The notes under the pieces: generated by a model
Database searches by the model: none
What the model was told of the DNA's origin: nothing
The model's input: only the letters and a program-made list of their open reading frames with translations
Source of the DNA: a virus
Lineage: Duplodnaviria > Caudoviricetes
Length of the DNA stretch: 64,000 nucleotides
Strand: one strand, 5' to 3'
IMG/VR virus record: IMGVR_UViG_3300031953_000001
Part shown: in pieces, positions 1-64,000 of the stretch
Layout of the letters: each line of letters opens with the position of its first letter
Numbering within the stretch: the first letter of the stretch is position 1
Position numbers and translations under genes: made by a program

Positions 1-666
1 GGTGCCTTAGGGGTAATGAACAGCGCAGGCGAGTTATACGTCAACAGCGCTAACGCCCGTCGTACCTTTGAGCAAAACTCCACGCTGATGCGTCGAGTGT
101 CTCAGGGGTTGTTACGAGGCGAGTGGGGACATCCTGACCCAGCGGACAGTCCCAACTTCTTGGCGTTCGAATCTCGGGTGCGGAAGATCAAAGAAGACCG
201 CATCTCCCACCACATCTCCAAAGTGTGGCTGGAAGAGATTGACTATAAGGGAAAGAAGACCTTGGCCATCTTAGGCAAGGTCAAACCCTGCGGTCCTTAC
301 GGCAAAGCGTTGGAAGAATCCATCAACAACCCGCAAGAGAACGTGACCTTCTCAGGTCGTTATTACTCCAACGTGGGTACGGTTGGTGCCATTCGACAAC
401 GAGAGATACACACAGTTGCGACTTGGGACTTTGTGTCTGAGCCGGGGATTGAGTGCGCCAGCAAGTACGCGTCACCCTCGCTGGAAGATCGGGGTGGAAT
501 GATGATTGATGTCGCTCGTATGCAACAAGCGGTGGCGTTAGAAGCGCGTAACGTGGAAGCGTCTATGTCCATGGAATCTTCGGGTGGGTATCTGGCCAAA
601 GACTTGATGGCGGATCTGGGGTTCAAACCTCAAACTCGAACCAAGCATGGGTATTTGGAGTGGTGA
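1..666 (+). CDS. Prohead (head maturation) serine protease, phiKZ gp175/SPN3US gp245-like; 5'-truncated by the window
   Basis: The frame is open from base 1 (GALGVMNSAG...). Motifs LRGEWGHP, ISHHI and GKVKPCGPYG resemble phiKZ-type prohead proteases (recalled, not searched). Confidence 0.85.
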   Translation, partial: GALGVMNSAGELYVNSANARRTFEQNSTLMRRVSQGLLRGEWGHPDPADSPNFLAFESRVRKIKEDRISHHISKVWLEEIDYKGKKTLAILGKVKPCGPYGKALEESINNPQENVTFSGRYYSNVGTVGAIRQREIHTVATWDFVSEPGIECASKYASPSLEDRGGMMIDVARMQQAVALEARNVEASMSMESSGGYLAKDLMADLGFKPQTRTKHGYLEW

Positions 667-837
667 GGGTTGATCTTACCAACCCAAGTTCTCTTTAAGG
701 TGAGTCTCTGGGTAAACGGCATAAGGGAAGGCGTTTGCCTTCCCTTATGCCGTCTGGGCGGTGTGATAGAGCACTTATGTGTGTCTCTCAAAGTGCACTG
801 AAATGGACCTATACAATGACTTACATCGGAGGTACCT

Positions 838-1386
838 GTGACCCAATTCAAAGACTACTCTTACTTAACCCTTGATCGTAATCGCCCTGTGGTCTTCTTA
901 GACTTGTGTGGGGTGTTAAACAACTATCTCAGTAACCACAGCCCTTGGGCTGAAACCGCAGTCCAGACCCGATGGTTAGGACACGATCACGTGGATGCGT
1001 ATAAGGCCGATCTACTGTTTGCGCTGTTTCGACATTACCGGGTTCAGGTGGTGATGGTGTCTTCCTGGGTGGGAAGCCATTTAGATCAGCGCCATTCGGA
1101 TATTCAACGACTGATCGATTTCTTCGACTACCCAGACGTGGTTGGAAGCGTCAACACCGGCGGTGGTGTCGGCCGTGGTGAGTCGGTGGTGGCTTGTGTG
1201 CATCAACATCAACTGACGCGCTGGGCGGTGGTGGACGATGCTAATCGATTGTACAACTTGTCGGCATTGGGGGTAGGTCGCCTCTTTTCACCGCACGGGC
1301 GGTATGGCATCACCGATTGGTTACTGGAATCGCTAGAATGGCAGGCACTCTCAGAGACGCCTGAAGAGATGTTTATTCACCCCTAG
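838..1386 (+). CDS. HAD-superfamily protein (Swiss-Army-Knife RNA-repair-like HAD)
   Basis: Motif I-like VFLDLCGVLN, motif II VSSW and motif IV VVDD; SD GGAGG upstream of a GTG start. Confidence 0.7.
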   Translation: MTQFKDYSYLTLDRNRPVVFLDLCGVLNNYLSNHSPWAETAVQTRWLGHDHVDAYKADLLFALFRHYRVQVVMVSSWVGSHLDQRHSDIQRLIDFFDYPDVVGSVNTGGGVGRGESVVACVHQHQLTRWAVVDDANRLYNLSALGVGRLFSPHGRYGITDWLLESLEWQALSETPEEMFIHP

Positions 1387-1600
1387 GCCAACATTGGTCT
1401 CAGGTGACATGTGGCCACCACAGCCAATCTGAGGACCGTACACACCTACTCTAGATTATTTCAACGATATATCATCGAGGTGCCTATACATACGTGGGTC
1501 TCGCCGTGCGTAATTCGTAACAGGTCGGCCTGCTTTGTATGTCAAGCACAACACGCGTGTTTAGAAATGTACCAACCAAACCAACTAAGGGATATTCCTA

Positions 1601-2071
1601 ATGTCTGACATTAAACCTCACGTCATCGCACTTGCCGCTAAACTGAAACCGGGTTTGAAACTCGGGGAAGGCGGTGTGATCATTGCTGATAAGGATCTGT
1701 ACGAACAGAGCCTGCCAGACGAACTTACCATGGACAGCGTAAACGCGGTGTACGCCCACACCGAGAACCTGGTGGCTGGACTTACCCTGGCTACTGGCGA
1801 GATAGCCGAAGAAGCCATGAAGAAAGATAAAAAGCTGGACAGCGTGTCGTCGGAGCTGAAGATCGGTAAGCATGCCGAAATCAACGTTGGTTACCTAAGG
1901 TCGCAGCAGCAAAAGATCCGCGATCTGCAAAACCCGAAGAACCCACCCCGCGACGTAGTTAAATACGGTGTAACCACCGCGCGCGTTAAGACCCTGGGTC
2001 AGAAGAACAAAGGCGAACTCAAGAAAGTCCGCAGTGAACTCAGCGCCAAAGCCGAAGGGTTGTTTAAGTAG
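1601..2071 (+). CDS. Hypothetical jumbo-phage protein (Lys-rich)
   Basis: 156-aa ORF with SD AAGGGA, followed by a terminator hairpin. Confidence 0.75.
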   Translation: MSDIKPHVIALAAKLKPGLKLGEGGVIIADKDLYEQSLPDELTMDSVNAVYAHTENLVAGLTLATGEIAEEAMKKDKKLDSVSSELKIGKHAEINVGYLRSQQQKIRDLQNPKNPPRDVVKYGVTTARVKTLGQKNKGELKKVRSELSAKAEGLFK

Positions 2072-2091
2072 TAAACCTGAGCATCGAACTG

Positions 2092-2120
2092 GCCTGGGGG
2101 TAACAGCCCCCAGGCTTTAT
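2092..2120 (+). terminator. Intrinsic terminator-like hairpin
   Basis: GCCTGGGGG-taacag-CCCCCAGGC followed by TTTAT. Confidence 0.65.
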
Positions 2121-2265
2121 GCCGTGGTCTCTTATACCCGGTGCCATCGGTTGTTTTTTGTGTGTCTGAGTGTGTTTCACTCGGAATTGTATGACACAGA
2201 CCAACTCGGCCGTCGCCGGGTACTTGACCACACGACGAGGAGCTACTTTCGTCTGGAGGATTGTC

Positions 2266-2928
2266 ATGATTAATCCACGCATTCGGTTGCTGCTTGACCC
2301 TCAATTTATTCGGTTCTCAGCCGACAGTTATCAATGGGCGCTGACCGCCGATCAAGAATACCACACCCTATCTCCATCGAGTCGTGCTGACATAGATTGT
2401 TATCGTCGAGGTGTGGTGTACACAGACACAGCCGTTGAGCTGATCAACGTTGAATTTAAAGACGTGCTTAAGGCCGATCGGTTAGGTAGAATCGTCGAAG
2501 CCGACGCTAAGCGGTCATGGTTGATCGTCAATCGCGCAACGCCAATCGATCCCCTAGGATTGGCATACACCTGGTTCATCACGCGGATCTCGTTGTACGT
2601 TCCAGACCGACACGGTCGGGTTCACCGTCCGATACCTGAATCCTTAGACCGCGGGGGAGTGATCGATCATCTGTTCCGTCAGTTTTTAAGTTGGGCGGAT
2701 AAGAACAATCACTTAACTGCTTTGAGTCCCACGCCCGAACAACCGGCGTTTATCGATGAGATCGAAGGATTGTTTACCACTACCGTTGATGTCTTGACTG
2801 CCAGTAACCCATACGTTCAACAGATCTTTAAAGACAACGCCCTGGCCGAGACCTTGATTGCATCCACCCAGATCAAAGATAGTCACACCAGCACAGAGCC
2901 GATTGCCCAAATGGGGACCGGTAACTAA
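2266..2928 (+). CDS. Hypothetical protein
   Basis: ATG at 2266 preceded by GGAGGA; in frame with track ORF 2170..2928. Confidence 0.7.
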   Translation: MINPRIRLLLDPQFIRFSADSYQWALTADQEYHTLSPSSRADIDCYRRGVVYTDTAVELINVEFKDVLKADRLGRIVEADAKRSWLIVNRATPIDPLGLAYTWFITRISLYVPDRHGRVHRPIPESLDRGGVIDHLFRQFLSWADKNNHLTALSPTPEQPAFIDEIEGLFTTTVDVLTASNPYVQQIFKDNALAETLIASTQIKDSHTSTEPIAQMGTGN

Positions 2929-2946
2929 CGGAGGTACCACCGCCGA

Positions 2947-3411
2947 GTGAACATTCTAGATGCATTGGGTAATGTGTTAGAACGCCGCGTGTCGGTCATA
3001 AAGATCGATGTGGTTTTAGGCATTCGTTTTATTGATGAGGTTCACGACTACACCAGAGTCGACCTCATTGCGCATTACCTAAGTAAACATAACGTCACCC
3101 TGTACTGTCACGACTTTGAACGGGCAGAACACATTAGACGGTTGCATCAGATGCACATTTTTGATCACGTTAAATCCATGTCCACCTCCACCACCTATTT
3201 TGCCGATACTCTGTCGGTGATGTACGAATGGATCGGACGACACAAATACGTCTATTGTACCGATCAACGCAAGGACGCTTACCGGTTGTTCGTCTTGTTG
3301 TGTGAAAGCTATCGATGTACCAGCGTGTTAAACTTGAAAGAGGATTTGCGTGAATTTATGTTTAACTATATCTACTCGCGGGATTTTATAGACCACAACT
3401 TATCTATTTAA
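2947..3411 (+). CDS. Hypothetical protein
   Basis: 154-aa ORF, SD GGAGG, GTG start, operon spacing. Confidence 0.65.
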   Translation: MNILDALGNVLERRVSVIKIDVVLGIRFIDEVHDYTRVDLIAHYLSKHNVTLYCHDFERAEHIRRLHQMHIFDHVKSMSTSTTYFADTLSVMYEWIGRHKYVYCTDQRKDAYRLFVLLCESYRCTSVLNLKEDLREFMFNYIYSRDFIDHNLSI

Positions 3412-3423
3412 GCGAGTGCTGGT

Positions 3424-3810
3424 ATGTCTCAATGCACCATTTACACCGTTCAGATCAACCACCTACGTGAAGCTATACTGAAAGACATCCCGGCGATTGA
3501 CATCACCGTGAAATCTGGGGAGTTGGCCTTTGCCCCCACTTGGGATATGGTCTGGGGGTCTAAGATGGGAACCTTATCCAACGCCCGGTACGAGGCGGAG
3601 TATACCGAGATGATGCTTGCCAGTCAGAAAAAGCACCCTGAAGTATGGCAGAAGGCCTTAGCCTTAACCGAAGTGGCCTTAGCGTGTTATTGTCCTCCGG
3701 GCAAGTTTTGTCATCGTCATTTATTAAAACGTATGCTCATCAATCTCCACTTACGCGAAGGCGTGGACGTGGTGGATGGGGGCGAATTCCTACCACAAGG
3801 AACACCGTGA
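3424..3810 (+). CDS. DUF488-like protein
   Basis: Motifs FAPTWDMV and LACYC...FCHRHLL are typical of DUF488-related phage proteins. Confidence 0.65.
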   Translation: MSQCTIYTVQINHLREAILKDIPAIDITVKSGELAFAPTWDMVWGSKMGTLSNARYEAEYTEMMLASQKKHPEVWQKALALTEVALACYCPPGKFCHRHLLKRMLINLHLREGVDVVDGGEFLPQGTP

Positions 3811-4199
3811 TGTTAAAGAAGACCTTATTTGAAATACACGATGAAGACCGGGCCTTAACCATAGAGCAGCTCGCAGAAGCGGTCCACGAGGCCAACCGCG
3901 CCTATTGCCTTGCACAAGGCGACCAAAGCCAGCCCTCCTGGGATGCGTGCAGTGAGGACGTCCGTGCAGGCACTCTCGACGGGGTAGTGTTTCATCTGGA
4001 TAATCCAGAAGCCACCGCCGATGGGTCTCATGAGAACTGGATGAACCATAAAACACAAGAAGGTTGGACGTACGGCGAGGTTAAAAGCGAAGCCGATAAG
4101 ACTCACCCCTCAATTGTTGCGTTCAACGACCTTCCTGAAAAGGAAAAGGTCAAAGACTATCTGTTCGAATGTTTGGTACGGACCCTCAGTAGTTTCTGA
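3810..4199 (+). CDS. RyR (ryanodine-receptor repeat) domain protein
   Basis: HENW...EGWTYGEVKSEADKTHPSIVAFNDLPEKEKVKD is the RyR-domain signature; the ATG overlaps the upstream TGA. Confidence 0.8.
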   Translation: MLKKTLFEIHDEDRALTIEQLAEAVHEANRAYCLAQGDQSQPSWDACSEDVRAGTLDGVVFHLDNPEATADGSHENWMNHKTQEGWTYGEVKSEADKTHPSIVAFNDLPEKEKVKDYLFECLVRTLSSF

Positions 4200-4212
4200 A
4201 AACCGCATAAGA

Positions 4213-4241
4213 GGAGAGGCTTCGGCCTCTCCTTATTTTTT
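4213..4241 (+). terminator. Intrinsic terminator
   Basis: GGAGAGGC-ttcg-GCCTCTCC followed by TTATTTTTT. Confidence 0.85.
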
Positions 4242-4262
4242 GTCTCGATAACACGAAGACGT

Positions 4263-4288
4263 AAAATAGGGGAGCCCTGAGGCTCCCC
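4263..4288 (-). terminator. Intrinsic terminator of the sheath-tube operon
   Basis: GGGGAGCC-ctga-GGCTCCCC with an A-tract on the + strand left side (U-tract on the minus strand). Confidence 0.75.
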
Positions 4289-4307
4289 TGGGTGTGCTTC
4301 ACTGCGT

Positions 4308-5180
4308 TTAGCTTTCGCCTACACCGCTCTGCGCTGCCGCTGCAAGATCTTCCTTGTAGCCGCTCTGAACCGCTGCATTGACGTTCGCATCAATCGCGTT
4401 AACGAAAGCGGGACGTTGCATTGGGCCTGCATTGACGTAACTGAGCTCATCCAGAATGGTCTGGGCAAACCGACGTGTACCTTGGCTGACAACAGGCATG
4501 CCTGCAAATTCAACCGACAATTCTGGTACGTCAGCACCTGCGGTCAGGTCCATCTGAGACTCAAGTTCCCCTGCGGTCATTGGGAACATGTTGGTTACCA
4601 ACCAAGCTTCCACCACGTGACGACGCAGCGGATCGGGTTCAATGTACAGCGTTGTAAAGCTGTAAATGTCCGCCAGCTGATCCGTCGGGGGGTTTTCCCC
4701 ACTCATGATGCCAGGTTGTTTGGTGATGGGTTCTGCGATCAAGTTCCGAATGTAAGCCTGCCAGAAGTTATGGATGGCTCGACCATAGCGCTCATCCCAC
4801 ACGTGTGTGGGAGTAGACATGGTTTCGGTGACGTTGGTCGGATCGCGTTGCATGTGACCCGCACCGCCTACCGGACGCTCGGATGATTCAACCGTCAACC
4901 CGGTCCGAAGACCGGTGATGTTCTTTGACTGGTTTTCGATCAGAGATTTAAGAACCGCCACCCACTTCTGTGGATTGGGTAGGTTCTGGAAGCCCCGAGG
5001 GGCCTCCACTAAGATCGGAATCAAGTTCCGGGGCGTATACCCGGTGTTGGATACGTAGGCCCCAAAGTCCGGCTGAAAGCCGTACTGACCGCCGAGCGAA
5101 ACGTCAATCATAGGCGTTTGACCATCTCGCCCTTGGTTATACGCCTGCGCGTCGATCAGGGTACCTTTGAGTCGTGACAT
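4308..5180 (-). CDS. Tail tube protein (phiKZ gp30-like)
   Basis: 290 aa directly downstream of the sheath gene; YIEPDP...AWLVTNMFP motif and size match phiKZ-type tube proteins. Confidence 0.85.
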   Translation of the reverse strand: MSRLKGTLIDAQAYNQGRDGQTPMIDVSLGGQYGFQPDFGAYVSNTGYTPRNLIPILVEAPRGFQNLPNPQKWVAVLKSLIENQSKNITGLRTGLTVESSERPVGGAGHMQRDPTNVTETMSTPTHVWDERYGRAIHNFWQAYIRNLIAEPITKQPGIMSGENPPTDQLADIYSFTTLYIEPDPLRRHVVEAWLVTNMFPMTAGELESQMDLTAGADVPELSVEFAGMPVVSQGTRRFAQTILDELSYVNAGPMQRPAFVNAIDANVNAAVQSGYKEDLAAAAQSGVGES

Positions 5181-5205
5181 AATTCAATACTCCGTTGACG
5201 ATGGA

Positions 5206-7275
5206 TTAACCGGCGAAGTCGCTGCGGCGACGGGCGACGATGGTGTAGGTACCGACGGTCATCATGTTGTTTAAGTACAACGCGATGTCACAGCTCCAGG
5301 AATACCCCAAGGCATCATCGAAATCGGTGAAGTAGGTCCGAGGCTCTACAATCACACGATCGTCGAATCGATCTTGCGTCTTGTCGATGATCAGTTGGTT
5401 GCTGCGCTCAATGAACTGCTCGCGTGTCAACTTGCTGGTACCGGTCAGTTCACGCCAAGCCCGCTCGGCGACTTTCTCAATTTCAACGATGATCATCATG
5501 TTGATGGCGGAGTTGAGTACCGAGGTGGAGTCGTCGTACACCGTTTGCACGGCTGGGAAGAACAACGACCGACGGTCAAAGTTCTGTACCCACACCAAAC
5601 CGGAGTCCCAATCGCGATCGTACACCCGTTGTGGCTTGTAGGTGCAGTTGACGTCTTTGAACATGGTGATCTGGTTGTACGGCGCAGTATCAAACCCGCG
5701 ATCGCGTGCCCAGTAACCGTTGCCGGCGCCCATGAACCGAGACATCTTATCCGCAAGCTCCAAAGTCAAAGGCAGTAAGCCTTTGTATTGACTGTTGAGC
5801 ATGTGTCCGGAGTGACCCACCACCAGAGCCCGACACACAGGGGTGCCAAAGACTTCGGATTCTGGGTACATACGTGCAGCAGCACGCAGGGCAATAGCGA
5901 CGGAGGTCTCTTCTTCCGCGGTGTTCTGACGGAAACCTGGGGTGGTGACGTCTTGAGTCGAGAGGATCACCGAGATGTCTTTACGACGGCCGATTGGCGT
6001 CAGCATCTTCTTCTTAGTGTCCAACGTGAACCCGGTGTCCCAAATAATGGACTGTGGGTACATGGCACTGTCGAGGAAGTTAAAATCCAGATCGCCGTAG
6101 TTGACCAACTGATTGGCAACCAACGCATCGAACGTAACGTTGTCCAAAGAACCATCAAATCCGCCGGTGGCGTAATGGTTGGTAGAACCCGTCAATTCAA
6201 TACCGCCTTCGGCTTTGCCCAACACCTGGATGGTGTGGTACTCAACGCCGCTGACGGTTTTGCCGCCAACGATGTTGACCAGGTGACGCCCTACGTCTGC
6301 ATCTGCTGGCCACTCAGGTTGATGCACAAGCTCGGTGTTGTACAGCATGTCCAGAATCGTCTGGAGGTTGTCGTGGTAAACGTGTAGGCCGTTGAACGGA
6401 CCAAACTGCTTGGGTGCGTTGTCCAGATCGCGGTACGCATCCAGTAAGATCTGATCGATGAACAGTTCACTGTCGGTGCGGGTGTTGATGGCGCCTTCTT
6501 TAAACGAGAACTGCACACTCTGAGAACCGGACATGGTTTGCACCACGTTGGGTTGACTCTTAGCGTCAGGACGCTCGATCATCTGAATGCGATACAAGAA
6601 CGCATTTTGGTCAGCGATGACTTCTTCATCGGCGGGGTCGGACGCAGATTCGGTGGTCGGAGCCCAAAGACGGATGCCTTTTAGGTTACCATGAGAACCG
6701 AAGTCAGCGACTTGCAGATCGGCGATGGGGTAAATAGTGGATTGCGCTGTGTCGCCTGCGTTTGACAGAGACCCAGCCATGGATTGACCCGTACCGATGG
6801 CATTGTCCGTCAGCTCACGCAGAACCCAACGGGTTTTGTGGCCAGGGATCATATCGCCAGTAGGAATAGGGTTGCCGTCCTGATCCAGAGTCAGGCTGTC
6901 GTCGTCTCCCCGTTCGTACACCGGGACGTCATCGGCAAGGACTTCCAGCGCCAGACCCAGAGTGGCAGGCGGTGCTGCGTCCTCAGGCTTCATGCGCTGA
7001 ATCATCATCGCGTTACCATTGCCATTGACAATGTTGGTCAACAGAGTTTGATGGTTGGCGTACTTACTGCGTACATCAAACGTTTTCGCACCGTACATCC
7101 GGGTGGCGGAACCACCAGAGACTAACTGGGCGTCTAACGGCCCCTTTTCTGTGAACAGAAAAATATGCGGCAGGTGGGAAGGGATCTGTTCCGGAACAAC
7201 CGGAAGTATACCTCCAGATTCGTCCTTAACCCCTTGCAAAATCGCCTTAGGGGCGGCATTCAAGATGGCGCTCAT
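5206..7275 (-). CDS. Contractile tail sheath protein (phiKZ gp29-like)
   Basis: 689 aa; N-terminal HLPHIFLFTEKGP and C-terminal WVQNFDRRSLFFPAVQTVYDDSTSVL resemble phiKZ gp29. Confidence 0.9.
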   Translation of the reverse strand: MSAILNAAPKAILQGVKDESGGILPVVPEQIPSHLPHIFLFTEKGPLDAQLVSGGSATRMYGAKTFDVRSKYANHQTLLTNIVNGNGNAMMIQRMKPEDAAPPATLGLALEVLADDVPVYERGDDDSLTLDQDGNPIPTGDMIPGHKTRWVLRELTDNAIGTGQSMAGSLSNAGDTAQSTIYPIADLQVADFGSHGNLKGIRLWAPTTESASDPADEEVIADQNAFLYRIQMIERPDAKSQPNVVQTMSGSQSVQFSFKEGAINTRTDSELFIDQILLDAYRDLDNAPKQFGPFNGLHVYHDNLQTILDMLYNTELVHQPEWPADADVGRHLVNIVGGKTVSGVEYHTIQVLGKAEGGIELTGSTNHYATGGFDGSLDNVTFDALVANQLVNYGDLDFNFLDSAMYPQSIIWDTGFTLDTKKKMLTPIGRRKDISVILSTQDVTTPGFRQNTAEEETSVAIALRAAARMYPESEVFGTPVCRALVVGHSGHMLNSQYKGLLPLTLELADKMSRFMGAGNGYWARDRGFDTAPYNQITMFKDVNCTYKPQRVYDRDWDSGLVWVQNFDRRSLFFPAVQTVYDDSTSVLNSAINMMIIVEIEKVAERAWRELTGTSKLTREQFIERSNQLIIDKTQDRFDDRVIVEPRTYFTDFDDALGYSWSCDIALYLNNMMTVGTYTIVARRRSDFAG

Positions 7276-7410
7276 TCGAGCCTCCTTTTTAACTAACCAT
7301 GGTCAGAGTCAGATTCTATGATCGATGCCGTCGCATCTTCATAGAATTACAGACGCATTTGACCGGAATGTGGAAATTAACAGGTCTTTATCTTACATCG
7401 GAGTGTAACT

Positions 7411-8307
7411 ATGTTTATCTCACCCTACCACACGACAGCGTGTCGCAACCATCGGATGGAGGACATCCACCGTGAACTCACCAACCTTTTCTTACAAGAC
7501 GAACTGCGTCATCTCAACGGTCGTGTTTATCTGGTAGGCGATGAGCATACACAATTAAAGCCGTTCGCTCACCCCATCGTCATGGCTAATCCACACAACC
7601 GGCGCGACACAATCATTGTCGCCGACAGCCGGTCGGTGGCTAGGGCCTCACGTGAGACCGGTGAACTTAAAGGCGGTTCCGATTTTGAGTACCTGAAGCT
7701 TCGAAGTCAGTTAATGGACCTTGCCTGGATCGACGGGACTGGTAACGACCTGCTGAACGCTGGCGACTTTCAAGTCCGCGTGTATTCTCGGTTGATGGCG
7801 GAGAACCTGGGTCGACGTATGAACCTGTCGTTGGATACCCAAGCCACGATACAAGTAATCGCAGCGATGTTTTACATCTCGCTGTTTTACGACGAGCTGC
7901 CAGAGGGTGAGGAATTCCTTTTGAAGTCGGCCAAACGCATCAGTCGCTCTGTGGGTATTCCCGTGCCGACTGTGTTGGCTCTCATCGAAGAAATCCCGCC
8001 CATGAAAGATCTGACGGCGTTTACTGAAACACTGGTGACGCACGGTCACAGCGTTCGATTAGAGAAACTCAAGCCTGGGTTCTTGTACACCATGCTTGGG
8101 GGGATCTGGTTCGGGGCCCACAGCGTTGAGAACGTTGCCGTGGCGTTGGAACACCCACCCACCTTTTGTGCCATGCTGCAATTGGTCGTGTTGGATCGCA
8201 GTTATCGTAAGAGTATTCTCGGACAATTGATCCAAAGGATCGACCGCCGCAACGAATTGGGCGAGACCTTTTCATACCATCTGCAAAGGATGGTTTCCGT
8301 ATCGTAA
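7411..8307 (+). CDS. Virion structural protein (phiKZ gp28-like)
   Basis: Divergent from the sheath gene and first in the gp28-27-26-terminase order; SD GGAG. Confidence 0.7.
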   Translation: MFISPYHTTACRNHRMEDIHRELTNLFLQDELRHLNGRVYLVGDEHTQLKPFAHPIVMANPHNRRDTIIVADSRSVARASRETGELKGGSDFEYLKLRSQLMDLAWIDGTGNDLLNAGDFQVRVYSRLMAENLGRRMNLSLDTQATIQVIAAMFYISLFYDELPEGEEFLLKSAKRISRSVGIPVPTVLALIEEIPPMKDLTAFTETLVTHGHSVRLEKLKPGFLYTMLGGIWFGAHSVENVAVALEHPPTFCAMLQLVVLDRSYRKSILGQLIQRIDRRNELGETFSYHLQRMVSVS

Positions 8308-8325
8308 CCGACGTAGGATCGTGGT

Positions 8326-10896
8326 ATGTTAGATTATCTCGTGAAGCACGCGGTGGACAACGTCTGGTGTTCGCCCGAACAAGACCGACAAGTGATCATT
8401 CGCCCCAAGCGCCTGAGCCATCGCTTGGGCGCTCTGGGTCTTCAACAGGTGATGTGGGAGCGCATTAAGTTACCCACCCAAGGCGACTATTACCACGTCT
8501 TTCAGATCGGTCACGTGCACCCTATACTGCTAGGTCTTCATGGTGTCGATGACGATTGGGTTCGACTGGACAGCATCATCAATACCACCACCTTGATGGC
8601 GGAAGTGTATTTTGGTGACGGCGTGGTCTTACCCAGAACCGAAACCTGGATCAAGTACGATCGACATAAAAACTTGATTGTGGCCATTCCAGACACACGG
8701 ATCTTCAGGCGACTGCGAGACGACGGCATCTACTGCCGAGTTTACAGCAACGCCTACTTCGAATCCCATCGGGCCAACGCCACCACCGAAGGCACCTTCA
8801 TCGAAGGGTTAACCGTCAGTGCGGCCTCCGACGTCTTGACTTTGCAACAGAAGTATCATCTGGCTTTGGTTAAACCTGGAACCGCATACGCGTATCATAA
8901 CGGCTGGTTAGTCAACGATCTGAGACCCAGTCGCATCGCAGTGGGAGACAAGATAGAATACGTCTACGACAGTTCTATCTACCGCACCATCAACTTCCCT
9001 ATTTCAGAACTGGGGACCTTCGACAGTACCTTAGACCTCAAGCGCAAGTACCTATTGAATTACGCGCTGTTCGACAACGAACGTATCGATTTTGAAGACG
9101 ACGTCGATATCTATCTGGTCAAGCGGGATGAACAAGGTCGGGAACGGGGCATCTACTACCACCGCAATAAGAAAGACGCAATACGCATGTTGTCCCACAA
9201 AGACTATGCGATCCCAGTGTCCTACGTGGACGGCTTCCAGCAAGCCCACGAATCCGTGTGGTCCAACATGAACGATCTGTCGGTACGGGTGTACGTGCGC
9301 AAAGCCGGGTTTGATCGACCGTTGATTCAAGAACACCACCGGTTGTTTGAATTGTATCGGTTGGACGCTGAAAGTGTGAAGCGGGCTATGTTGGGGGTAG
9401 ACTCCACCGTCACTGTGTGGCAAGCGGCTGCCTTGGAGGCCAGTCCCTACGTAGCGCTGATGCGGGCCAAAGACACCGGTCTTAACTCCTTGTCGGTGCA
9501 AGAAGCCTACGGGTATAACGCCGTGTCGCGGTTGGTGGGGGATACTCCTCAAGCCGTGCGAGTCACTGCCAACGGACCCATGGTGGATCTGAAGCCCGGT
9601 CATTGGGAAGAGACCACCCTGTACGAGTACAGCGCTCAAGGGAAATTGTTGGGCTACTATTTTCACGCTTCAGGATTGGAATACGTCTGTCGACACCCAG
9701 AGACTGCTCTGGTAGAAGCTGTGGTTGGGGAGGTCTCTGAGTCCTTGGACATGACCTCCGGAGAACTCATGGTCTCAACCGACAAACGGTATAACTACCG
9801 AGCGTATCTGTGCACCCGCTTAGGTGATCAGTTATTGTGGGATTGGGTCGACGTCAGTAACTCCGAGATCCTGTCGGTGGGTGGTGGTACTCTCAATTTT
9901 ACAGTGGACTTGCAGACCGATTACCCAACGGTGATCAGCGACAAACGGTTCATCGGGTACCAAGTACCGGTACCGGTGGCCAACGGTGTCTTGACCTTGA
10001 CCGTCAGCAGCAACGAAACCCATTTGGGTGAAACGGTAAGACGCACCATGACCGTTCCGCCCAGAAGGTTGGATCTGTGGTTGAACGGTCATCCGCTGAT
10101 CGAGGGGTTGGATTACCACGTCGATTTCCCTGAGGTGGTGGTGGTCAATAAGCAATACTTGACCAACGCTGAAAATCAGTACCTCGACGTTCGATGTCAA
10201 GGGTTCTGTGCATCGGATATGAAAACAGAAGCCCCACGGGAGTCTGGGTTTGTAGAACACGGGTACCTGAGCAAAGACCGTCAGTACAACGTGCGGGATG
10301 ACAAGGTGGTGTCTTTCATTGTCGGGGGTAAGTTAACCTTGCGCTCGGAATTGGACTTTGCGGAAGACAACTCCGGTATCTCCGTGTCCCGGGTAGCCAA
10401 TGGAACGCCTTACGTCATACGTGAAACTATAGTACCCATGCGCGGTGAGACCTATTTGGACACCTACAACTTTCGGGCAAGATCCATAGCCGTTGACACG
10501 GAGATTGAGGCTTACCTGACGTTGAAGTACCCAGAGCCGGTAATCCCAGGGCCCAGTCCTATTCTTGAGCGTTATGCCGTCTACAGTCCGTTTTTAAGTC
10601 GAATCATCAACGACCTGCAAGAAGGTTACATTGATGAGAGTCGGTTAAAGACACCTTACTCCAACGCTGAGGTTTATGAGCTGGGACGTTACTACGAGTT
10701 CTTGTTGCCCTTTGATCCGGCGAATTTAGGCGTGGACGATCGGTACGTGGCCATACACCCACATCGGTTCTTAACGCCGGTGCCTTTGAGTATTTATCAA
10801 TACAACTTTGTTCAACGAATCAACGCGCTGTATTTTGACAACGCCATCTCGCTGAGCCAATTCATTGAAGTTCAACTCCCTCAGACGCAGGAGTAA
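8326..10896 (+). CDS. Virion structural protein (phiKZ gp27-like, probably baseplate-associated)
   Basis: 856 aa; N-terminus YLVKHAVDNVWCSPEQDRQ and synteny. Confidence 0.75.
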   Translation: MLDYLVKHAVDNVWCSPEQDRQVIIRPKRLSHRLGALGLQQVMWERIKLPTQGDYYHVFQIGHVHPILLGLHGVDDDWVRLDSIINTTTLMAEVYFGDGVVLPRTETWIKYDRHKNLIVAIPDTRIFRRLRDDGIYCRVYSNAYFESHRANATTEGTFIEGLTVSAASDVLTLQQKYHLALVKPGTAYAYHNGWLVNDLRPSRIAVGDKIEYVYDSSIYRTINFPISELGTFDSTLDLKRKYLLNYALFDNERIDFEDDVDIYLVKRDEQGRERGIYYHRNKKDAIRMLSHKDYAIPVSYVDGFQQAHESVWSNMNDLSVRVYVRKAGFDRPLIQEHHRLFELYRLDAESVKRAMLGVDSTVTVWQAAALEASPYVALMRAKDTGLNSLSVQEAYGYNAVSRLVGDTPQAVRVTANGPMVDLKPGHWEETTLYEYSAQGKLLGYYFHASGLEYVCRHPETALVEAVVGEVSESLDMTSGELMVSTDKRYNYRAYLCTRLGDQLLWDWVDVSNSEILSVGGGTLNFTVDLQTDYPTVISDKRFIGYQVPVPVANGVLTLTVSSNETHLGETVRRTMTVPPRRLDLWLNGHPLIEGLDYHVDFPEVVVVNKQYLTNAENQYLDVRCQGFCASDMKTEAPRESGFVEHGYLSKDRQYNVRDDKVVSFIVGGKLTLRSELDFAEDNSGISVSRVANGTPYVIRETIVPMRGETYLDTYNFRARSIAVDTEIEAYLTLKYPEPVIPGPSPILERYAVYSPFLSRIINDLQEGYIDESRLKTPYSNAEVYELGRYYEFLLPFDPANLGVDDRYVAIHPHRFLTPVPLSIYQYNFVQRINALYFDNAISLSQFIEVQLPQTQE

Positions 10897-10899
10897 ATC

Positions 10900-12564
10900 A
10901 TGGCTGAAAGTACGCTGGTACCCATCGCCGACCCCAACCGTGGGTTTAAGGTCTGGTACATCGACGAGGTCTACGCGGGTGAAACCGGCACGGGTCGTTA
11001 TGTACCCAACGAACGAGATCTGGTGATCTCATACATCGACGGGTGGCTTCGAGTCATCAATGTGGATTACACCACAGGACTGAGTGAACTGCAACCGTTG
11101 GACTTCGCCGACACCGGAGGCGCTGATGTCGTCACTGATCGGTTGCTGGGCGCCGGACCTGGCCGCATCAGCGAGTCGTTTCGAGTGTTCTTGGACACCT
11201 CGGTGGTACCGCACACACTGGCGTTCGACGCGCGGATGAAAGTCCACGGCACCACCGTAAAGTACCTCAAGTTGTTTCGAGGCACTAAGATTGAAAACGG
11301 TGAAGTCGTCTCACGGCAATACAACCAACAAGGCGATCTGCTGGGGGAATCGATTCCTTTGGAGTTGGTGCAAGTTGCGGGGGCAGAGAACCTGGCCATT
11401 AAAACCCCTAAGGTAGGTCATTGTGCGGTGTCTTTACCTGATGGAGAAACGGTCACTGCGGTGATGTACGACGACATGGGTGGGGTGAGGTACACCGCTG
11501 TGTTGTTGATCAAGAACACCGGGTGGATTCGCAGTCTGAACACCGCGGTTAAGTACGTCACCAGCATCGAATTGGAATCGCCGTTCTTGTCAGCGGCAGA
11601 CGACCGGCTGCTTGAGTGTCCGGTTAACATTCCGGTAGGAGCCATCACACGTCGGGGGGTAGTGAACTACTCAGACGGTTCAAAGAAGACCTTGCCGATC
11701 GACGGCACCAAGTTTGCACTCTTTGGGTTGCAGCGCTTTGTGTCTACCATCCTGGGTCAGAAACAACCGTTGACGTTGATCTATTACCTGTCTCCGGATG
11801 AGGTGTCTTACGGATCGGTTCCAGGCGATACCATGCACCTGACCGAGAGTTACCTGGCCACCACGATCAAGGTCGATGGGGCGTACAGCGTTAAGTTGTT
11901 CACCTACCCGGCTTGGATCGACGCCATCAACGGCTACCGACTGACGCACTTCCTGTACAACTTGGAACGGGACGAGGTCTTTGAGGTAACGGCCTTGGTG
12001 GAACTGGCAGCCAATTCTCCAGCGTTCAATCCGTTGGCGTACGGGGTCAGTCAAGACATCACGTTTGCGTTGGATCTGTCCAAGGTCTCCAGTCGGTTCA
12101 AGAACTACCGACATCTACAGACCACGCGGATTTCGTTGTTAAGGCCCGGCCTTGATGACAACACCAACTGGACAGTGAACTACGACAACACGCTGCCGGC
12201 TTACGGCGTCAGTGACGAGGGTGCAGGACTTAAGGCGGAGGTTGAGTTCATCAACTCCAATCTGTGGTACCTGAGCATCGACAACGGCTTTGGCAGTGTC
12301 GAGCACTGGTTGCGTGAAGTCTATGAGAAGACGCTGCCTCTGTACGACCAAACCGCTGAGGACAAAGCACCGACGCCCAACTATTTCCGGCTGATCGCAG
12401 GGGCGTACACCATGGAAGCCCCGGTGAGCATGTGGAACCACAAGTTCACGGTCAACAACCTCTTGGATTCGGGTGAGAACGTTTACCTGCAATTCTTCCG
12501 GCGCAACTCACAAACCGATCTACAACTAAGCACTGCGGCGCTGATCATGCGTCAAACCAACTGA
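10900..12564 (+). CDS. Virion structural protein (phiKZ gp26-like, probably baseplate-associated)
   Basis: 554 aa; WYIDEVYAG..GTGRYVPN motif and synteny upstream of the terminase. Confidence 0.75.
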   Translation: MAESTLVPIADPNRGFKVWYIDEVYAGETGTGRYVPNERDLVISYIDGWLRVINVDYTTGLSELQPLDFADTGGADVVTDRLLGAGPGRISESFRVFLDTSVVPHTLAFDARMKVHGTTVKYLKLFRGTKIENGEVVSRQYNQQGDLLGESIPLELVQVAGAENLAIKTPKVGHCAVSLPDGETVTAVMYDDMGGVRYTAVLLIKNTGWIRSLNTAVKYVTSIELESPFLSAADDRLLECPVNIPVGAITRRGVVNYSDGSKKTLPIDGTKFALFGLQRFVSTILGQKQPLTLIYYLSPDEVSYGSVPGDTMHLTESYLATTIKVDGAYSVKLFTYPAWIDAINGYRLTHFLYNLERDEVFEVTALVELAANSPAFNPLAYGVSQDITFALDLSKVSSRFKNYRHLQTTRISLLRPGLDDNTNWTVNYDNTLPAYGVSDEGAGLKAEVEFINSNLWYLSIDNGFGSVEHWLREVYEKTLPLYDQTAEDKAPTPNYFRLIAGAYTMEAPVSMWNHKFTVNNLLDSGENVYLQFFRRNSQTDLQLSTAALIMRQTN

Positions 12565-12568
12565 TCAA

Positions 12569-12590
12569 AGGGGGAGGTTCGCCTCCCCCT
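12569..12590 (+). terminator. Terminator-like hairpin (weak U-tract)
   Basis: AGGGGGAGG-ttcg-CCTCCCCCT followed by GTGTTT. Confidence 0.55.
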
Positions 12591-12632
12591 GTGTTTGGCT
12601 TGGGGGTGGCGCAGTCTACAGGACATTGATGT

Positions 12633-12656
12633 ATGGTGGTCTTCAAGAACGACTAA
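12633..12656 (+). pseudogene. Orphaned original 5' end of the terminase gene (mini-ORF MVVFKND*)
   Basis: ATG GTG GTC TTC AAG AAC GAC TAA with AGGA 9 nt upstream; parallels the present terminase start (M)IIFKSSW. Confidence 0.55.
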
Positions 12657-12699
12657 GTTGTCTAACCTAGTGCTATTAGTATAGTCAAATAAACATCGT

Positions 12700-13944
12700 G
12701 TGGTGTTAACTATGCTAATTGAAAGCAAGAAGTATCGTGGGTTTTTTGATGTGCCGGGGGCACCGGGATACCTAGTAAACCGAAGTGGCGAATTCATCCT
12801 CGCGATAGATGGCAGTAAAATCAACGTCGGTAGCCGAAAGGTGGGTGTTTTAACAGTAAACTTTAAAATAAATGGGCGTTGGATTAAGCGTAGCGTAGCG
12901 AGAATAATTGCAAAGCTGTTCGTTGATGTACCGACTGAGTTATCTAACCAACGAGACACTCTACTGATCGACTACGTGGATGGAGACCGGTGGAACGTTG
13001 CAGTAGATAACCTTATATGGGTGACGTCGTCTGAACTTCAAAAGGTAGCTTTCAAACGGAAGATAGAACGTTTTCGCCAACAACACCCCGGATCTATTGC
13101 GGATGGCAAGAACGATAGATATCCGTATGCAATTGAGTGCTTCACGTTACCTGGATACTACTACTTACCGAATTTAAGTAATCCGGTAGTAATATCTAAG
13201 TTAGGACAAATTGTCAATCTGGAAACCGGAGCTGAACATCATACCAGAGTAGATAAGAAAGGATACCTTACCACCGCATTATACAACCAAGATCAAGGCA
13301 GATATATACAGGTTAAGGTTCATAGATTGGTTGCTAGGTTGTTCTCTCCTATTCCGCCTCGACATTCCGAGAGGGCCTACGATGATCTACAGGTTAATCA
13401 TCTGGATGGAGATAAACTAAACAACTACTATGAAAACCTAGAGTGGGTGACTAACGTTGAGAATATGGACCATGCTAGGAAGGCAGGGCTGTTCAGTAAT
13501 GAAATCACGGTATTGGCTAAAAATATCCAAACGGAAGAGATATCTAGATACGTATCGATTTCTGAGTGTGCTAGAACGTTCTTAATGTCCGCTAGTGTAT
13601 TATGCAAACATCTTAAATCATCGTCGGCGGGTATGATCCCTAAAGAAAGCCATGTTTTCAAACTTGACGATGATTCTCCATGGCCAAACTCGATAGCTGA
13701 AGTAGATACGGAAAACGGGTTCTATGCCAAATGCGACGTTGTGGCAAAAAACCTAAATACTGGTAAGTCGGTTATTTGCAGCAATTTAGCGCATGGCTGC
13801 AGGATATTGGGTTTAAATAAGTATACTGTCATGAACATTAGATCCCGTCAAGGAGTAGACTGGCCGGTTAAAGGTTGGGTATTTGTGTCGGTAGCCGAAT
13901 TCAAACGAACAAAGGGGACGTACGTTGATAATCTTCAAATCTAG
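12700..13944 (+). CDS. Free-standing HNH homing endonuclease (tandem HNH modules, first degenerate)
   Basis: Intact HRLVA...QVNHLDGDKLNNYYENLEWVT and degenerate IDYVDGDRWNVAVDNLIWVT; visibly more AT-rich than flanks; overlaps the terminase start by 20 nt; no group I core seen. The start may be the ATG at 12712. Confidence 0.85.
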   Translation: MVLTMLIESKKYRGFFDVPGAPGYLVNRSGEFILAIDGSKINVGSRKVGVLTVNFKINGRWIKRSVARIIAKLFVDVPTELSNQRDTLLIDYVDGDRWNVAVDNLIWVTSSELQKVAFKRKIERFRQQHPGSIADGKNDRYPYAIECFTLPGYYYLPNLSNPVVISKLGQIVNLETGAEHHTRVDKKGYLTTALYNQDQGRYIQVKVHRLVARLFSPIPPRHSERAYDDLQVNHLDGDKLNNYYENLEWVTNVENMDHARKAGLFSNEITVLAKNIQTEEISRYVSISECARTFLMSASVLCKHLKSSSAGMIPKESHVFKLDDDSPWPNSIAEVDTENGFYAKCDVVAKNLNTGKSVICSNLAHGCRILGLNKYTVMNIRSRQGVDWPVKGWVFVSVAEFKRTKGTYVDNLQI

Positions 13945-16072
13945 TTGGCGAAAATACCCTCGGGCGATTATCGATAGCAAAACACCAAACACCACCTTTT
14001 TGCGCTTGGCCTCGGTCTATCGCGCTATGGGTGTGGATCATTATTACTTTCACTTGGCGTTACTTCAACCTGAGCTTCAGGGGATAGACCCTCACAATGA
14101 AGACGCGTTGACGCTTGAGCAGAAAGCCATGATTTTGTACGAGTGCGATAACAACCCTTGGTATTACCTGAGGGAGATCGTGCTCGATAAAGGCGCAGGT
14201 TTGGAAATCGACGACTGTCGCTTTCGAGCCAATCGCTCTAACATTGCGGCTATGTGGTTGTTGCTGTCGTGTGTTGACTACATTCAAATACAACCACGGC
14301 AGACCGGTAAGTCCTTTGGTACCGACTGCAACTCTTTGTGGTTGATGTATTTTTGTTATCGCAACACGGCACTGAACCTGATCACTAAAGATGAGTCTTT
14401 GCGCAAATCCAACATCGCTCGGTTGAAGAAACTCCGGGATATGTGGCCAGACTTCATTAACCGCAATACGTCCAAAGACGACAACAACCAGATCTCCTTG
14501 TCGTGCAACATGTTGGAGAACAAATACTACACCCACGTCTCCCAAAGTTCTGAGAAAGCCGCGAACAATCTGGGTCGGGGGATGACCAGTCCGTTTATCC
14601 ACGTGGATGAGGGTCCGTTCATCAACCACATAGAGACCACGGTCAGCGCGGCTATGGGTTCGACCAACATGGCGCGGGAGATTGCCAAGCGCAAAGGCAA
14701 GCCGTATTGCACAGTGTTCACCACCACAGCCGGCAACCAAGAAGACCGGGATGGGCGTTACGTCTTTAACATGATGGCAGGGTCGGCAATCTGGACCGAG
14801 CGTTTCTTTGACTGTGTGAACCGAGAGGAGCTGGTGGGTTACATCAAAACCAACTCCGATGGGCGGGCCACCATGGTGAACCTGACCATGTCGCATCGTC
14901 AGTTGGGGTTGTCCGATCAGTGGTTGTACGAGGCCTTGGCCAACGCGCGCTCGGAAAGCGACAACATCGACCGAGATTACTTCAACCGTTGGACCAACAG
15001 CTCATCGACCTCCTTGATTCCAGAACACCTAGCTAAGGCCATGCGGCAATCGGAGAAAGAACCCGTCAGCAGTTGGATCTCCTCGGAGAATTACATCTTT
15101 CGCTGGTACACCGAAGTCGATGCGAGTCGCCATTACGTGTTGGTGGTGGATACCTCCGATGCGATCGGACGAGACGACATTGGTGTGGTGTTGTTGGATT
15201 CGCACACAGGCGCTGTGGCCGGTGCCGCGGCGTTCAACGAGACCAACCTCATTCGGTTTGCCCAGTGGTTGAAAGAGTTCTTGTTGAAGTATCGCAACAG
15301 CACCATGGTGATCGAGCGACGTTACAACGCACAAACCATCATCGACTACCTATTGTTAAAACTGCCAGAAGCGGGGGAAGACCCCTTTAAGCGGCTGTTT
15401 AACCAAGTGGTGCAAAAACGCGAAGAGCGGCAGAAGGATTTTGATCGGGTCATGGGTCCTGGTCTTAACCGCCCTAGAAACATGTACGATCAATACCGTC
15501 GAGACTTCGGGTTTGTGACCGATTCGGAAAGTCGGAAGTTGTTGTACTCCAACGTGTTGATGAACGCGGCTAAAGATGCAGGGGACCGTGTCAACGACAA
15601 GCAGTTGATTCAACAGGTGCTGTCTTTGGTCATTAAGAACAACCGGATAGACCACACCTCCGGTGGACACGATGACATGGTCATTGCGTGGTTGATTGGG
15701 CATTGGTTCTTAAACCACGGCATCAATCTGGCGGCCTATGGGTTGAACCCAGCAAGCGTCATGACCGACCGGGCTCGAGGGGGTAAAGAACTCACTCCCA
15801 CGGAGGAGTATGAGCATCAAGAGCAAAAGGCATTAATGAGTCACATTGAATCCATCCATGAGCAGTTGAAGGTGGTCAGTGGACGAATGGACATTCTTAG
15901 ACTAGAGGGGGAGATGACCGCAGCCATGTCTCGACTTAAGAGCGACGATTCAGACGGTGTGACTTTGGATGCTCTTTTACAAGAAGCCAAGGACACCCGC
16001 GATCGACGTTTGTATGGGCGCCAAGGTGCCCCTAATCGAACTCGGATGCTGTTGGAACGTTATGGACGTTAA
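13925..16072 (+). CDS. terL: Terminase large subunit (phiKZ gp25-like)
   Basis: Walker A QPRQTGKS, Walker B IHVDEG, nuclease motifs VVDTSDAIGRD and HDDMVIAW; TTG start with AAAGGGGA SD inside the HNH gene. Confidence 0.92.
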   Translation: MIIFKSSWRKYPRAIIDSKTPNTTFLRLASVYRAMGVDHYYFHLALLQPELQGIDPHNEDALTLEQKAMILYECDNNPWYYLREIVLDKGAGLEIDDCRFRANRSNIAAMWLLLSCVDYIQIQPRQTGKSFGTDCNSLWLMYFCYRNTALNLITKDESLRKSNIARLKKLRDMWPDFINRNTSKDDNNQISLSCNMLENKYYTHVSQSSEKAANNLGRGMTSPFIHVDEGPFINHIETTVSAAMGSTNMAREIAKRKGKPYCTVFTTTAGNQEDRDGRYVFNMMAGSAIWTERFFDCVNREELVGYIKTNSDGRATMVNLTMSHRQLGLSDQWLYEALANARSESDNIDRDYFNRWTNSSSTSLIPEHLAKAMRQSEKEPVSSWISSENYIFRWYTEVDASRHYVLVVDTSDAIGRDDIGVVLLDSHTGAVAGAAAFNETNLIRFAQWLKEFLLKYRNSTMVIERRYNAQTIIDYLLLKLPEAGEDPFKRLFNQVVQKREERQKDFDRVMGPGLNRPRNMYDQYRRDFGFVTDSESRKLLYSNVLMNAAKDAGDRVNDKQLIQQVLSLVIKNNRIDHTSGGHDDMVIAWLIGHWFLNHGINLAAYGLNPASVMTDRARGGKELTPTEEYEHQEQKALMSHIESIHEQLKVVSGRMDILRLEGEMTAAMSRLKSDDSDGVTLDALLQEAKDTRDRRLYGRQGAPNRTRMLLERYGR

Positions 16073-16487
16073 TGTTTGGAGACTTAAAGGTAAGAGCCAC
16101 TGCCGTCGGTGGTGGTCGTTGTGGTTGAGGCGACTTGCTACGACGATGTCCAGTACCGTGTGGACCGATCACTACCGCCGGCCAGGAAGTACGGTAGGGG
16201 CACCTTACCCATTACACGTGGAAGTGCAGTGCGTTCAGCTCAATTACGAGTTTGGCAAACAGATGGGACTTCGGTTGGCAGTGAAGATGACAGCACTGAT
16301 CGTCATTGAACACTACCTTACTGAGGATCTACGTCCACGTCAGTCAATCAACCGATACTACGGCCTCACTCGGTCTCAATTACTCAAGGTGTTGCGTCAC
16401 GAGTTGCCGTGGGTGGATGGGTTGCCTAATGGCGCGGCAGGCGAAGACCGTCAGTACGATCGCCGCCCTCCTAGAGATGTTGCTTAA
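16062..16487 (+). CDS. Hypothetical protein (start uncertain)
   Basis: C-terminal part of track ORF 15969..16487 fills the gap between terL and the HDOD gene. Confidence 0.4.
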   Translation: MDVNVWRLKGKSHCRRWWSLWLRRLATTMSSTVWTDHYRRPGSTVGAPYPLHVEVQCVQLNYEFGKQMGLRLAVKMTALIVIEHYLTEDLRPRQSINRYYGLTRSQLLKVLRHELPWVDGLPNGAAGEDRQYDRRPPRDVA

Positions 16488-16519
16488 TTCAATCCATCAG
16501 TACGTTAAAGGAATACCGA

Positions 16520-17953
16520 ATGAGTCGTTTCACATCGTTCTTTAAACCCAAGCGACTTTCAAAACAAGTCGCCGAAACGATCGCCCCTCCAACGCGAGCT
16601 CCAATCGACGTTCCGCTACCTTTAAGACGGTACTTTGAGGCATCGACCTACATCCCAGTGTATTTAAGCGACGACGTCTTACACCCGGTGGTGAAGATGG
16701 TGCAACTCACGTGTGAGGACGGTCCCGGGCAGGTGGTGTTTCGAGAAGACAGTTTGTTGGATCTGGATTTGCTCCAGAGACACAGTGGCAAACGGTTTCA
16801 TCGCATGGATCGGAGTCAGTATCGTCAGGTGTTGGGTGAGGTGGGGGTGAACCTGATCCCACCCATGCCAAGACTGACCTGTGCCTGTACCTGGGTAGAC
16901 TACAGAGTCGATGACTTAGATAGCGCTTTGGTGGATCTTACAGGGCAACGAGAGTACGCGGTGGTTTCTAAAGTCATGTTGATGGATTGGCTGAAAGATA
17001 ACCCTAGGGTAGATATCGCCATGTCCATGTTACAATTGAACTCTGATGACGGCTCTATACAAAACGACACCGATTGCATCAACGGGGCGATTCGTAAACT
17101 GACCAAGCTGCGCATAGAACGGCGCCTGGTGGACACTTTGGAATTGCCTCCGTTGCCCGACATCGCTCGTCGATTGATCGAGTTACGCAGCAACCCTCAA
17201 GGCAACCTCATGGATCTGGTGGAGGCGATTGAAAGCGATCCTATTCTATCAGCGAACGTGCTTCGTTGGGCTAACTCGTCACTCTATGCGACGACAGTCA
17301 AGGTCGAGTCCGTAACCGACGCTGTGGGACGAGTGTTAGGGTATGACATGACCATGAACTTAATGATGGGTCTGGTGTTAGGTCGAGTGATGGACGTCCC
17401 TGACCATACCCCTACGCATGTGTTGGGGTTTTGGGAACAGTCGATCTGGGTGGCACACGGCGCGCGCGCGGTGAGTAAACTCTTACCCTCAGACCGTCAC
17501 GTCCCGCACGGCTTGGCGTATTTAACCGGGTTGTTGCATAATTTTGGGTACTTGATTCTTAACCACGCGTTTCCACCGCATTTCCGTTTGATCACCGAGT
17601 CAACTGACATCAACCGACACATAGACGTCAGTTTGGTGGATGCGCACATCCTAGGCATCACTCGAGAGCAGATAGGTGCGGAGTTGTTGCGCAACTGGAT
17701 GATCGGTGAGGATGTGGTGACTGGGGTACGTTATCACAAGCGTATTGAGTACACACATGAGGCGACTTACGCCAATCTGATTTACTTGACTCGGGGAGTG
17801 TTGATGAAACACGGGGTTCTGTTGGGGGCTAGATACACCGTTCCTCTGGCTTTATATACTTACTTAGGTCTATCGCCTGAAGCCGTAGACGATTGCATAG
17901 TGGCTTTGTTGGAACACAAAGACGAGATTTTAGGTATGGCACATCGGGTGTGA
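16520..17953 (+). CDS. YbaK-like + HDOD domain protein (SadB-like, host-derived)
   Basis: HDOD motifs LPPLP, ESDPILSANVLRWANSSLY and YLTGLLHNFGYLIL..FPPHF; N-terminal region resembles the YbaK-like domain of Pseudomonas SadB-type proteins; 477 aa. Confidence 0.8.
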   Translation: MSRFTSFFKPKRLSKQVAETIAPPTRAPIDVPLPLRRYFEASTYIPVYLSDDVLHPVVKMVQLTCEDGPGQVVFREDSLLDLDLLQRHSGKRFHRMDRSQYRQVLGEVGVNLIPPMPRLTCACTWVDYRVDDLDSALVDLTGQREYAVVSKVMLMDWLKDNPRVDIAMSMLQLNSDDGSIQNDTDCINGAIRKLTKLRIERRLVDTLELPPLPDIARRLIELRSNPQGNLMDLVEAIESDPILSANVLRWANSSLYATTVKVESVTDAVGRVLGYDMTMNLMMGLVLGRVMDVPDHTPTHVLGFWEQSIWVAHGARAVSKLLPSDRHVPHGLAYLTGLLHNFGYLILNHAFPPHFRLITESTDINRHIDVSLVDAHILGITREQIGAELLRNWMIGEDVVTGVRYHKRIEYTHEATYANLIYLTRGVLMKHGVLLGARYTVPLALYTYLGLSPEAVDDCIVALLEHKDEILGMAHRV

Positions 17954-17955
17954 CG

Positions 17956-17988
17956 GCATAGGGGAGGGCTTTCGCCCTCCCCATATGC
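17956..17988. terminator. Bidirectional terminator-like hairpin between convergent genes
   Basis: GCATA-GGGGAGGGC-tttc-GCCCTCCCC-a-TATGC. Confidence 0.65.
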
Positions 17989-18002
17989 TGTCTGTGAGCG
18001 CC

Positions 18003-19277
18003 TTAGAAGACGCTGGAGACAAGTTCATCCGCACGTGACTCCATGGCTCCCCCTTGACTGTAGTAGCTCATGGTGAAGGTCCTAAGGACGATGTAGATCA
18101 TACATCCCGTTCTAACAGACGCCAGCAACGATTTGTTGTTTGACCTGACCGCCCGCTTGGTGATGGCCAACGACAAATCACGCATCTTCATCAAGGCCGG
18201 ATCACTGGAACGTGACGACATGTACAAACTGCGCAACCGAGAGATCAACACCGACAGATTGATGCTGTTACGAAACACCTGACGATTCTCGCTCATGAAC
18301 TCAAATGCATGAATCAAGGTCTCATCGATCAACTCGCCAATCTTTGGATCACCTCGGCGACCGTAGTTGTCGGCCATGTACTCCAAGGCCGTTATTAGGT
18401 GTCGATCGGGCAGGGTGTGCATGACGTCAGAGACGATCTTCACCAGCTCCGGACGAATGAAGGTCTGACGGTCACTCAGGGCGCTGTGGATGTACCGTTT
18501 GAACTGGCTGCTTTTGCGCGACAGATCACGGACGTGCATCTGACCGTCCAAGTCAATCAACGATGAGCGAGTCTGTACCCGAGAAGAGCTCTTCTTCACC
18601 TCGTAAAAGACGTGTACCATCTTTTTCACGATTTCCCGAATCCGACCTTGGACGTCGGTGAGCACGTAGAGGATGTCCTTGTCGTTGTCGTAGCGTGCAA
18701 TGGTGTTGGCGTGTATTGAGTTACGGGATAAGATGTCTTCGCAACGCGCGGTGATCAAGGCTGTCCAGCTGCCTTTTTGTTTCAGTGCAAACTTGTAACT
18801 CAAAGCTGCGTAAGTGGCCTCGACTATCGAGCGATCGGGCTCGTATGGGAAGTTGTGTGCCATCAATGAACTCAAGTACCGGTAATGCAGAATCCTTAGA
18901 GTGTCCATCATCCCCTGCTCCCGTTGTCGGGCAGACAGGGAGCTGCTGGTCATCAACGCGTGCAACATCCACACAATCGAGTGGGAGAACACATCGCTCT
19001 GCACGTTTCGTTCAGGGTGGATGCTTGGCAGCGAGTGCAACTCGGTCTTCAGAGCCACGTCGTCAACTTGCATGATCTCATCGAACCACAGGTTCCGCTC
19101 GGAGTTGTGGAATCGTAACGCTGGGGTTCCTAAAAGGTTGCCGCCTAAGAAGGCGATGTGGTTTTCGTTTTTGTTCACGAAGTGGCGTTCAAACTGACTG
19201 ATGGTCTTCACAAGCTTGAGATCGATCTTCAGGTGTTTCATCTCTTGCTCGAAAACCTCACGGATGGTACTTGCCAT
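18003..19277 (-). CDS. Conserved phiKZ-like core protein (gp32-like, putative virion protein)
   Basis: 424 aa; FVNKNENHIAFLGGNLLG and YAALSYKFALKQKGSW match a recalled conserved jumbo-phage family. Confidence 0.7.
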   Translation of the reverse strand: MASTIREVFEQEMKHLKIDLKLVKTISQFERHFVNKNENHIAFLGGNLLGTPALRFHNSERNLWFDEIMQVDDVALKTELHSLPSIHPERNVQSDVFSHSIVWMLHALMTSSSLSARQREQGMMDTLRILHYRYLSSLMAHNFPYEPDRSIVEATYAALSYKFALKQKGSWTALITARCEDILSRNSIHANTIARYDNDKDILYVLTDVQGRIREIVKKMVHVFYEVKKSSSRVQTRSSLIDLDGQMHVRDLSRKSSQFKRYIHSALSDRQTFIRPELVKIVSDVMHTLPDRHLITALEYMADNYGRRGDPKIGELIDETLIHAFEFMSENRQVFRNSINLSVLISRLRSLYMSSRSSDPALMKMRDLSLAITKRAVRSNNKSLLASVRTGCMIYIVLRTFTMSYYSQGGAMESRADELVSSVF

Positions 19278-19545
19278 ACGGGGCCTCGTCTCTGGGTTTG
19301 TTGTCTATATGATCGGGCGTCAACGGCCCCGCGGGGGGACCGGCCAGCTGATCCCCTTGTGAGGGTATCAAAGGTATCACGGGGGGGTGTAGATCTTTGG
19401 TCTGTTCTGTATGGGTTGTTTCTTCTGTGATCGATGCATCCGTTCTGTTACCCTCATCCATACAAAAACCCAACTCATCTATTATTCTTTACAGGACGGA
19501 TTTATTATTTGCTAGAAAGAGGAGCGTAAGCGACCAGCCTTTCGA

Positions 19546-19918
19546 GCCCTACGTTTACGTAGGGCGTAGGTGGCAACGTAGTAAGGAGGGGTAGCGATAG
19601 TGTGCGTCTACGCAATATGGGGTTATTGCTAAAGCGTGCACCACGACCCCAAGTTCCTCCTATGGTATAGCGCGTTAAGCGCGCTCGTGCTTAAGGTTAT
19701 CGTTGGGGTAACGGGTTTGCGATGACCTTAAGTGTGCTGGTGTCCAGAGAACCCTTTGTTGAATAAACACAAGTTTGTACGGGTTACTTGTGTTTGGGTA
19801 AATTACGGCGGTTACAGGTTGTGTTTGCCTTGCGTTGGTTCGCGATGGCCGTTACCTACGGGGTTCTCTGGACGGGGCTTAGTAAGTCGCATGAGGAGGC
19901 TCAGGCCTCCTCTTATGC
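19546..19918 (+). ncRNA. Candidate structured non-coding RNA (unknown class)
   Basis: At least six stems, including a 13-bp long-range helix 19742-19754/19861-19873; G-U pairs are valid only on the + strand; no credible ORF. Confidence 0.5.
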
Positions 19919-19935
19919 CGATTCCAACAAAAGAC

Positions 19936-19957
19936 AGACCTATATAACAAAGGTGAG
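19936..19957 (+). promoter_or_regulatory. Putative phage promoter, class ARACC-TAYATMAYNA-AGGTGA
   Basis: AGACCTATATAACAAAGGTGAG; the same motif occurs at 32970 and 56827; core resembles the phiKZ early TATATTAC consensus. Confidence 0.6.
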
Positions 19958-19990
19958 TTACCCATACGAACCTTTAGAAGGAAGTCCATT

Positions 19991-20170
19991 ATGTCGTTTA
20001 TAAAGAGCGTTGCTATAAGTGTTGCTGTGAGTGTTTCTGTCAATGGCGCGTTCGCCGTTGGCCGTAAGCTGAAGACTAAGTACGATCAGCGCAACAAGAA
20101 GACCACCGCAACACACACCCCCAAACCAGACACCACTACCGATGAGTACGCCAAAGAACGTACACGTTAA
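19991..20170 (+). CDS. Small hypothetical protein (59 aa, hydrophobic N-terminus), not in the ORF track
   Basis: MSFIKSVAISVAVSVSVNGAFAVGRKLKTKYDQRNKK...RTR*; SD AAGGA; lies just downstream of the promoter motif. Confidence 0.6.
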   Translation: MSFIKSVAISVAVSVSVNGAFAVGRKLKTKYDQRNKKTTATHTPKPDTTTDEYAKERTR

Positions 20171-20180
20171 GGACAAGACC

Positions 20181-20483
20181 ATGCACGAACTGACGTTGAC
20201 TAACCTACCGGCCTACGTTGAACGCGAAGCTCAGCTGGTGACTGTGATGTTTTCCTTGGCGTCGGTGGCGACTCAGTTTGCGTCGGCGGTGGCCCCTAAG
20301 CGCATCGACGTCTGGATCGCCGACACGATACTGGATGTCAATGCGTACGCCAACAGCGTCTTACCCATAGGCCCTGTAGAAGCCACAGATTACTATCTGG
20401 TACTGGCCACCACCGAAGAGACTTACAGTTACGTCCTCCTTCCCCGGGGGCAGTTGATCCAAAGCGTTCCAAGTTTAAGCTAA
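20181..20483 (+). CDS. Hypothetical protein
   Basis: ATG at 20181 with an AAGGA SD that overlaps the previous stop. Confidence 0.6.
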   Translation: MHELTLTNLPAYVEREAQLVTVMFSLASVATQFASAVAPKRIDVWIADTILDVNAYANSVLPIGPVEATDYYLVLATTEETYSYVLLPRGQLIQSVPSLS

Positions 20484-20531
20484 ACCCGACGATCTTTACT
20501 CCACGAACCCCACTACCTTTAGGATTCTATT

Positions 20532-21110
20532 ATGTCTACCGTAACCCTACCTTCGTTTAACAACCTTCTAGGATTCGATTTCACCACTCCCAAGGTCCTC
20601 GTCTTAGACGGTATTCGGTTCCGCACGGGAATATTTGACGATCATGCAAAAGTAAAGCAACGCATCTATAGCCTAATGGCGTTGTTGTCAGACGACGATG
20701 TTAAACTGATGCGCGAGTCGGGCATTGAGTTCTTGATTCATGACAGCTTCACCAAAGCCAAACACCATGGAGACGTTTCCGCTCACTACGCACAGTCAAC
20801 GATCGTCCTTACGATTGACCCCAAATTTATCGCTCTCGAAGCGATGTTTAAGGGCAAACGGCGCGCCGCCGCCATAAGCGCTCAGATTGAGGTATTGGTG
20901 AACCTGGATCTGTACACCAAAGAAGCGATCGACTCCCCAACCAGGAACAAGCTGCTGCTTGAATCCGTCGCAACGGCGTACTTGAAACACGGCCTCATCA
21001 CCAACAAAGAGAAGTTTATCGCCGCCCGCACCATCAGCGTCAATGTGATGGGGTGTATTGAAAGCGGTGTAAAGCTTGCCGGATCAGTTGTGAGTTTCTT
21101 CCGCAAGTAG
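20532..21110 (+). CDS. Hypothetical protein
   Basis: 192-aa ORF, SD TAGGA, followed by a terminator. Confidence 0.7.
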   Translation: MSTVTLPSFNNLLGFDFTTPKVLVLDGIRFRTGIFDDHAKVKQRIYSLMALLSDDDVKLMRESGIEFLIHDSFTKAKHHGDVSAHYAQSTIVLTIDPKFIALEAMFKGKRRAAAISAQIEVLVNLDLYTKEAIDSPTRNKLLLESVATAYLKHGLITNKEKFIAARTISVNVMGCIESGVKLAGSVVSFFRK

Positions 21111-21118
21111 CGGCATAG

Positions 21119-21150
21119 GGGAGGGGCATTCGCCCCTCCTCTTATTTTTT
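21119..21150 (+). terminator. Intrinsic terminator
   Basis: GAGGGGC-attc-GCCCCTC followed by CTCTTATTTTTT. Confidence 0.8.
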
Positions 21151-21202
21151 GTCTTAATCCTATGTCCCCACCGGACATTCCACCATTAGGACATAATTAC
21201 CC

Positions 21203-22414
21203 ATGGCAACTTTACAAGACCTTCAGACCAAACGTGACGAGCTTAACTCAGCGATCGTGGCTTACACTCAGGCGGTACAAGCCGGCGTTCAGATCGACAT
21301 AACCACCACCAAAGCCGCAGCTCAAGCCAAAGGCGATGAATACGCCAAGTTAATCTCTCAGGTTAAGCAAGACGACCCAGCCGTCACCAACGACGATCAG
21401 CTGTTCAGCCGCCCTGCGGCCATGAACGCCTTAGCACGTCAAGATGTGGCAACGATTATGACGACAGGCCGAATGTTCGGCGCTGGCATGAAGTTACTCG
21501 TTGACACCGAAGGCAATGCATCAGGTGCTACTAATGTGATCTTGTCGTTTGCCGCCGGTAGCGACGTCACCATCGATTGGGGTGACGGTACTGGCTATCA
21601 GGCGTACACTGGAGCTGCATCTCACAACTACGCGACTCCAGGTCAGTACACCGTGGAAGTCCACGGCACCGTCAACGGTTTCACCACCGCACTAAGTGAA
21701 AACCGTCAACAGATCAAAGACGTCATGCAATGGGGTTTGTTAGAGTTTGCTTCTACTGCCATGATGTTTCAACAACGCCTTGGGTTTGTGATCAGCGCTT
21801 CCGATGGGCCGACGATCTTACCAGGCGCCAGTTGCGCTCAGATGTTCTACAACGCTAATGATTTCAACAGCAACATCGACCATTGGGACATGGGCAACGT
21901 CGTTAACATGTACTACATGTTTAGTTTCGCCACGAACTTCAACCAACCACTCAACGGTTGGAACGTCAGCAACGTCACTGACATGGCCGGGATGTTCTTT
22001 AACACACTCGGGTTCAATCGACCGATCGGTAACTGGGACGTCAGCAACGTCACTGACATGTCTCGCATGTTCTACAAAGCCAACGCCTTCAACCAAGCTC
22101 TGAACGCCTGGAACGTCGGTAGTGTTACTAACATGTTATTCATGTTCAGAGACGCCACGAACTTCAACCAACCACTCAACGGTTGGAACGTCAGCAACGT
22201 CACTGTCATGAGCGATATGTTCAATCAAGCCGACGCTTTCAATCAACCGTTGTACTTGTGGGATGTAAGTAGTGTTACTAGCATGCCATATATGTTCGCC
22301 AACGCTGACTCCTTCAACCAAAACCTCAGTGGTTGGAATGTGAGTCAAGTGACTTCGTACACCGGGTTTAATGTTAACAGCGCATTGGTCGCTGGTAACG
22401 TACCTAACTTCTAA
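21203..22414 (+). CDS. BspA-like/DUF285 repeat protein with PKD-like domain (paralog 1)
   Basis: About seven 25-aa repeats FNQPLNGWNVSNVTDMxxMF; PKD-like VTIDWGDG...SHNYATPGQYTVEV; helical N-terminus; no signal peptide. Confidence 0.85.
   Translation: MATLQDLQTKRDELNSAIVAYTQAVQAGVQIDITTTKAAAQAKGDEYAKLISQVKQDDPAVTNDDQLFSRPAAMNALARQDVATIMTTGRMFGAGMKLLVDTEGNASGATNVILSFAAGSDVTIDWGDGTGYQAYTGAASHNYATPGQYTVEVHGTVNGFTTALSENRQQIKDVMQWGLLEFASTAMMFQQRLGFVISASDGPTILPGASCAQMFYNANDFNSNIDHWDMGNVVNMYYMFSFATNFNQPLNGWNVSNVTDMAGMFFNTLGFNRPIGNWDVSNVTDMSRMFYKANAFNQALNAWNVGSVTNMLFMFRDATNFNQPLNGWNVSNVTVMSDMFNQADAFNQPLYLWDVSSVTSMPYMFANADSFNQNLSGWNVSQVTSYTGFNVNSALVAGNVPNF
21928..22205 (+). repeat. Perfect 53-bp direct repeat inside the BspA repeat region
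   Basis: CGCCACGAACTTCAACCAACCACTCAACGGTTGGAACGTCAGCAACGTCACTG at 21928-21980 and 22153-22205, a 225-bp offset (three 75-bp units). Confidence 0.9.
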
Positions 22415-22422
22415 CCGACATA

Positions 22423-22451
22423 GAGGAGGGCTTGCGCCCTCCTCGTATTTT
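22423..22451 (+). terminator. Intrinsic terminator
   Basis: GAGGAGGGC-ttgc-GCCCTCCTC followed by GTATTTT. Confidence 0.75.
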
Positions 22452-22470
22452 GCCTTAACATCTAGCTGCT

Positions 22471-23289
22471 TTATTTACCGCGCCCGATCATCGATGAGAT
22501 GAACGAGTGCATTCGTGGTCTATCATTTGTGAAGCTGGCTTTACCCCAGTTCTCTCGGTAGTACTCCATGTACATCTCGTTCGCATCGACGTAGTTATCC
22601 ACCGTCTCACGAATGCGCCCCAGAGGCACGCCACCACTCAACACCCCTTGATCCATGGCGATGTTGGTGTTGTTGTAGATGTAGGCTTTGGTGGCCAATT
22701 CCACCAACCGCCCGTAGACCTGAAAGATCCCTGGGTTGAGGTTCATCATTCCCTGGTCGTTCTCCACCAAACAGGTCAGCCCCAACTGATCCGACAGGTG
22801 GGTGATGTCGTCTCGGATCATCACGGTGTTGTCACCAATTAACTGACAGTTGGCGGTGGACACGACGGGCATGCTGGCTAAAGCCCGATACATGTCTTGC
22901 GCCGCGGCCAGAAGCTGATTCGACTGCCCTTGGTAGTAACTGGGTTGGCCGTGGTGGTTGATGTAGTTCAAGGTGCGGATGGAGACAATGCTACGTCCCC
23001 CGGTTGCCTCATGGGGTACACGCACCACGCGAGTAGCGTAGTCGATCTGCTCGTACGAAAAAGGACGTAGGTCAATACCGATCATGGTACCCCCCACCAG
23101 ATTGCAGTCGATGTTGACACGGCCTTCAATGACTTTGTCACGAATGGAGGCGTCGATGGACACGTTCTGCTCGTTACCGCGCCAGCGTGCGCCGAAGGAG
23201 GTAATGGCTTGTGGTGAGAAGGCCAGTCGCAATACCGAGTCGGGAATGCTGTGACGGACATTGTTCAAAGCGTAGGTAATAGCGTTCAT
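22471..23289 (-). CDS. Conserved phiKZ-like protein (putative virion structural)
   Basis: 272 aa; SD AGGAG on the minus strand; divergent from tubulin as in related phages. Confidence 0.7.
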   Translation of the reverse strand: MNAITYALNNVRHSIPDSVLRLAFSPQAITSFGARWRGNEQNVSIDASIRDKVIEGRVNIDCNLVGGTMIGIDLRPFSYEQIDYATRVVRVPHEATGGRSIVSIRTLNYINHHGQPSYYQGQSNQLLAAAQDMYRALASMPVVSTANCQLIGDNTVMIRDDITHLSDQLGLTCLVENDQGMMNLNPGIFQVYGRLVELATKAYIYNNTNIAMDQGVLSGGVPLGRIRETVDNYVDANEMYMEYYRENWGKASFTNDRPRMHSFISSMIGRGK

Positions 23290-23352
23290 GAGATAGGCTC
23301 CTTAAGTCGGGTCATAAGATGCTCTGTGATTGGAACCCTCAGAATCTTAGGG

Positions 23353-23366
23353 ATATATCATCCAAG
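23353..23366 (+). promoter_or_regulatory. Putative phage promoter, class ATATATYATCCAAG
   Basis: ATATATCATCCAAG upstream of phuZ; recurs at 25211, 36394, 43758 and partly at 48692. Confidence 0.6.
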
Positions 23367-23520
23367 GGTAGTTGTATTCACCCCACCCGGAGACTTATAC
23401 TGAGACCCACACATCCGACACCCCTGTGTCCAACGTACCCTGATGGTTTTTACTAACAGGCAATGACCAATAACATGCAAGTATTGCGCAATACTTCAAT
23501 CGAAACTTTAGGAGTTATAC

Positions 23521-24480
23521 ATGTCTAAGAAATTACGAGTATTTGGCTGTGGCGGTGCGGGTATTAACCTGGTGACTCATTACTTCGGTAAAGACGCCGA
23601 AGCGGGCATGGCCGAGATGGCCCCAGCGCTGATCGACACCAGTCGCTCTAACCTTATGGGCCGTAAGATTGACGAGGACTCCACGTACTTGGTAGAAGGC
23701 TTGGATGGCTCCGGTAAGATCCGCTCCGAGAACTACGACTCTATCAATAAGACCATCAAACAGATCCTGGTTCAAATCCCCCCCTGCGATATGAACGTAG
23801 TGGTGTTCAGTGCCTCAGGCGGCTCCGGGTCAGTCATCGGTCCGCTGATCATTAAGCACCTGAACGAGAAACAGATCCCTGTAATCGCGATGGTCATCGG
23901 CAGCGACGAATCCACCATCGCCGCAGAAAACACCCTCAAAACCATCAAGTCGTTGGAACTGGTGGCTAAGAACTCCAACATGCCGGTCATCATGTCGTTC
24001 CACAAAAACGATTTGGCTGGTCGGCGTTCTGACGTGGATCGTTCCGTGTGGTCAGTGATTTCATGCTTGAGCATTCTGTCGTCTGGCCAAAACGCTGAGA
24101 TGGACTACCGTGATCTGGTGCATTGGGTACAGTACACTAAGATCAACGGCGGCCGCGCTCAACTGGCAACCATGCACGTGGCTACTTCAGCCGAGCACAT
24201 GAAACGCATCACCTCACCTTTGTCGGTTGCCAGCTTGTACGGCAACCCGGATCAGGAACACCTGGCCACCTCGGCGGATTACCAGTCAGTGGGTTACACC
24301 GATCTGTCCAACACCGATTTCGATCAGATCCACTTCGTCATCGGCGTGAACGACTTGTCCCGTATAGGACGGGATTTAAAGTCACAGGTAAGTCAGCTGT
24401 TAGAAGAACGAGGCGCTCGGTTGGACGTTGATTCCATCCTCGACTCAGAAGACAACACCGATCAAGACGTTGTGCTATGA
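23521..24480 (+). CDS. phuZ: PhuZ phage tubulin
   Basis: GCGGAGIN and tubulin signature SASGGSGSVIGP; 319 aa; acidic C-terminal tail. Confidence 0.93.
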   Translation: MSKKLRVFGCGGAGINLVTHYFGKDAEAGMAEMAPALIDTSRSNLMGRKIDEDSTYLVEGLDGSGKIRSENYDSINKTIKQILVQIPPCDMNVVVFSASGGSGSVIGPLIIKHLNEKQIPVIAMVIGSDESTIAAENTLKTIKSLELVAKNSNMPVIMSFHKNDLAGRRSDVDRSVWSVISCLSILSSGQNAEMDYRDLVHWVQYTKINGGRAQLATMHVATSAEHMKRITSPLSVASLYGNPDQEHLATSADYQSVGYTDLSNTDFDQIHFVIGVNDLSRIGRDLKSQVSQLLEERGARLDVDSILDSEDNTDQDVVL

Positions 24481-24489
24481 TGCCACCGC

Positions 24490-25068
24490 TTCTGTGGTTG
24501 GGGTATCGGATGTTCTGGGGGGTTGTTGTCTTGCCCTCCTGGTGTAGAGAAGGACTCTTAGTTCTTATCCTCACTCGCGATCCCTACCCTACCCCGAGCA
24601 CTAAGGACGTCCTCCAAGCACGTCCTTATGCAGATGTGAGGGACAGACTGGAGTCGCCGTATTGTGGGTTCGGTAAGACTTGTCTGACACCCGCCTAAGG
24701 TTACTGGAGTCGCCATGCGACGTTTAGTGCTCTCAATGGGACTGTCGTGGGTTCAACCGTCTGACCTAGGGGTATTGCTCTGGTCGTGTATAGGCGTTGA
24801 ACTTCCACCGGCGCCATCGAGTGATTATGAGCGGGTGCAAGAGAGTTTGATCCGAGTGACCTCTTTAAAAGTTCCGGCTTTTAAAGCATCAACTCACACC
24901 GTTTGGGTCGGTGGATTGATTCTGGCGCACCCACCGTACTGAGATAGACTCAATAGGGCCCCATTTTTGTGGCTCTCGCCGTTGATTCGGTTGGAGGTTG
25001 AACCGTCTGTGGACAATGCGATTCGTTCGTGTTGGTTCCACGTGGCGGTTCAACCTCCTTTATTTTTT
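24490..25068 (+). ncRNA. Candidate long structured non-coding RNA or 3' trailer downstream of phuZ
   Basis: Multiple nested stems, a 12-nt direct repeat and a rod-like 3' hairpin 24993-25058 followed by a U-tract; G-U pairs on the + strand. Confidence 0.5.
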
Positions 25069-25210
25069 GTCTATCTCTTGAGTAAACGGTGCGTATAATA
25101 CCCGTACAACGCTCTGAGACTAACGTGAATAGGCGTTACTCTATCAATTGGTACATAGATGGCTATTCCTATGTAAAGGGCCATAGAAAGCACTCCAGAC
25201 GTTTTCAGGG

Positions 25211-25224
25211 ATATATTATCCAAG
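25211..25224 (+). promoter_or_regulatory. Putative phage promoter
   Basis: ATATATTATCCAAG upstream of the small-gene array. Confidence 0.6.
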
Positions 25225-25260
25225 TGTTATCTTATCCTTGACCAGAAGCGAGAGACCCCT

Positions 25261-25686
25261 GTGATCTTAATCTTTGACGTGCACGAGCATCTCTATCGCT
25301 TGGAGCAACGCTCTCGGCGACCAGAGTCTCTACTGTTGCACATGGTTGGCCACCATTTGTATCGGGAATACCATTTGAACACCGTACACCGAATCCTGTC
25401 GGTCGAACACATCAAGCACTACCCGGAGTTTCACCGCCTGTTCAGAATTGAGCTGAGTCTGGTGGGAACCTCCATTGTCCGCACAGGCTCGTTCGATGGC
25501 CACTTAACCTTAATCAACAATGACCTCTGCGTCACCTTAGAAACGACCAGGATTGGAGCACATGCACCCACACACCAAATCTCAGATCATCACCTTGAGC
25601 GGCTGGGCCGATATCGCCACTGCCTTGATCCACAGTTTTCTATACACCCAACTCGAAGAGTACAGTCCCGACCCCGAGGTGGTTGA
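25261..25686 (+). CDS. Hypothetical protein (small-gene array member 1)
   Basis: GTG start after the promoter motif; the last ~40 codons overlap the next gene. Confidence 0.5.
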   Translation: MILIFDVHEHLYRLEQRSRRPESLLLHMVGHHLYREYHLNTVHRILSVEHIKHYPEFHRLFRIELSLVGTSIVRTGSFDGHLTLINNDLCVTLETTRIGAHAPTHQISDHHLERLGRYRHCLDPQFSIHPTRRVQSRPRGG

Positions 25687-26092
25687 GAAGTTAAGTCTTA
25701 AGTGGACCATCAAAGACAGCACTCACTGGGTTGGCGTGATGTTGGACGATGAGTTCAACCGTCAGATGGCGTGGGCCGATGGCACCGATGTGGCGTTTGA
25801 TTCGATCATGCTCCAGATGAGCGAGAAGTACGGTTCGGCCTTACCTCAGATACTGCACCTGGACAAACCGAACAAAACCCAACGGACCTTGTTCTTAGAA
25901 GATCTGATTGTGACCTTGGACCCCGTTACGGTGGTGATCGGTGAGTTCGTCTCGGACTTGGTCAAGCAAAACCCTTGGTGGGTCTGGTCGATTCACGGTC
26001 GTGGCGATGTGGTCTTATTGGAGTCGGATGAGGATTTCCGCATCAAGATGTTTAATCAAAAAATAGAAACGGGCGAATGGTCCATTAAGTGA
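25562..26092 (+). CDS. Hypothetical protein (array member 2)
   Basis: ATG at 25562 with AGGA upstream. Confidence 0.65.
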   Translation: MHPHTKSQIITLSGWADIATALIHSFLYTQLEEYSPDPEVVEKLSLKWTIKDSTHWVGVMLDDEFNRQMAWADGTDVAFDSIMLQMSEKYGSALPQILHLDKPNKTQRTLFLEDLIVTLDPVTVVIGEFVSDLVKQNPWWVWSIHGRGDVVLLESDEDFRIKMFNQKIETGEWSIK

Positions 26093-26098
26093 GGGCGT

Positions 26099-26467
26099 AT
26101 GGTTTACGAGTATCGCCACCAATTAAAACTCTATGAGGTAGGGTCGTATCTGATCGACTACCTTGATGAGTACGCCATCGTGCCCTTTGCAGGCACCATT
26201 CACAACAGTCTGGAATCGTACGTGCGCTTCTTGCTGATGAACGACTACCATCAAGCGTCTCAACTCAAAGCCACGCTCACTCGCCTACTGCCCCCGGAGT
26301 GTGTAGAACCGCTCGCCGACACCATCCACGACCTGCTGTTGTCTCAGCTCCGCCCTTTCCTCAATCTGGATGAGGGCGAATCGGTGGTGTCGGTGCGGGT
26401 GCAGCGCAACTACGACATTGAGGTCATTGTGGAAGAGCTGGACGGCGCCCATTTGATTCAGGCTTAA
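26099..26467 (+). CDS. Hypothetical protein (array member 3)
   Basis: SD GAGGG; 122 aa. Confidence 0.7.
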   Translation: MVYEYRHQLKLYEVGSYLIDYLDEYAIVPFAGTIHNSLESYVRFLLMNDYHQASQLKATLTRLLPPECVEPLADTIHDLLLSQLRPFLNLDEGESVVSVRVQRNYDIEVIVEELDGAHLIQA

Positions 26468-26521
26468 CCCTAAACGTAAAGGACGGTTTTGGCCGTCCTT
26501 TATTCACAGAAGGCAATCTAT

Positions 26522-27043
26522 ATGACCAGTCATTCGACGTTGATGGATTTGTATTCGGTGCATCAGATCTTCCGCGACCGTATGCTGGAGATCATCCACA
26601 CACACCCCACCACGGTAGCGCCTTTGGTAGTTGTGGACGATTTCTTTGATATCTGCACCCACCGCGCTTCTGATGCGGTACAGTTCTTTGACGACGCCGG
26701 TACCCAACGCCGACACCTAGATCCCAACAAGATTCATCGGGTGATGGTCAGTGGGCATATGCAAGACATCTTCTTTGATGAAATCGGCGACTACGTCTTT
26801 GAGGCCAACTACTTCGACAACGACGCGATCGAGAACAAGTTCGTTCACCACGACATCGCCTCTGTCTGTTGTAACGCCGTGGGGGAGATCCTACGAGTGA
26901 TCATGGGTGTAGTGGTACAGTTCCCTGAGGGCCGCCGGTTCTTTCATCCTGACAACACCAAATTGAATCTGGCCATGACCGATTTGATCATCGAACAGAT
27001 TCCCCATCGACGTGATGTAAAGGTCACCGTTAGGTTTGAGTGA
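26522..27043 (+). CDS. Hypothetical protein (array member 4)
   Basis: ATG at 26522 with GAAGG SD. Confidence 0.7.
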   Translation: MTSHSTLMDLYSVHQIFRDRMLEIIHTHPTTVAPLVVVDDFFDICTHRASDAVQFFDDAGTQRRHLDPNKIHRVMVSGHMQDIFFDEIGDYVFEANYFDNDAIENKFVHHDIASVCCNAVGEILRVIMGVVVQFPEGRRFFHPDNTKLNLAMTDLIIEQIPHRRDVKVTVRFE

Positions 27044-27044
27044 T

Positions 27045-27434
27045 ATGAGCAGATCCCCATTACTTATCCTGTCTATGTACGAGTCGTTGGGTTTCTTAAA
27101 GGAATCCCTACAGCTACCGACGTATCTGGCGCAAGAGTTGATCGAGATGACGATCTACTGCCAATTAGAAACTGTAAAAATGAACGGCATTGAATCTGTG
27201 TATGGTGCCGGGTCGTCTTACATCAGCGTGTACGAGACCTTGGACGATTTCCTGGATCAGAAGCTGTTACTGGAACCTTCACCCATTTCCCGCCGGAAGT
27301 TACGCCGGGCGGCGTTGAACGTTTTAGGCGCGTTACCAGACCACGACGGCTACTGGGACGCCTTGATTCACCAGGACACCTTACACTGTCGAATACACTG
27401 GCGCTCAAGCGACGTGTTGATCCATTTTGTTTGA
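27045..27434 (+). CDS. Hypothetical protein (array member 5)
   Basis: ATG immediately after the previous TGA. Confidence 0.65.
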   Translation: MSRSPLLILSMYESLGFLKESLQLPTYLAQELIEMTIYCQLETVKMNGIESVYGAGSSYISVYETLDDFLDQKLLLEPSPISRRKLRRAALNVLGALPDHDGYWDALIHQDTLHCRIHWRSSDVLIHFV

Positions 27435-27442
27435 GGTACGTT

Positions 27443-27826
27443 ATGAGACCCCCTGTAATAATCCCCACCAACGACGCCATTCGAGATATGTTCCACATGT
27501 CTCAACAGATGCAATCGCTGGAGTTCGACATCGATGAATGCATCCGTGCGGTGTTAGATGCTTTGACCTACGCTCAGAACTACCCACGGTCGTTTGATAC
27601 CGACGTGGTCTTGCTCCACGAACAGCACAACGTACATGCCCTCAGCACTCACGACGTCCAGATCCTCAACAGCATGATGCGGTTGTTGTACGACAGAGTC
27701 TATCAGGCGTTGTGTTCTATGCATATGTACGATCTTAACGGACGCTGCTATTACGAACACTTTACCACCGACCACGGTAACATCTTACTGTGGACCGAAC
27801 CGTTCGTCCAACCGCCGTCAACCTAA
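27443..27826 (+). CDS. Hypothetical protein (array member 6)
   Basis: ATG with GAGGT SD. Confidence 0.7.
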   Translation: MRPPVIIPTNDAIRDMFHMSQQMQSLEFDIDECIRAVLDALTYAQNYPRSFDTDVVLLHEQHNVHALSTHDVQILNSMMRLLYDRVYQALCSMHMYDLNGRCYYEHFTTDHGNILLWTEPFVQPPST

Positions 27827-27835
27827 AGGTGTGTG

Positions 27836-28195
27836 ATGATAAAAGTCGTGATTACCGTAGAAGACTTAGAGCTTCTGGTGGCTGTGGTGGAAAGCGACTT
27901 GGGTCAAGACGTTCCAGTTGACCCCCGCTCGGTATTGGATAGGATCAATGGTATGATTGATGAAGCGGTCGAGTGCACTCAGAGTGAGGACTTAGTCAGT
28001 CAATTTGAGCACTTACTCTCGGAGGCGACGGAATTCAGCGACGATGAAATGCTGTACTTAGCGCCTGAGTTGTACCTCTTTAAACGGGTCTTAACCGAGA
28101 TCCGCCGGCATCCATACACCAGACGTCACCCTAAGACCCTTCGCCACATCGCTATGGTTGGGTTGTTGGGTGACCTCATGCTCTATTACCAGTGA
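27836..28195 (+). CDS. Hypothetical protein (array member 7)
   Basis: SD AAGGTG; operon spacing; exact start among adjacent GTG/ATG codons is uncertain. Confidence 0.65.
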   Translation: MIKVVITVEDLELLVAVVESDLGQDVPVDPRSVLDRINGMIDEAVECTQSEDLVSQFEHLLSEATEFSDDEMLYLAPELYLFKRVLTEIRRHPYTRRHPKTLRHIAMVGLLGDLMLYYQ

Positions 28196-28204
28196 GGATC
28201 AGCA

Positions 28205-28612
28205 ATGGCTACAACGAACCAATTCACCATGGGCGCGATGTACGATTTCACCACCCACGCACCGGCGGTGTTGGGGGCGTTTCGTAGTGTAAAGGTCACC
28301 GGCATTGTAGACTACCGTGGGGCACAGCAGTACATAGACCCTGCTGCACGTCACGCCAACGTGTATGGTAGCCTACCGGCCAACACCGCGCCAGACGACC
28401 ATACCCGCTACTATTATTTGGTGGTGGTACAAACCAACGGCAGCACCACGGCCCTCGGTCTACCGTGGATCGTCAGTGACAGCGTGCAATTGAAAGAACG
28501 CGGCCGCATCAGCGTGTCAATCGAAGACACCGGCCCTGAGGACATGGCGAACATCAAACGCGCCTTGATCAGCAACGGCTTCACGGTGGGTAAGATTGAA
28601 TTAGCCAACTAA
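28205..28612 (+). CDS. Conserved Chimalliviridae core protein (phiKZ gp49-like)
   Basis: YDFTTHAPAVLG...VTGIVDY...HANVY...LGLPWI pattern; position upstream of the DNA polymerase. Confidence 0.65.
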   Translation: MATTNQFTMGAMYDFTTHAPAVLGAFRSVKVTGIVDYRGAQQYIDPAARHANVYGSLPANTAPDDHTRYYYLVVVQTNGSTTALGLPWIVSDSVQLKERGRISVSIEDTGPEDMANIKRALISNGFTVGKIELAN

Positions 28613-28696
28613 AGCCTGTGTGTTAATACCCACACGGTTGTACATGGTATGCATCGATACTGCGATGACTGGACACCATTGCACGTTGACTCCATT

Positions 28697-28722
28697 GGAG
28701 GGACTTCGGTCCCTCCTTTTTT
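28697..28722 (+). terminator. Intrinsic terminator
   Basis: GGAGGGAC-ttcg-GTCCCTCC followed by TTTTTT. Confidence 0.85.
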
Positions 28723-28747
28723 CTGATTTAACTGTGAGACCCCCAGT

Positions 28748-29278
28748 ATGTTGACCCTGATCATCGAGATGCGCGATGTCATCGAAGAGCTTCAGATGAA
28801 GGTAGAAGAGGCCCTACAAGTCTCTGGGTTGGAGGTTGCGGACGACGTGGTGAAAGGGCTGTTCCTCGGTATCTTAACCTCAGCCGACACCGTGTACGAG
28901 CACATTGACAGTGATAAACAACTGAACCTACTCGCCTCCGAAGACATAGATCGGGCACTGAAGACCCGAGTTCTACACGACACCTATCGCGGTGATCTTT
29001 ACTGTCTACTGATCGAGTTGTGCAACGAAGACAATGCCACCCTTAGGCAGATCGCGGATTACGGAGTGGATGCCTTGGGCGAGCTGTTCAAGCGGTTCAT
29101 CCGAGTTATGCACACCCACCCCGGCTGTCGTGGTATGATCAACGCGTTCTTGTCCACCAGCACCTTCCCCACAGGTCTTGGTCAAGCAGCATTGATCCCC
29201 ACCTTCCAGGAAGCGTATAACAATGAGGACGTCATTGTAACCATCGTAGTCAACCCCGCACTGACCGGAGCGGCCTAA
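28748..29278 (+). CDS. Hypothetical protein (possible array member 8)
   Basis: 176-aa ORF with the same terminal strand pattern as the upstream small genes. Confidence 0.65.
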   Translation: MLTLIIEMRDVIEELQMKVEEALQVSGLEVADDVVKGLFLGILTSADTVYEHIDSDKQLNLLASEDIDRALKTRVLHDTYRGDLYCLLIELCNEDNATLRQIADYGVDALGELFKRFIRVMHTHPGCRGMINAFLSTSTFPTGLGQAALIPTFQEAYNNEDVIVTIVVNPALTGAA

Positions 29279-29351
29279 AGGTCGCTTTTATTTTTTTGCC
29301 TTGGGTGTTTTTTTGGAAGCCCCGGAGGTATGTTTATGAACACACTAGGAG

Positions 29352-31505
29352 ATGCTCATGACGTCCTTTTTTGTAAGACCCGTAGAAGACTACCACAGAG
29401 ACATAGACGTGGCCACCGCGTATTACCGAGACGCAGCCACGGGTTTGGCAAAGGCCACCGGCAGACCCTTTCAGACGTGCTTAGACTACGTTAAGGAAGT
29501 CACCGGACCCAACGGCCGCCTACGCTTTGAAGACCCGCCTATGAAGTACGTAGGGCGCAAGAGCAACGGCGATCGAGTGTTGAAGGTCACCACCTTCTTG
29601 AACTATCTGAAGACCGTCACCGACCACCAGCTCATACTGGCTCCTTCCATGACCGTGTACCAGAACCCCCACGTGGAGAAGTCGGTCACCGCTATTTACA
29701 TCGACGTGAACATTAAGAAACGGTCTAAATCCAAGAAAGAGATGTTCGCTGCGAAAGAAGCCGGACAGGAAGCCTTGCATTCGTTTAAGAAGAACGAACA
29801 ACAGACGCACAAGATCAAGAACAACGCTCTCTCAGGGGCGCACTGTTCGGAGTCCACCATCTTGTACTTGGACACCATTCACTCAAGCTTGACGTCCACC
29901 TGTCGATCCGCCGCCGGGTACGCCAACGCCAATAATGAAAAGGTCATCAGCGGCAATCGTCATTACTGGTCATCGGACATCGTGATTGCCAACATCGTCT
30001 CGATCATCAACCACGTGGACTTAAACGCGTTTGCCTCGGTCATGGAGGACTTTAAACTTCAAGCCCCCACCGTCGATGAGACCATGGAATGCATTCAATA
30101 CAGCACCGACTTCTACTGGCGAGACCGTAAACGGATGGATTTGATCCGTCGGGTAGTTGGAGGGTTGAGTGATGTCGAACGCGCGGCGTTTGTGTACACG
30201 GGCGATTTGCACCACTTAGCCAAACACAACCCCGATGCGGTACGTGCTCTACTGAAAGAGATAGCCACCCTATCGGACGAACCGGTCACCGACCCTGCGC
30301 AGTACCTTAAAGGCATCTCCGACGAACAAGGCGCCATGGTGTCTTTGCTGTGCGGTAAGTCTATGGGGGGTAAGAACCTGAGTTCGTTCGACGAGTTTGC
30401 GCCTGAAGTCCAGAACCGCATAGGCGCGACGGCCAAACGGTTGACCGAGACGTTGGAGCACTACCGTCAATTGATCAAAGTCCTTCTGGTCAGTGACGTC
30501 ATGCCCTCCAGTGTGGCCAACTTACCTAACGTCATTCGTCGAAACGCCATTACCTCGGATACCGACTCTACTATCTTTACCGCCCAAGACTGGCTGCGCT
30601 GGTATTCGGGTAAGATCTCGTTCGAGGAACAGACCGTTAACATCGGTCACGCGGTGGCTTTCTTAACGTCGGCGTCGATTACCCACATACTGGCAAAGAT
30701 GTCGGCCAACATGGGTGTGGCTAAGGATCAGCTGCATCAGTATCAGATGAAGTCCGAATACTACTTCCCAGTGTTTGCTTTGACCTCACGAGCGAAGACG
30801 TACTTCGCCCACGTCGGTGCCCAAGAAGGGCAGGTCTTTGTCGAACCCGATTTGGAAGTCAAAGGGTCGGTACTCAAAGGGTCGGCCTCCCCGCAGTTTG
30901 TGATGGACGACGCTGACAAGTTGGTCAATGAAATCCTGGAAACGGTGGCTTCGGATAAGAAGATCCAACTCTACCCAATCTTAAACCGCATCGCCACCAT
31001 CGAGAAGGACATCTCCGATTCGATATTGCGTGGGGAAACCTATTACTACAAACGGGGGGAAATCAAAACCGCCGACTCGTACAAACTCAGTGAATCCAGT
31101 AGCCCTTACTTCCACTATCTGTTCTGGGAAGCGGTCTTTGCGGATAAATACGGTCACATCGAAGCTGTCCCTTATCGGGTGGTGAAGGTGTCTATTGAAG
31201 CCGATTCTAAAACCGACTTTCTTAAGTGGGTGAACTCGTTTGACGACGCTGGGCTTCGTGAGAAACTGGTGACCTTCCTGCGCAGTCACGGCAAGGATAA
31301 GGTAACCACCATCAACGTACCTCAGGCTGTGGTGGAATCCTCAGGGATACCTAAAGAAATCATCAACGGCGTCTCTACTCGGAAGATCGTCTCGAATTTG
31401 TTGGAACCGCATTACGTATTGTTGGAAACCCTAGGTTATTACACAGTAGATGACAACCAGTTGCGACTGGTCTCAGACACGTACTTGCCCACCGTGGCGG
31501 AATAA
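29352..31505 (+). CDS. Family B DNA polymerase, polymerase subunit (phiKZ gp50-like)
   Basis: Motifs KIKNNALSGA and RNAITSDTDSTIF (DTDS catalytic motif), LEVKG; 717 aa. Confidence 0.9.
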   Translation: MLMTSFFVRPVEDYHRDIDVATAYYRDAATGLAKATGRPFQTCLDYVKEVTGPNGRLRFEDPPMKYVGRKSNGDRVLKVTTFLNYLKTVTDHQLILAPSMTVYQNPHVEKSVTAIYIDVNIKKRSKSKKEMFAAKEAGQEALHSFKKNEQQTHKIKNNALSGAHCSESTILYLDTIHSSLTSTCRSAAGYANANNEKVISGNRHYWSSDIVIANIVSIINHVDLNAFASVMEDFKLQAPTVDETMECIQYSTDFYWRDRKRMDLIRRVVGGLSDVERAAFVYTGDLHHLAKHNPDAVRALLKEIATLSDEPVTDPAQYLKGISDEQGAMVSLLCGKSMGGKNLSSFDEFAPEVQNRIGATAKRLTETLEHYRQLIKVLLVSDVMPSSVANLPNVIRRNAITSDTDSTIFTAQDWLRWYSGKISFEEQTVNIGHAVAFLTSASITHILAKMSANMGVAKDQLHQYQMKSEYYFPVFALTSRAKTYFAHVGAQEGQVFVEPDLEVKGSVLKGSASPQFVMDDADKLVNEILETVASDKKIQLYPILNRIATIEKDISDSILRGETYYYKRGEIKTADSYKLSESSSPYFHYLFWEAVFADKYGHIEAVPYRVVKVSIEADSKTDFLKWVNSFDDAGLREKLVTFLRSHGKDKVTTINVPQAVVESSGIPKEIINGVSTRKIVSNLLEPHYVLLETLGYYTVDDNQLRLVSDTYLPTVAE

Positions 31506-31514
31506 ACGGAGTGA

Positions 31515-31550
31515 GCTAGGTGAAACGGGCCTTAGCTCGTTTCACCTAGC
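31515..31550. terminator. 16-bp hairpin between convergent genes (bidirectional terminator)
   Basis: GCTAGGTGAAACGGGC-ctta-GCTCGTTTCACCTAGC. Confidence 0.7.
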
Positions 31551-31552
31551 CG

Positions 31553-32644
31553 CTACAAGTACGCTATAATAGCTCGATCGATGTGATCGAGCACGCCTTC
31601 TGCTGAGTCCTCACCCAAGGCCGACCCAAAGTCTCGGTCTTGTATCAGTTCTCGGTATTTACGTTTGATGTTCGCTGCCTCGTGGTAGTTACGCGCACTG
31701 CCTGCGGCGTAGTCACACTGCACCATAAACTCCAAGATTGGCAACACGGCCAGATTCACCGCCCAGGCGTTCTGTCGAGTGATGGCAATCTTAGGCGCGC
31801 GGCTGACCACATACAGGTCACGGTGGTCGTCCACCAGCTTGATCTGCTGCAGCATGTCGTCGTAAGTCATAGGACGTTGCTGAAGGTGTGCTATGCGATC
31901 GATTAAGTACTTGTCGGTCTTATCGCTCAAGTCGGTCAGGTAGAAGGGCCAAGCGTTGTACCCTTCTTCTAAAGGGGTGGTTTGCAGATGGGTTTTCAAT
32001 CGATTAAAGAGGGAGATCTCTAACTGACTGATCAACGCATTACCCAAGGGGTACTCGTGTACAAACTGCATGACGGTTCGGATGAAGGGTTCCCCTGCCC
32101 GTTTTTGCGCCAGGTACCATTGCCGGTACTGGATGGCCATCATCACCACGTCGATCTGAATCACTGCCCAGGTAGGCGTTTTGCTGGATTGACTGCCGTC
32201 TAACGCCGAGATGGACAAGTGGTTGAACGGATGCCGCAACACTTTAACCGACTGTAAGCTTTTCCAGTGGGTGTCCAGATCCAACAGATCGAAATCGGTA
32301 CTGACCGAGAGCAAGGCCTCAAACACGTTCTTACCGTAGAAACGATCGTCGTCGGTCACCTGCCCGCGTTTACCGGCGCTGGTTAACCCGTTAGCTCGGG
32401 TAATCCCTTCCAATCGATTGCTGACTAATCGATGGTATTCGAACAAGGGGAGATTCGGATCAACGGCTATGCCAGTGAGTAGCTTGACCAGGATGTGGTT
32501 GCTGCGCACCGCGTAGCTGGCCCCTCTTAGGTGGCGCAGCACGGTGATGAGGTTCTTACGTAGTTGACGGCGCACGTACTCGTACCCAGCCGGGACGGTA
32601 ACCCGTGCAGCGCCCGTGCTATGATCGGTAAATAACGTATACAT
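31553..32644 (-). CDS. Conserved virion protein (phiKZ gp52-like)
   Basis: 363 aa on the opposite strand between the polymerase and chimallin, as in phiKZ-like gene order. Confidence 0.65.
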   Translation of the reverse strand: MYTLFTDHSTGAARVTVPAGYEYVRRQLRKNLITVLRHLRGASYAVRSNHILVKLLTGIAVDPNLPLFEYHRLVSNRLEGITRANGLTSAGKRGQVTDDDRFYGKNVFEALLSVSTDFDLLDLDTHWKSLQSVKVLRHPFNHLSISALDGSQSSKTPTWAVIQIDVVMMAIQYRQWYLAQKRAGEPFIRTVMQFVHEYPLGNALISQLEISLFNRLKTHLQTTPLEEGYNAWPFYLTDLSDKTDKYLIDRIAHLQQRPMTYDDMLQQIKLVDDHRDLYVVSRAPKIAITRQNAWAVNLAVLPILEFMVQCDYAAGSARNYHEAANIKRKYRELIQDRDFGSALGEDSAEGVLDHIDRAIIAYL

Positions 32645-32969
32645 AACGAGGTCTCGTGGCGGTATTTAGAAGCAGTAGGAGATTAGGTCATAGTATGCGA
32701 GCAGTGTACTCGCATCCTCCGTTCTTCGGCGTTTCTAGGGCGTCGGGGAGCATCTATACCGTTATGCCCATTTGGCTGTGAAATTGGACGGTTTGGCGCT
32801 ATCTAATGAACCAATGATAGACACACATCTATAATTTCTTACACGGTAGTGCCTACTATATAGACACCATGCATCTGGACATCCTCGACGGAGGATGATC
32901 CGGTCAACCCACAGTCTATTCGTTTTTACTCTGTGGTCGGTGTATAATCCATGGATTGTAAAACATTTG

Positions 32970-32990
32970 AGACCTACATCATCAAGGTGA
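32970..32990 (+). promoter_or_regulatory. Putative early promoter of chimallin
   Basis: AGACCTACATCATCAAGGTGA, same class as 19936 and 56827. Confidence 0.6.
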
Positions 32991-33052
32991 CATAGTTCGC
33001 TTAAGAACTGTGTTTGCGCAAACACAAACCGAAGAAAGCAGGAGTATTACGC

Positions 33053-34909
33053 ATGCCAGTAAATATCGATGACGACAACACACCAAACACCAACCCACCC
33101 CGCGAAGAACAGACTGCCCCCCGTTCCAACCAAAACCAACAGTCTCGTTCTCCCCGCGGTAAACGTGAAGGCATGGGTGCTCTTGGCGAACGCATCCAGC
33201 GTTCTATGAAACGCAACCAGATGGGCGAGGCCTTGGCTGAGTATCAGCGTGCTGTGGACAAAATCTTCAGCGATCTGATGGCACAGACAGGCGCTGAGTT
33301 TAAGGTTCTGCCTTTGGACGCCAGCCGTCACTCCCTACACTACTCAGCAGTCATGCTGGTAGGCGTAATGAACATCGGTGGCCAAAGCATCGCCTCGACG
33401 TACACCATGATTCTCGAGGGGTCTGCGTCTGACCCTCGTCCGGTCATTGCTCAGGTGTACGGGCAACCTGTTGAATCCATCCGCACCGCGATGGACGCGT
33501 GGGACGAACTGACGTGGCAGAAAGTGCAGTCAGTGGTTGCTCAGCAATACGGCGACGGTGTCAACATCATGAACGCCGGTGCGATGGTCGTACCTGCCGA
33601 AGTAGAAGCCAAGGATGAAGAGCGTGTGTGGCAGATCGTTTGGGCCGCTCAGGAAGCTGTACTGTCCAATCTGGAAAGCGCTTTCCCACAAGACTTTGCT
33701 CATTTCAACCTGGCTGAGATGTTTGATCCGTCTCGCGATCGCATGAACGCGTCTTTCACCTACAACGGTGATGATGGCGAATCGGTTACCGGTCTACCTG
33801 TACGTAGTGACATCACTTTGGTCATGGCCGCCAGCGAACGCAACTCCAGCGGTCGGGATGACGTGTCGTCTTTCCAACACCAGACCTCTCGTGACCTGAT
33901 GGAAGTGAACAGCTACGTGGATCTGGTGTACGCCCCGAGCAATCAAGTGCCCGCACCGGGCCAACAGCCACCGACTCAGACCTTCGTGCCACGTGTGGTT
34001 CTGACCAAGGTTACCGCTTTGGATGCGCCGTTTACTCCAGAAACGTTCCTGTTGGCACTAGCCACCTCGTGCTTGTTGGGCGAAAGCTACAACTGGGCGT
34101 CTCAGTTCGCTAACTTCTCGGCTGAAGAAGTGCACGACATTGGCGGCGTTGGTTACCGCATGAAGAACCCAGCAGACGCCAACGCGGCGTCGGCAGCCAT
34201 CGACACCAAGACCAACAGCTTTGGCACCAACGAGTTGTTTGACCTGGTACAACACACTTGCTGGAAAGATCCTGCGTTCTCCATCGACTGTGAAGACGTG
34301 GGTCCCGAGTCCTGGCTGACAGGTGCCCTGGTAGATGCCGCACACAACAATGCCCAAGCGATGGACTTCATCGTGCAAGCAGCCAACAACTTGACCAATG
34401 GTCAGTTCAGTCAAGTGTGGCAGGGCGGTTCCATCACAGCGTCTGAAAACAACAAGGTACATTTGGGTACCTACGTGGATGCTCAGGGTCAGATCCGCGA
34501 TCTGCGGGAAATCGACAGCCTGGCGATCCTGAATCACTTCGGTCATAACGACATGACTGCGGTTAACCTGTGGGAAAGCACGTTTAACGACATGCAAGCA
34601 CCCATCGAACTGCGCCTTGAGAAGCGTCTCCAGATGATCCGTCAGCTGGCAGGTAAACTCAAGATCCGTGGCTTCGCTGAGCGCGTAACCTTCGTTCCAG
34701 AATTCCTGGATGCGCTGGTACAATCAGTCGTGCGTGCTGGCTTGGCAGTAGATCAAGATGGCCTACAGTCTCTGTACGGTCAGAATGTGCAAGTTGGCAA
34801 CAACTTCCTGCAGAACTACGCTGCGCACACCGGCGCCAACGGCATGATGAACCAAAGTGGCCCTGTCGGTCACCACGCGTTCCGTCGGCCGATGTCCCGC
34901 TGGGGCTAA
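33053..34909 (+). CDS. chmA: Chimallin (phage nuclear shell protein, phiKZ gp54-like)
   Basis: ATG at 33053 with CAGGAG SD; 618 aa with disordered termini; QTFVPRVVLT motif; lies immediately upstream of the nvRNAP beta' gene. Confidence 0.88.
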   Translation: MPVNIDDDNTPNTNPPREEQTAPRSNQNQQSRSPRGKREGMGALGERIQRSMKRNQMGEALAEYQRAVDKIFSDLMAQTGAEFKVLPLDASRHSLHYSAVMLVGVMNIGGQSIASTYTMILEGSASDPRPVIAQVYGQPVESIRTAMDAWDELTWQKVQSVVAQQYGDGVNIMNAGAMVVPAEVEAKDEERVWQIVWAAQEAVLSNLESAFPQDFAHFNLAEMFDPSRDRMNASFTYNGDDGESVTGLPVRSDITLVMAASERNSSGRDDVSSFQHQTSRDLMEVNSYVDLVYAPSNQVPAPGQQPPTQTFVPRVVLTKVTALDAPFTPETFLLALATSCLLGESYNWASQFANFSAEEVHDIGGVGYRMKNPADANAASAAIDTKTNSFGTNELFDLVQHTCWKDPAFSIDCEDVGPESWLTGALVDAAHNNAQAMDFIVQAANNLTNGQFSQVWQGGSITASENNKVHLGTYVDAQGQIRDLREIDSLAILNHFGHNDMTAVNLWESTFNDMQAPIELRLEKRLQMIRQLAGKLKIRGFAERVTFVPEFLDALVQSVVRAGLAVDQDGLQSLYGQNVQVGNNFLQNYAAHTGANGMMNQSGPVGHHAFRRPMSRWG

Positions 34910-34931
34910 TCGCCTTAGTAGACGTGAATAC

Positions 34932-34968
34932 AGAGGAGGCCTTCGGGCCTCCTCTTATTTTATTTTTT
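34932..34968 (+). terminator. Intrinsic terminator
   Basis: AGAGGAGGCC-ttcg-GGCCTCCTCT followed by TATTTTATTTTTT. Confidence 0.9.
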
Positions 34969-35089
34969 CAAGTCGTTCTTACTCCGCACGACCTGAACTA
35001 AGGTACCTTAAACGACATTGGAACTGGTTAAAGCCAACCTAGATTCGTTATGGTACGAGAAAAGACGTTCTCTACTAGGGAGTATATCG

Positions 35090-36367
35090 ATGCAATTACC
35101 AACTTCACACGTGGCCACCAAAAGCCAATCTGGAGTGTTCTGTGAGTTGATTGATTACGATCGACTCTATGAGTCAGTGTCCGACCACGCCATGCTGGTC
35201 AATACGTTCAACACCCGCAACGACGATGAAAAGGAACGTCTGAACCGGTTACTGTACACCGAATACGAAGGCGATACCTTAGATAGCAAACCTACCTGCG
35301 ACTGTGGTAAGTTGGCGGGTGAGTACAACAAAGGCATTAAGTGCAGCAACTGCGGTACCGCGGTGGTGGCCATCACCGAACGTCCAATGGAGTCCCTGCT
35401 TTGGATCAAGGCCCCGGACGGAGTGCGTTCCTTTATCTCTCCGGCTGCTTGGAACGTACTAAACTCCATGTTCACCTACCGAGGCGTTCAATTGGTGCGT
35501 TGGTTGACTGACCCAACCTACACCCCCAACAAGAACGTAGACCGCACCGACCCCCTGTTCGAACGCTTCCGTCAGGCGAGTTGGAAACGGTCCATCAACC
35601 ACTTCATCGACAACTTTGATCAAGCCTGCCAGATGATCTTCGATGGGAAAGTTGTGAACCCCATTCCCAGACGCCGCCGGATGGAGCAGTTCATCGAGGA
35701 GAACCGAGACCGCTTCTTCCCTCAATACCTACCGATCCCCAACCGCGCCATCTTCATCACTGAGAAGACCGCTATGGGCACTTACGCCGACAACGTGATG
35801 TACTCGGCGATCGACGCCGTGCGCACCATGACGTCGCTGGATTCGGGGATTGGGCCGGCCACTCAACGGATTAAAGAAAACCGGACGGTGAAGGTCATCC
35901 AGCAACTGTCCAGTTACTATCTGGAGTACACCAAGAACAACCTGTCTAAGAAACCCGGCATGTTCCGGCGGCAGGTGTATGGGTCTCGACTGGACTTCTC
36001 TGGGCGGGCGGTGATCAGTTCGTTGTCGCACCCCCATGCGTACGATGAGCTGCATTTCCCTTGGGGGTTGGCGGTGATGATACTCAAGAGTCACATCACC
36101 AGTAAATTGATGCGACGCGGTATGACGCCCAGTTCAGCGGAAGAGTTTCTGATGCTGCACACCACCAAATACCACCCACTGTTAGAGACGTTGTTCGACG
36201 AGTTGTTAGAGGAAAGCCCGCAGAAACGCCTTCCCGTGTTGTTCCAACGGAACCCGTCTCTGGTGCGTGGCTCAGCCCAGCAACTGTACATCAGTAAGAT
36301 CAAGACCGACCCTACCATCAACACCATCAGTTTCTCCGTTCTGGCCTTGGCCGCACCGAACGCGGAT
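35090..36367 (+). CDS. nvRNAP beta' N-terminal subunit (phiKZ gp55-like), exon 1
   Basis: SD AGGGAG; Zn finger CDCG...CSNC; RLDFSGRAVI and VLFQRNPSL; ends ...APNAD at the splice site. Confidence 0.92.
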
Positions 36368-36393
36368 TAAAGTCTTTCGATAAGTTTCTAAAT

Positions 36394-36407
36394 ATATATC
36401 ATCCACG
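36394..36407 (+). promoter_or_regulatory. Promoter motif inside the intron, upstream of the HNH gene
   Basis: ATATATCATCCACG followed by GAGGTGA SD. Confidence 0.55.
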
Positions 36408-36429
36408 TACATTAGATGCGAGGTGATTT

Positions 36430-37425
36430 ATGTACTTAGAAGAATGCTTAAGTGTATCAGGTTATTATCACCACCCCCGATTCGAGACCATAGCAATTTC
36501 TCGAGATAGCGACGTTGTGGATCTAAAGACGAAGGAAAGTCTGACCCAGTCGTTCAACGGGTACATGGAGTACTACACAGTTAACGTCCCTAAATACGGT
36601 ACACACACAATGCACCGACTCGTAGCGGAGACCTTCATTGAAGAAGATCGCCCCATCGAGAAATTACACGTTAACCATAAGGACGGTGATAAAGCCAAAA
36701 ACCAGGCTGATAATCTTGAGTGGGTTACGCCACAAGAGAATGCCATTCACGCATACACCAGTGGGTTAAGAAGCGATAACCGCGAGGTCTTAGCAATTAA
36801 TCTCAACACTGGTGAGGAACGTTCGTTCTACTCGTTAAATGAGGCAGCCCGATCGTTTAACGTAAACCCTGAGAAGCTCCACCGTTGGTTGAACAGTAAA
36901 GAACTGTATCCGTTCAACCACCACTGGAACTTGTGTTACAAAGGAAGTCAGTGGAAACCGTTGGATAAGTCGCACATTGGACAGCATCCAAGATCGCATC
37001 CCAGTGATGTGGTGTTATATCGACTGGACGATCAGTGCGCTATCCTTGTAGGTAGCTTTGCCCAAGGGGCAGAGATGCTTGGAACCACCAGCACTACTGT
37101 GTCTAAGTACGCCAATGAGTATGCTAAGGTCCCCCTCAAAGGACACCTTGTATATATCGTCAGCGATTACCCGGACGAGTTGGTCGAAGCAGTAGATTGT
37201 AGGAAGGAACGAATACCACCGACTGCGCCCACCCGAAAGCCAGAACGGATCATTGTAGCCGATACGGTTGCTGATACGTCCAAGGAATGGAATTCGGTAA
37301 GCGAGTTTGCGTTTAGCGTCACTGCTAAGAAAAATACGATTCAACGCTCGATGTTGAAGAACGACGGTATGTGGAAACACTATTGCATTAAGTATATCGA
37401 CAGTCAAAGTCCTACACGGCAGTAA
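36430..37425 (+). CDS. Intron-encoded HNH homing endonuclease
   Basis: MHRLVAETF...HVNHKDGDKAKNQADNLEWVT; located between P1 and the intron core. Confidence 0.9.
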   Translation: MYLEECLSVSGYYHHPRFETIAISRDSDVVDLKTKESLTQSFNGYMEYYTVNVPKYGTHTMHRLVAETFIEEDRPIEKLHVNHKDGDKAKNQADNLEWVTPQENAIHAYTSGLRSDNREVLAINLNTGEERSFYSLNEAARSFNVNPEKLHRWLNSKELYPFNHHWNLCYKGSQWKPLDKSHIGQHPRSHPSDVVLYRLDDQCAILVGSFAQGAEMLGTTSTTVSKYANEYAKVPLKGHLVYIVSDYPDELVEAVDCRKERIPPTAPTRKPERIIVADTVADTSKEWNSVSEFAFSVTAKKNTIQRSMLKNDGMWKHYCIKYIDSQSPTRQ

Positions 37426-37732
37426 TGTCGTGTGTATACTCCTTTAATTGCTGGAAACCCCTGAGAGCTTCATCGACCACAACGTGGCTGGAAACGGCGA
37501 GCGTGACGGTTCAAAAACGATGAGGATTGGGCAATCAGCAGCGAAGCTCCTGTAAAATGGAGAACGTTCAACGACTATCGCCGGCGGGCGAGTAGAACCC
37601 GAGTGGGTTCGAAATAGGGAGGGTCCTAACTCTAAACGAGAAGGATCAAGATATAGTCTCGACGTCCAGTGAAAGCTGGAGCTGCAGATCGTGCTGCGGG
37701 GTGGATTTAACGTATCCACCTGAAGATTTTTG

Positions 37733-37918
37733 TTTGACGGCGACGAAATGAATGTTGAGCTTTTGCTCGACCAGGTAGAACTAAAAGCGTTCAGTCGTCT
37801 GGCTCCTCACATGGGCGTACTGGATACCCACGCACCGTTCAAGATTTCAGGCAACATCAAGCTTCCTGGACCTGTGATGTCTACCGTGGTGTCGTGGATG
37901 CACCATGGCGAGGAATAA
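37733..37918 (+). CDS. nvRNAP beta' N-terminal subunit, exon 2 (phiKZ gp56.1-like)
   Basis: Begins TTT GAC GGC GAC GAA ATG AAT (FDGDEMN). Confidence 0.9.
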   Translation, partial: FDGDEMNVELLLDQVELKAFSRLAPHMGVLDTHAPFKISGNIKLPGPVMSTVVSWMHHGEE

Positions 37919-37966
37919 ACACATCAATGACCCCGAACAACCCGTACCGTTTGATAAAGGAGGACC

Positions 37967-38590
37967 GTGCGAATGCCTCAATTCTATACCGGTGACAACG
38001 ACACGTTCGATGCGTTTGCGCACGGTGAGGTTCACCCCGAAACCGCCCGCTACCTAGAGAACATGATACAACAACCCACCCAAGCTATAGGCGCAGCCAG
38101 TCAAGCACTGATGAGTCAATCGGCAGAGCTATACGATCGGTTCATGGGTTCCACCGCCATGCGTCGCATTCGTGCCGCCGGTCGTCAGATTGCCAGTCAT
38201 TGGCAACGCGACACCATCATGCCAATAACGACCCCCGCACAACTCCAGACGGCACCTATGTCTATGCATCGATGGCTGATGGCGGAACCAACGGTGCGGG
38301 CTTTGTACCACGAGCAGCAATGCGATGGGTACAGCGATACTTACGTAGACGCCGAACCCGGACGTCGGGGCGTAGACCACAGCGACTATCGTCGTGTGAT
38401 GGACGGTATTGTTGAGATGGACGAAGACGGCGGTTGGTCGTCTACGGAATATCTGGACGAGCTCCCAGAGAACGAGAAAGAGTTCTTGTTTGAGGAGCAA
38501 TTCGATCTTCTGCGCAGTTGGCACACCATGGCTGCAGCTGTTATGGCCAAGAAGGACGATCCTACCTCACCGTGGAACGCTGAACTGTAA
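37967..38590 (+). CDS. Conserved core protein (phiKZ gp59-like)
   Basis: SD AAGGAGG; C-terminal DPTSPWN; synteny. Confidence 0.65.
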   Translation: MRMPQFYTGDNDTFDAFAHGEVHPETARYLENMIQQPTQAIGAASQALMSQSAELYDRFMGSTAMRRIRAAGRQIASHWQRDTIMPITTPAQLQTAPMSMHRWLMAEPTVRALYHEQQCDGYSDTYVDAEPGRRGVDHSDYRRVMDGIVEMDEDGGWSSTEYLDELPENEKEFLFEEQFDLLRSWHTMAAAVMAKKDDPTSPWNAEL

Positions 38591-38594
38591 CCAT

Positions 38595-38628
38595 TGTAGG
38601 TGGGGCTAAAACCTCACCTACATTTTTT
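38595..38628 (+). terminator. Intrinsic terminator
   Basis: TGTAGGTGGGG-ctaaaa-CCTCACCTACA followed by TTTTTT. Confidence 0.7.
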
Positions 38629-38633
38629 GTTCA

Positions 38634-39266
38634 ATGGACAGCAAAGGTATGTTAGGCAACATAGAGTCGTTTAAAGAAACGCCGCTGCCGGTGGTCAAAC
38701 CCGCGCCTGTGTATTTGATGAAGGACGTTCTGGTCGCCTTGACCGAACCCGACCGAGAGTTGACTTACGGCCTGCCATTTTGTGAAGTAATAGAGGGCAT
38801 ACCCCAGTGGATGATCGGTACCCAGGACCCACAGTACATCTATCGTGAGATAAAGGCATCTTTGCACGCCATGAATCTTACTTATACCCATTTGAATGGA
38901 CGTCTGATTTATCGGGCCCGTCCGATTACCCGTAGGAGAATCCCGATGGCTTACAGTGGTCTGTTGGTTAACCGAATGAAGCAGTTAGCTGCCGACAGTG
39001 CTGGCGATACCTTTGACCCTAAGTTAGCAATAAAACTCTATCAAATGCTGGGCGATTCTGGTCGCGCGGTGTTGGTTGATCATTTGACCAACGGTCCCAT
39101 CATCAATGCGAATTACGAGATGGAGGGGTATCAGTCCGGACTGGTGACCATCGGGTTACTGACTCGGTGTGTGATCAAAGGTAAGACCGGTTTAACGGTA
39201 GCCAATGAGTTGGCTCTGCGTGTATACAACGCAGCTCTAGACGAAAAGAAGGATCGGACAAAATGA
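38634..39266 (+). CDS. Hypothetical protein
   Basis: 210-aa ORF overlapping the next start (ATGA). Confidence 0.6.
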   Translation: MDSKGMLGNIESFKETPLPVVKPAPVYLMKDVLVALTEPDRELTYGLPFCEVIEGIPQWMIGTQDPQYIYREIKASLHAMNLTYTHLNGRLIYRARPITRRRIPMAYSGLLVNRMKQLAADSAGDTFDPKLAIKLYQMLGDSGRAVLVDHLTNGPIINANYEMEGYQSGLVTIGLLTRCVIKGKTGLTVANELALRVYNAALDEKKDRTK

Positions 39267-39658
39267 CTCGACTTCCAACTCTCACCACCGCAGGCTGGGT
39301 CGACGACGTCGTCACCATGTCTGCAAAGTTGATCGATTACTTTTTGGTCAGCGAACACAGTCAAACTCAACTCTATCGGGGGAATATCACCTCGATGACG
39401 TACCTGGTTCAGCGATATGGCAGCGAACCTTCGGCCTTGGCCGATCACACCCGCTCGCAATTATACAACTACCTGAGTCACTACTTTGACGAAGTCCAGG
39501 TCAACACCGACGCTGACAACTTAGATTCGGCGAATGGACGATACAATCTGCGTATCGACGTGATGTTGACCAAAGACGGACAACAACACAGTTTAGGACG
39601 CCTATTAGAAATTGGCGATTCCCGTATCTTAGGCGTGACCGACTCAGCCTACCGTTAA
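39263..39658 (+). CDS. Conserved core protein (phiKZ gp61-like)
   Basis: LPTLTTAGWV...DYFLVSEHSQTQLYRGNITSM pattern; synteny. Confidence 0.65.
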   Translation: MTRLPTLTTAGWVDDVVTMSAKLIDYFLVSEHSQTQLYRGNITSMTYLVQRYGSEPSALADHTRSQLYNYLSHYFDEVQVNTDADNLDSANGRYNLRIDVMLTKDGQQHSLGRLLEIGDSRILGVTDSAYR

Positions 39659-39671
39659 AAGGAAGTCTTTT

Positions 39672-40364
39672 ATGTTGACGAACACCCAACGCATGACCCT
39701 GATCAACCGATTGCAAGTGTTGCAGCAAGAAATTGCCAACGTCACCCAAACCTTGATCGATAACCCCTGTCCGTTGAGCGAGTCAGAGTTGGATAAAGTA
39801 GCCGAGTCCATATTGAAGAACGGCGCGGTTATGCAACTTTCCAGTCTGGAATATCAGTTGAAGGTCGGCATGGACGACAGCGTGTTGGCCACGTATCACC
39901 CACGCGCCCCAGCCAACAAAGTGAGAGCTTACAACTCGCAAATCGACGATCAGACACTTACCGTCTTTGAACGGCTGATTGAAACTGGGCAGTACGTGAT
40001 GCCGGACGGCGATGAGGCTGCAGAGGCGTTCTGTATTCGAATTGTCAACGGTAAGGCCGCAGTGGAACCGCCCAAGGACAACTCGACCGTGGCTAAGGCT
40101 GTGGTCGATGAAGAACCTAAAGACAAAGAACTCAAGGCGTTGTGGGAAATCACGGTTACTGACGAAGAACCAGCCAACCCTATCCTTAAGATCGGACCTA
40201 ACCGGGTTGTGCGTCAGAAGGTCGACGGTGAGACTCTGGAACAACATCTGGAGATGTGTGGTACGTCGCGCATCGTCTTTGAAGAACAGATCGCAGAGCT
40301 GCGTGAGAAAATGGCTCCGGGCGTCGTGTGTTGGGTGCATCTGGTCGAGTCTAACCTCAGTTAA
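39672..40364 (+). CDS. Hypothetical protein
   Basis: 230-aa ORF, SD AAGGA. Confidence 0.65.
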   Translation: MLTNTQRMTLINRLQVLQQEIANVTQTLIDNPCPLSESELDKVAESILKNGAVMQLSSLEYQLKVGMDDSVLATYHPRAPANKVRAYNSQIDDQTLTVFERLIETGQYVMPDGDEAAEAFCIRIVNGKAAVEPPKDNSTVAKAVVDEEPKDKELKALWEITVTDEEPANPILKIGPNRVVRQKVDGETLEQHLEMCGTSRIVFEEQIAELREKMAPGVVCWVHLVESNLS

Positions 40365-40424
40365 AGCGGACGGATGTGCTTGATATATTGAGAAAAGACA
40401 CCATTTTGACACGGGAGTAAACTC

Positions 40425-40946
40425 ATGTCACAGACAGATGAGAAGTCGCTGGATGCGATCTTAGAGAGCGCTAAAAAGGACCTGGCCAAGATCACTGAGA
40501 AAGAGTTCACGGCCAAACTGTTGCCGATACTCACCAACACTGGCGAAAGCGCCAACCTGGAAGCGTGGCTGGACACAGCGGGTTCTTGGCAGAGATCCAT
40601 CGCCGTCACCGACCCCACGGGTAAAGATGTGTTGTTTATTGTACCGGCGTTGATTGGCGGAACAGGGAAACCGGTATTGCAACGTGGCGATAACTCGGCC
40701 TACGAGCTTATAGAGAATGCTCAGCGTAAGATGCGGGTTGTCCCAAGGGCAGGCGATGAAATGCTCATCAACGGCCTCAGAGAGCGCGTCAGCATCGATG
40801 GCGACCGTGCCGAGGCCATTAAGGTGTGGAACTACATCTATCGCCGCTACGGCTATACGGATTTGCTGATGCCGGAGGCGCATTCGGAAGACGAAGTTGT
40901 CGACAATGGCAGCAACTCCGCTTTCTCTGGATACGACGAGGCCTGA
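40425..40946 (+). CDS. Conserved core protein (phiKZ gp62-like)
   Basis: EKEFTAKLLP...WLDTAG...VLFIVPAL pattern; synteny upstream of the SbcD-like gene. Confidence 0.6.
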   Translation: MSQTDEKSLDAILESAKKDLAKITEKEFTAKLLPILTNTGESANLEAWLDTAGSWQRSIAVTDPTGKDVLFIVPALIGGTGKPVLQRGDNSAYELIENAQRKMRVVPRAGDEMLINGLRERVSIDGDRAEAIKVWNYIYRRYGYTDLLMPEAHSEDEVVDNGSNSAFSGYDEA

Positions 40947-42064
40947 TGCTCAATCAAGCGCTTAACATCGCCGTGTTCTCCGATGTCCACTTAGGACATA
41001 GACGAACACCAACCGAGTCGATCATCGAAAACCTGAAACGCGATATTCCTGACACCGCTGCCACCGCGGACTTAGACGTTCTGTTCATTCCAGGCGATCT
41101 GTTTGACCGCCTGTTGAATTTGCCAGACAACACCGTCTACGAGATCCACGCTTGGATAGCTCGCTTGTTGAAGATCTGCAAACGCCGAGACATAGTGCTG
41201 CGGGTATTAGAAGGCACGCCGTCTCATGACTGGAAACAGAGTCGTTTGGTGGAAAGCATCAATGTAGACGTAGGGATTGGGGCAGACGCACGGCACGTGC
41301 CGGAGTTGTCCATTGAGCACCACGAACGGTTTGGTATGGACATTCTGTACCTACCCGACGAGTGGTCAAGCGACAACGACGATACCTGGAAGCAAGTGCG
41401 CCAACTGATGGCCGAGCACCGCTTAGACCAAGTGGACTTTGTGATGATGCACGGGCAATTCCCGTATCAGCTACCTCCCCACGTCAACGTTCCGACACAC
41501 GACCCCGATCGGTATGCAGATCTTGCTCGTCACTATGTGTTTTGCGGACACGTACACATCCCCAGTCGCTACCGGAACATTCTGGTGCCTGGCTCGTACG
41601 ACCGTCTTACTCATGGGGAAGAGCACGCTAAGGGACACTGGCGTCTTCGGGTCGATCCGAACGGCGACGACAGCGTTGTGTTCCACGAGAACACCGGCGC
41701 TACTCTGTACCGAAGCATTGACTGCACTGGGTTAGAGATGGATGCGGCCTTGGCGATGATTGAGCGTGAATTGGTCGCCTTACCGGACGGAGCTCATACT
41801 CGCATTGTAGCCGATCGCAATGACCCAGTGGCCGCTTCCTTAACGGTACTTCAGCGTAAGCACCCGGAGTTTCGTTGGACCAGTAAATTGCAGAACAAAA
41901 GCAAGTCAGGAAAAGAGATGTTGCAGGATATGCGGGCCAAGTATCAGACCAAACCCATCACCGCTCGAACGATCAATGAGATGGTGGCGGATCGGCTGAA
42001 ACGAATGGACTGCGATGAGTCGACTATACATCAGTGCATGACTGCGCTGACTGAGGTCCACTAA
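40946..42064 (+). CDS. SbcD/Mre11-like metallophosphoesterase nuclease
   Basis: SDVHLG, PGDLFD, EGTPSHD, MHGQF and CGHVH motifs; the ATG overlaps the upstream TGA. Confidence 0.9.
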   Translation: MLNQALNIAVFSDVHLGHRRTPTESIIENLKRDIPDTAATADLDVLFIPGDLFDRLLNLPDNTVYEIHAWIARLLKICKRRDIVLRVLEGTPSHDWKQSRLVESINVDVGIGADARHVPELSIEHHERFGMDILYLPDEWSSDNDDTWKQVRQLMAEHRLDQVDFVMMHGQFPYQLPPHVNVPTHDPDRYADLARHYVFCGHVHIPSRYRNILVPGSYDRLTHGEEHAKGHWRLRVDPNGDDSVVFHENTGATLYRSIDCTGLEMDAALAMIERELVALPDGAHTRIVADRNDPVAASLTVLQRKHPEFRWTSKLQNKSKSGKEMLQDMRAKYQTKPITARTINEMVADRLKRMDCDESTIHQCMTALTEVH

Positions 42065-42918
42065 TGAGACAATCGGAAGATATCTTAGCCGAACGGGAAA
42101 TGGGTCAGTATCCGATCTCGATAGGAACGTCGTTAGCTCTTGAGGGAGCTAACGGCGTTTACCCAGACCGTGAAGAAACCCCACCCCCGATCTTACAGTA
42201 CAACCGCCTGTGGGTTAATGTGGCCACTCTGTTCCGTAACCTCTTCAACAGCATGACCGCTGAAGAGCAGGATCGAGTGATCGCCAGAGATCTGAGCATT
42301 GCCCTGGCATCTGAGTTGGGTCCTATAGACGCTGCGGTAGCGGATGTGGCGGGACGTAAGGTCAAGGTGACCTTCTACCTGAACCAACTCACTCGAATGG
42401 CGGTGTGGTTTCCTAAGGCCAACTTAAAGAAGCCCACCACCCCCAAGCAACGGATCTTTGCTGGGCTGATGGCTGAGACCTTGTCTTTATTACCCAACTA
42501 CCTGGAAGACATAGATTACCGTTACGCCGATGGGCCATTGGAGGGCGACGGTCGGGCGCTGATCCTCACGCACAGCGCGGTTGATTTGCTCTCAACCTAT
42601 CGGTTTGATGAGTTAGTGTTGTTGGAATCGCACACCGGTAAATTGAAACCTAAGTCGCAATGGGGCACTAAGCTCGGGGCTAAAGATGAGACCATGCCGT
42701 TCAATGCGTTTACGCTGCAAGTCTTCGGTGATGGGTCAACGCACTTTTCACCGATGTCGATTAAATATCGACGCGCGGTCCTAGAGGTCGCAAAGAAAGA
42801 TCGTTGGGTTAGTGTCACTACCTTGGCGAAAATCAGAATGGGCGTGAACACCATTAAGGACCCTCAGATAAAAGACGATCTGATAACCCTGATGGACGAC
42901 ACGTCATTTCCTACATAA
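42064..42918 (+). CDS. Conserved core protein (phiKZ gp66-like; possible 5'-3' exonuclease-like fold)
   Basis: REMGQYPISIGTSLALE...WVNVATLFRN and LLESHTGKLK motifs; synteny. Confidence 0.6.
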   Translation: MRQSEDILAEREMGQYPISIGTSLALEGANGVYPDREETPPPILQYNRLWVNVATLFRNLFNSMTAEEQDRVIARDLSIALASELGPIDAAVADVAGRKVKVTFYLNQLTRMAVWFPKANLKKPTTPKQRIFAGLMAETLSLLPNYLEDIDYRYADGPLEGDGRALILTHSAVDLLSTYRFDELVLLESHTGKLKPKSQWGTKLGAKDETMPFNAFTLQVFGDGSTHFSPMSIKYRRAVLEVAKKDRWVSVTTLAKIRMGVNTIKDPQIKDDLITLMDDTSFPT

Positions 42919-42945
42919 CTACCTAATCCTCTAGGAGGACGTCCC

Positions 42946-43671
42946 ATGGATCAGAATCAGAAGCCCATTTTACTCGACGACAAGAAGTTTGCACTGTACG
43001 GTAAACCCACTGAAGGTGGACGTGGGTCCCCAAAGATGCAATTCGGTGTGTTCCGCGGCAACCCGAACATCTCGGTGTTCACCAACGATCCTGCCGATCC
43101 TGAGAAGAAACCCATCCGCGCGGCGATGGACCCGATCATCTGGGGTGGCTTCATTCAGACGTTGATTGATGCCGCTACGGCGGAACCGAACTTCCAACGT
43201 CGACTGCTTAACCGCAAAGGTCCCCCGCAGAAGACCTTTGTCGACAGCATGACCATCATTGGTAAGGACGGGGAAGGTGTGGTGTACCTTGCCATTCAAA
43301 CCCAAAACCGTCCTACCAAGAAAATCCCACTCTTACCTGGCATCTACGCTGACTTAGCAGACGATCAAGGCAACCCCATTCCAGACGCTGAGAAGTCTCG
43401 TGTGTTTGCTTTGGGTTTGGCGAAAACGTTGGATGCTCAGATGCAAGCGTTCATGCGTGAGACGTACGAACCCGCACAGCCCCCTCAGGGTGCAGCAGCC
43501 GGTAACCGTGGTGGTTACGGTGGCGGCGGACAAGGCGGCGGACAACAAGGCGGCGGACAACAAGGCGGCGGACAACGCGGCAGTTACGGCGGCGGACAAC
43601 CAGCACCTCAAGGCGGCAGTCAACCGGCACCTCAAAGTACCGGCGGCTTCGAAGACGACCTGCCTCTCTAA
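42946..43671 (+). CDS. chmC: ChmC-like nucleus-associated nucleic-acid-binding protein (phiKZ gp67 position)
   Basis: Directly upstream of the gp68-like gene; folded N-terminal domain plus a G/Q-rich low-complexity C-terminus. Confidence 0.6.
   Translation: MDQNQKPILLDDKKFALYGKPTEGGRGSPKMQFGVFRGNPNISVFTNDPADPEKKPIRAAMDPIIWGGFIQTLIDAATAEPNFQRRLLNRKGPPQKTFVDSMTIIGKDGEGVVYLAIQTQNRPTKKIPLLPGIYADLADDQGNPIPDAEKSRVFALGLAKTLDAQMQAFMRETYEPAQPPQGAAAGNRGGYGGGGQGGGQQGGGQQGGGQRGSYGGGQPAPQGGSQPAPQSTGGFEDDLPL
43522..43578 (+). repeat. Tandem GGCGGCGGACAA(CAA) repeat encoding GGGQ(Q)
   Basis: Four copies (12-15 bp unit) within the low-complexity tail. Confidence 0.85.
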
Positions 43672-43757
43672 GTGTCTCTCCAAGACCCAGGTCCGTTTGG
43701 GCCTTGGGTCTTGGTTAATGTCCCAATGGTCCGTTGGTTTTCTAAAAAAATAGAGTC

Positions 43758-43771
43758 ATATATCATCCAAG
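43758..43771 (+). promoter_or_regulatory. Putative phage promoter
   Basis: ATATATCATCCAAG upstream of the gp68-like gene. Confidence 0.6.
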
Positions 43772-43820
43772 TGTTGCAGTTGTTGGCCAACAACGAAACG
43801 CACTTTAGGAGAGTTAACGA

Positions 43821-45392
43821 ATGCAGATTATCGATGCAGGCGCTCAAGGCGAACCGTTTTCACGGATTTACACCGAACACAACGGCGAGAAGATGGCGTG
43901 GGATCTACAAAAGTTCTACGGTAAACCCACCAATGCCACAGTCGCCGGCGTATTTGAACTGATCAATGGTTACTGGTCCAGTCTACCCAGCAGCCGTCAA
44001 GACAAGATCTTCCGTATTTACGGTAAAGCCCGTCAGTGTCTGGACGACATCATTGATCCTAATCAACAACACATCGCATTGACGAGTGTGGTGAAAGCGC
44101 TGTACGACGAAATGCCGTTTGATGAAATTCAGTACTGGGCCCGCACCCACGGTAACATTCGTGTACCGCCGTCCATTAAGAGTAACTACTCCGAACTTGA
44201 AATCTCCGACCGCAATCAGGTGGGGCAAAACTACCAAGCTAAGACGTACCTTCGGGACGACTACTTGGAATTGGTGAACATGGCGCTGTTAATGAAGCCA
44301 ATGATTCCAATCTGGGCTGAGTACGGGCGTTTGCTGGAACAGGTGTCTAACACCAACAGTTTCCGTGAGTACCGAGCCATGTCGTTGCTGAACAACTCCA
44401 AAGCCGTGGGCACTGAGCCTATGGAGCGGTTACGGCGCTACGTGGAAACGGCCTCGTTGGATGCACGCACCGCCATGAGTGCAGCGTTAGGGGGCATAGG
44501 GTCTTCAGAGTTGCCAGACTGGTTAATGTCCATGGTGATCATCCGTAAGTTGGTGATCATTGAGTTGTCGTCGTATGAGGACAGCAACAACATCGTCAGT
44601 GTGGTGTATCATCACGTACGCAACACCATTAAATCGGTGGACCGTAAGTTTTCAGGGCGCATCCGAGATAAACCCCGGCCTCGGAACGAAGACGACGATG
44701 AAAACAAGTCGATCATCGAAACGTACAAAATCAAACAAGAGATCAGCGACGGCGATTTGATGGTACTGTCCATCTATACCGAGCAGACGCTGGCCATGAC
44801 TCGGCAGTTGTCTCCCGACATCCCCGAGAAGTTGGTGGATCGGTGTTTAAGTACCATCCGTGAGATTGAGCATCAGCAGCCCACAGAAGGGCAACTGACG
44901 CTCCTACGTTGGATACTGTCTTCGGTGATTCCCCCACGGTCGATCGACAACATCAGTAAGCCCTCGTTGATGTCGTGTTTCGCCGCAGCTCAAGCCACCC
45001 TATGGTACCATCAACAACCTGATCTGGCTTTGTTGTTGACCGCTCATGAGACCCGAGATTCCCAAGGTTACTTGATCGGCGGTATCGAATCTCGAAGTCG
45101 TATCCCAAAAGAGTTTGTGGATCGGTTTGTAGAACTCTACCCCCATTATCAGGAGAAGGGGGCCAAAGAACGAGAGCGGCAAACGAATGTCGCCTGTCGA
45201 GCCATCGACAACATTACTAAGGACTTTGTTAAATGCAACTGGGTCGTCCACGCCCCTAAGGAACTCATTAACATGGGTACCGCGATCGATGACAGCAAGG
45301 TGATGACTGCACCTTCTGATATCAAAACACAATTGTCCGTCCTAGTCCTCAGACTTGCCGAAGCGCAAGAGCTACTCCAGGAGCAACGTTGA
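43821..45392 (+). CDS. nvRNAP promoter-specificity (sigma-like) subunit, phiKZ gp68-like
   Basis: 523 aa; KTYLRDDYLEL and LMKPMIPIWAEY patterns; canonical position before gp69-gp70-gp71. Confidence 0.8.
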   Translation: MQIIDAGAQGEPFSRIYTEHNGEKMAWDLQKFYGKPTNATVAGVFELINGYWSSLPSSRQDKIFRIYGKARQCLDDIIDPNQQHIALTSVVKALYDEMPFDEIQYWARTHGNIRVPPSIKSNYSELEISDRNQVGQNYQAKTYLRDDYLELVNMALLMKPMIPIWAEYGRLLEQVSNTNSFREYRAMSLLNNSKAVGTEPMERLRRYVETASLDARTAMSAALGGIGSSELPDWLMSMVIIRKLVIIELSSYEDSNNIVSVVYHHVRNTIKSVDRKFSGRIRDKPRPRNEDDDENKSIIETYKIKQEISDGDLMVLSIYTEQTLAMTRQLSPDIPEKLVDRCLSTIREIEHQQPTEGQLTLLRWILSSVIPPRSIDNISKPSLMSCFAAAQATLWYHQQPDLALLLTAHETRDSQGYLIGGIESRSRIPKEFVDRFVELYPHYQEKGAKERERQTNVACRAIDNITKDFVKCNWVVHAPKELINMGTAIDDSKVMTAPSDIKTQLSVLVLRLAEAQELLQEQR

Positions 45393-46933
45393 TGTATACT
45401 TTTACTGTGTCCAGAATGCTGATGTTTGAAACAGCCCGGTACGACGACGTGTACTTACGTCCGTATCAAACGCAATTTGACCAACAGGTCTCTAATATCC
45501 TGTACGAATCCAGTGAGGGCGGGCGCAATTACACCCCAAGTTCGCTCGCCTCAGCGGCCAGCAGTTTCCTCAGACCCTCCACCGAAGCGTCGGTGCGAGC
45601 GAATCTGTCCAATGGGTTTGGTGAGAAGCGATTCAGCTTCATGATGGAAATCACCCTACCTACCCTGGGTCAATTCGGCGGTGGCATGCGCTACATCATC
45701 ACCGGATACACCAACCACCTAGGGGTGGCAAATGCCGCTGGTGGCATGCATCTTGATCCTAACATGCAGTTGTTCTTCAACAACGTGTTTGAGTTGCGTG
45801 ATACCTACGTACCTACCCCCCACGGTCAAGAGCACCAAGTCAACGTAGCCGGCAGTCGTCACGTTCTACACAACTCGGCGTCCATGGACTACATGCAATC
45901 GGCCCCCCCACAATACACCCTTCGTCCTGAGGATGTGATGGGAGAGTTGGAATACAGCGATCGGGCCTTCTCAGGCAGCGACGAAGTGGTGAATGGATTA
46001 GGGGTCTTGTCAGGCGTGCGGTTAAGCGATCGGTCTAACGAGAGCCGTCCTACGTACCTGGCTAAGACCATCAAATCGTTCAATCAGGCCTCCATTGAGA
46101 GCGATACTTACGGCGACATGTCGGGAGACGATCACGCCATCGATGGCAACAACGTGTGGAGTCACGCTCGTGATAAAGTGCGGGATAAGCCCCTGTCCTC
46201 GAACAAGTTCCTAATGACGGTAATGAACCAAACCCAATACGGACAGACTGGCGCGGTGAGTTACGCTGAACTGTGTCGGTTGCTGCCCGACCTAGATCCT
46301 AAGAACGAAGTGATCTTGGCGGGTGCTACGGCTAAAGCCAGCGAGTACCAACCTGGCCAAGGTGAGAGTTGGGCGTCCATGGCCCATGAGACCATTATGG
46401 CCTCTATCCTTCAGCAAATGACCCCGGCCATCATGTCGGATTGTTTGTTGACCCGGGTAGGGTTTGTGGCGACCAACGACACCATCGGTGGCATAGACGA
46501 CGTGCGTGTGGTGGATGCTAAGGGCTTTACCCACGGCATCGACTATTCTCGGTACATCGATCACTTCATCGGACGGTTGCAACGTGAGGTCCTTCAGGAT
46601 CTGAGTCACAACGGTCAAGTGCGGTACTCGGTAGAAGTCAGCATCAACCTGTTGCGCGACAGCTACTATCGGATCAGTCACGATGGCGGTCCGTTCGTCT
46701 ATCACAGCGCCCCATCCTTCTGCGATGGACTTTACTCACCGGTCGTCAGTGGCGATCACCACTCATTGGAGAACATGGCACAGGACGTCTCCACCATGTT
46801 GAACACCATCAATAGCGAACTGTACGTCGGACGTCAGACCAACACGCCCATCTACGGGGGCGATCCAAGCAACGTGCGGAGCAATCTCCCAGCCGTTGCA
46901 ATGCAACCATACACGGGCGATACGTCCATTTAA
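45389..46933 (+). CDS. picA: PicA/Imp1 phage-nucleus protein import factor (phiKZ gp69-like)
   Basis: 514 aa; YDDVYLRPY, NGFGEKRFSFMMEI and ITGYT patterns; synteny. Confidence 0.75.
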   Translation: MMYTFTVSRMLMFETARYDDVYLRPYQTQFDQQVSNILYESSEGGRNYTPSSLASAASSFLRPSTEASVRANLSNGFGEKRFSFMMEITLPTLGQFGGGMRYIITGYTNHLGVANAAGGMHLDPNMQLFFNNVFELRDTYVPTPHGQEHQVNVAGSRHVLHNSASMDYMQSAPPQYTLRPEDVMGELEYSDRAFSGSDEVVNGLGVLSGVRLSDRSNESRPTYLAKTIKSFNQASIESDTYGDMSGDDHAIDGNNVWSHARDKVRDKPLSSNKFLMTVMNQTQYGQTGAVSYAELCRLLPDLDPKNEVILAGATAKASEYQPGQGESWASMAHETIMASILQQMTPAIMSDCLLTRVGFVATNDTIGGIDDVRVVDAKGFTHGIDYSRYIDHFIGRLQREVLQDLSHNGQVRYSVEVSINLLRDSYYRISHDGGPFVYHSAPSFCDGLYSPVVSGDHHSLENMAQDVSTMLNTINSELYVGRQTNTPIYGGDPSNVRSNLPAVAMQPYTGDTSI

Positions 46934-46948
46934 GTTAGGAGAAGGCTT

Positions 46949-48217
46949 ATGAGTAAGACCCAACCGTTGTTGGACTTCTACACGGATATGTTAGCGTCGA
47001 TGAACATCGTCGACGCCTCCGATGGACGTTTGTCGCTGAAGGTCCCCAACGAAGACGGCGAGTACAGCGACTTGCCTTGCTTGTCCAACGACCGGCGGGT
47101 GGTGTTGCCCACCGACGCCATTCTTCGAGGAGGTTCCTTGGACGGCATGATCGCCATCCACCCTCTGTCGGAGAACTTGTTGCGCGGGGAGAGCGAGATC
47201 ATCAAGTTCCTGCGCAAGATGGTGAAGTTCCGTCTGAGCAGCGTGGCCTCCCAGCTGTTGATCGAGCTGATGGACATAGCGTCTGACCCTGAGCGACATG
47301 AGGACCTCAGTCCCCGACAAGGTGAGTACTTACGCCACGTCCCCAACGCCAACACCAAGACACTGAAAGCGTTGAGTAAGATCATCGAGCAACACTCAGA
47401 CGACATCATCAACATCTACCTGAAGCGCGAAGGCGGGCGTGGGGATGAGACTTACCGTCGCCTAGCGTCGGTCAGTTTCCCGATCTGGGATCAGCTCAAT
47501 AGTCCCGGGTCCAAGGTGTATGAAATCGAAACCGGCAGCGCCAAGAACAAGAAGACCATTGCGTCTTTGTTTGAGTTTGTGTTTCCGGACATCGATCACC
47601 CCGAAGCTTGGTCTGTGGGTAGCAACAGCGGCGTAGCGCCTTACTTCGACGCTCTGATGCGGTGTTACTCGCAGATGGGACGGCACTTGGCTCGATTGGT
47701 GTACAAGTACCGTAAGTACCTGGACTACCCGGACTTGTTGCGCGGCAATCTGGACTGGGATGAGGGCCTGGATAACCTGGAGAAGTGGAAGACGTTGATT
47801 CCACCGCTACCGGGCAACGAAGGTGCGGGTAAGAAAGGAGAGAAGGAACCGGCTCCGGCAAAACAACCTGCCACCAGCCCTACCTTCAAACCCAACTACA
47901 GCGCCGTGGCGCAACAAACCACTACCGAGGCCCCTGAGAACACCGTGCCACCGTGGGAAGAGCAGCCCGTGGCTTACCCACCTACGACGCCTCCACAGCC
48001 CATTGCCGCGAGCGGTAAGGTCGACTGGCGTGCAGCGAGACAACAACAACAAGCGCACACACCTCAGGCGCCAGCGTGGGGTGGACCACAGTACCAGCAA
48101 CCTGCCCCGCCTAGCCACACCACATTCCCTATGGGATACTCGGGTCAACCACAACCGCAACAACCCCAACCCTGGGGTGGTGGTAACCCAGGTTACGGTG
48201 GCGGTACGTCTATCTAA
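46949..48217 (+). CDS. Conserved core protein (phiKZ gp70-like) with P/Q-rich tail
   Basis: HPLSENLLRGES motif; synteny; disordered C-terminus. Confidence 0.7.
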   Translation: MSKTQPLLDFYTDMLASMNIVDASDGRLSLKVPNEDGEYSDLPCLSNDRRVVLPTDAILRGGSLDGMIAIHPLSENLLRGESEIIKFLRKMVKFRLSSVASQLLIELMDIASDPERHEDLSPRQGEYLRHVPNANTKTLKALSKIIEQHSDDIINIYLKREGGRGDETYRRLASVSFPIWDQLNSPGSKVYEIETGSAKNKKTIASLFEFVFPDIDHPEAWSVGSNSGVAPYFDALMRCYSQMGRHLARLVYKYRKYLDYPDLLRGNLDWDEGLDNLEKWKTLIPPLPGNEGAGKKGEKEPAPAKQPATSPTFKPNYSAVAQQTTTEAPENTVPPWEEQPVAYPPTTPPQPIAASGKVDWRAARQQQQAHTPQAPAWGGPQYQQPAPPSHTTFPMGYSGQPQPQQPQPWGGGNPGYGGGTSI

Positions 48218-48234
48218 ACGTTAATCCGGCATAG

Positions 48235-48264
48235 AGGGGAGGCACTTGCCTCCCCTTATTTTTT
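48235..48264 (+). terminator. Intrinsic terminator (possibly bidirectional)
   Basis: AGGGGAGGC-actt-GCCTCCCCT followed by TATTTTTT. Confidence 0.8.
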
Positions 48265-48268
48265 GTCG

Positions 48269-48631
48269 TCAAGCTACGCGACTTTTGTTGGCCAACTTCC
48301 GATTAACCCGATAGACACGGGTCAACCCATCAATCAAGCTCGCTTGCGGTATCTTTAAGACCAGTCGATCGGACTGATACTCCATCGGACTGGTGTACCC
48401 ATTCAATCGCATGATGATCCAATGAAATCTGGGTTCTATGGCGTAGTCCTGCAACACGCTGACCAGGTCCCCGTGTCCTTTATGGGCCGAACTTGGGTTG
48501 ATCTCCACCGACTCGGTCTGGGGGTGGTCCTTTAAGTAGCTGAGATGGTCTTCCAACATCTGTCGAAACCCCGAGTCGTAGTAGACCGCAGAACCTTCGT
48601 TGATCATCAGTCCGTTCAAAGTGATTGCCAT
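48269..48631 (-). CDS. Small conserved virion protein with a LysM-like segment
   Basis: GDLVSVL...WIIMRLNGYTSP resembles LysM/baseplate-wedge-type motifs; SD on the minus strand. Confidence 0.55.
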   Translation of the reverse strand: MAITLNGLMINEGSAVYYDSGFRQMLEDHLSYLKDHPQTESVEINPSSAHKGHGDLVSVLQDYAIEPRFHWIIMRLNGYTSPMEYQSDRLVLKIPQASLIDGLTRVYRVNRKLANKSRVA

Positions 48632-48691
48632 GGTGCCCCCTGGGCGCTGGTGGTCGTGTCGATACTATTCGGCATCAAGATAATTTCAAGA

Positions 48692-48705
48692 ATATATCAT
48701 TAGAA
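48692..48705 (+). promoter_or_regulatory. Putative phage promoter (partial match)
   Basis: ATATATCATTAGAA upstream of the nvRNAP beta gene. Confidence 0.45.
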
Positions 48706-48842
48706 GGATATCTTCGTATCAAACGATACACCGAGGTCTCATCTTGTGTATGAGCCCGGTTCCCGTAACACGGGCACTATGTCGTCGTCCCACCCAACAA
48801 TAAAAACCGCACTTCATTATAATCCGCATAAAGGAGTTACCA

Positions 48843-50927
48843 GTGATCGATGCACCTGTAAAAGAAACTCGACGTAACGAGCTTCGTCCCGACCTCTTGT
48901 CCGTCAATTGTCTACACCCCTGGCCCGGTCAGATCTCGTCCCCGCGCCTGCAGATGTTTGGCAGTCACATCAGTCAGAGTTTAACCACCGCCGACGCCAG
49001 CGAGCGACGTTGCTTTACCGGACTGGAACCCAAGTTCGGTGAATACACGTTCGGTATTCGGATGGAACACGACGCCCGGATATTAAAGAGCATTCAACGC
49101 TACCCTCGCACCATGGGCGCGCATGCCATCAAAGACAACCCCGAGACCATTTTGATTTACGAGTACGACCGCACTTTACCGAACGGGCGTATGGTAAAAG
49201 AAGTGGATTACATCAGTTGCCCGTCGCATCACGCCATTCACCAGTCGTTCGGCTTTAAGTACAACTACGATCAGTCGACGACCGAGTTTATGGGTAAAGG
49301 TACGGTGTTGGCTCAAAGTCCAGCCATTGCTAAGAACGGCAACTACAAATTCGGCTTGGAAGCCAATGTAGCGATGATGTCAGTCCCTCAGATCATTGAG
49401 GATGGCGTCGTGGCCAGTGAGTCTTTCTGTAAACGCATGACGACCACCGGCATTGAGACCTTTGTCATCAACTTCGGTAAGAACCGCTTCCCGTTGAACA
49501 TGTACGGCGACAACGACAACTACAAGATATTCCCAGACATCGGCGAACACGTCGCTGAGAGTGGTATCTTAATGACCATGCGCCGTTACGACGACGAACT
49601 GTCTCCGGTGACTATGTCGCGTGCTGCCTTGCAACGACCTGACTTTAAATACGACGAACGGGTCCACGTGGAGCCGGGCGCTAAGATCATCGACATCAAG
49701 GTACAGCACGACGATCGCTTGCGGGGCGCCATTCGGGGTAAGAACATGAACACCCCAGTGGGTATGCACACTCAGACGGATAAGTACCTGACCGCCGAGC
49801 AAGTGTTCTACAGCTCCGTACTCAATGAGTACAAACGGCTGTACGCCTCACGAAAAGAAGCGTTGCGCATCACTCCGAAGTTTCACAACCTGTTGGTTCG
49901 GGCCCATGCCTCAACCGCCACTGGCGACAAACGTCGGATGTTGAGAACCTATCGCGGCGTGCCGATCGACGAATGGCGGGTTGAGATCACCATCGAATAC
50001 CCCATTGTGCCGAACATCGGATTCAAGCTTACAGATTGCCATGGGGGGAAAGGCGTCATTTGTGACATCAAGCCCGATTCAGAAATGCCGTTGGACGCGG
50101 ACGGCAACCGGGCGGAGCTGATCATGGATGGACTGTCCACAGTGAAACGGATGAACGTCTCTCGATTGACCGAACAGTACCTGAACGCCACCGGACGCGA
50201 CATTGCTAACCGGATTCGCACCATGGCCGCCAATCCTAAGGAGCATACCCGAGAAGATATCGACAACTACCTATTGCCGTACTATCGACTGGTGAGCCCT
50301 CGGATGATCGAGTTGGTGACGGACAAAGACGGCAAGCTTACGGATGAGCACTTACAGGCGGTGTTGGACGACGGTATTTATCTGTGGCAACCTACGGATA
50401 ACGAAGTGGACATCATGGACGCTATCGCCACCTTAAATGAGCAATATCCACCTACCTTCGGACCAGTGACCTATCGGGGCATGAGCGGTGAGGTAAAACG
50501 CACCTCAACTCCCGTACTCATTGGCAGCATGTACATCATGCTCCTGGAGAAGACCGGACGCAACTGGGCCGGCGTGGCTTCATCTAAGCTCAGTCATTTT
50601 GGTACCCCTGCCAAGTTGACCAGCGCAGATAGACACAGCGCTCCAGGCCGTCCTCAACCGATCCGTTTCGGTGAGTCGGAGGCTCGGTTGTTCGTTGCTA
50701 TGGTCGGTGGTCAGGAAACGGCGAATCTGTTTGATCGGACCAACAACCCCATGGTGCGTAAAGCGGTGCAAGAACGCATTCTGCGTGAAGAGAAACCCAC
50801 GGCCTTAGAAGAAGTGATTGATCGAAGCAAGTACCCCAGCGGCAATGGCCGTATCTTGTCTTTGATCCGACACTTTGGTGAATGTGCGGGTTGGCGATTC
50901 ACGCGCGAAGAAACGTACAACGATTAA
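48843..50927 (+). CDS. nvRNAP beta C-terminal subunit (phiKZ gp71-73-like), uninterrupted
   Basis: KLTDCHGGKGV, ELIMDG and QPIRFGESE motifs; SD AAGGAG with GTG start. Confidence 0.92.
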   Translation: MIDAPVKETRRNELRPDLLSVNCLHPWPGQISSPRLQMFGSHISQSLTTADASERRCFTGLEPKFGEYTFGIRMEHDARILKSIQRYPRTMGAHAIKDNPETILIYEYDRTLPNGRMVKEVDYISCPSHHAIHQSFGFKYNYDQSTTEFMGKGTVLAQSPAIAKNGNYKFGLEANVAMMSVPQIIEDGVVASESFCKRMTTTGIETFVINFGKNRFPLNMYGDNDNYKIFPDIGEHVAESGILMTMRRYDDELSPVTMSRAALQRPDFKYDERVHVEPGAKIIDIKVQHDDRLRGAIRGKNMNTPVGMHTQTDKYLTAEQVFYSSVLNEYKRLYASRKEALRITPKFHNLLVRAHASTATGDKRRMLRTYRGVPIDEWRVEITIEYPIVPNIGFKLTDCHGGKGVICDIKPDSEMPLDADGNRAELIMDGLSTVKRMNVSRLTEQYLNATGRDIANRIRTMAANPKEHTREDIDNYLLPYYRLVSPRMIELVTDKDGKLTDEHLQAVLDDGIYLWQPTDNEVDIMDAIATLNEQYPPTFGPVTYRGMSGEVKRTSTPVLIGSMYIMLLEKTGRNWAGVASSKLSHFGTPAKLTSADRHSAPGRPQPIRFGESEARLFVAMVGGQETANLFDRTNNPMVRKAVQERILREEKPTALEEVIDRSKYPSGNGRILSLIRHFGECAGWRFTREETYND

Positions 50928-51001
50928 CAGAAACTCAGTGCGCTTACAGGCACTCCTTGTAAGCGCCCTTACCCCATTCTGTTATATGGAGCAGACAGAT
51001 C

Positions 51002-52936
51002 ATGACCAAACCCGTAACCATGAAAGCCCGTGATATACTGGCGTTGAGTAAAGATGAGTTGTGGGCCTTGCCTCACAGCACCCACCTCACCGTGGTGTTC
51101 GACGATGGGGAAGTGGTGACCACCACCAAACGCACCATCTACTGCACCTACTTGTGGAATATCCACCGGGTCTACCCAAAGACCCCTCTGCTGACGCGTC
51201 ATCACATGGGGATGGACCGCATCTCCAGTAAGGTCCACAACACGCTGCTGGAGACCATCTACCGTGACTGGTACACTACGTACTGCCAAGACCCAGACTA
51301 CGACCGTGAGGCCTGCTGGAAGCTGTTGTACGAGACGGTGAATGAGATCTACAACGATTTCACTCAACGCATCGACGATCACGTGGCAACCTTGAGTATC
51401 TTGGACTTTGTCCAGGTGCTGGATACCCCCGCCATCCGTGAAGCCAACAGCACAGTGGTGCCTACTCAGAAATCCATCAACGACACGTACGACTCGATCA
51501 CCAAGTCCTTGATGGACGATCAGGCGTTGAACCACAACGCCATTGCGCAAGCGGTGCGTTCGTCGCTGGTGGACATCAAACAGGTGCTGCAGTGTGTGGG
51601 TCCTCGGGGATTTCTCACCGAGATCAACTCCACCATCTGGCCACAACCCATCACCGTGGGTTACGCTCAAGGCATGCGGTCACTGTACGACTCTATGATC
51701 GAGTCTCGGTCGGCAGCCAAAGCCTTGATGTTTGCCAAGGACCCACTGGCGCAGTGCGAGTACTTTAACCGTAAATTGCAGTTGGTGGCCCAAGTGGTGG
51801 AAACCATCGCCCCAGGCGACTGTGGGTCTCAGCACTACATGTCGTGGAAGGTGGAGCCGTCTGAGTTGAAGGTGATGGCAGGCATTCATTACGTCGAGAA
51901 CGGTGAAGTGAAAACCATCAGCCCCACCGATCGGTCCTTGGAGGGACAGATCTTGCAGCTACGCACACCATTCGGGTGCATAGACCCAGATCGTCAGACG
52001 GTGTGTGAAGTCTGTTACGGACAACTGGCTCACTCCATCCCGGACGGTACAGTACCAGGGCATCTGGCGGCCATCAGTATCGGCGAGAAGACCTCCCAGC
52101 TGGTGTTGTCGACCAAACACGTTGACGGGTCCAGTTCGGTGGACGACATCGACTTAGGAGAAGCCTACGCGGCCTATCTGGTGCCTGGGGCTGAGGACAA
52201 CACCTTGCGGTTAAGTCCAGAGCTCAAAGGACTGCCGGTGCGCATTGTGATTCGAGAAGACTCCGCAAAGAGCCTTCCAGACATCGACATGCTCAACAAT
52301 CTAGACGACATCAACGTAGCACGCATCACTGAGATGTCGGATGCTAAGTTTCAGATCGGTCACGACGACGACGAAGGTGGGATGCATGAGATCACTGTTC
52401 CGGTGTCCATGGGTTCTCGGCTGGGTTCGTTAACGGCCGAGGCCTTGTATTACATCAAAGACCGTCGGTACAGTCAAGCTGACAACAACGACTACGTGAT
52501 CGATCTCACCGAATGGGATCACAGCCTAGCGTTGTTTGAATTGCCACTCAAGCATTTGAACATGCTGGATTATCAAGACAGCGTGGAGTCGGTAATTCTG
52601 TCGGCAGACAAGAAGTTTGGGCTAGCAAAGTTTGATGACCCAATGGAAGCGATCAAGTACCTGTTGGCGCTGATCAGCTCGAAGTTGAGCATCAACCTCT
52701 CACACGTGATGACCATCGCCTACGCGGTCAGTGCGGTTGATCCTAAGAACGCAGATTATCGACTGCCTCGCGGTGGTGAAGACTTCAAGTTCGCTCCTAT
52801 TGGCGAGCTGATGTCCAACCGATCCATGGGTGCAATGATGGCCTACGAGCGTCAGGAATCTCCGTTCACTAACCCAGAGACGTACATCATCCGTAATCGA
52901 CCCAGACACCCGATGGATTCACTACTTATCGGTTAG
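51002..52936 (+). CDS. nvRNAP beta' C-terminal subunit (phiKZ gp74-like)
   Basis: QCVGPRG, YFNRKLQL...DCGS, Zn-site LRTPFGC...VCEVCYG and IGEKTSQLVLSTKH. Confidence 0.92.
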   Translation: MTKPVTMKARDILALSKDELWALPHSTHLTVVFDDGEVVTTTKRTIYCTYLWNIHRVYPKTPLLTRHHMGMDRISSKVHNTLLETIYRDWYTTYCQDPDYDREACWKLLYETVNEIYNDFTQRIDDHVATLSILDFVQVLDTPAIREANSTVVPTQKSINDTYDSITKSLMDDQALNHNAIAQAVRSSLVDIKQVLQCVGPRGFLTEINSTIWPQPITVGYAQGMRSLYDSMIESRSAAKALMFAKDPLAQCEYFNRKLQLVAQVVETIAPGDCGSQHYMSWKVEPSELKVMAGIHYVENGEVKTISPTDRSLEGQILQLRTPFGCIDPDRQTVCEVCYGQLAHSIPDGTVPGHLAAISIGEKTSQLVLSTKHVDGSSSVDDIDLGEAYAAYLVPGAEDNTLRLSPELKGLPVRIVIREDSAKSLPDIDMLNNLDDINVARITEMSDAKFQIGHDDDEGGMHEITVPVSMGSRLGSLTAEALYYIKDRRYSQADNNDYVIDLTEWDHSLALFELPLKHLNMLDYQDSVESVILSADKKFGLAKFDDPMEAIKYLLALISSKLSINLSHVMTIAYAVSAVDPKNADYRLPRGGEDFKFAPIGELMSNRSMGAMMAYERQESPFTNPETYIIRNRPRHPMDSLLIG

Positions 52937-52947
52937 GATCAGGAGCC

Positions 52948-54486
52948 ATGGCCTCACGAACGACGATCACTCTCTACTCCCACGGGCTCATTGTAGAGCC
53001 CGGGAGTCAGCGCGCCCGAGAGGCCCTGGTGAATTACTGCCAAAAGCTGATTCAATGGGAGTTCACTAAGAAACCTCCGAGTTGGCGACCGATTCGCACT
53101 ATGAAGAAAGTCTACGCCGGAGCCACACGAGACCGCCGGGAGTTCCGCTTCCATCGGGCGTTGGAACAAGAACTCCTCCAGCAATTGGACAGCTATGGCG
53201 TTCGCCGTAGTGGGATTAAAATCATTGACCTACCCGTCCCGAAACCCCTTCGGGTCACCCACCCCATGATCGACTCCATGAAAGCCCGGGACTATCAGGT
53301 CCCGATGGTAGATTACATGGCCAATCCACAGCAAAAGATCAAGGTTACCAACCTTCAAACAGGTAAAGGCAAAACTGCCATCTCACTGATGGCAATGGTG
53401 CGCATGGGGTTAAGGACTGTGATTCAGTTGCGAGGCGGCTACGTCGCCCGTTGGATTGACGATCTGGAAGGATTGTTCACGTACAAGAAGGGCGACATCC
53501 TGGTCATCCGAGGTCGAGACGCGCTCATGTCGGTGATCAACATGGCCAAAGCGGACGATCTGGACGCTAAGGTGATCATCATCACCAACAAGACGCTCTA
53601 CAAGTTCTTTGAAGAGTTCGAGAAGAACCCACATGACAACTACTACGGCTGTCGGCCAGAGGAGCTCTACGGGCTTCTAAGAGCCGGTCTGAGAATCGTT
53701 GATGAGGTGCATGAAGATTACCATCTCAGTTTTCGTACCGATATCTATTGTAACATCCAATCTTCTATTCACTTATCTGCCACCCTGGACACAGAAGATC
53801 CGTTCCGGCGTCAGATGTACGACATCGCGTTGCCTCAGGATTGTTGGTATAAAGGGGTGGAGTACGACAAGTACATCATCTCGTACGCCTTGTTTTACAC
53901 GGCAAGCCCCGAGGCCATGCAGAAGCTTAGACTCAGCGAGAAAGGGCAAGACAACTACTCTCACGGCGCTTACGAGAAGTCCATCCTAAGACACCGCGAT
54001 CTTAAGGAAGTGTATTTAGACGTCTGTACCTACCCGGTGCAACGCTTCTACATAGAGGACGACTGGCAGGGGGGACAGAAGTGCATTGTGTTCTGTTACC
54101 TGGTGGAGTTCTGCGAGGTGCTTAGAGACCACTACCGTAAGCTCTACCCGGAACTGTCGGTGGAAGAGTACGTGGCAGAGACCGATGCGGGGGTCTTGAA
54201 GACGGCGGACATTATCGTCAGCACCATCAAGTCCGCAGGCACAGCGCAAGACATCCCCGATCTGAAAGTGGCCATCTTAACGCAAGCCGTGCGAAAGAAG
54301 GAAGCCAACATTCAGACCCTAGGGCGCTTGCGCAAGCTTAAGCGCTGGCCAGAGGTGACACCGGTGTTCGTGTACTTAAGCAATTCTGCGGTACCTGCCC
54401 ACATGAAGTACCATGAGGCTAAGAAGGAGATCTTTCGAACAGTCACGCTCACCCAACGATCGGAAGGCATGCCCCACCGATTGTAA
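52948..54486 (+). CDS. SF2 (DEAD/UvsW-like) helicase, phiKZ gp75-like
   Basis: Walker A QTGKGKT, Walker B IVDEVH, SAT and QTLGRLR motifs. Confidence 0.9.
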   Translation: MASRTTITLYSHGLIVEPGSQRAREALVNYCQKLIQWEFTKKPPSWRPIRTMKKVYAGATRDRREFRFHRALEQELLQQLDSYGVRRSGIKIIDLPVPKPLRVTHPMIDSMKARDYQVPMVDYMANPQQKIKVTNLQTGKGKTAISLMAMVRMGLRTVIQLRGGYVARWIDDLEGLFTYKKGDILVIRGRDALMSVINMAKADDLDAKVIIITNKTLYKFFEEFEKNPHDNYYGCRPEELYGLLRAGLRIVDEVHEDYHLSFRTDIYCNIQSSIHLSATLDTEDPFRRQMYDIALPQDCWYKGVEYDKYIISYALFYTASPEAMQKLRLSEKGQDNYSHGAYEKSILRHRDLKEVYLDVCTYPVQRFYIEDDWQGGQKCIVFCYLVEFCEVLRDHYRKLYPELSVEEYVAETDAGVLKTADIIVSTIKSAGTAQDIPDLKVAILTQAVRKKEANIQTLGRLRKLKRWPEVTPVFVYLSNSAVPAHMKYHEAKKEIFRTVTLTQRSEGMPHRL

Positions 54487-54544
54487 CACCGATTAACAAC
54501 GTCAAATGACACCGAGTTTATAGGCGAGTGCATCGCTTCTTTTA

Positions 54545-54570
54545 AGGGGACCTTCGGGTCCCCTCTTTTT
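54545..54570 (+). terminator. Intrinsic terminator
   Basis: AGGGGACC-ttcg-GGTCCCCT followed by CTTTTT. Confidence 0.8.
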
Positions 54571-54581
54571 CCCTAACCCCG

Positions 54582-55421
54582 ATGGAGACGTGTGTGTCTA
54601 ACCCCAACGAATTTGAAACCAAATGGCCTGAGATGAACAAAGCGCTCGAGATCGCCGGTCCCCTAACCCGAGGTAAGTTCGGTCTGATTGGCGGCATTAC
54701 CAACTCATATAAGACAGGTCTACTTAAAGAACTGTTTTATCAAATGTGCACAGGGAAGTCCGCGGCGCCAGTGTCACCTCAAAGGACACCAAAGATATTG
54801 TACATCACCGCCGACGAATCGGACACATCAATGGTAGAAGGATTTATTGATTTTGCCCGCATACAGAATGACCTTACTAGATCGAATGGCGATCGGGATC
54901 TGGCAGAAGACGACCTGGAGTTCCTAAGGAACACGTTGAATGAAAAAGGGTACGAAACGGAACTGCTACTCATGCCTTCCACGCCCCCTCAGACAGTGGA
55001 CGATCTGTGCGGTCTCATTAACGACTTCATCACCGATGAGTCGGAAGTCCACGCGGTGTTCATCGATGGCCTTGATAAATTCAATCAAGAACCGCTCAGC
55101 GATCACGTTGTGGCGTTGAAGACATTGAAGGCCTACGCCGCTAAACAAAACATCCTTCTGGTAGGAACCCATCAACTGTCGTTTAAATCAATGGCGGATC
55201 GACGCGAGGGCTTCACCGGCATCGAGTTGTTGAAGCTTGCCTACGGTCACTCGCATTGGGCGTTTGGCGGTGAGCAGATCGCCAACCTTGTAGACGTGGA
55301 GATCTTTGTGGATCTGCATAGGCAAAACCCCACTGTGGCCATACTTTGCGGCAGCCATAACCAAGGCATCGATGTTCCTTCAGACGACTGTCTATTTACC
55401 ATTACTTTTCCGCATTGGTAG
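54582..55421 (+). CDS. Truncated DnaB-like (RecA-fold) protein, paralog A
   Basis: LTRGKFGLIGGITNSYKTG, AVFIDG and LVGTHQLS resemble the ATPase domain of phiKZ-type DnaB; the N-terminal domain is missing. Confidence 0.7.
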   Translation: METCVSNPNEFETKWPEMNKALEIAGPLTRGKFGLIGGITNSYKTGLLKELFYQMCTGKSAAPVSPQRTPKILYITADESDTSMVEGFIDFARIQNDLTRSNGDRDLAEDDLEFLRNTLNEKGYETELLLMPSTPPQTVDDLCGLINDFITDESEVHAVFIDGLDKFNQEPLSDHVVALKTLKAYAAKQNILLVGTHQLSFKSMADRREGFTGIELLKLAYGHSHWAFGGEQIANLVDVEIFVDLHRQNPTVAILCGSHNQGIDVPSDDCLFTITFPHW

Positions 55422-55463
55422 ACTTGATACCCCAACCTTTACGGTCTTTCTAATCTTCTCCTA

Positions 55464-55490
55464 GGGAGACCTTCGGTCCTCCCCTTTTTT
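55464..55490 (+). terminator. Intrinsic terminator
   Basis: GGGAGACC-ttc-GGTCCTCCC followed by CTTTTTT. Confidence 0.75.
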
Positions 55491-55575
55491 AGTCTGTAAA
55501 CAACCGCCCCCAACAACGGAATGGGGGACTTCTGCATGGACGCTTTATTAACTCAACCTCCAAAGAGAGATAACC

Positions 55576-56736
55576 ATGAAGAAAATCGCTAAGTTTAACC
55601 CCAACGTCCGTAGCGTGGGTGAAGTGCTCACCCACAGCGTAAGCTGGGCACTCTTCAGTAACGTTCGCACCGTGATGAAGTATGTGGCACGCAGTCACCC
55701 GTTGCCCGCACCGGATCATCATCCTAATCTAAATGATCGGCAGCTGACCAACCCACTCCCACCCAATGAAGGTCGTGACCGCCGATTTCTTTCAGATTAC
55801 CATCCACCGATCCCCACGGTAGTACTGAACATCGTTCGTCATCTGACCGTTAAGGGGTTCGTTGCGTTACATCATTCTCGATCCCCAATCTCGATAAACG
55901 GCCATGACCGACTCCAATCTACGTTTCACTCTGAGACAATCGATGGCGAATCGAGATTGCACATGATCGTGGCAGATCGCCGACCCCATCCTACTCAGAA
56001 GGCTAAGTCGACAACCCCCATATATGTAGTTTGTCATTACTACATTTACCCAGACCGTAAAACAGATAACGTCCGTTGGGAGATTGAAACCTTCAACAGC
56101 GTAACGCCGGAACGACTGGACAGTTACCTTCCACCCCCGGGGGAATCGAAGTATTACCCCCCACTCGAGGGCGTTAAGTTGGCGTGCATATCCTACCTTA
56201 ACTATGGGTTTGGTCAGGCAACGAGCCGACGTGGCCCGGAGATTAAGTCGTTGGCTATTCAGACGAATCAACTGATCACCGCCATGGGCACCCTGTCTAC
56301 GCAGGCGCTACTGGACGAGATGCGAGTACGGTGGGTAGCCAAGTTATCAGATATTAGTGACAATATCTGGAGCGCGCAAGAGAAGCACTACATAGATGTA
56401 CCAACCTACCCGTTTGAGTTTAACGTCGATCCAACCCAGCGTGTTAAGTCACCCCACCCCGAATATGACGATTGTGAGGTTTGGGAATTGTTTGTCTATC
56501 GCGTAGAGAACGACGCCATGTCTACGACGTCGATCGTGCGGTATACCAACGAGTACAGGGTACTGAACAAACTAGGTACTAGCGTGAGTGATCGACAAGC
56601 ACGACGCCATGCCCGCCTAGCCACGAAGTATCAAGTCATGGCCAGAATCATCCGAGAAGTCGGACTCAATCCACCAGGCGATAATATCGACATATACAGC
56701 GACCGTTTGGGCGCTAAAATCGTGAAAGAGAGTTAA
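55576..56736 (+). CDS. Hypothetical protein
   Basis: 386-aa ORF flanked by terminators. Confidence 0.7.
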   Translation: MKKIAKFNPNVRSVGEVLTHSVSWALFSNVRTVMKYVARSHPLPAPDHHPNLNDRQLTNPLPPNEGRDRRFLSDYHPPIPTVVLNIVRHLTVKGFVALHHSRSPISINGHDRLQSTFHSETIDGESRLHMIVADRRPHPTQKAKSTTPIYVVCHYYIYPDRKTDNVRWEIETFNSVTPERLDSYLPPPGESKYYPPLEGVKLACISYLNYGFGQATSRRGPEIKSLAIQTNQLITAMGTLSTQALLDEMRVRWVAKLSDISDNIWSAQEKHYIDVPTYPFEFNVDPTQRVKSPHPEYDDCEVWELFVYRVENDAMSTTSIVRYTNEYRVLNKLGTSVSDRQARRHARLATKYQVMARIIREVGLNPPGDNIDIYSDRLGAKIVKES

Positions 56737-56765
56737 CTCCACACAGCAATGCAATTGCTGCTCCT

Positions 56766-56794
56766 AGGAAGGACTTCGGTCCTTCCCTTTTTTT
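56766..56794 (+). terminator. Intrinsic terminator
   Basis: GGAAGGAC-ttcg-GTCCTTCC followed by CTTTTTTT. Confidence 0.85.
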
Positions 56795-56826
56795 GCCTTC
56801 GTATGATTCTGATCTAAACTTATTTG

Positions 56827-56848
56827 AAACCTATATCACGAAGGTGAG
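56827..56848 (+). promoter_or_regulatory. Putative early promoter
   Basis: AAACCTATATCACGAAGGTGAG, same class as 19936 and 32970. Confidence 0.6.
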
Positions 56849-56881
56849 ACATGCCCCTCAACCTTTAAAAGGAAAAAATAT

Positions 56882-57229
56882 ATGTCAAAGCCTTTGAACG
56901 AAAATACCCGCAGCCGCTCCGTCACTATGACAGAGCGTGACTGGAAATTTCTATACGCGTTAGGTGGGAATAACGTGTCTTCCGGAATACGGATAGCGGT
57001 CGTTCTAGCTAAAACAATAGGCGGGCAGCCCGAGTACTTCCAAAAGTTCCTGAAAGAAAATAGCATCAGAAGCTCCGTCAAACTGACAGATCATGACAGG
57101 GAATTCTTGTTTGAATATGGCGGTAACAACGTGAATGCTGGTATAGCAGTGGCTGTCTCTTTAGCCAGAGATATGAATGCGAAGTTTGACTACATCCCAA
57201 AAGTGAATGTCGTTGATACGAAAATCTAA
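56882..57229 (+). CDS. Tandem ribbon-helix-helix-like repeat protein
   Basis: Two repeats: RSVTMTERDWKFLYALGGNNVSSGIRIAV and SSVKLTDHDREFLFEYGGNNVNAGIAVAV; SD AAGGA. Confidence 0.65.
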   Translation: MSKPLNENTRSRSVTMTERDWKFLYALGGNNVSSGIRIAVVLAKTIGGQPEYFQKFLKENSIRSSVKLTDHDREFLFEYGGNNVNAGIAVAVSLARDMNAKFDYIPKVNVVDTKI

Positions 57230-57246
57230 CCTTTAAGGAAACGACC

Positions 57247-57570
57247 ATGACTTCGTCTAGAGACAAAAACCATAAAGCCAAGAACAGAACCGTTTCCATG
57301 TCCGACCACACCCACGATTATTTATCCGCGATTGGCAGCGGCAATGTCAGTGCCGGTATACGGATTTTGATAGAACAAATACGACACGCAACAAAGTATT
57401 TTGAACAGGCTCCAGTCGATGAGATCGCCGATGTGGAGACGATGCGTGAAATACTAGAACCGTTCAAATACCTTCCAAGTGAAGATATGGTCGCAACGTT
57501 AACCGAAAAACGCATTGCTATGGAAGAAGCAATGACTAAGATAAAACGTAGATACAATGAACCGATTTAA
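57247..57570 (+). CDS. Ribbon-helix-helix-like protein (paralog of the upstream gene)
   Basis: RTVSMSDHTHDYLSAIGSGNVSAGIRILI matches the repeat unit of 56882..57229. Confidence 0.65.
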   Translation: MTSSRDKNHKAKNRTVSMSDHTHDYLSAIGSGNVSAGIRILIEQIRHATKYFEQAPVDEIADVETMREILEPFKYLPSEDMVATLTEKRIAMEEAMTKIKRRYNEPI

Positions 57571-57594
57571 GTAGAGCTACAAACTTTGCTCCTA

Positions 57595-57620
57595 AGGGGA
57601 CCTTCGGGTCCTTCTTTTTT
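57595..57620 (+). terminator. Intrinsic terminator
   Basis: AGGGGACC-ttcg-GGTCCTTCT followed by TTTTT. Confidence 0.8.
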
Positions 57621-57653
57621 GACCCAAGTCCAATAAAAAATAGGAGACTCCCC

Positions 57654-58253
57654 ATGACATCCATCCTCAGATCGAAACCCTCGACAATGTTTGTCAGCAT
57701 CGTTGGTGGAGATTTAGTCGGTGAAATGACCCCTACAACTCAATCGCAAGACGCCGTGAATGCCCGTCGGACACTTAAGTATCGACACCATAAACGCTAT
57801 CTGTCCGACGACGACCGAAATAGTCTAAAAACGATATTAACACACCTGAACCGAAAGGATCTGATTCCCGGGTTTGCATCGACCGTAAAGTTTTCATACA
57901 GCCCATCGACCATGACCGCCAACCTGGTTGACTCAAACCGACCCACACAAACGATCGTCGTTGCTTGGCTTGAGAGACCAGCGTATTTCTATGCCCGAGG
58001 TCGTTATCTAGGGTACCCAGACTGTTGTCTGGACCATCATCGAGCTAACCACAAAACTGAGGGGATTGAACGCGCGCCCATCGGGATAGCCCGCTGTCCC
58101 AAACATACAGATCGATCGATCGAAAGCTACCTTGACTTAATGAACAGTAATCGACTGCATCCCGAACCACAATTGGTAAAAGCGGCCATCCCCGCGCCAA
58201 AAGACTTTTTCCTTCGATTAACCCAACTGCACCTAACCCAGAAAATCAAGTAA
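57654..58253 (+). CDS. Hypothetical protein with GRYLGYPDCC motif
   Basis: 199 aa; SD AGGAG; Cys/His cluster. Confidence 0.7.
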   Translation: MTSILRSKPSTMFVSIVGGDLVGEMTPTTQSQDAVNARRTLKYRHHKRYLSDDDRNSLKTILTHLNRKDLIPGFASTVKFSYSPSTMTANLVDSNRPTQTIVVAWLERPAYFYARGRYLGYPDCCLDHHRANHKTEGIERAPIGIARCPKHTDRSIESYLDLMNSNRLHPEPQLVKAAIPAPKDFFLRLTQLHLTQKIK

Positions 58254-58307
58254 CTGCATTGATGTTCATGAGTTTCTCCACCGCCAGCGTTTGCATCGCT
58301 GGCGTTT

Positions 58308-58335
58308 AGGGGCCCCTTCGGGGGCCCCTCTTTTT
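58308..58335 (+). terminator. Intrinsic terminator
   Basis: GGGGCCCC-ttcg-GGGGCCCC followed by TCTTTTT. Confidence 0.85.
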
Positions 58336-58364
58336 CCCTAAACGCTATTTAGTGAGGACTTATT

Positions 58365-59189
58365 GTGACAAAAACACAACCGACATTTCGCACAGCGTGG
58401 AGTGAATTAAACGATCTGGCCACTGGAGACATCGCGTTACAACGCGGCAATACCGTATTGATTGAAGGTTTGACTCACTCATACAAGTCTGGGATGCTGC
58501 TGGATCTGTACTTAGCTATATGTACCCTGAACGTCCCTGAAGACACTTCAAGTAAACCCACCGTCTTACTGATCAATGGGGAAACTTCGCCGTCATCGTG
58601 GTTGACTCGAATCTACGACATTTTAAAACTTGAAGAAACCGGTGGGCAGGTTCCTATCGCCGGCACGCCTGTGGTTGAAATGATCGGCTACGTCAATAAA
58701 AAGCTGCAGGCTAATGGGTGGAATGCAGCTATTATAACAATTCCGGTGGCCAAGTGGTCGGCTCAGGACTTCTGCGAACATCTGGACGAGTACGCCGCCT
58801 CTGGTCACGACCTCCAAGTCGTACTCTTCGATAGCATGGAGTCTCTCTCGTATGAGACGTTTGAAGATTCAGATCGTCTAGATGCCCTCAAAACCCTACA
58901 GGCATACATGGCCTCTCGGAATATTCTGTTTGTAGCAACCCGACAACTACCCTTGGCGGCCATGCAGGCAAGACGCTCGGGGGTTGTGGGTGAAGACCTT
59001 TTGGACGAAGTGTTCGACATGACCCGTCGTAACGGCGGTATGATTGTGGACGCTGAATTGATGGTAGACGTTACTCGAGGAGACGAGAAATACGATCTCC
59101 TTATCGGGTACGGCAGTCACCGACATAACGTGAAACCAGCGTATAAACGACTGCCCTTTTACGATGGGACCATGTGCATTAAGAAGTAA
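58365..59189 (+). CDS. Truncated DnaB-like (RecA-fold) protein, paralog B
   Basis: LQRGNTVLIEGLTHSYKSG, VVLFDS and FVATRQL; colinear with 54582..55421; SD GAGGA with GTG start. Confidence 0.7.
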   Translation: MTKTQPTFRTAWSELNDLATGDIALQRGNTVLIEGLTHSYKSGMLLDLYLAICTLNVPEDTSSKPTVLLINGETSPSSWLTRIYDILKLEETGGQVPIAGTPVVEMIGYVNKKLQANGWNAAIITIPVAKWSAQDFCEHLDEYAASGHDLQVVLFDSMESLSYETFEDSDRLDALKTLQAYMASRNILFVATRQLPLAAMQARRSGVVGEDLLDEVFDMTRRNGGMIVDAELMVDVTRGDEKYDLLIGYGSHRHNVKPAYKRLPFYDGTMCIKK

Positions 59190-59209
59190 CCGCTTCTATC
59201 GAATCGGCA

Positions 59210-59244
59210 TAAAGGGCCCCCACGAAGGAGGCCCTTTATTTTTT
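59210..59244 (+). terminator. Intrinsic terminator
   Basis: TAAAGGGCC...GGCCCTTTA followed by TTTTTT. Confidence 0.75.
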
Positions 59245-59287
59245 GTCTTAGATGATGGGGAGACATTCGTAAATCATCTCCGAGACG

Positions 59288-60349
59288 TTAGAAGTTGGGT
59301 CTAAAGTTATTATTAAAGACAGCGCCTTCACCGCCAGAAAAGAATCCAGTGTCGGTAACGTTAGCGACGTTCCACATGGAGATGTCTTGGTTAAACGCCA
59401 AAGCCTTGTAAATCATGCCGTACATGCTAGTAACGCTTGAAGTGTCCCACAGATTTAACGCCTGGTTAAATGACTCTGAGCGCTCAAATGCCCCAGACAA
59501 CGTGGTTACACTGGAGACATTCCAATTATTCAGCGGTTGGTTGAAGTTAAGAGTATTTCTGAACACAAAGGTCATGTTCGTCACGTTACCGACGTCCCAG
59601 TCACCGAGCGGCTGATTGAAAGCCCCGGCGCCGTGGAACGTAGCGTACAACATAATCACGTTCGATACATCCCAATGTCCAATGGGACTGTTAAAATCAG
59701 TAGTAAACTCGAACGTACTGTCCATCCTCGCCCCAGGAAGGAAGATTGGGCCGTCGGTGGCACTGATGGTGAAGCCGGTCCGCCGCGCGAACATCCGCAT
59801 CATGCCTGCAAATTCAACCGCTCCCCATTGGAGCACATCCTTCAGTTGTTTACGGCTCTCAACTAAGGGGGTAGTGAAATTGCTCACGGTACCCCTCACC
59901 TCCACCGTATACTGCCCGGGTGACACGTAGTTGTGAGAAGCCGCCCCCGTATACGACTGGATGCTGCTGCCGTCTCCCCAATCGATGGTGATATCGCTAC
60001 CAACAGCAAACGACAGAATGACGTTGGTGGCCCCGGGTGTGGTGCCTTCCGTGTCCATCAACAATTTCATGGCGTCGCCTAAGTGCTGGCCCGTGGTCAT
60101 GATGTTACGTACATCGAGGCGCACCAAATCGGTTTGCACCCCAGGGTTGCTGAAGAAGTCGGCCTCTGGAATGTTCGGGTTATTTGCCTTAGTGGTACCC
60201 ATTTGTTTGGCTAGGTCGTATCCGGCCTGTTGGGCATCTTCTTTAGCAGCGGATATGGCAGTGGGGTCTCCCCCCTGTAGTGTGGTCTTGTATGTCCCGA
60301 TCTTCTGATTCAAAACGACCAGCTTGTTCTGCACGTCAACTAATGACAT
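59288..60349 (-). CDS. BspA-like/DUF285 repeat protein with PKD-like domain (paralog 2)
   Basis: About five FNQPLxxWxVSxVT repeats; shares LLxDTEG...TNVILSFAxGSDxTIDWGDG...ASHNYxxPGQYTVEV with 21203..22414. Confidence 0.85.
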   Translation of the reverse strand: MSLVDVQNKLVVLNQKIGTYKTTLQGGDPTAISAAKEDAQQAGYDLAKQMGTTKANNPNIPEADFFSNPGVQTDLVRLDVRNIMTTGQHLGDAMKLLMDTEGTTPGATNVILSFAVGSDITIDWGDGSSIQSYTGAASHNYVSPGQYTVEVRGTVSNFTTPLVESRKQLKDVLQWGAVEFAGMMRMFARRTGFTISATDGPIFLPGARMDSTFEFTTDFNSPIGHWDVSNVIMLYATFHGAGAFNQPLGDWDVGNVTNMTFVFRNTLNFNQPLNNWNVSSVTTLSGAFERSESFNQALNLWDTSSVTSMYGMIYKALAFNQDISMWNVANVTDTGFFSGGEGAVFNNNFRPNF

Positions 60350-60377
60350 ATCCTGACCTCAAATTTCTATGAATGGA

Positions 60378-60407
60378 AATAAGAGGGACGACTCACGTCG
60401 TCCCTCT
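60378..60407 (-). terminator. Intrinsic terminator (minus strand)
   Basis: AGAGGGACGAC-tcac-GTCGTCCCTCT with an A-rich left flank. Confidence 0.75.
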
Positions 60408-60418
60408 CAATTGATCAC

Positions 60419-61150
60419 TTACTCGCCGTAGAACGATTGAAGCTTCTGTTGCTGATCGTTGTTTGTCACGAACCGCATCACCACAGTCATATCAACGTTC
60501 TTACTAACTGACTTAGGTGACTTGGAGTCAGCCGTAGCCAAGAACAGAGTGATCAACGTTTCCAGTTTCTGACGTTCGGTACGAGCCACACGGATCTGAG
60601 GGAAACCCCGGAACACGTAACGTTCGTTGAAGACACCATCACGGTGCTCACGAATAACGGCCGTTAAGAATTTCATGCCATCGCTGAACTTCTCATCCGG
60701 CAGTTGAAGAATGGCGTTGATAACGCTGCGCAGCTTCAATTGGTTCTTCTGCAGACTGTCGCCAGTTTGAGCCTTACCCGGTTTCATGGCGTCGATGTAC
60801 TGACCCAATTGATAGGCGAGAGACCCCATGCCTTCTGGGGCGACGTCTTGTACTGACTCGATAGCATCCTGTTCGACTTCGATGGTTTCTTCGCTACCGT
60901 CGCTGACGTCTTCTTTGGCCACATCAACGCCGACTTGTTCTTCCGATTCTTTGGCCGCGGTGTCTTGAGCAGAGACGTCGGCATTGGTGGACTCGGCAGT
61001 TCCTTCAATCGTCCCACCGTCTTCGGTAGTTTCGGGAACTGTGGGTTCTTCAGTTCCGGATTGGTTACTGGTCTGAACTGACATGGACGCTTCCTCGTCT
61101 GGGAGGTTGGTTTGGGTTTGGCCTTTAGTGGTGCCACGATTCTTAGCCAT
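60419..61150 (-). CDS. Hypothetical protein (putative virion protein) with a long acidic N-terminal region
   Basis: MAKNRG start at 61150 with AGGAG SD; folded C-terminus containing FNERYVFRGF. Confidence 0.6.
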   Translation of the reverse strand: MAKNRGTTKGQTQTNLPDEEASMSVQTSNQSGTEEPTVPETTEDGGTIEGTAESTNADVSAQDTAAKESEEQVGVDVAKEDVSDGSEETIEVEQDAIESVQDVAPEGMGSLAYQLGQYIDAMKPGKAQTGDSLQKNQLKLRSVINAILQLPDEKFSDGMKFLTAVIREHRDGVFNERYVFRGFPQIRVARTERQKLETLITLFLATADSKSPKSVSKNVDMTVVMRFVTNNDQQQKLQSFYGE

Positions 61151-61230
61151 TGGAAATCTCCTGAAATGGATATTGTTTCGAAGAAGTAAGGGACGCACGT
61201 GTCCCTAAAGCATACTATTCAATAATTCCC

Positions 61231-62574
61231 TTATGTCAGGGACGTCTTGTAATCGTACTTCGCGGTCTTCAGTGCCTTGCCGTGCATGGACGACATGAAC
61301 ACCGACATGAAGGTAGACCCGATGTTGGACGCCGCCGTGGCCAGTCCTGTGGGGTGTTCCCCGTATCGCCCGCCGATACACGTAGCGCAGAAGTTGGCTC
61401 GTTCAGTAAGGCAGAACAACGGCGACCGCATGATCGATTCTTTACCGATGTACGCAGTAATGTTTTCATCCGACAGTTGTATGAGGTCTTTACCAGAGAA
61501 TATCCAGTTACCTAGATACTGTCCGGTATTGGCCTTGTCGATGGTGATTGGAATGCCCAACTTGGACTTACAGTCCTCCTCTTCCACCAGGGTGTTTTGC
61601 ATGACCCGTAGAATGAACTTAACAGCCTCACCACCCAGGGCGGTCGACGCACCTCGGTCGTAGGAACCTTCTCGCAGAGACGATGCCATTTCAGGCAACT
61701 TATCAACGTCCCAACCTTCCGCCAAGGCCCTCTGGATGAGTACGCCGTTCTGCCCGTCGCCAAAGGCCGTCTCATACCCGAACATCAAGTGGGCTTTCTT
61801 TCGCACCACGTCCAACGACTTACTCTTGATGTAGAAGCCCATGGAGCGATCGCCCGCCAACCACTCTCGATCCAACTTGCCCATTTCCTCTTCGATCTTT
61901 GCAATGATCGCAGGGTCGTGCAAACGGTCTTTGTATTGTTCGAGTAACTCTTCCCGGCGTTTGACTGTGTCTGGGTGTCGTGTCATGGACTTAGCGGTGG
62001 CTGAGGGTACGCACAACTGCGTGAGACCGTCGATCAGAGACGCCGAGCGGCGGTACTTAAAGTACTCATCCACGTAGATCTTATCGGCCTCTCGGTCTTG
62101 TCCCTCGGCCGGGGTATCAACCATCCGCTTATCGATGTGTTTCTCGACGTCCTTCACGCCAAACCGTCCTTCGATGTATGGGATCTTGTCGCCAAAGGGG
62201 TAAACGCACAACAGCCAATTGGCCAAGACGTTACCGTAGGTGGTTTCAACCTCCTTCTTTGTAAGGTTCCCCATATCCTCGGCCGTCAGAGTAATCGGGT
62301 CGTGAAACTCAAACGGCGGTTTTGGGTCCTTGACGTCGAACTCGTAGTCGCTCAACTCAATGGGATTCCCATACTCGTCGATAAACGTCACCACGGTGTT
62401 TTCTTTACTGTCCTCGGCGGAGTCGTTGCGATCGACGTACAGTATGTCCCAAGGCCGCATGTCAGCCAAGGCGTCTCGCCTAGGACGCATGACACTGAAC
62501 GCCGCGAACAGCCATCGCTTTTGAGCGAACCGCCCACTGTTCATCGCCTTGATGAAAAAGTCGCGTTTGTTCAT
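61231..62574 (-). CDS. Virion RNAP beta' subunit part (phiKZ gp80-like)
   Basis: EEDCKSKLG and Zn-site MRSPLFC...FCATCIG; SLREGSYDRGASTALGGE; 447 aa. Confidence 0.88.
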   Translation of the reverse strand: MNKRDFFIKAMNSGRFAQKRWLFAAFSVMRPRRDALADMRPWDILYVDRNDSAEDSKENTVVTFIDEYGNPIELSDYEFDVKDPKPPFEFHDPITLTAEDMGNLTKKEVETTYGNVLANWLLCVYPFGDKIPYIEGRFGVKDVEKHIDKRMVDTPAEGQDREADKIYVDEYFKYRRSASLIDGLTQLCVPSATAKSMTRHPDTVKRREELLEQYKDRLHDPAIIAKIEEEMGKLDREWLAGDRSMGFYIKSKSLDVVRKKAHLMFGYETAFGDGQNGVLIQRALAEGWDVDKLPEMASSLREGSYDRGASTALGGEAVKFILRVMQNTLVEEEDCKSKLGIPITIDKANTGQYLGNWIFSGKDLIQLSDENITAYIGKESIMRSPLFCLTERANFCATCIGGRYGEHPTGLATAASNIGSTFMSVFMSSMHGKALKTAKYDYKTSLT

Positions 62575-63446
62575 CCCGCCTTCCCTTCACTGAGATAACT
62601 GCGCAGGACCTGGAGGACCCGCTGCAATAAATGAATGTCTGCCACCCGGACCTCTAATCGATCACTGGCTTTCTGAACCGCGGTCATGGGCGACTCTCCA
62701 GACGCTAGAGCAGAGGCAAAGTATTCCTTTGCAATCGTCTCTGGGTTGGTCTCATCACCTAAGATAGTTTGGTTCAGATACGTGGCCAATGAGTATCCCA
62801 ACTGGGCGCCGTTGTGCACCATCCCAATGAACTTCTCTGGGTGATGTCGATTGACAAAGTCTTTTACAATGGCACGAGTCTGTTCGCCCACACCCGTTTC
62901 CCCGGGTAGGATGTCGTTGGATTGGTCGTCCACCATCTGAACTTCGTCTTCATCGCTCTCCAAATCCATCTCATCAACGAACTGACTGGCGTTGGCGATG
63001 ACCCTCTGAATCAACGAAGGGAGCACATAATCCAGTACTTGGACATACCGCTCGCTGTCGTCGTTATAGACCAGTGCCAAAATGTCCGACAAGGACTCTT
63101 CCGGTAGGTCGTCTTGATCGCAGATGTCCAGGATGGCCTGTTGGTCGGAGTAACCGATGATGTCGGTGAGTCCAGTGAAGATGGCAGTGATGGTGCCTAA
63201 ATTCCGTTCTTTAATACCGATACCGTATTCGCTGATCTGATCGATCATGGAATTCACGATCGCACCTTCGGCTTGGTCAATCAGATCCACCGTCTCCATC
63301 TCGTCGGCTTGTGAGATTAAGTTCTCCACCGCGATGTGATGAGTACGATGCCCCACACTGATCAATACATTATCGGCATGATGTAGGATGCCGCGCCTGG
63401 ATTCTGGCACTACAGTATCGATAAAATTCGCCAGTACATTACTCAT
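62571..63446 (-). CDS. Hypothetical protein (acidic)
   Basis: ATG at 63446 with GAGGG SD; overlaps the next start (ATGA). Confidence 0.65.
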   Translation of the reverse strand: MSNVLANFIDTVVPESRRGILHHADNVLISVGHRTHHIAVENLISQADEMETVDLIDQAEGAIVNSMIDQISEYGIGIKERNLGTITAIFTGLTDIIGYSDQQAILDICDQDDLPEESLSDILALVYNDDSERYVQVLDYVLPSLIQRVIANASQFVDEMDLESDEDEVQMVDDQSNDILPGETGVGEQTRAIVKDFVNRHHPEKFIGMVHNGAQLGYSLATYLNQTILGDETNPETIAKEYFASALASGESPMTAVQKASDRLEVRVADIHLLQRVLQVLRSYLSEGKAG

Positions 63447-63580
63447 GTTAACCCTCACTTGAAATCAAAGAGTACATGGACCCGTTAAAGTATTGAAAGG
63501 GCCTATGTGTCAACCATACCATCGGTTTCATCTGTCGGAACTAACCTATTATTTTTAACTCTGTTTAAAGGAGAGGCAAC

Positions 63581-64000
63581 GTGCCCAAGAGTCAACCCCC
63601 CCGTAAGAAATCGTCACCTGGTGTTCAGCGAAAGCCGACCAAGTCTGGGATCATGAACGATCTAAAACACATGGACACCGAATGTCAGAATATGTTGAAG
63701 GAGACAGCGCGCTTCTCACCGTACCTGACCAACCGTGAACTTGTCGCGGCTGGAGATTATGAGCAGATCAATAACAACGCCTCCATCCTTAGTAAAGACA
63801 TCATGCAACTCCGGAACGAACTCGACGACATCCGGAAACAGATACCCAAACAACTGAATCCCAACCACACCGACGACGTGATGAAAGGCCTTCAGTTGGG
63901 CGAGCAATACAGCAGCTGGCAGGAAAGTTACCAACGCGCCGTGTTGCCTACAATCGAGCGCTTGGCAGATTTGTTTACCAAGGCCAGCGCCAACCTTGCC
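63581..64000 (+). CDS. Hypothetical protein, 3'-truncated by the window (not in the ORF track)
   Basis: GTG at 63581 with AAAGGAGAGG SD; open for 140 codons (MPKSQPPRKK...KASANLA) to the window end. Confidence 0.7.
   Translation, partial: MPKSQPPRKKSSPGVQRKPTKSGIMNDLKHMDTECQNMLKETARFSPYLTNRELVAAGDYEQINNNASILSKDIMQLRNELDDIRKQIPKQLNPNHTDDVMKGLQLGEQYSSWQESYQRAVLPTIERLADLFTKASANLA

What the first reader, a model, noticed from the sequence alone, without database searches (positions are those of the whole stretch)
12619..13960. Homing endonuclease appears to have displaced the terminase start and supplied a recoded one
Upstream of the HNH gene is an SD (AGGA) and ATG GTG GTC TTC AAG AAC GAC TAA (MVVFKND*, 12633-12656). 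The functional terminase starts inside the last 20 nt of the HNH gene as TTG ATA ATC TTC AAA TCT AGT TGG (MIIFKSSW-RKYP), with an SD AAAGGGGA at 13911. The two starts align at protein level and share TCTTCAA, and the T after GAC matches the first base of the Trp codon. The simplest reading is that the HNH inserted about 7 codons into terL and its own 3' end now encodes a recoded replacement N-terminus and RBS. That would keep the essential gene intact, probably make the allele cleavage-resistant, and make the element hard to lose. No group I core is visible and the junction lacks a terminal G, so this is not an ordinary intron.
Basis: partly seen in the sequence, partly recalled or inferred. 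Interest (0 to 1): 0.78.

Follow-up and report, generated by a model that had tools for sequence, protein, structure and literature searches.

The report
Homing endonuclease carrying spare terminase start
A selfish nuclease gene has inserted into the eighth codon of a giant phage's essential DNA-packaging gene and carries its own ribosome-binding site, start codon and respelled first seven codons, which most likely keep the gene working, while the old start survives upstream as a seven-codon relic.

Summary
The window comes from a phiKZ-like jumbo phage.

- **Relatives without the nuclease gene.** Five lineages have the same gene order (TerL 59-93% identical). Their terL (large terminase gene) reads straight through from an ATG at the position of 12633, as MIVFK[S/Q]DWR.. 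or MIVFPGDW.
- **The insert.** The window is homologous to these relatives up to GAC-T (12654) and again from TGG (13946). In between lies 1292 bp of lower-GC DNA. It holds an HNH_3 homing-endonuclease gene (12712-13944), a Shine-Dalgarno site (13912-13918), and TTG plus six codons (13925-13945).
- **The start.** TTG 13925 is the only canonical start between an in-frame stop (13892) and the conserved Trp8.
- **Recurrence.** The same nuclease family sits directly 5' of terL in seven other lineages. Four of these also keep a relic M-x-x-x-x-x-D mini-ORF that breaks inside codon 8.
- **Rivals.** I found no intron core. A terminal G at the intron's 3' end, which group I splicing needs, is absent in every lineage.

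Translation from the TTG, homing, and immunity to self-cleavage are inferred, not shown.

The closest published analogue is the endonuclease "mORF" gene hybrids of fungal mitochondria, which replace 3' gene ends. Earlier notes from this scan describe the same design on other phage DNA.

The parts
10900..12564 (+). Virion structural protein gene. It is the conserved upstream neighbour of terL.
   Evidence: phrog_3430, E 7.5e-187. The same neighbour precedes terL in HNH-less relatives L006, L008, L010 and L015.
12570..12587 (+). GC-rich terminator-like hairpin after the structural gene.
   Evidence: Terminator scan. An equivalent hairpin lies 40-45 nt before the terL ATG in L006, L008, L009 and L010.
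12620..12623 (+). Original terL Shine-Dalgarno site (AGGA), 9 nt before the relic ATG.
   Evidence: Sequence. It lies within the block ACAGGACAT, which HNH-less relatives also carry in front of their terL ATG.
12633..12656 (+). Relic of the original terL start: seven codons (MVVFKND), closed by a TAA stop at the cassette's first bases.
   Evidence: Homologous to the terL start of L010 at 32 of 42 nt, counting the 20 nt upstream. It keeps the invariant Asp7.
12655..13946 (+). Inserted homing-endonuclease cassette, 1292 bp. The boundary is ambiguous by 1 nt, so 12654-13945 is equally possible.
   Evidence: Homology to HNH-less relatives stops at GAC-T and resumes at (T)GG CGA. GC is 0.40-0.45 against 0.53-0.56 in the upstream structural-gene flank.
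12672..12722 (+). Predicted RNA hairpin whose 11-bp stem (12675-12685 with 12709-12719) covers the HNH start codon. It is a candidate translational brake on the nuclease.
   Evidence: MFE fold. The fold energy of the surrounding 121 nt is not better than that of shuffled sequence (z -0.42), so support is weak.
12712..13944 (+). HNH homing-endonuclease gene, 410 aa. It has an N-terminal degenerate HNH_3-like module (His replaced by Tyr) and an intact catalytic HNH_3 module at about residues 204-256.
   Evidence: Pfam HNH_3, 1.8e-16, two stretches. phrog_59, 7.8e-42. I-HmuI (PDB 1u3e), E 1.2e-6. Invariant N229, H230, D232, N251 and H254 in alignment A1.
13912..13918 (+). Cassette-borne Shine-Dalgarno site (AAGGGGA) inside the HNH 3' end, 6 nt before the TTG.
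   Evidence: Sequence.
13925..13945 (+). Cassette-borne replacement start: TTG plus six codons, (M)IIFKSS. It overlaps the last 20 nt of the HNH gene.
   Evidence: It is the only ATG, GTG or TTG between the in-frame TAG at 13892 and Trp8. GC is 0.24, against 0.48 for the relic.
13925..16072 (+). Working terL (terminase large subunit), 715 aa. It is native from Trp8 (13946) onward.
   Evidence: phrog_2, 6e-49. It is 38-42% identical to the TerL of jumbo phages in GenBank and aligns from residue 1. It is 71-82% identical to full-length metagenomic relatives, and 93% over the 71% of its length covered by the partial P0009.

Best explanation
A 1292-bp mobile HNH homing-endonuclease cassette sits inside codon 8 (Trp) of the terL gene of a phiKZ-like jumbo phage.

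**What the insertion did.** It cut off the gene's own Shine-Dalgarno site, ATG and first seven codons. These remain upstream as a dead-end mini-ORF (12633-12656), closed by the cassette's first bases.

**What the cassette supplies.** Its 3' end, overlapping the end of the nuclease gene, carries a substitute Shine-Dalgarno site, a TTG start and a differently spelled copy of codons 2-7. Ribosomes should therefore start afresh at 13925 and make a full-length TerL beginning (M)IIFKSSW.

**Shown:**
- the insertion boundaries;
- the homology of the relic to the real start in nuclease-free relatives;
- that the TTG is the only canonical start before the conserved N-terminus;
- that the same nuclease family occupies this spot, with a relic in five lineages counting this window.

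**Inferred:**
- The nuclease cuts nuclease-free terL alleles at or near the invariant GAY-TGG (Asp7-Trp8).
- The break is repaired from the cassette-bearing genome. The relic and upstream DNA serve as the left homology arm and Trp8 onward as the right arm. The cassette is thus copied precisely, and the relic is renewed from each newly invaded genome.
- The respelling of codons 1-7 (here Asp7 to Ser) keeps the re-formed start-to-body junction from being cut. It also keeps the two copies from recombining the cassette out.
For: 1. Five HNH-less relatives with identical gene order have one uninterrupted terL start at the relic position: L006/7, L008, L009, L010 and L015.
2. The window's left flank matches L010 at 32 of 42 nt up to GAC-T. 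The cassette copy matches at 16 of 42.
3. Composition: GC is 0.43 in the HNH gene and 0.24 in the new seven codons, against 0.48 in the relic and 0.52-0.55 in the flanking genes.
4. The family N-terminus is M1, I2, F4, D7 and W8, with D7 and W8 in 75 of 75 homologues. AlphaFold gives residues 1-10 a pLDDT of 87 with a helix at 5-10. The N-terminus therefore matters and has to be replaced, not dropped.
5. An in-frame TAG at 13892 leaves TTG 13925 as the only canonical start before Trp8.
6. The nuclease family (35-47% identical to one another) abuts or overlaps the terL start in L012, L013, L014, L018, L019/20, L021/22, L178 and Xanthomonas phage RTH11.
7. Clear relics occur in L013 (MILFLDD|T), L018 (MILFLDD|T), L021/22 (MITFTED|T) and L178 (MVLHLSDW|). 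All break within codon 8.
8. In L019 the relic is frameshifted while the cassette copy has a normal ATG. In RTH11 no relic is recognisable. The cassette copy is thus the constant, working part.
9. L012 differs from its HNH-less sister L015 at 9 of the first 21 nt, against 10% over the whole gene.
Against: - The working copy carries Ser at position 7, where 75 of 75 homologues have Asp, while the supposedly dead relic keeps Asp. A joined relic-plus-body product would look more 'normal'.
- In L021/L022 the cassette copy has no canonical start (ATT ATC ATA) while the relic is intact. The sister lineage L019 shows the reverse. This would also fit some lineages still using the relic.
- Vibrio phage ICP1 shows that a short N-terminal terL exon can be spliced (PMC10448857).
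- There are no expression, proteomic or cleavage data.
Confidence: 0.8

Rival explanations
1. The 1292 bp are a spliced intron (group I or an unusual type). RNA splicing joins the 7-codon exon at 12633-12653/4 to Trp8, giving MVVFKNDWRKYP. On this view the TTG copy is incidental.
For: - The joined product would match the family motif perfectly, including the invariant Asp7.
- The 5' piece ends in U, as group I 5' exons do.
- L021/L022 keep an intact relic but lack a canonical start in the cassette copy.
- ICP1 terL has a short spliced N-terminal exon (PMC10448857).
- An unchecked scan note reports a group I intron elsewhere in this genome.
Against: - No Rfam intron model matched, even at E up to 10 in the window and up to 5 in five other lineages.
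- The base before the 3' junction is U, A or C, never G, in all lineages.
- Non-coding space is far too small for a ribozyme core: 55 nt in the window and 12 + 9 nt in L021.
- The nuclease coding sequences are only 35-47% identical, so they cannot hide a conserved core.
- An in-frame, start-bearing mimic of codons 1-7 preceded by a stop is kept in all eight lineages examined (the window and seven others). That has no purpose in an intron.
- The relic is frameshifted in L019 and unrecognisable in RTH11 and L014.
Confidence: 0.05
2. The second start copy was not brought in by the cassette. It arose in place, as a target-site or tandem duplication of the first ~21 nt at the time of insertion, and has since diverged.
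For: In each lineage the cassette copy resembles that lineage's own relic more than it resembles other lineages' cassette copies. Examples are Lys5 in the window, Leu5 in L013/L018 and His4 in L178.
Against: - The copies share only 10-15 of 21 nt.
- The relic should be the unselected copy, yet it is the one closer to the family consensus and to HNH-less relatives. That is the reverse of what decay after a local duplication predicts.
- The new copy's GC (0.24) resembles the cassette, not the host gene. However, 21 nt is too short for this to carry much weight.
Confidence: 0.1
3. The HNH protein is a packaging helper of the HK97 type that works with terminase, and is not a mobile element. Its position next to terL would then be functional.
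For: HNH genes next to terminase genes can be packaging components (discussed in PMC10448857).
Against: - It is absent from the closest relatives, whose TerL is 59-93% identical.
- Its architecture is I-HmuI-like HNH_3, not the small PF01844 type.
- It has lower GC than the host genes.
- It interrupts the coding sequence and leaves a relic.
Confidence: 0.03

Closest known systems
Endonuclease 'mORF' gene hybrids of fungal mitochondria: Allomyces macrogynus atp6 (Paquin et al. 1994, as cited in PMC3630166) and Glomus atp6, atp9, cox2 and nad3 (PMC3630166)
   Same: - A mobile endonuclease ORF travels with a foreign, differently spelled copy of the host gene's terminus, which is read in frame with the host gene.
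- The displaced native terminus stays nearby as a relic that is closer to relatives than the inserted copy is.
   Different: - Those elements replace the 3' (C-terminal) end, use LAGLIDADG or GIY-YIG enzymes, and live in organelles.
- Here the 5' end is replaced, so the cassette must also bring a ribosome-binding site and a start codon.
- The enzyme here is an HNH_3 type and the host is a jumbo phage.
- The replaced piece is only seven codons long.
Free-standing homing endonucleases of T4-like phages that split host genes: mobE in Aeh1 nrdA, mobA in T4 gene 39/60, seg43 in phage 25 gene 43 (PMC2988022)
   Same: - A phage HNH or GIY-YIG gene is inserted within an essential gene with no intron or intein.
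- New stop and start signals are created.
- Nuclease expression is damped by hairpins and by overlaps with neighbouring genes.
   Different: - There, both gene halves are translated and reassemble into the enzyme.
- Here the upstream 7-codon piece is discarded and a cassette-encoded copy replaces it.
I-HmuI (Bacillus phage SPO1 intron endonuclease, PDB 1u3e)
   Same: It is the closest solved relative of the catalytic module. It matches residues 160-261 at E 1.2e-6 and belongs to the HNH_3 class.
   Different: - I-HmuI is encoded inside a self-splicing group I intron.
- It is 174 aa, with no extra degenerate N-terminal HNH-like module.
Intron in Vibrio phage ICP1 terL, with a short N-terminal exon and a neighbouring T5orf172 homing endonuclease (PMC10448857)
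   Same: A very short N-terminal terL piece is separated from the body of the gene, with a homing endonuclease beside it.
   Different: - In ICP1, splicing was shown by RNA-seq and RT-PCR, and the endonuclease lies outside the intron.
- Here no intron core or splice-site rule is met, and a replacement start is present.

Membership tests
HNH_3 / I-HmuI-like homing endonuclease | HNH_3 domain scoring above the Pfam gathering threshold | tested here: met
   PF13392 scores 60 bits against a cutoff of 24.8, with two stretches. phrog_59 matches at 7.8e-42.
HNH_3 / I-HmuI-like homing endonuclease | Intact beta-beta-alpha-metal catalytic residues (His ... Asn ... Asn/His) | tested here: met
   N229, H230, D232, N237, N242, N251 and H254 are invariant in seven family members. 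The first module has Tyr in place of His and is degenerate.
HNH_3 / I-HmuI-like homing endonuclease | Patchy presence among close relatives at one fixed genomic site | tested here: met
   Present in the window and in L012. Absent from L006-L010 and from L015/16, which have the same gene order.
HNH_3 / I-HmuI-like homing endonuclease | Site-specific cleavage of the element-free allele, and biased inheritance in mixed infection | not testable with these tools
   This needs the purified enzyme and phage crosses.
Gene-terminus-replacing endonuclease cassette (mORF-type hybrid) | The endonuclease ORF is linked to a second, divergent copy of the host gene's terminus, read in frame with the host gene | tested here: met
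   TTG plus six codons at 13925-13945 are in frame with Trp8 onward. The same holds in seven other lineages.
Gene-terminus-replacing endonuclease cassette (mORF-type hybrid) | The displaced native terminus persists and is closer to relatives than the inserted copy is | tested here: met
   32 of 42 nt against 16 of 42 nt versus L010. The relic keeps the invariant Asp7.
Gene-terminus-replacing endonuclease cassette (mORF-type hybrid) | The hybrid gene is the expressed, functional copy | not testable with these tools
   This is inferred only, from the in-frame stop at 13892, the Shine-Dalgarno site and TTG, and the conserved residues 8-34.
Group I intron | Conserved catalytic core (P3-P9) detectable by a covariance model | tested here: not met
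   No Intron_gpI hit at E up to 10 in the window, nor in five related loci.
Group I intron | The 5' exon ends in U and the intron ends in G | tested here: not met
   A U precedes the 5' junction. The last base before the 3' junction is U, A or C in every lineage.
T4 gene 60-type translational bypass | A short gap of about 50 nt with matching take-off and landing codons | tested here: not met
   The gap would be 1292 nt. Codon GAC before the gap does not match AGT before the landing site.
HK97-type packaging HNH | Conserved presence beside the terminase gene across related phages | tested here: not met
   Absent from the five closest syntenic relatives.

The most novel reading that the evidence does not exclude
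These cassettes are a distinct, dedicated way for a homing endonuclease to live inside an essential gene, alongside introns and inteins. The element carries a respelled spare copy of the gene's 5' end with its translation signals. It targets the invariant Asp7-Trp8 codons of jumbo-phage terL. At each homing event it regenerates a fresh relic from the invaded genome, and the respelling doubles as immunity to its own nuclease. A rarer alternative, at about 5%, is that the relic and the gene body are joined by an unrecognised RNA-level or ribosome-level mechanism.
Probability: 0.55. Interest if true: 0.75.

Novelty: new variant of a known kind. Interest (0 to 1): 0.62.

Why it matters
- **Biology.** It shows how a selfish nuclease can invade the very start of an essential phage gene without an intron or intein, by bringing a spare gene start.
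- **Annotation.** It explains a recurring annotation error. Gene callers truncated this TerL to Met35 (681 aa). In Xanthomonas phage RTH11 the nuclease gene is not annotated at all.
- **Target prediction.** Relics that all end inside one codon predict the insertion site, and probably the cleavage site, at the invariant GAY-TGG.
- **Phage engineering and competition.** Such cassettes should drive biased inheritance of the terL region in mixed infections of jumbo phages. This is relevant to phage competition and to phage engineering.
- **Precedent.** I found no published description of 5'-end replacement by a homing cassette in phages in the library searched.

Tried and rejected
- **Intron models.** Rfam scans of the window (E up to 10) and of five related loci gave no hit.
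- **Co-conversion tract from GC.** The first ~600 nt of terL have lower GC. HNH-less relatives show the same dip, so it is a property of the gene.
- **Co-conversion tract from identity.** DNA identity to HNH-less sisters is lowest next to the junction. But the N-terminal 50 residues are the least conserved part of the protein anyway. This is inconclusive.
- **Promoters.** The scan found a sigma-70-like TTGTCT-16-TATAGT at 12658-12685. The count of such sites is no higher than in shuffled sequence, and phiKZ-like phages use their own RNA polymerases. I did not use it.
- **RNA folds.** Folds around both starts are no more stable than shuffled sequence. Only the local 11-bp stem over the HNH AUG is worth noting.
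- **Metagenome scan.** The 80 best loci related to the nuclease held no further terL-adjacent members. L180 (P0127) is not next to terL.
- **Whole genome.** None is held for this window, so I could not search for paralogues of the nuclease.
- **Relics in L014 and RTH11.** None could be identified convincingly. L012's contig starts too close to the nuclease gene to see one.
Full report
**What is in the sequence**

- AGGA at 12620-12623, then nine bases, then ATG GTG GTC TTC AAG AAC GAC TAA at 12633-12656.
- An ORF from 12700 or 12712 to 13944.
- AAAGGGGA at 13911-13918, then TTG ATA ATC TTC AAA TCT AGT TGG from 13925.

The TTG opens a 715-aa ORF that ends at 16072. The middle ORF is an HNH_3 endonuclease: Pfam 60 bits against a cutoff of 24.8 with two stretches, phrog_59 at 7.8e-42, and I-HmuI (1u3e) as the nearest solved relative at E 1.2e-6. 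The long ORF is a terminase large subunit (phrog_2). It aligns from its first residue to the TerL of phiKZ-like jumbo phages at 38-42% identity. The upstream genes are DUF7193 and a virion structural protein. GC falls from 0.53-0.56 in the upstream flank to 0.40-0.45 across the HNH gene.

A protein search found much closer metagenomic TerL relatives: 71-82% identity for full-length proteins and 93% for the partial P0009. I fetched their contigs. L006/L007, L008, L009, L010 (P0009, 93% identical) and L015/L016 all have the same gene order: DUF7193, structural protein, a GC-rich hairpin, about 70 nt, then terL. They have no HNH gene.

Their terL starts read ATG ATT GTC TTT AAA AGT GAC TGG CGA and close variants, giving MIVFK[S/Q]DWR.. 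in L006-L010 and MIVFPGDW in L015. The ATG sits at the position of the window's 12633, behind the same ACAGGACAT block. The window matches L010 at 32 of 42 nt up to GAC-T. The copy at 13905-13946 matches at only 16 of 42.

Homology to the relatives therefore stops at 12654 and resumes at 13946, with a 1-nt ambiguity. That defines a 1292-bp insert. All nine contigs that encode the identical TerL carry the HNH gene.

**Why the seven codons matter**

Among the best TerL homologues, 75 have Trp at position 8. Of these, 75 have M1, 70 have I2, 71 have F4, and all 75 have D7 and W8. An AlphaFold model of residues 1-280, built from a 32-sequence alignment, has mean pLDDT 88.8. It places residues 1-10 at pLDDT 87, with a helix at 5-10. 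The N-terminus is thus a conserved, ordered part of the protein. That explains why an element inserted at codon 8 must supply a substitute rather than let translation begin further downstream. The automatic gene call for this protein begins at Met35 (P0001, 681 aa). Residues 8-34 are clearly conserved with relatives. In the terL frame a TAG at 13892 leaves TTG 13925 as the only ATG, GTG or TTG before Trp8.

**The same design elsewhere**

Relatives of the nuclease (35-47% identical) lie directly 5' of terL in seven other lineages. Their TerL proteins are only 39-61% identical across lineages.

| Lineage | Position of nuclease gene relative to terL |
|---|---|
| L012 | overlaps terL by 17 nt |
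| L013 | directly 5' of terL |
| L014 | directly 5' of terL |
| L018 | directly 5' of terL |
| L019/L020 | directly 5' of terL |
| L021/L022 | directly 5' of terL |
| L178/L179 | directly 5' of terL |
| Xanthomonas phage RTH11 (cultured) | GTGA overlap with terL |

Four of these keep a recognisable relic of the old start just upstream of the nuclease gene.

| Lineage | Relic | New start |
|---|---|---|
| L013 | MILFLDD, then T | MLLFLNQW |
| L018 | MILFLDD, then T | MLLFLQDW |
| L021/L022 | MITFTED, then T | IILFEQDW |
| L178 | MVLHLSDW | MTILHLADW |

Counting the window, that makes five lineages whose relics all break inside codon 8, after its first base or, in L178, after its third. The pattern ATG-[ILV]-[ILVT]-[FY]-x-x-D-T has a chance frequency of roughly 4e-7 per position (my estimate). 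Four such relics cannot be accidents. Relic and new copy share 10-15 of 21 nt. In every lineage an in-frame stop lies 1-18 codons (1-10 in all but RTH11) before the new start.

In L019 the relic is frameshifted while the new copy has a normal ATG. In RTH11 and L014 I could find no relic. The cassette-borne copy is therefore the constant, working element, and the relic is dispensable debris. L012 differs from its HNH-less sister L015 at 9 of the first 21 nt, against 10% over the whole gene.

**Mechanism**

Shown:
- the insert and its boundaries;
- that the relic is the old start;
- that the cassette provides the only usable start;
- that this is a recurrent property of one nuclease family.

Inferred:
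- The nuclease recognises the highly conserved start of terL, with the invariant GAY-TGG at its centre, in genomes that lack it.
- The break is repaired from the cassette-bearing genome. The relic and upstream DNA act as the left arm and Trp8 onward as the right arm.
- Each invasion therefore leaves the invaded genome's own first seven codons as a fresh relic. This would explain why relics look so well preserved in lineages whose nucleases are only about 40% identical.
- The respelled copy avoids re-creating the target site and avoids a direct repeat that could delete the cassette. In the window this goes as far as replacing the otherwise invariant Asp7 with Ser.

In several pairs the nuclease is as similar as, or more similar than, TerL: window against L018, L019 and L021, and L012 against L019 and L021. 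This hints at transfer between lineages.

The HNH AUG lies in an 11-bp stem (12675-12685 with 12709-12719). L014 has a perfect 17-bp hairpin just before its HNH ATG. Both recall the hairpin control of T4-type homing endonucleases (PMC2988022). The fold statistics are not significant, so this remains a suggestion.

**Rivals**

*Splicing* is the main rival. A joined product would carry the invariant Asp7. L021/L022 lack a canonical start in the cassette copy. ICP1 terL really does have a short spliced N-terminal exon (PMC10448857).

Against splicing:
- No intron model matches.
- The base before the 3' junction is never G.
- L021 has only 12 + 9 non-coding bases.
- A start-bearing, in-frame mimic of codons 1-7 is preserved everywhere.

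I put splicing at about 5%.

*A local duplication at insertion* (about 10%) is disfavoured. The relic should be the unselected copy, yet it is the one closer to the consensus.

*A packaging-helper role* for the HNH protein (about 3%) does not fit its absence from the closest relatives.

**Comparison with what is known**

The closest published analogue is the endonuclease mORF hybrids of fungal mitochondria. In those, the element brings a foreign, divergent C-terminal copy of atp6, atp9, cox2 or nad3, and the native end survives downstream (PMC3630166, which cites Paquin et al. 1994). T4-type phages have nuclease insertions that split genes into two working pieces (PMC2988022).

The present case is the mirror image of the mORF design. 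The 5' end is replaced, so the cassette also needs a ribosome-binding site and a start codon, and it sits in a jumbo phage. Five literature searches found no description of this in phages, but the library is incomplete.

Earlier notes from this scan describe the same design on other phage DNA: a tail-fibre start, a terL start with 27-29 codons, a terS start and a phosphoesterase 3' end. I had reached the mORF comparison before reading them and did not test their claims.

**Verdict**

This is a new variant of a known kind. Confidence is 0.8 in the re-initiation cassette model.

Noticed in passing
L021:4275-4310 (also L022): The cassette-borne terL start has no canonical start codon. It reads TGA GGT GAC ATT ATC ATA CTC TTC GAA CAG GAC TGG. 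The HNH stop codon TGA is in the terL frame and sits inside a strong GAGGTGA Shine-Dalgarno site. Initiation would have to use ATC, ATA or ATT, or TGA read-through would make a nuclease-TerL fusion. The sister lineage L019 has a normal ATG.
   Followed up: partly
L019:447-468: The relic of the old terL start carries a 1-nt insertion relative to L021 (ATGAATTCCATTTACAGAAGAC), so it no longer encodes the motif. This is evidence that relics decay.
   Followed up: partly
L017:3085-3873 (Xanthomonas phage RTH11, OQ790161.1 279584-280372): An intact 262-aa HNH_3 endonuclease ORF lies directly before terL and is not annotated as such. The record lists a minus-strand hypothetical protein and a 204-nt plus-strand fragment there. 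terL starts at a GTG that overlaps the HNH stop (GTGA), three codons before the usual position, where ATT replaces ATG.
   Followed up: partly
L014:4810-4830, L018:3385-3395, L019 and L021 just after the hairpin: The motif TATGCCGC directly follows the terminator-like hairpin upstream of terL in four lineages. It is possibly a phage promoter. The window and its close relatives instead share ACAGGACAT.
   Followed up: no
window 12712-13100: The first ~130 residues of the nuclease form a degenerate second HNH_3-like module (IDYVDGD, with Tyr in place of the catalytic His). It is conserved in the ~390-413-aa members and absent from the 262-272-aa members (RTH11, L019, L021). It is probably a DNA-binding add-on.
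   Followed up: partly
window 13925-14027: Automatic gene calling on public contigs starts this TerL at Met35 (681 aa, P0001). It misses the TTG start and 34 conserved residues.
   Followed up: yes
L014:4900-4945: A perfect 17-bp hairpin (GACTATACCCTAATGCT / AGCATTAGGGTATAGTC) ends 2 nt before the HNH ATG. The window shares TATAGTCAAAT at the equivalent place (12680-12690).
   Followed up: no
L013:8416-9702 (minus strand): A second HNH_3-type gene (428 aa) lies immediately downstream of terL in this lineage, so terL is flanked by nuclease genes on both sides.
   Followed up: no
window 16520-17953: A 477-aa HDOD-domain protein follows terL. It is conserved at this position in all close relatives (L006, L008, L009, L010).
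   Followed up: no

What the first reader, a model, noticed from the sequence alone, without database searches (positions are those of the whole stretch)
19546..19918. Candidate ~370-nt structured ncRNA with possible pseudoknot between divergent transcription units
This stretch has no credible ORF but is dense in helices: GCCCTACG/CGTAGGGC (19546-19565), GCAATA/TATTGC (19612-19629), AGCGCG/CGCGCT (19669-19685), TTAAGGTTATCG/CGATGACCTTAA (19691-19731), a 13-bp long-range GTCCAGAGAACCC/GGGTTCTCTGGAC (19742-19754/19861-19873) enclosing AAACACAAGT/ACTTGTGTTT, and a closing hairpin (19893-19912). The non-Watson-Crick pairs seen in these stems are G-U on the + strand, which points to RNA rather than cruciform DNA. 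Two loops both contain TGGGGT and could compete for ACCCCAA (19646-19652), giving a pseudoknot or switch. It does not resemble tRNA, tmRNA, RNase P or a group I core.
Basis: partly seen in the sequence, partly recalled or inferred. Interest (0 to 1): 0.72.

Follow-up and report, generated by a model that had tools for sequence, protein, structure and literature searches.

The report
New abundant folded RNA, nucleus-forming phage
This gene-free stretch of an uncultured brine jumbo phage that builds a nucleus-like shell encodes a real, conserved, roughly 400-base folded RNA that matches no catalogued RNA family, is far more abundant than its neighbour genes in an environmental RNA sample, and carries an unchanging segment that could base-pair with the start of the messenger RNA for the shell protein.

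Summary
Ten related uncultured phages keep the fold.

- **Covariation:** 15 of 34 pairs in the 3' domain and 10 of 24 pairs in the long hairpin change on both sides. No shuffle in 500 reached either count.
- **Strand:** G-U pairs (36 against 1 A-C cell), a conserved promoter-like block and the phage's own type of terminator all place the RNA on the + strand, about 19514-19920.
- **Expression:** in one brine RNA library a contig over 19620-19827 has word depth 702. The flanking gene contigs have 8 to 16, and DNA libraries are flat.
- **Identity:** Rfam 15 has no matching family. There is no tRNA and no conserved reading frame. In two relatives the next gene is convergent, so the RNA is not a leader.
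- **New lead:** the invariant block GGUUGUGUUUGC is complementary to the 5' leader of the chimallin (nuclear shell) mRNA 13 kb away. The match is 10 nt here and 15 nt in two other lineages.

Function is not shown. My leading guess, at about 35%, is a trans-acting regulator of chimallin mRNA. This scan had flagged the same stretch before, and had noted other large RNAs near phuZ in other nucleus-forming phages.

The parts
19488..19512 (+). Conserved promoter-like block, TTTACA, about 9-10 nt, then TTATTATTTG. TAC lies about 22 nt before the inferred start.
   Evidence: The same layout, TTAC(A)-N~10-TTAT(A/T)AT(T)TG, stands in front of the RNA in 14 lineages, including cultured Ralstonia phage RP31. 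It is unique in the 64-kb window and is not a sigma-70 match. It resembles the phiKZ middle-promoter description, a TAC(T) motif about 22 nt upstream of the TSS preceded by A-rich sequence (PMC8244752). The transcription start itself is inferred, not mapped.
19514..19920 (+). The ncRNA gene, about 400 nt. The ends are inferred from the promoter-like block and the terminator.
   Evidence: Conserved in window, L017, L001, L019, L003/L004 and L021, with divergent versions in L022, L023, L028 and L029. No Rfam family matches. The + strand MFE is 30-58 kcal/mol more stable than the minus strand in all 7 homologs.
19515..19543 (+). 5' hairpin P1 (GAAAG...CUUUC) holding the invariant AGAGGAGCG-NN-AGCGACC motif.
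   Evidence: Invariant in clade A and predicted in each homolog. The GGAGCG-N1-2-AGCGAC motif is also kept in clade B, and in altered form in L024, FLC9, L025 and L030. Because it never varies, there is no covariation.
19546..19565 (+). Hairpin P2 (GCCCUACG/CGUAGGGC).
   Evidence: Four pairs change on both sides between CCUA/UAGG and UUAC/GUAA.
19566..19659 (+). Variable middle domain, 94 nt here and up to about 180 nt in L001.
   Evidence: Length and sequence vary between lineages. G-run/C-run pairing is predicted in every homolog.
19660..19671 (+). Invariant block CUAUGGUAUAGC.
   Evidence: Identical in 6 of 7 clade A sequences; L017 has UUAUGGUAUAGC.
19669..19685 (+). Hairpin H_A (AGCGCG/CGCGCU).
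   Evidence: Two pairs covary, GCGCG/CGCGC against GCACU/AGUGC.
19689..19733 (+). Long hairpin H_B with a conserved loop, GUUGGGGU...GGUUUGC.
   Evidence: 92.7% of cells are paired. Ten of 24 pairs change on both sides, no shuffle in 500 matched this, and slid controls gave 0-3.
19742..19873 (+). 3' domain closed by the 13-bp long-range helix (19742-19754 with 19861-19873). It encloses hairpin H_D (19765-19795, conserved loop UUGUACGGGUU) and the invariant block.
   Evidence: In alignment A8, 96.5% of cells are paired and 15 of 34 pairs change on both sides (shuffles 6.1 +/- 1.7, 0 of 500; slid controls 1-5). Six of 12 pairs covary in the long-range helix and 5 of 6 in H_D. The H_D loop motif is kept on entirely different stems in clade B.
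19817..19828 (+). Invariant block GGUUGUGUUUGC, complementary to the chimallin mRNA leader.
   Evidence: Invariant in clade A and in L022. Complementarity to the leader is 10 nt here and 15 nt (GGUUGUGUUUGCGCA with UGCGCAAACACAACC) in the L001 and L003 lineages.
19893..19920 (+). Terminator: a GC-rich hairpin followed by UAUGCCG.
   Evidence: The same hairpin + TATGCCG element closes genes at 746(+), 2118(+), 17960(-), 21117(-), 48233(-), 59211(-), 4209(-) and 723(-) in this window. Relatives have a hairpin plus a U-run at the same place.
33018..33027 (+). Putative target site GCAAACACAA in the 5' leader of the chimallin (nuclear shell protein) gene. The CDS is 33053-34909 and the SD AGGAG is at 33040-33044.
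   Evidence: The 10-mer occurs only here and, as its complement, in the RNA gene, against 0.17 expected. In each of four relatives' contigs it also occurs exactly twice, in the RNA gene and about 50 nt before the chimallin start. PHROG names the gene a nuclear shell protein. The site is unpaired in the predicted leader fold.

Best explanation
This is a stand-alone gene for a stable, abundant, highly structured non-coding RNA of about 400 nt on the + strand, roughly 19514-19920. It belongs to an uncultured nucleus-forming (chimallin- and PhuZ-encoding) jumbo phage from brines. I infer that it is transcribed from its own phage-type promoter, which resembles the phiKZ middle class. It ends at the phage's usual hairpin + UAUGCCG terminator. 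Covarying stems hold a few invariant elements. I propose that it acts in trans. Its invariant block GGUUGUGUUUGC(GCA) would base-pair with GCAAACACAA(CC) in the 5' leader of the chimallin mRNA, about 35 nt before the start codon. That pairing would tune translation or stability of the nuclear-shell message once middle transcription begins. What is shown: the fold, the strand, conservation, abundance in one RNA library and conserved complementarity. What is inferred: the transcription start, the promoter class, any pairing in vivo, and the direction of the effect. My odds are about 0.9 that it is a real independent structured ncRNA and about 0.35 for the chimallin-pairing mechanism. The confidence given below is for the whole statement.
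For: - **Fold and covariation:**
- **Strand:** 36 G-U against 1 A-C cells, and the + strand is more stable in 7 of 7 homologs. The terminator class is oriented on + and the promoter-like block is conserved in 14 lineages.
- **Expression:** in metatranscriptome run X19 a contig over 19620-19827 has word depth 702. The gp32-homolog contig has 15.7 and the downstream genes about 8. Three DNA runs are flat at about 10 across the region, so carried-over DNA cannot explain the excess.
- **Independent unit:** the hairpin terminator is followed by a separate conserved ATAT(T/A)AC promoter-like motif. In L029 and L024 the gene after the RNA is convergent, so there is nothing downstream to lead into.
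- **Not a known family:**
- **Complementarity:** the 10-mer is unique to the RNA gene and the chimallin leader in the window, against 0.17 expected, and in each of 4 relatives' contigs, with reversed-pattern controls at 0. There are 15 perfect pairs in two lineages whose flanks differ. These 15 pairs are more than the 11-12 nt of identity with the leader's own 5' arm, which favours pairing over a shared motif. The leader site is predicted single-stranded. The block's partner within the RNA changes G-U to A-U while the block itself never changes (helix 4).
Against: - The complementary segments never vary among the lineages I could test, so there is no trans-covariation.
- In the window the match shrinks to 10 nt through changes at both ends that are not compensatory.
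- Predicted accessibility of the block within the RNA is only 0.22-0.61, no better than the RNA's average.
- Cultured phages RP31 and FLC9 have an RNA gene with the same promoter at the same locus. Their RNAs show no complementarity to their own chimallin leaders beyond chance.
- A 400-nt multi-domain fold is far more than a base-pairing seed needs, so most of the structure remains unexplained.
- The leader site is half of a perfect DNA palindrome (TGTTTGCGCAAACA), which could instead be a protein operator.
- Expression rests on contigs of a single RNA run. The tool warns that these are a poor measure of level and cannot show RNA ends.
Confidence: 0.4

Rival explanations
1. The RNA is a protein-binding scaffold or decoy, or a self-assembling architectural RNA. 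It would present its invariant loops (UUGUACGGGUU, GUUGGGGU, CUAUGGUAUAGC, the 5' AGCG repeats) to a phage or host protein, or to copies of itself as GOLLD and ROOL do. The match to the chimallin leader would then be a shared protein-recognition sequence or a coincidence.
For: Invariant loops sit on freely covarying stems. The RNA is abundant. It has a large multi-domain fold. The 5' motif is a direct repeat of AGCG spaced by 1-2 nt and is kept across distant lineages. Clade B carries three tandem 8-nt repeats. The block equals the 5' arm of the leader hairpin over 11-12 nt. RP31 and FLC9 keep the locus without complementarity.
Against: No partner protein is identified. The downstream neighbour gene is not conserved between clades. 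Complementarity of 15 nt exceeds identity of 11-12 nt with the leader arm. There is no sequence or structure match to GOLLD, ROOL, OLE, 6S or Y RNA in Rfam.
Confidence: 0.3
2. The RNA is a ribozyme or a self-processing RNA of an undescribed class. The abundant species starting at 19620 would be a cleavage product.
For: It is large, with conserved structure and invariant junction sequences. The RNA-library contig begins at 19620 directly after adapter sequence, inside a hairpin loop about 105 nt after the inferred start. Earlier notes of this scan report hammerhead ribozymes inside other large RNAs of nucleus-forming phages (I did not test those notes).
Against: No ribozyme family matches even at E up to 10. 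The sequence around 19620 is in the variable domain and is poorly conserved. Contig ends cannot establish RNA ends, as the tool's own caveat says.
Confidence: 0.1
3. The RNA is a cis-acting leader or attenuator that controls read-through into the downstream small genes (19991 onward).
For: It lies upstream of same-strand genes in the window and in most clade A relatives. It ends in a terminator that could be regulated. In clade B and FLC9 the second hairpin is followed by a U-run about 55-80 nt after the start, like an attenuator.
Against: In L029 and L024 the next gene is convergent. Downstream genes differ between lineages. A separate conserved promoter-like ATAT(T/A)AC motif follows the terminator.
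Confidence: 0.07
4. The region is a DNA element, such as a replication origin, a packaging site or a cruciform, rather than an RNA.
For: It is dense in inverted repeats, lies about 3.5 kb from the terminase gene, and the minus strand also folds well, with z = -7.9.
Against: There are 36 G-U against 1 A-C cells in conserved helices, and the + strand is 30-58 kcal/mol more stable in all homologs. The promoter and terminator are directional. There is a 45- to 85-fold excess in an RNA library while DNA libraries are flat.
Confidence: 0.03

Closest known systems
GOLLD, ROOL and OLE: large 'ornate' structured RNAs of bacteria, prophages and phages (Rfam families; cryo-EM in PMC12286853)
   Same: It is several hundred nucleotides long, with multi-domain covarying structure. 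It is phage-borne, abundant, of unknown biochemical function, and known mainly from metagenomes.
   Different: It shows no sequence or structure match in Rfam 15. It is shorter than GOLLD and ROOL. It is not next to tRNA genes, and there is no tRNA in the window. It sits at a fixed locus upstream of the phiKZ gp32 homolog in nucleus-forming phages. Oligomerisation was not tested.
Trans-encoded base-pairing small RNAs of bacteria and phages, which act on mRNA 5' leaders
   Same: It has its own promoter and terminator. A short invariant segment is complementary (10-15 nt) to the 5' leader of one specific mRNA encoded elsewhere in the genome.
   Different: It is four to eight times longer and far more structured than typical sRNAs. 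The proposed seed is not clearly single-stranded. Regulation is not shown. The site lies about 35 nt before the start codon and not over the ribosome-binding site.
Non-coding RNAs reported for phiKZ and 201phi2-1: a 3'UTR-derived RNA of about 100 nt after PHIKZ298, 5'UTR-derived sRNAs, and sRNA005 upstream of the gp182/gp277 tail gene (bioRxiv 10.1101/2020.12.06.403469; PMC11512511)
   Same: These are also non-coding RNAs of nucleus-forming jumbo phages, found between genes and ended by hairpin terminators.
   Different: Those are under 250 nt, mostly UTR-derived, and at other loci. phiKZ has only a 90-nt gap upstream of gp32. There is no sequence similarity: blastn against 50,697 phage records found nothing.
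Other large RNAs beside phuZ in nucleus-forming phages, noted earlier in this scan (e1-5378761, e1-5378763, e1-5375984, e1-1994882)
   Same: The phage family and genome neighbourhood are the same (phuZ is 3.6 kb away here), the size is similar, and abundance in environmental RNA is reported for some.
   Different: The index shows no shared sequence words. Those RNAs lie directly before or after phuZ, and some hold a hammerhead, which this one does not. These are unchecked AI notes.

Membership tests
Group I intron (RF00028) | Match to the covariance model (P3-P9 core), and interruption of a gene | tested here: not met
   cmscan finds RF00028 only at 37343-37681. Nothing appears in 19250-20050 even at E up to 10. 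No split gene flanks the region.
tRNA, tmRNA, RNase P, 6S, SRP, Y RNA | Match to the Rfam model or to ARAGORN | tested here: not met
   ARAGORN finds 0 genes in the window. No Rfam match reaches gathering score. The only match at E up to 10 is a 23-nt hit of the terminator hairpin to a Brucella sRNA, 13.7 bits against a cut-off of 382.
Hammerhead and other small self-cleaving ribozymes | Conserved catalytic core recognised by the Rfam models | tested here: not met
   No ribozyme family matches at E up to 10 in 19250-20050.
GOLLD / ROOL / OLE / raiA large RNAs | Match to the family covariance model | tested here: not met
   No match.
GOLLD / ROOL / OLE / raiA large RNAs | Homo-oligomeric RNA-only assembly | not testable with these tools
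   This needs native gels or cryo-EM of the transcript.
Structured non-coding RNA (generic) | Helices kept by compensatory changes beyond what relatedness gives | tested here: met
   In A8, 15 of 34 pairs change on both sides (0 of 500 shuffles; slid controls 1-5). In A10, 10 of 24 pairs do so (0 of 500; slid controls 0-3). Caveats: there are only 6 distinct sequences, and the alignments were fitted to the model.
Structured non-coding RNA (generic) | No conserved reading frame | tested here: met
   Frames and stops differ between homologs, and indels between invariant blocks are not multiples of three.
Structured non-coding RNA (generic) | A transcript is present | tested here: inconclusive
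   One metatranscriptome run holds a contig over 19620-19827 at depth 702 against 8-16 for flanking contigs, with DNA runs flat. This is a single run of contigs only, so full length and ends are not shown.
Trans-acting base-pairing sRNA | Own promoter and terminator, separate from the target | tested here: met
   There is a conserved promoter-like block and a terminator of the phage's own class. The proposed target is 13 kb away. The promoter is inferred from conservation only.
Trans-acting base-pairing sRNA | Conserved complementarity to the target mRNA's translation-initiation region | tested here: met
   Complementarity is 10 nt in the window and 15 nt in the L001 and L003 lineages, at -35 to -40 from the chimallin ATG. 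It is invariant, so it is not covariation.
Trans-acting base-pairing sRNA | Compensatory change between RNA and target across lineages, or an effect on the target | not testable with these tools
phiKZ-type middle promoter | A TAC(T) motif about 22 nt upstream of the TSS, preceded by A-rich sequence (PMC8244752) | tested here: inconclusive
   TTTAC sits about 22 nt before the inferred start and is preceded by A-rich sequence in several lineages. The TSS is not mapped, and the motif is unique in this window.

The most novel reading that the evidence does not exclude
Nucleus-forming jumbo phages of this clade control synthesis of their nuclear-shell protein chimallin with a dedicated, abundant, elaborately folded riboregulator. 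The RNA's invariant block invades or occupies the conserved hairpin region of the chimallin mRNA leader. The rest of the 400-nt fold would provide stability, localisation or a protein platform. This would be the first RNA-level regulator of phage-nucleus assembly.
Probability: 0.3. Interest if true: 0.88.

Novelty: new variant of a known kind. Interest (0 to 1): 0.7.

Why it matters
Nucleus-forming phages separate transcription from translation, as eukaryotes do. Almost nothing is known about RNA-level control in them. A 2026 review mentions only that phiKZ expresses non-coding RNAs (PMC13282480).

This finding offers a well-supported new RNA family at a fixed locus in that phage family. It has a conserved promoter, a defined fold and evidence of high abundance in nature. 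It also gives a concrete, testable link to the mRNA of the protein that builds the phage nucleus.

Even if that link fails, the RNA adds to the short list of large structured phage RNAs whose biochemistry is unknown. The same locus in cultured phages (RP31, RP12, FLC9) offers an experimental entry point.

Tried and rejected
- **Phage records:** blastn of the intergenic region against 50,697 phage records gave no match.
- **Pattern scans:** DNA-pattern scans of IMG/VR, JGI metagenomes and GTDB genomes returned only the same 4-5 contigs plus chance hits. Model R1 rejected all 71 extra loci.
- **Clade B in IMG/VR:** a clade B motif scan gave 106 hits, none of them real. The clade B chimallin leaders could therefore not be fetched.
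- **Sigma-70 promoter:** none found.
- **Promoter motif elsewhere:** the RNA's promoter motif does not recur in the window.
- **MAFFT plus RNAalifold:** the 7-sequence alignments mis-aligned the long hairpin. This was solved by building models from the better-aligned subset.
- **RNAduplex on full-length RNAs:** it gave meaningless long duplexes. I replaced it with a longest-run analysis.
- **Other conserved loops:** searched against the window, they gave only chance-level matches with 2 mismatches.
- **Conserved partner protein:** the downstream proteins of the two clades are not alike.
- **RNA-library cover:** parts of the RNA outside 19620-19827 had no contig in the RNA run. The tool says this proves nothing, so I draw no conclusion about processing from it.
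- **Adapter sequences:** they abut contig ends at 19284, 19620 and 20513, in orientations that would fit a stranded library and RNA 5' ends. I treat this only as a hint.
- **Own genome:** no whole genome is held for the window.

Full report
**Setting.** The window is part of a nucleus-forming jumbo phage. It encodes the following.
- The tubulin PhuZ (23521-24480).
- The nuclear shell protein chimallin (33053-34909).
- A phage multisubunit RNA polymerase beta subunit.
- Tail sheath and terminase.

The finding lies in a 713-nt gap. On one side is a 424-aa minus-strand gene (18003-19277). On the other are small + strand genes from 19991. The 424-aa protein is a homolog of phiKZ gp32, with 32% identity and E = 5e-86. 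It has relatives in 292 phage records, none above 60% identity. The DNA occurs in many brine metagenomes. No whole genome is held for the window.

**Observation.**
- The 13-nt arms of the long-range helix are unique in the window, against 0.07 expected.
- The + strand folds with z = -5.3 and the minus strand with z = -7.9. A single-sequence fold therefore cannot tell the strand.

**Homologs.** I used the flanking protein to fetch relatives.
- *Clade A.* The RNA is present upstream of the gp32 homolog in five further lineages whose protein is 66-82% identical: L017, L001, L019, L003/L004 and L021.
- *Clade B.* Phages with 61-62% protein identity carry a recognisable but diverged version: L022, L028, L023 (a TARA ocean scaffold) and L029. 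It has the same 5' motif, a long-range helix and the same hairpin-loop motif (UUUUUAGGGGUU against UUUGUACGGGUU) on unrelated stems. L022 also keeps the GUUGUGUUUGCGC block, which is altered in L028, L023 and L029.
- *More distant phages.* L024, L025 and L030 and the cultured phages RP31 and FLC9 keep the promoter-like block and a 5' motif, but with a shorter, different RNA body.
- *Absent.* phiKZ has only 90 nt at this place, and L031 has 120 nt.

Wider pattern scans found no further members.

**Structure.** Each homolog folds on its own into the same hairpins.

| Region | Cells paired | Pairs changed on both sides | Shuffled expectation | Shuffles reaching it | Slid controls |
|---|---|---|---|---|---|
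| 3' domain | 96.5% | 15 of 34 | 6.1 +/- 1.7 | 0 of 500 | 1-5 |
| Long hairpin 19689-19733 | 92.7% | 10 of 24 | 3.6 +/- 1.5 | 0 of 500 | 0-3 |

- Both counts come from model-based alignments.
- In the 3' domain the long-range helix covaries at 6 of 12 pairs and the enclosed hairpin at 5 of 6.
- P2 and the 19669-19685 hairpin also show compensatory changes.
- Caveats: there are only six distinct sequences, and the alignments were fitted to the models.

The invariant parts are the 5' hairpin, CUAUGGUAUAGC, two loops and GGUUGUGUUUGC. The middle domain varies in length.

**Strand and ends.**
- Conserved helices hold 36 G-U cells and one A-C cell.
- The + strand is 30-58 kcal/mol more stable in all seven homologs.
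- The closing hairpin is followed by TATGCCG. I checked this and found the same element at eight other places in the window, those I checked lying just after gene ends.
- Relatives have a hairpin plus a U-run there.
- Upstream, TTTACA-N9-TTATTATTTG is conserved in 14 lineages. It is not a sigma-70 promoter.
- That block resembles the phiKZ middle-promoter description (PMC8244752). The class and the start site remain inferred.

**Expression.** One brine metatranscriptome holds a contig over 19620-19827 at word depth 702. The flanking gene contigs have 15.7 and about 8. Three DNA runs are flat at about 10. Carried-over DNA cannot produce that excess. This is still one run of contigs, and ends and levels are not established.

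**What it is not.**
- No Rfam 15 family matches at gathering score or at E up to 10.
- There is no tRNA or tmRNA.
- There is no conserved ORF.
- It is not a leader: in L029 and L024 the next gene is convergent.
- The papers I could search describe only small RNAs, mostly UTR-derived, in phiKZ and 201phi2-1. A large survey of viral structured RNAs reports motifs of 29-151 nt only (PMC10690425). I could not check whether fragments of this RNA are among them.

**A lead on function.** I searched the window for complements of the invariant elements. One stood out. GGUUGUGUUUGC (19817-19828) matches GCAAACACAA at 33018-33027, in the chimallin leader 35 nt before the ATG.
- The 10-mer occurs nowhere else in the window, against 0.17 expected.
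- In each of four relatives' contigs it also occurs exactly twice: in the RNA gene, and about 50 nt before the chimallin start.
- In the L001 and L003 lineages the complementarity is 15 perfect pairs.
- The site is the 3' arm of a palindrome. Complementarity to the RNA (15 nt) exceeds the RNA's identity to the other arm (11-12 nt).
- In L001's leader the 5' arm has mutated while the 3' arm has not.
- The site is unpaired in the predicted leader fold.

Several points count against the lead.
- The paired segments do not vary, so there is no trans-covariation.
- Accessibility of the block is unremarkable.
- RP31 and FLC9 show no such complementarity.
- The palindrome could be a protein operator.

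**Verdict.** This is a real, new structured RNA family of nucleus-forming phages. Its function is open. The best current hypothesis is a trans-acting regulator of chimallin mRNA, at about 35%. The main rival is a protein-binding or architectural RNA, at about 30%.

Noticed in passing
window 35018-38590: A group I intron (RF00028, 81.8 bits, 37343-37681) and an HNH endonuclease ORF (36430-37425) lie directly after the phage RNA polymerase beta-subunit ORF (35018-36370) and before a phrog_3254 ORF (37967-38590). This recalls the intron-plus-endonuclease arrangement reported in PhiPA3-like phages.
   Followed up: partly
window 12700-16072: An HNH endonuclease ORF (12700-13944) abuts and overlaps the start of the terminase large-subunit ORF (13925-16072). 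This may be a homing-endonuclease insertion at the terminase gene.
   Followed up: no
window 746, 2118, 19914 (+); 723, 4209, 17960, 21117, 48233, 59211 (-): GC-rich hairpins followed by TATGCCG or TATGCGG instead of a U-run recur at gene ends. Several minus-strand copies are preceded by GACAAAAAATAAG. Clade A relatives other than L017 use a hairpin plus U-run at the RNA's end.
   Followed up: partly
window 19278-19487: The stretch between the gp32-homolog start and the RNA's promoter is also conserved in relatives. It holds TATATA(A/G) about 30 nt before the gene, a CCCCGCGGGG palindrome and G-runs. It is probably the promoter and leader of the gp32 homolog.
   Followed up: no
window 24490-25068: The scan flagged a second ORF-poor, hairpin-rich stretch directly after phuZ as another candidate large RNA. 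I did not examine it.
   Followed up: no
window 32990-33052; L117 (RP31) and L115 (FLC9), about -60 to -30 before chimallin: Chimallin leaders carry a perfect palindrome about 30-45 nt before the start codon, with a different sequence in each phage: GTGTTTGCGCAAACAC here, GCTTTGCAAAGC in RP31 and ACACACTCGAGTGTGT in FLC9. In the window's clade it is preceded by a covarying hairpin.
   Followed up: partly
L022, L028, L023, L029 (clade B RNAs, about 70-100 nt after the start): There are three tandem 8-nt repeats: CUACGUAU x3 in L022/L028 and UUACUAAU x3 in L023/L029. In clade B and FLC9 the second hairpin is followed by a U-run, so a short RNA of 55-80 nt may also be made.
   Followed up: no
L017 2297-2983; L027 (FLC9 gp22) 2822-3901; L033 (RP31 ORF021) 1767-2372: In some lineages an extra gene sits between the RNA locus and the gp32 homolog. 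The RNA's neighbour can therefore change while the promoter region stays.
   Followed up: no
window 19284, 19620, 20513: In the RNA run, contig ends at these places abut Illumina adapter sequence. The orientations would fit 5' ends of the gp32-homolog mRNA (-), the ncRNA (+) and the 192-aa gene's mRNA (+). Contigs cannot prove RNA ends.
   Followed up: no

Follow-up and report, generated by a model that had tools for sequence, protein, structure and literature searches.

The stretch of about 590 nt that follows the tubulin gene phuZ was interpreted, on balance, as the translated and heavily folded distal part of the phuZ mRNA, probably acting in cis, in one clade of uncultured chimalliviruses. 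A preliminary description of the window (the whole 64,000-nt stretch of phage DNA analysed) had placed a separate non-coding RNA at this position, a reading which is most likely wrong. [quoted passage not shown] The interest of the present module is that selection seems to act on an RNA fold and on two reading frames within the same 590 nt, with the length fixed and the sequence saturated, and that the module is probably co-transcribed with phuZ.

Organisation of the phuZ locus and its transcription signals

The features of the locus, in order of their position in the window, are as follows.

23521-24480, + strand: phuZ, tubulin gene (Pfam TubZ_C_2, 1.3e-15; Tubulin, 6.5e-12); homologues 40-92% identical
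24477-24698, + strand: ORF1, 73 codons; ATG overlapping the phuZ stop (ATGA); predicted N-terminal hydrophobic helix; variable tail with an SPxCGxG motif
24482-24502, + strand: H0, hairpin just 3' of the phuZ stop; RNAalifold helix of 8 pairs, 77% paired, 3 compensatory; slid-partner controls 30-46%
24532-24546, + strand: H1, hairpin; RNAalifold helix of 6 pairs, 79% paired, 4 compensatory
24598-24631 (core 24602-24628), + strand: H2, hairpin with loop CCUCCAAGC; -16.1 kcal/mol, z -5.1
24657-24673, + strand: H3, hairpin inside ORF1; 5-bp stem, invariant 7-nt loop UUGUGGR, 97% paired
24703-24734, + strand: start region of ORF2, with the AUG (24715) and the Shine-Dalgarno GGAG (24706-24709) inside a local hairpin; -11.6 kcal/mol, z -2.4
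24712-24734, + strand: ORF2 start-site hairpin; consensus helix 77% paired, 3 compensatory
24715-24942, + strand: ORF2, 75 codons; N-terminus MRRL..; EVVRDETLG motif in homologues
24761-24793, + strand: H4, hairpin inside ORF2; 9 pairs, 84% paired, 7 compensatory; slid-partner controls 30-48%
24834-24856, + strand: H5, G-U rich hairpin inside ORF2; 7 pairs, 82% paired
24896-24914, + strand: H6, hairpin near the end of ORF2; GCACCN / NGGUGU stem, 7-nt loop; 6 pairs, 95% paired, 2 compensatory
24940-24991, + strand: 3' UTR hairpins A (24940-24952), B (24955-24976) and C (24978-24991), from fold prediction
24993-25068, + strand: intrinsic terminator; 29-bp interrupted stem (24993-25058) followed by UUUAUUUUUU; -46 kcal/mol, z -9.2
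25136-25260, + strand: boundary block outside the module, before the next operon; motif GGATATATTATC at 25209-25220; the sole part alignable by blastn

The gene upstream of phuZ is divergent and encodes a DUF7484 protein. The phage had been regarded as compact; contigs bearing this DNA are up to 228,887 bases long, which makes it a jumbo phage. Run labels place it in Arctic brine, and its host is probably a Marinobacter-like bacterium. No PhuZ above 40% identity was found in INPHARED, the nearest cultured phages being at 40%, and a single-protein scan of viral_contigs gave no match. Metagenomes provided a graded series of relatives, ordered by PhuZ. The loci compared were L001 (PhuZ 88% identical), L105 (83%), L108 (75%), L109 (72%), L110 (68%) and L112 (65%), together with L116 and with two sets of loci at 81%, L006/L007/L064/L114 and L005/L063. 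L104 and a contig of run X12 were found to be the same phage as the window. L104 had three single-base deletions in the module and was uninformative as an independent lineage, and the X12 contig had single-base deletions in the module and inside phuZ at 23778; all of these were treated as assembly errors and both sequences were left out.

When positions 24481-25260 were compared by blastn with all of the relatives' loci, only 25136-25260 aligned (78-88%), and 24481-25135 never did. The module had the same length (570-593 nt) in seven lineages that were unalignable by blastn: from the phuZ stop to the terminator T-run, it measured 583 nt in the window, 589 in L001, 570 in L105, 593 in L006, 575 in L108, 588 in L109 and approximately 589 in L116. 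Internal deletions, different in each case, were present in L005 (341 nt) and L063 (278 nt), which indicates that the module is dispensable in that lineage. In L063, ORF2 is missing but hairpins A, B, C and the terminator remain, whereas of these four elements L005 retains the terminator alone.

The rod-like hairpin with its U-tract, which had been taken as the end of the element, was confirmed, and it is a terminator on the + strand only. An equivalent hairpin followed by a T-run was present in all seven relatives examined, and the stems do not align with each other. A promoter-like motif, GGATATAT(C/T)ATC, has just two occurrences within the 64 kb: one precedes phuZ (23351) and the other precedes the next operon (25209). 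The copy at 23351-23362 has one mismatch relative to the copy at 25209-25220, and the downstream copy lies ahead of the next operon in all relatives; no copy was found inside the module. The restriction of the motif to these two positions suggests that phuZ, ORF1, ORF2 and the 3' hairpins form a single transcription unit, without an internal promoter of this type.

In one metatranscriptomic library, a contig (depth 182) extends from about 22415 to 25004 and breaks off, with adapter sequence, within the terminator's ascending arm. Positions 25005-25107 were uncovered in the RNA library, the next contig (depth 11) starts at 25108, and DNA runs cross the site. The RNA cover in this one study, which consists of contigs that show neither strand, true ends nor a single transcript, fits an RNA that is continuous between phuZ and the terminator and stops there. 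Transcription would probably start at the motif at 23351, pass through phuZ and end at the 29-bp terminator. A link of the module to the nucleus or spindle stage had also been suggested; it comes down to adjacency to, and probable co-transcription with, phuZ.

Two small reading frames downstream of phuZ

The region had been described as ORF-poor and non-coding. Two + strand ORFs, ORF1 and ORF2, occupy positions 24477-24942, and both, with their start signals, are open across six to eight saturated lineages. Across seven lineages and about 70 codons, the ORF1 frame is free of stops, and 32 and 20 stops occur in the two alternative frames; for ORF2, six lineages together have 0 stops in frame and 28 and 22 in the alternative frames. 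L116, the eighth lineage, has both ORF parts open and fused. At the off-frame stop rates of 0.048-0.058 per codon, one lineage would be open by chance with a probability of 0.015-0.033 and all of them with a probability of about 1e-6 or less, so joint openness by chance is negligible even if only four of the lineages are effectively independent. Differences in ORF2 at the three codon positions were 0.56, 0.48 and 0.68.

The start signals were conserved. The overlap of the ORF1 start with the phuZ stop has the form NTGA and yields a start codon in 7 of 8 lineages (ATG in the window; GTG in L105, L108 and L116; TTG in L006, L109 and L005), L001 alone having CTG. For ORF2, GGAG or GAGG lies 5-7 nt before a conserved ATG in all lineages. 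The two ORFs are fused in one frame in L105, L108, L109 and L116 (136-151 aa from the called starts) and are offset by +1 in the window, L001 and L006. Inspection of the junction by eye revealed no classical slippery site, and frameshifting is therefore not proposed.

Closely related pairs of genomes were informative on the constraint acting on the frames. Between L107 and L108, the module differs by four substitutions; each of them is synonymous in the ORF frame, and the 3' part is unchanged. The phuZ genes of this pair differ by 14 synonymous changes, and about 19-35 changes would be expected in the module under neutrality, even after discounting a recombined patch of phuZ. The pair L105/L106 shows four synonymous and four non-synonymous changes, and L001/L003 a single non-synonymous one. 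The pooled ratio, in small numbers, was 8 synonymous to 5 non-synonymous changes (P 0.006 against a neutral 1:3).

AF2 models of four fused homologues contained a helix at residues 3-37 (pLDDT 85-95), with nothing confident beyond it, and the Kyte-Doolittle maxima of ORF1 (1.4-2.3) fit a single membrane-type helix. The protein library contains a gene caller's product identical to ORF1 (P0126) and ORF2 of this phage was called as well (P0125), as it was by gene finders in relatives. In codon usage, the two ORFs scored -0.05 and -0.02, which places them midway between real genes (0.30 +/- 0.13) and wrong frames (about -0.5); of the three frames, the proposed one scored best. No Pfam or PHROG family was matched by either ORF, and profile searches of 5.8 and 1.8 billion proteins returned homologues from the clade alone, with none outside it. 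The module proteins share 13-33% identity between genomes whose PhuZ proteins are 72-88% identical, which marks them as very fast-evolving. This is a caution that phage stretches which appear ORF-poor and hairpin-rich can be small fast-evolving genes.

Two possible relationships were discarded. A similarity between the N-termini of ORF2 and PhuZ (RILVVGCG and KLRVFGCGGAG) gave an hhalign E value of 0.014 over 11 columns, with a probability of 3%, and ESM Atlas matches to actin fragments had a score of 0.86, which is within noise.

Conserved RNA structure in the module

The 595 nt analysed folded with -243 kcal/mol, with a z-score against shuffles of -6.4 on the + strand and -4.2 on the - strand. 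As 24 other 590-nt windows of the same DNA gave z -1.5 +/- 1.3 (minimum -4.1), the region is an outlier. Most of the excess was in the last 128 nt (z -7.3), with -1.1 for the first 234 nt and -1.6 for the next 228 nt. In six full-length relatives, the fold z-score ranged from -2.6 to -8.6.

The modules were aligned with MAFFT (47% mean identity in the six-lineage alignment), with only 7-8 lineages available. RNAalifold on seven full-length modules predicted 65 pairs, 32 of which keep pairing through two-sided changes. The consensus energy was -39.2, compared with -10.0 +/- 3.8 (best -22.2) for 60 alignments whose columns had been shuffled within classes of gap pattern and conservation (z -7.7), the consensus structure being derived from the same sequences that were used to score it. 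In the same test, a six-lineage alignment of the module gave z -7.6, and two 590-nt phuZ alignments from the same genomes gave -2.5 and -3.2. The + strand was favoured both by the consensus energy (-39.2 versus -27.6 for the - strand) and by the G-U pairs. Pairing per helix was 76-98%, and fell to approximately 30-50% when the partners were slid. The conserved secondary structure which the preliminary description had anticipated downstream of phuZ was thus recovered, with several covarying helices on the favoured + strand in seven lineages. Its architecture is a row of local hairpins along the full length, and not a multi-branch fold.

H3 was the clearest of the conserved helices. Three of its five pairs change on both sides (9 cells), and its covariation score was reached by none of 500 shuffles. 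The invariant letters of the loop include three synonymous codon positions, while neighbouring first and second positions vary and covary, which is the reverse of a coding pattern. Hairpin B was 94.6% paired, with compensatory changes in 4 of 8 pairs, and the loop of H3 and the sequences of B and C were kept while their surroundings were saturated. H6 was also flagged by a terminator scan.

Covariance models were built of hairpins A-B-C (R1) and of H3 (R2). R1 scored 48-61 bits at the module site in every relative and had no other strong match; R2 had one match in the window, and elsewhere matched at the module site of the clade only. Neither model matched in L110, L112, phiKZ or RTH11. H3 and B are defined RNA motifs, absent from Rfam. 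An H3-like hairpin noticed by eye in L110 was not matched by R2, and the small ORF that overlaps the phuZ stop in L110 and L112 (PhuZ 65-68%) was rejected as a homologue of the module (hhalign E 0.28 and 0.082, not significant).

Every motif listed in the preliminary description was found in the sequence. The hairpin TAAGGACGT/ACGTCCTTA at 24602-24628 is present and forms, with an extension, H2. Measured from the phuZ stop, its centre is at 134.5-135.5 nt in four lineages (the window, L001, L105 and L005) and at 137 nt in L116; the H2 stems are not alignable among lineages and have no evident sequence similarity. No significant H2 was found in L006, L108 and L109, and hairpins of this kind have a background density of 1.66 per kb. 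The pairing CTTTAAAAG/CTTTTAAAG at 24863-24886 is likewise present in the sequence. For the imperfect hairpin at about 24751-24822 the letters are there, and H4 forms part of it. The long-range pairing GAGCACTAA/TTAGTGCTC exists as complementary letters, but it is unused in the predicted ensemble, in which the partners of the ORF2 start region are local, and is absent from the consensus structure. The 12-mer ACTGGAGTCGCC does occur at 24647 and 24703, but its interpretation as a repeated protein-binding site was not upheld: the second copy is the Shine-Dalgarno region of ORF2, and no repeat of this type was seen by eye in the relatives.

Possible functions and alternative readings

If the module is the translated distal part of the phuZ mRNA, ribosomes ending phuZ would probably restart on the overlapping ATGA to translate ORF1, possibly coupling PhuZ to a small predicted membrane protein that has a variable tail behind a single N-terminal helix of membrane type. 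ORF2 would then be a second small fast-evolving protein, with its own Shine-Dalgarno and AUG gated by a local hairpin. Selection on the RNA would maintain about 12 local hairpins over the 590 nt, of which H0-H6 lie in the ORFs, and A, B, C and the terminator lie 3' of them. Most likely they act in cis, and may set the translation of ORF1 and ORF2 relative to PhuZ; together with the terminator, they may also shield the 3' end of the phuZ mRNA from nucleases. If stabilisation of the mRNA were their only role, the module would be ordinary operon anatomy. Recognition by a protein or an RNase would be most plausible at H3 and B, where sequence and pairing are most strongly conserved.

The arrangement resembles the translational operator hairpins and coupling of phage polycistronic mRNAs, such as the MS2 coat-protein operator, T4 RegA and the gene 32 sites. 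As in the MS2 and T4 operators, one cistron contains, upstream of the next start, a small hairpin whose loop is invariant and whose stem covaries; the next start site is itself folded here, and the start and stop overlap as NTGA. Unlike those operators, H3 is about 40-50 nt upstream of the ORF2 Shine-Dalgarno and not on it, the genome is DNA, and a binding partner of H3 is putative. Type I toxin mRNAs such as hok/mok combine a small hydrophobic peptide, a highly folded mRNA and a second coupled frame, and the module likewise has a predicted small single-helix hydrophobic peptide, a folded mRNA and a second coupled reading frame. It differs from hok/mok in that ORF1 has 73 codons with a long non-hydrophobic tail, in its coupling to an abundant structural gene, and in that a fold-back 5'-3' helix was not supported by the consensus structure (for antisense RNA, the comparison consisted of a promoter scan only).

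It is possible, though unlikely, that a stable RNA of dual function, comprising either the whole module or only its last 130-200 nt (A, B, C and the terminator), is released from the phuZ mRNA by cleavage, accumulates and acts in trans, through the H3 and B loops, on a phage or host protein. The retention of the H3 loop and of B and C amid saturation, with the invariant synonymous sites of the loop, would be expected of such an RNA, as would a structure signal far above that of phuZ and the persistence of A, B, C and the terminator in L063 without ORF2. L005, however, has the terminator without A, B and C, and the module contains no internal copy of the promoter-like motif. [quoted passage not shown] The module shares with them conserved stem-loops directly before an intrinsic terminator, a position at the transcript end and the lack of a promoter of its own, a likeness in anatomy as described; phiKZ is also a jumbo, nucleus-forming phage. 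Unlike these RNAs, the present module is known from sequence and contigs, and a processed species of it is putative. By analogy, 3' UTR RNAs and operator hairpins appear to be the closest documented kin of what is a clade-specific element absent from Rfam.

A more ambitious reading would make the module a new hairpin-array RNA element on phuZ, in which the H3 UUGUGGR and B loops are bound by a phage RNA-binding protein controlling the stability of the phuZ mRNA, its export from the phage nucleus or its localisation; alternatively, the tail would be processed and act in trans, with a PhuZ-coupled, membrane-anchored peptide encoded on the same RNA. We would give this reading only a small chance of being correct.

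It is also improbable that the module consists of ordinary small accessory genes and a terminator, with functionless hairpins in the ORFs and a structure signal produced by quasi-palindrome mutation in DNA that evolves fast, by base composition and by effects of the alignment. Such an explanation would account for the first 234 and next 228 nt in the window, which fold no better than background, for the lack of a significant H2 in three lineages, and for the bias towards negative z-scores in the whole genome. It does not easily account for a z-score of -7.7 against column shuffles that preserve composition and conservation, for the drop in pairing to 30-50% with slid partners, for the compensatory changes and invariant synonymous sites of H3, or for the four changes in the L107/L108 module where about 19-35 were expected.

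ROOL and GOLLD are large phage-associated structured RNAs in Rfam of similar size to the module. The module resembles them in its length (about 580-600 nt), phage context and many helices; it differs in its two conserved ORFs, in having a row of local hairpins instead of a multi-branch fold, and in the Rfam search. Rfam 15, with ROOL, GOLLD, OLE, group I/II introns and riboswitches included in the search, gave no match at E <= 10 in positions 23400-26200, nor at E <= 1 in the loci of six relatives, and ARAGORN predicted no tRNA or tmRNA gene in the whole window. A discrete non-coding RNA of about 580 nt with both ORFs untranslated, as first proposed, is very improbable, since the strong conserved folding, atypical codon usage and absence of a protein family match that would suit it are opposed by two frames that are open with conserved start signals in all intact lineages, by the synonymous bias of close-pair changes, by the predicted membrane-type helix, and by the lack of an Rfam match and of a promoter motif of its own.

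The idea that the element is a general phuZ-downstream feature of Chimalliviridae was not borne out. The gap downstream of phuZ is only 54 nt in phiKZ (to PHIKZ040) and 186 nt in RTH11, so the element is not general in the family, and R1 and R2 match this clade alone. The phiKZ "p40" RNA, the 5' UTR of a gene called p40 (PMC8545117, PMC10914365), was considered as a neighbour of phuZ; as the 54-nt gap between phuZ and PHIKZ040 is too short for a 180-nt 5' UTR, this RNA probably lies elsewhere in the phiKZ genome.

Variation of the phuZ-downstream module among relatives

The close relatives L005 (4958-5310) and L063 (4958-5250), with a PhuZ identity of 81%, differed in their deletions within the module, the ~590 nt that follow phuZ, terminator included. 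L005 retained ORF1, the start of ORF2 and the terminator, whereas L063 retained the start of ORF1, the end of ORF2, hairpins A, B and C (24940-24991 in the window) and the terminator. A piecemeal loss of the module is under way in this lineage.

In the clade with 65-68% PhuZ identity, the corresponding regions were:

L110, 3957-4360: phuZ-downstream region
L112, 3966-4445: phuZ-downstream region

At both loci, the small ORF that overlapped the phuZ stop codon (as TAATG) was a different one, hydrophobic at its N-terminus, and a terminator lay ~380-400 nt downstream. By eye, a CGCGU / ACGCG stem flanking UUUGUGGG was seen in L110, resembling H3 (the module hairpin at 24657-24673); this stem was not detected by R2, the covariance model of H3.

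The N-terminus of ORF2 in relatives (MRRILVVGCG) was similar to KLRVFGCGGAG, which in PhuZ makes up the first strand and the glycine loop. The segments with this N-terminal resemblance were:

24715-24750, + strand: ORF2
23527-23560, + strand: phuZ

The hhalign comparison of the two N-termini was not significant (E 0.014, 11 columns). An origin of the ORF2 N-terminus as a relic of phuZ duplication is conceivable, if unsupported.

Putative transcription signals

The motif GGATATAT(C/T)ATC occurred only twice in the 64 kb, upstream of phuZ (23351-23362) and upstream of the next operon (25209-25220), and it probably represents a phage promoter class. The downstream copy was kept in all clade relatives and lay within the sole block alignable by blastn (25136-25260). 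In a single RNA library, a high-depth contig stopped at 25004, with Illumina adapter sequence at its end, and a low-depth contig began at 25108, ~100 nt before the promoter-like motif that precedes the next operon.

Probable additional intrinsic terminators of this phage are the hairpins listed below, the strongest simple ones in the window (-24 to -34 kcal/mol):

713-756: hairpin
31515-31550: hairpin
42125-42160: hairpin
43680-43714: hairpin

Other assemblies and the phiKZ locus

L104 and the contig of run X12, which an 'aquatic metagenome' study assembled from the phage of the window, presented 1-2-base deletions (window positions 23421, 23778 and 24517); in the X12 contig, phuZ itself was also affected (23778). 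These are probably homopolymer or long-read errors rather than true frameshifts.

In phiKZ (31930-33450), only 54 nt separated phuZ (PHIKZ039) from PHIKZ040. A 180-nt RNA has been described by Grad-seq and ONT-cappable-seq as the 5' UTR of gene 'p40' (PMC8545117, PMC10914365). As the gap is too short for such a 5' UTR, this RNA probably originates from another locus; the names 'p40' and PHIKZ040 are alike and easily confused.
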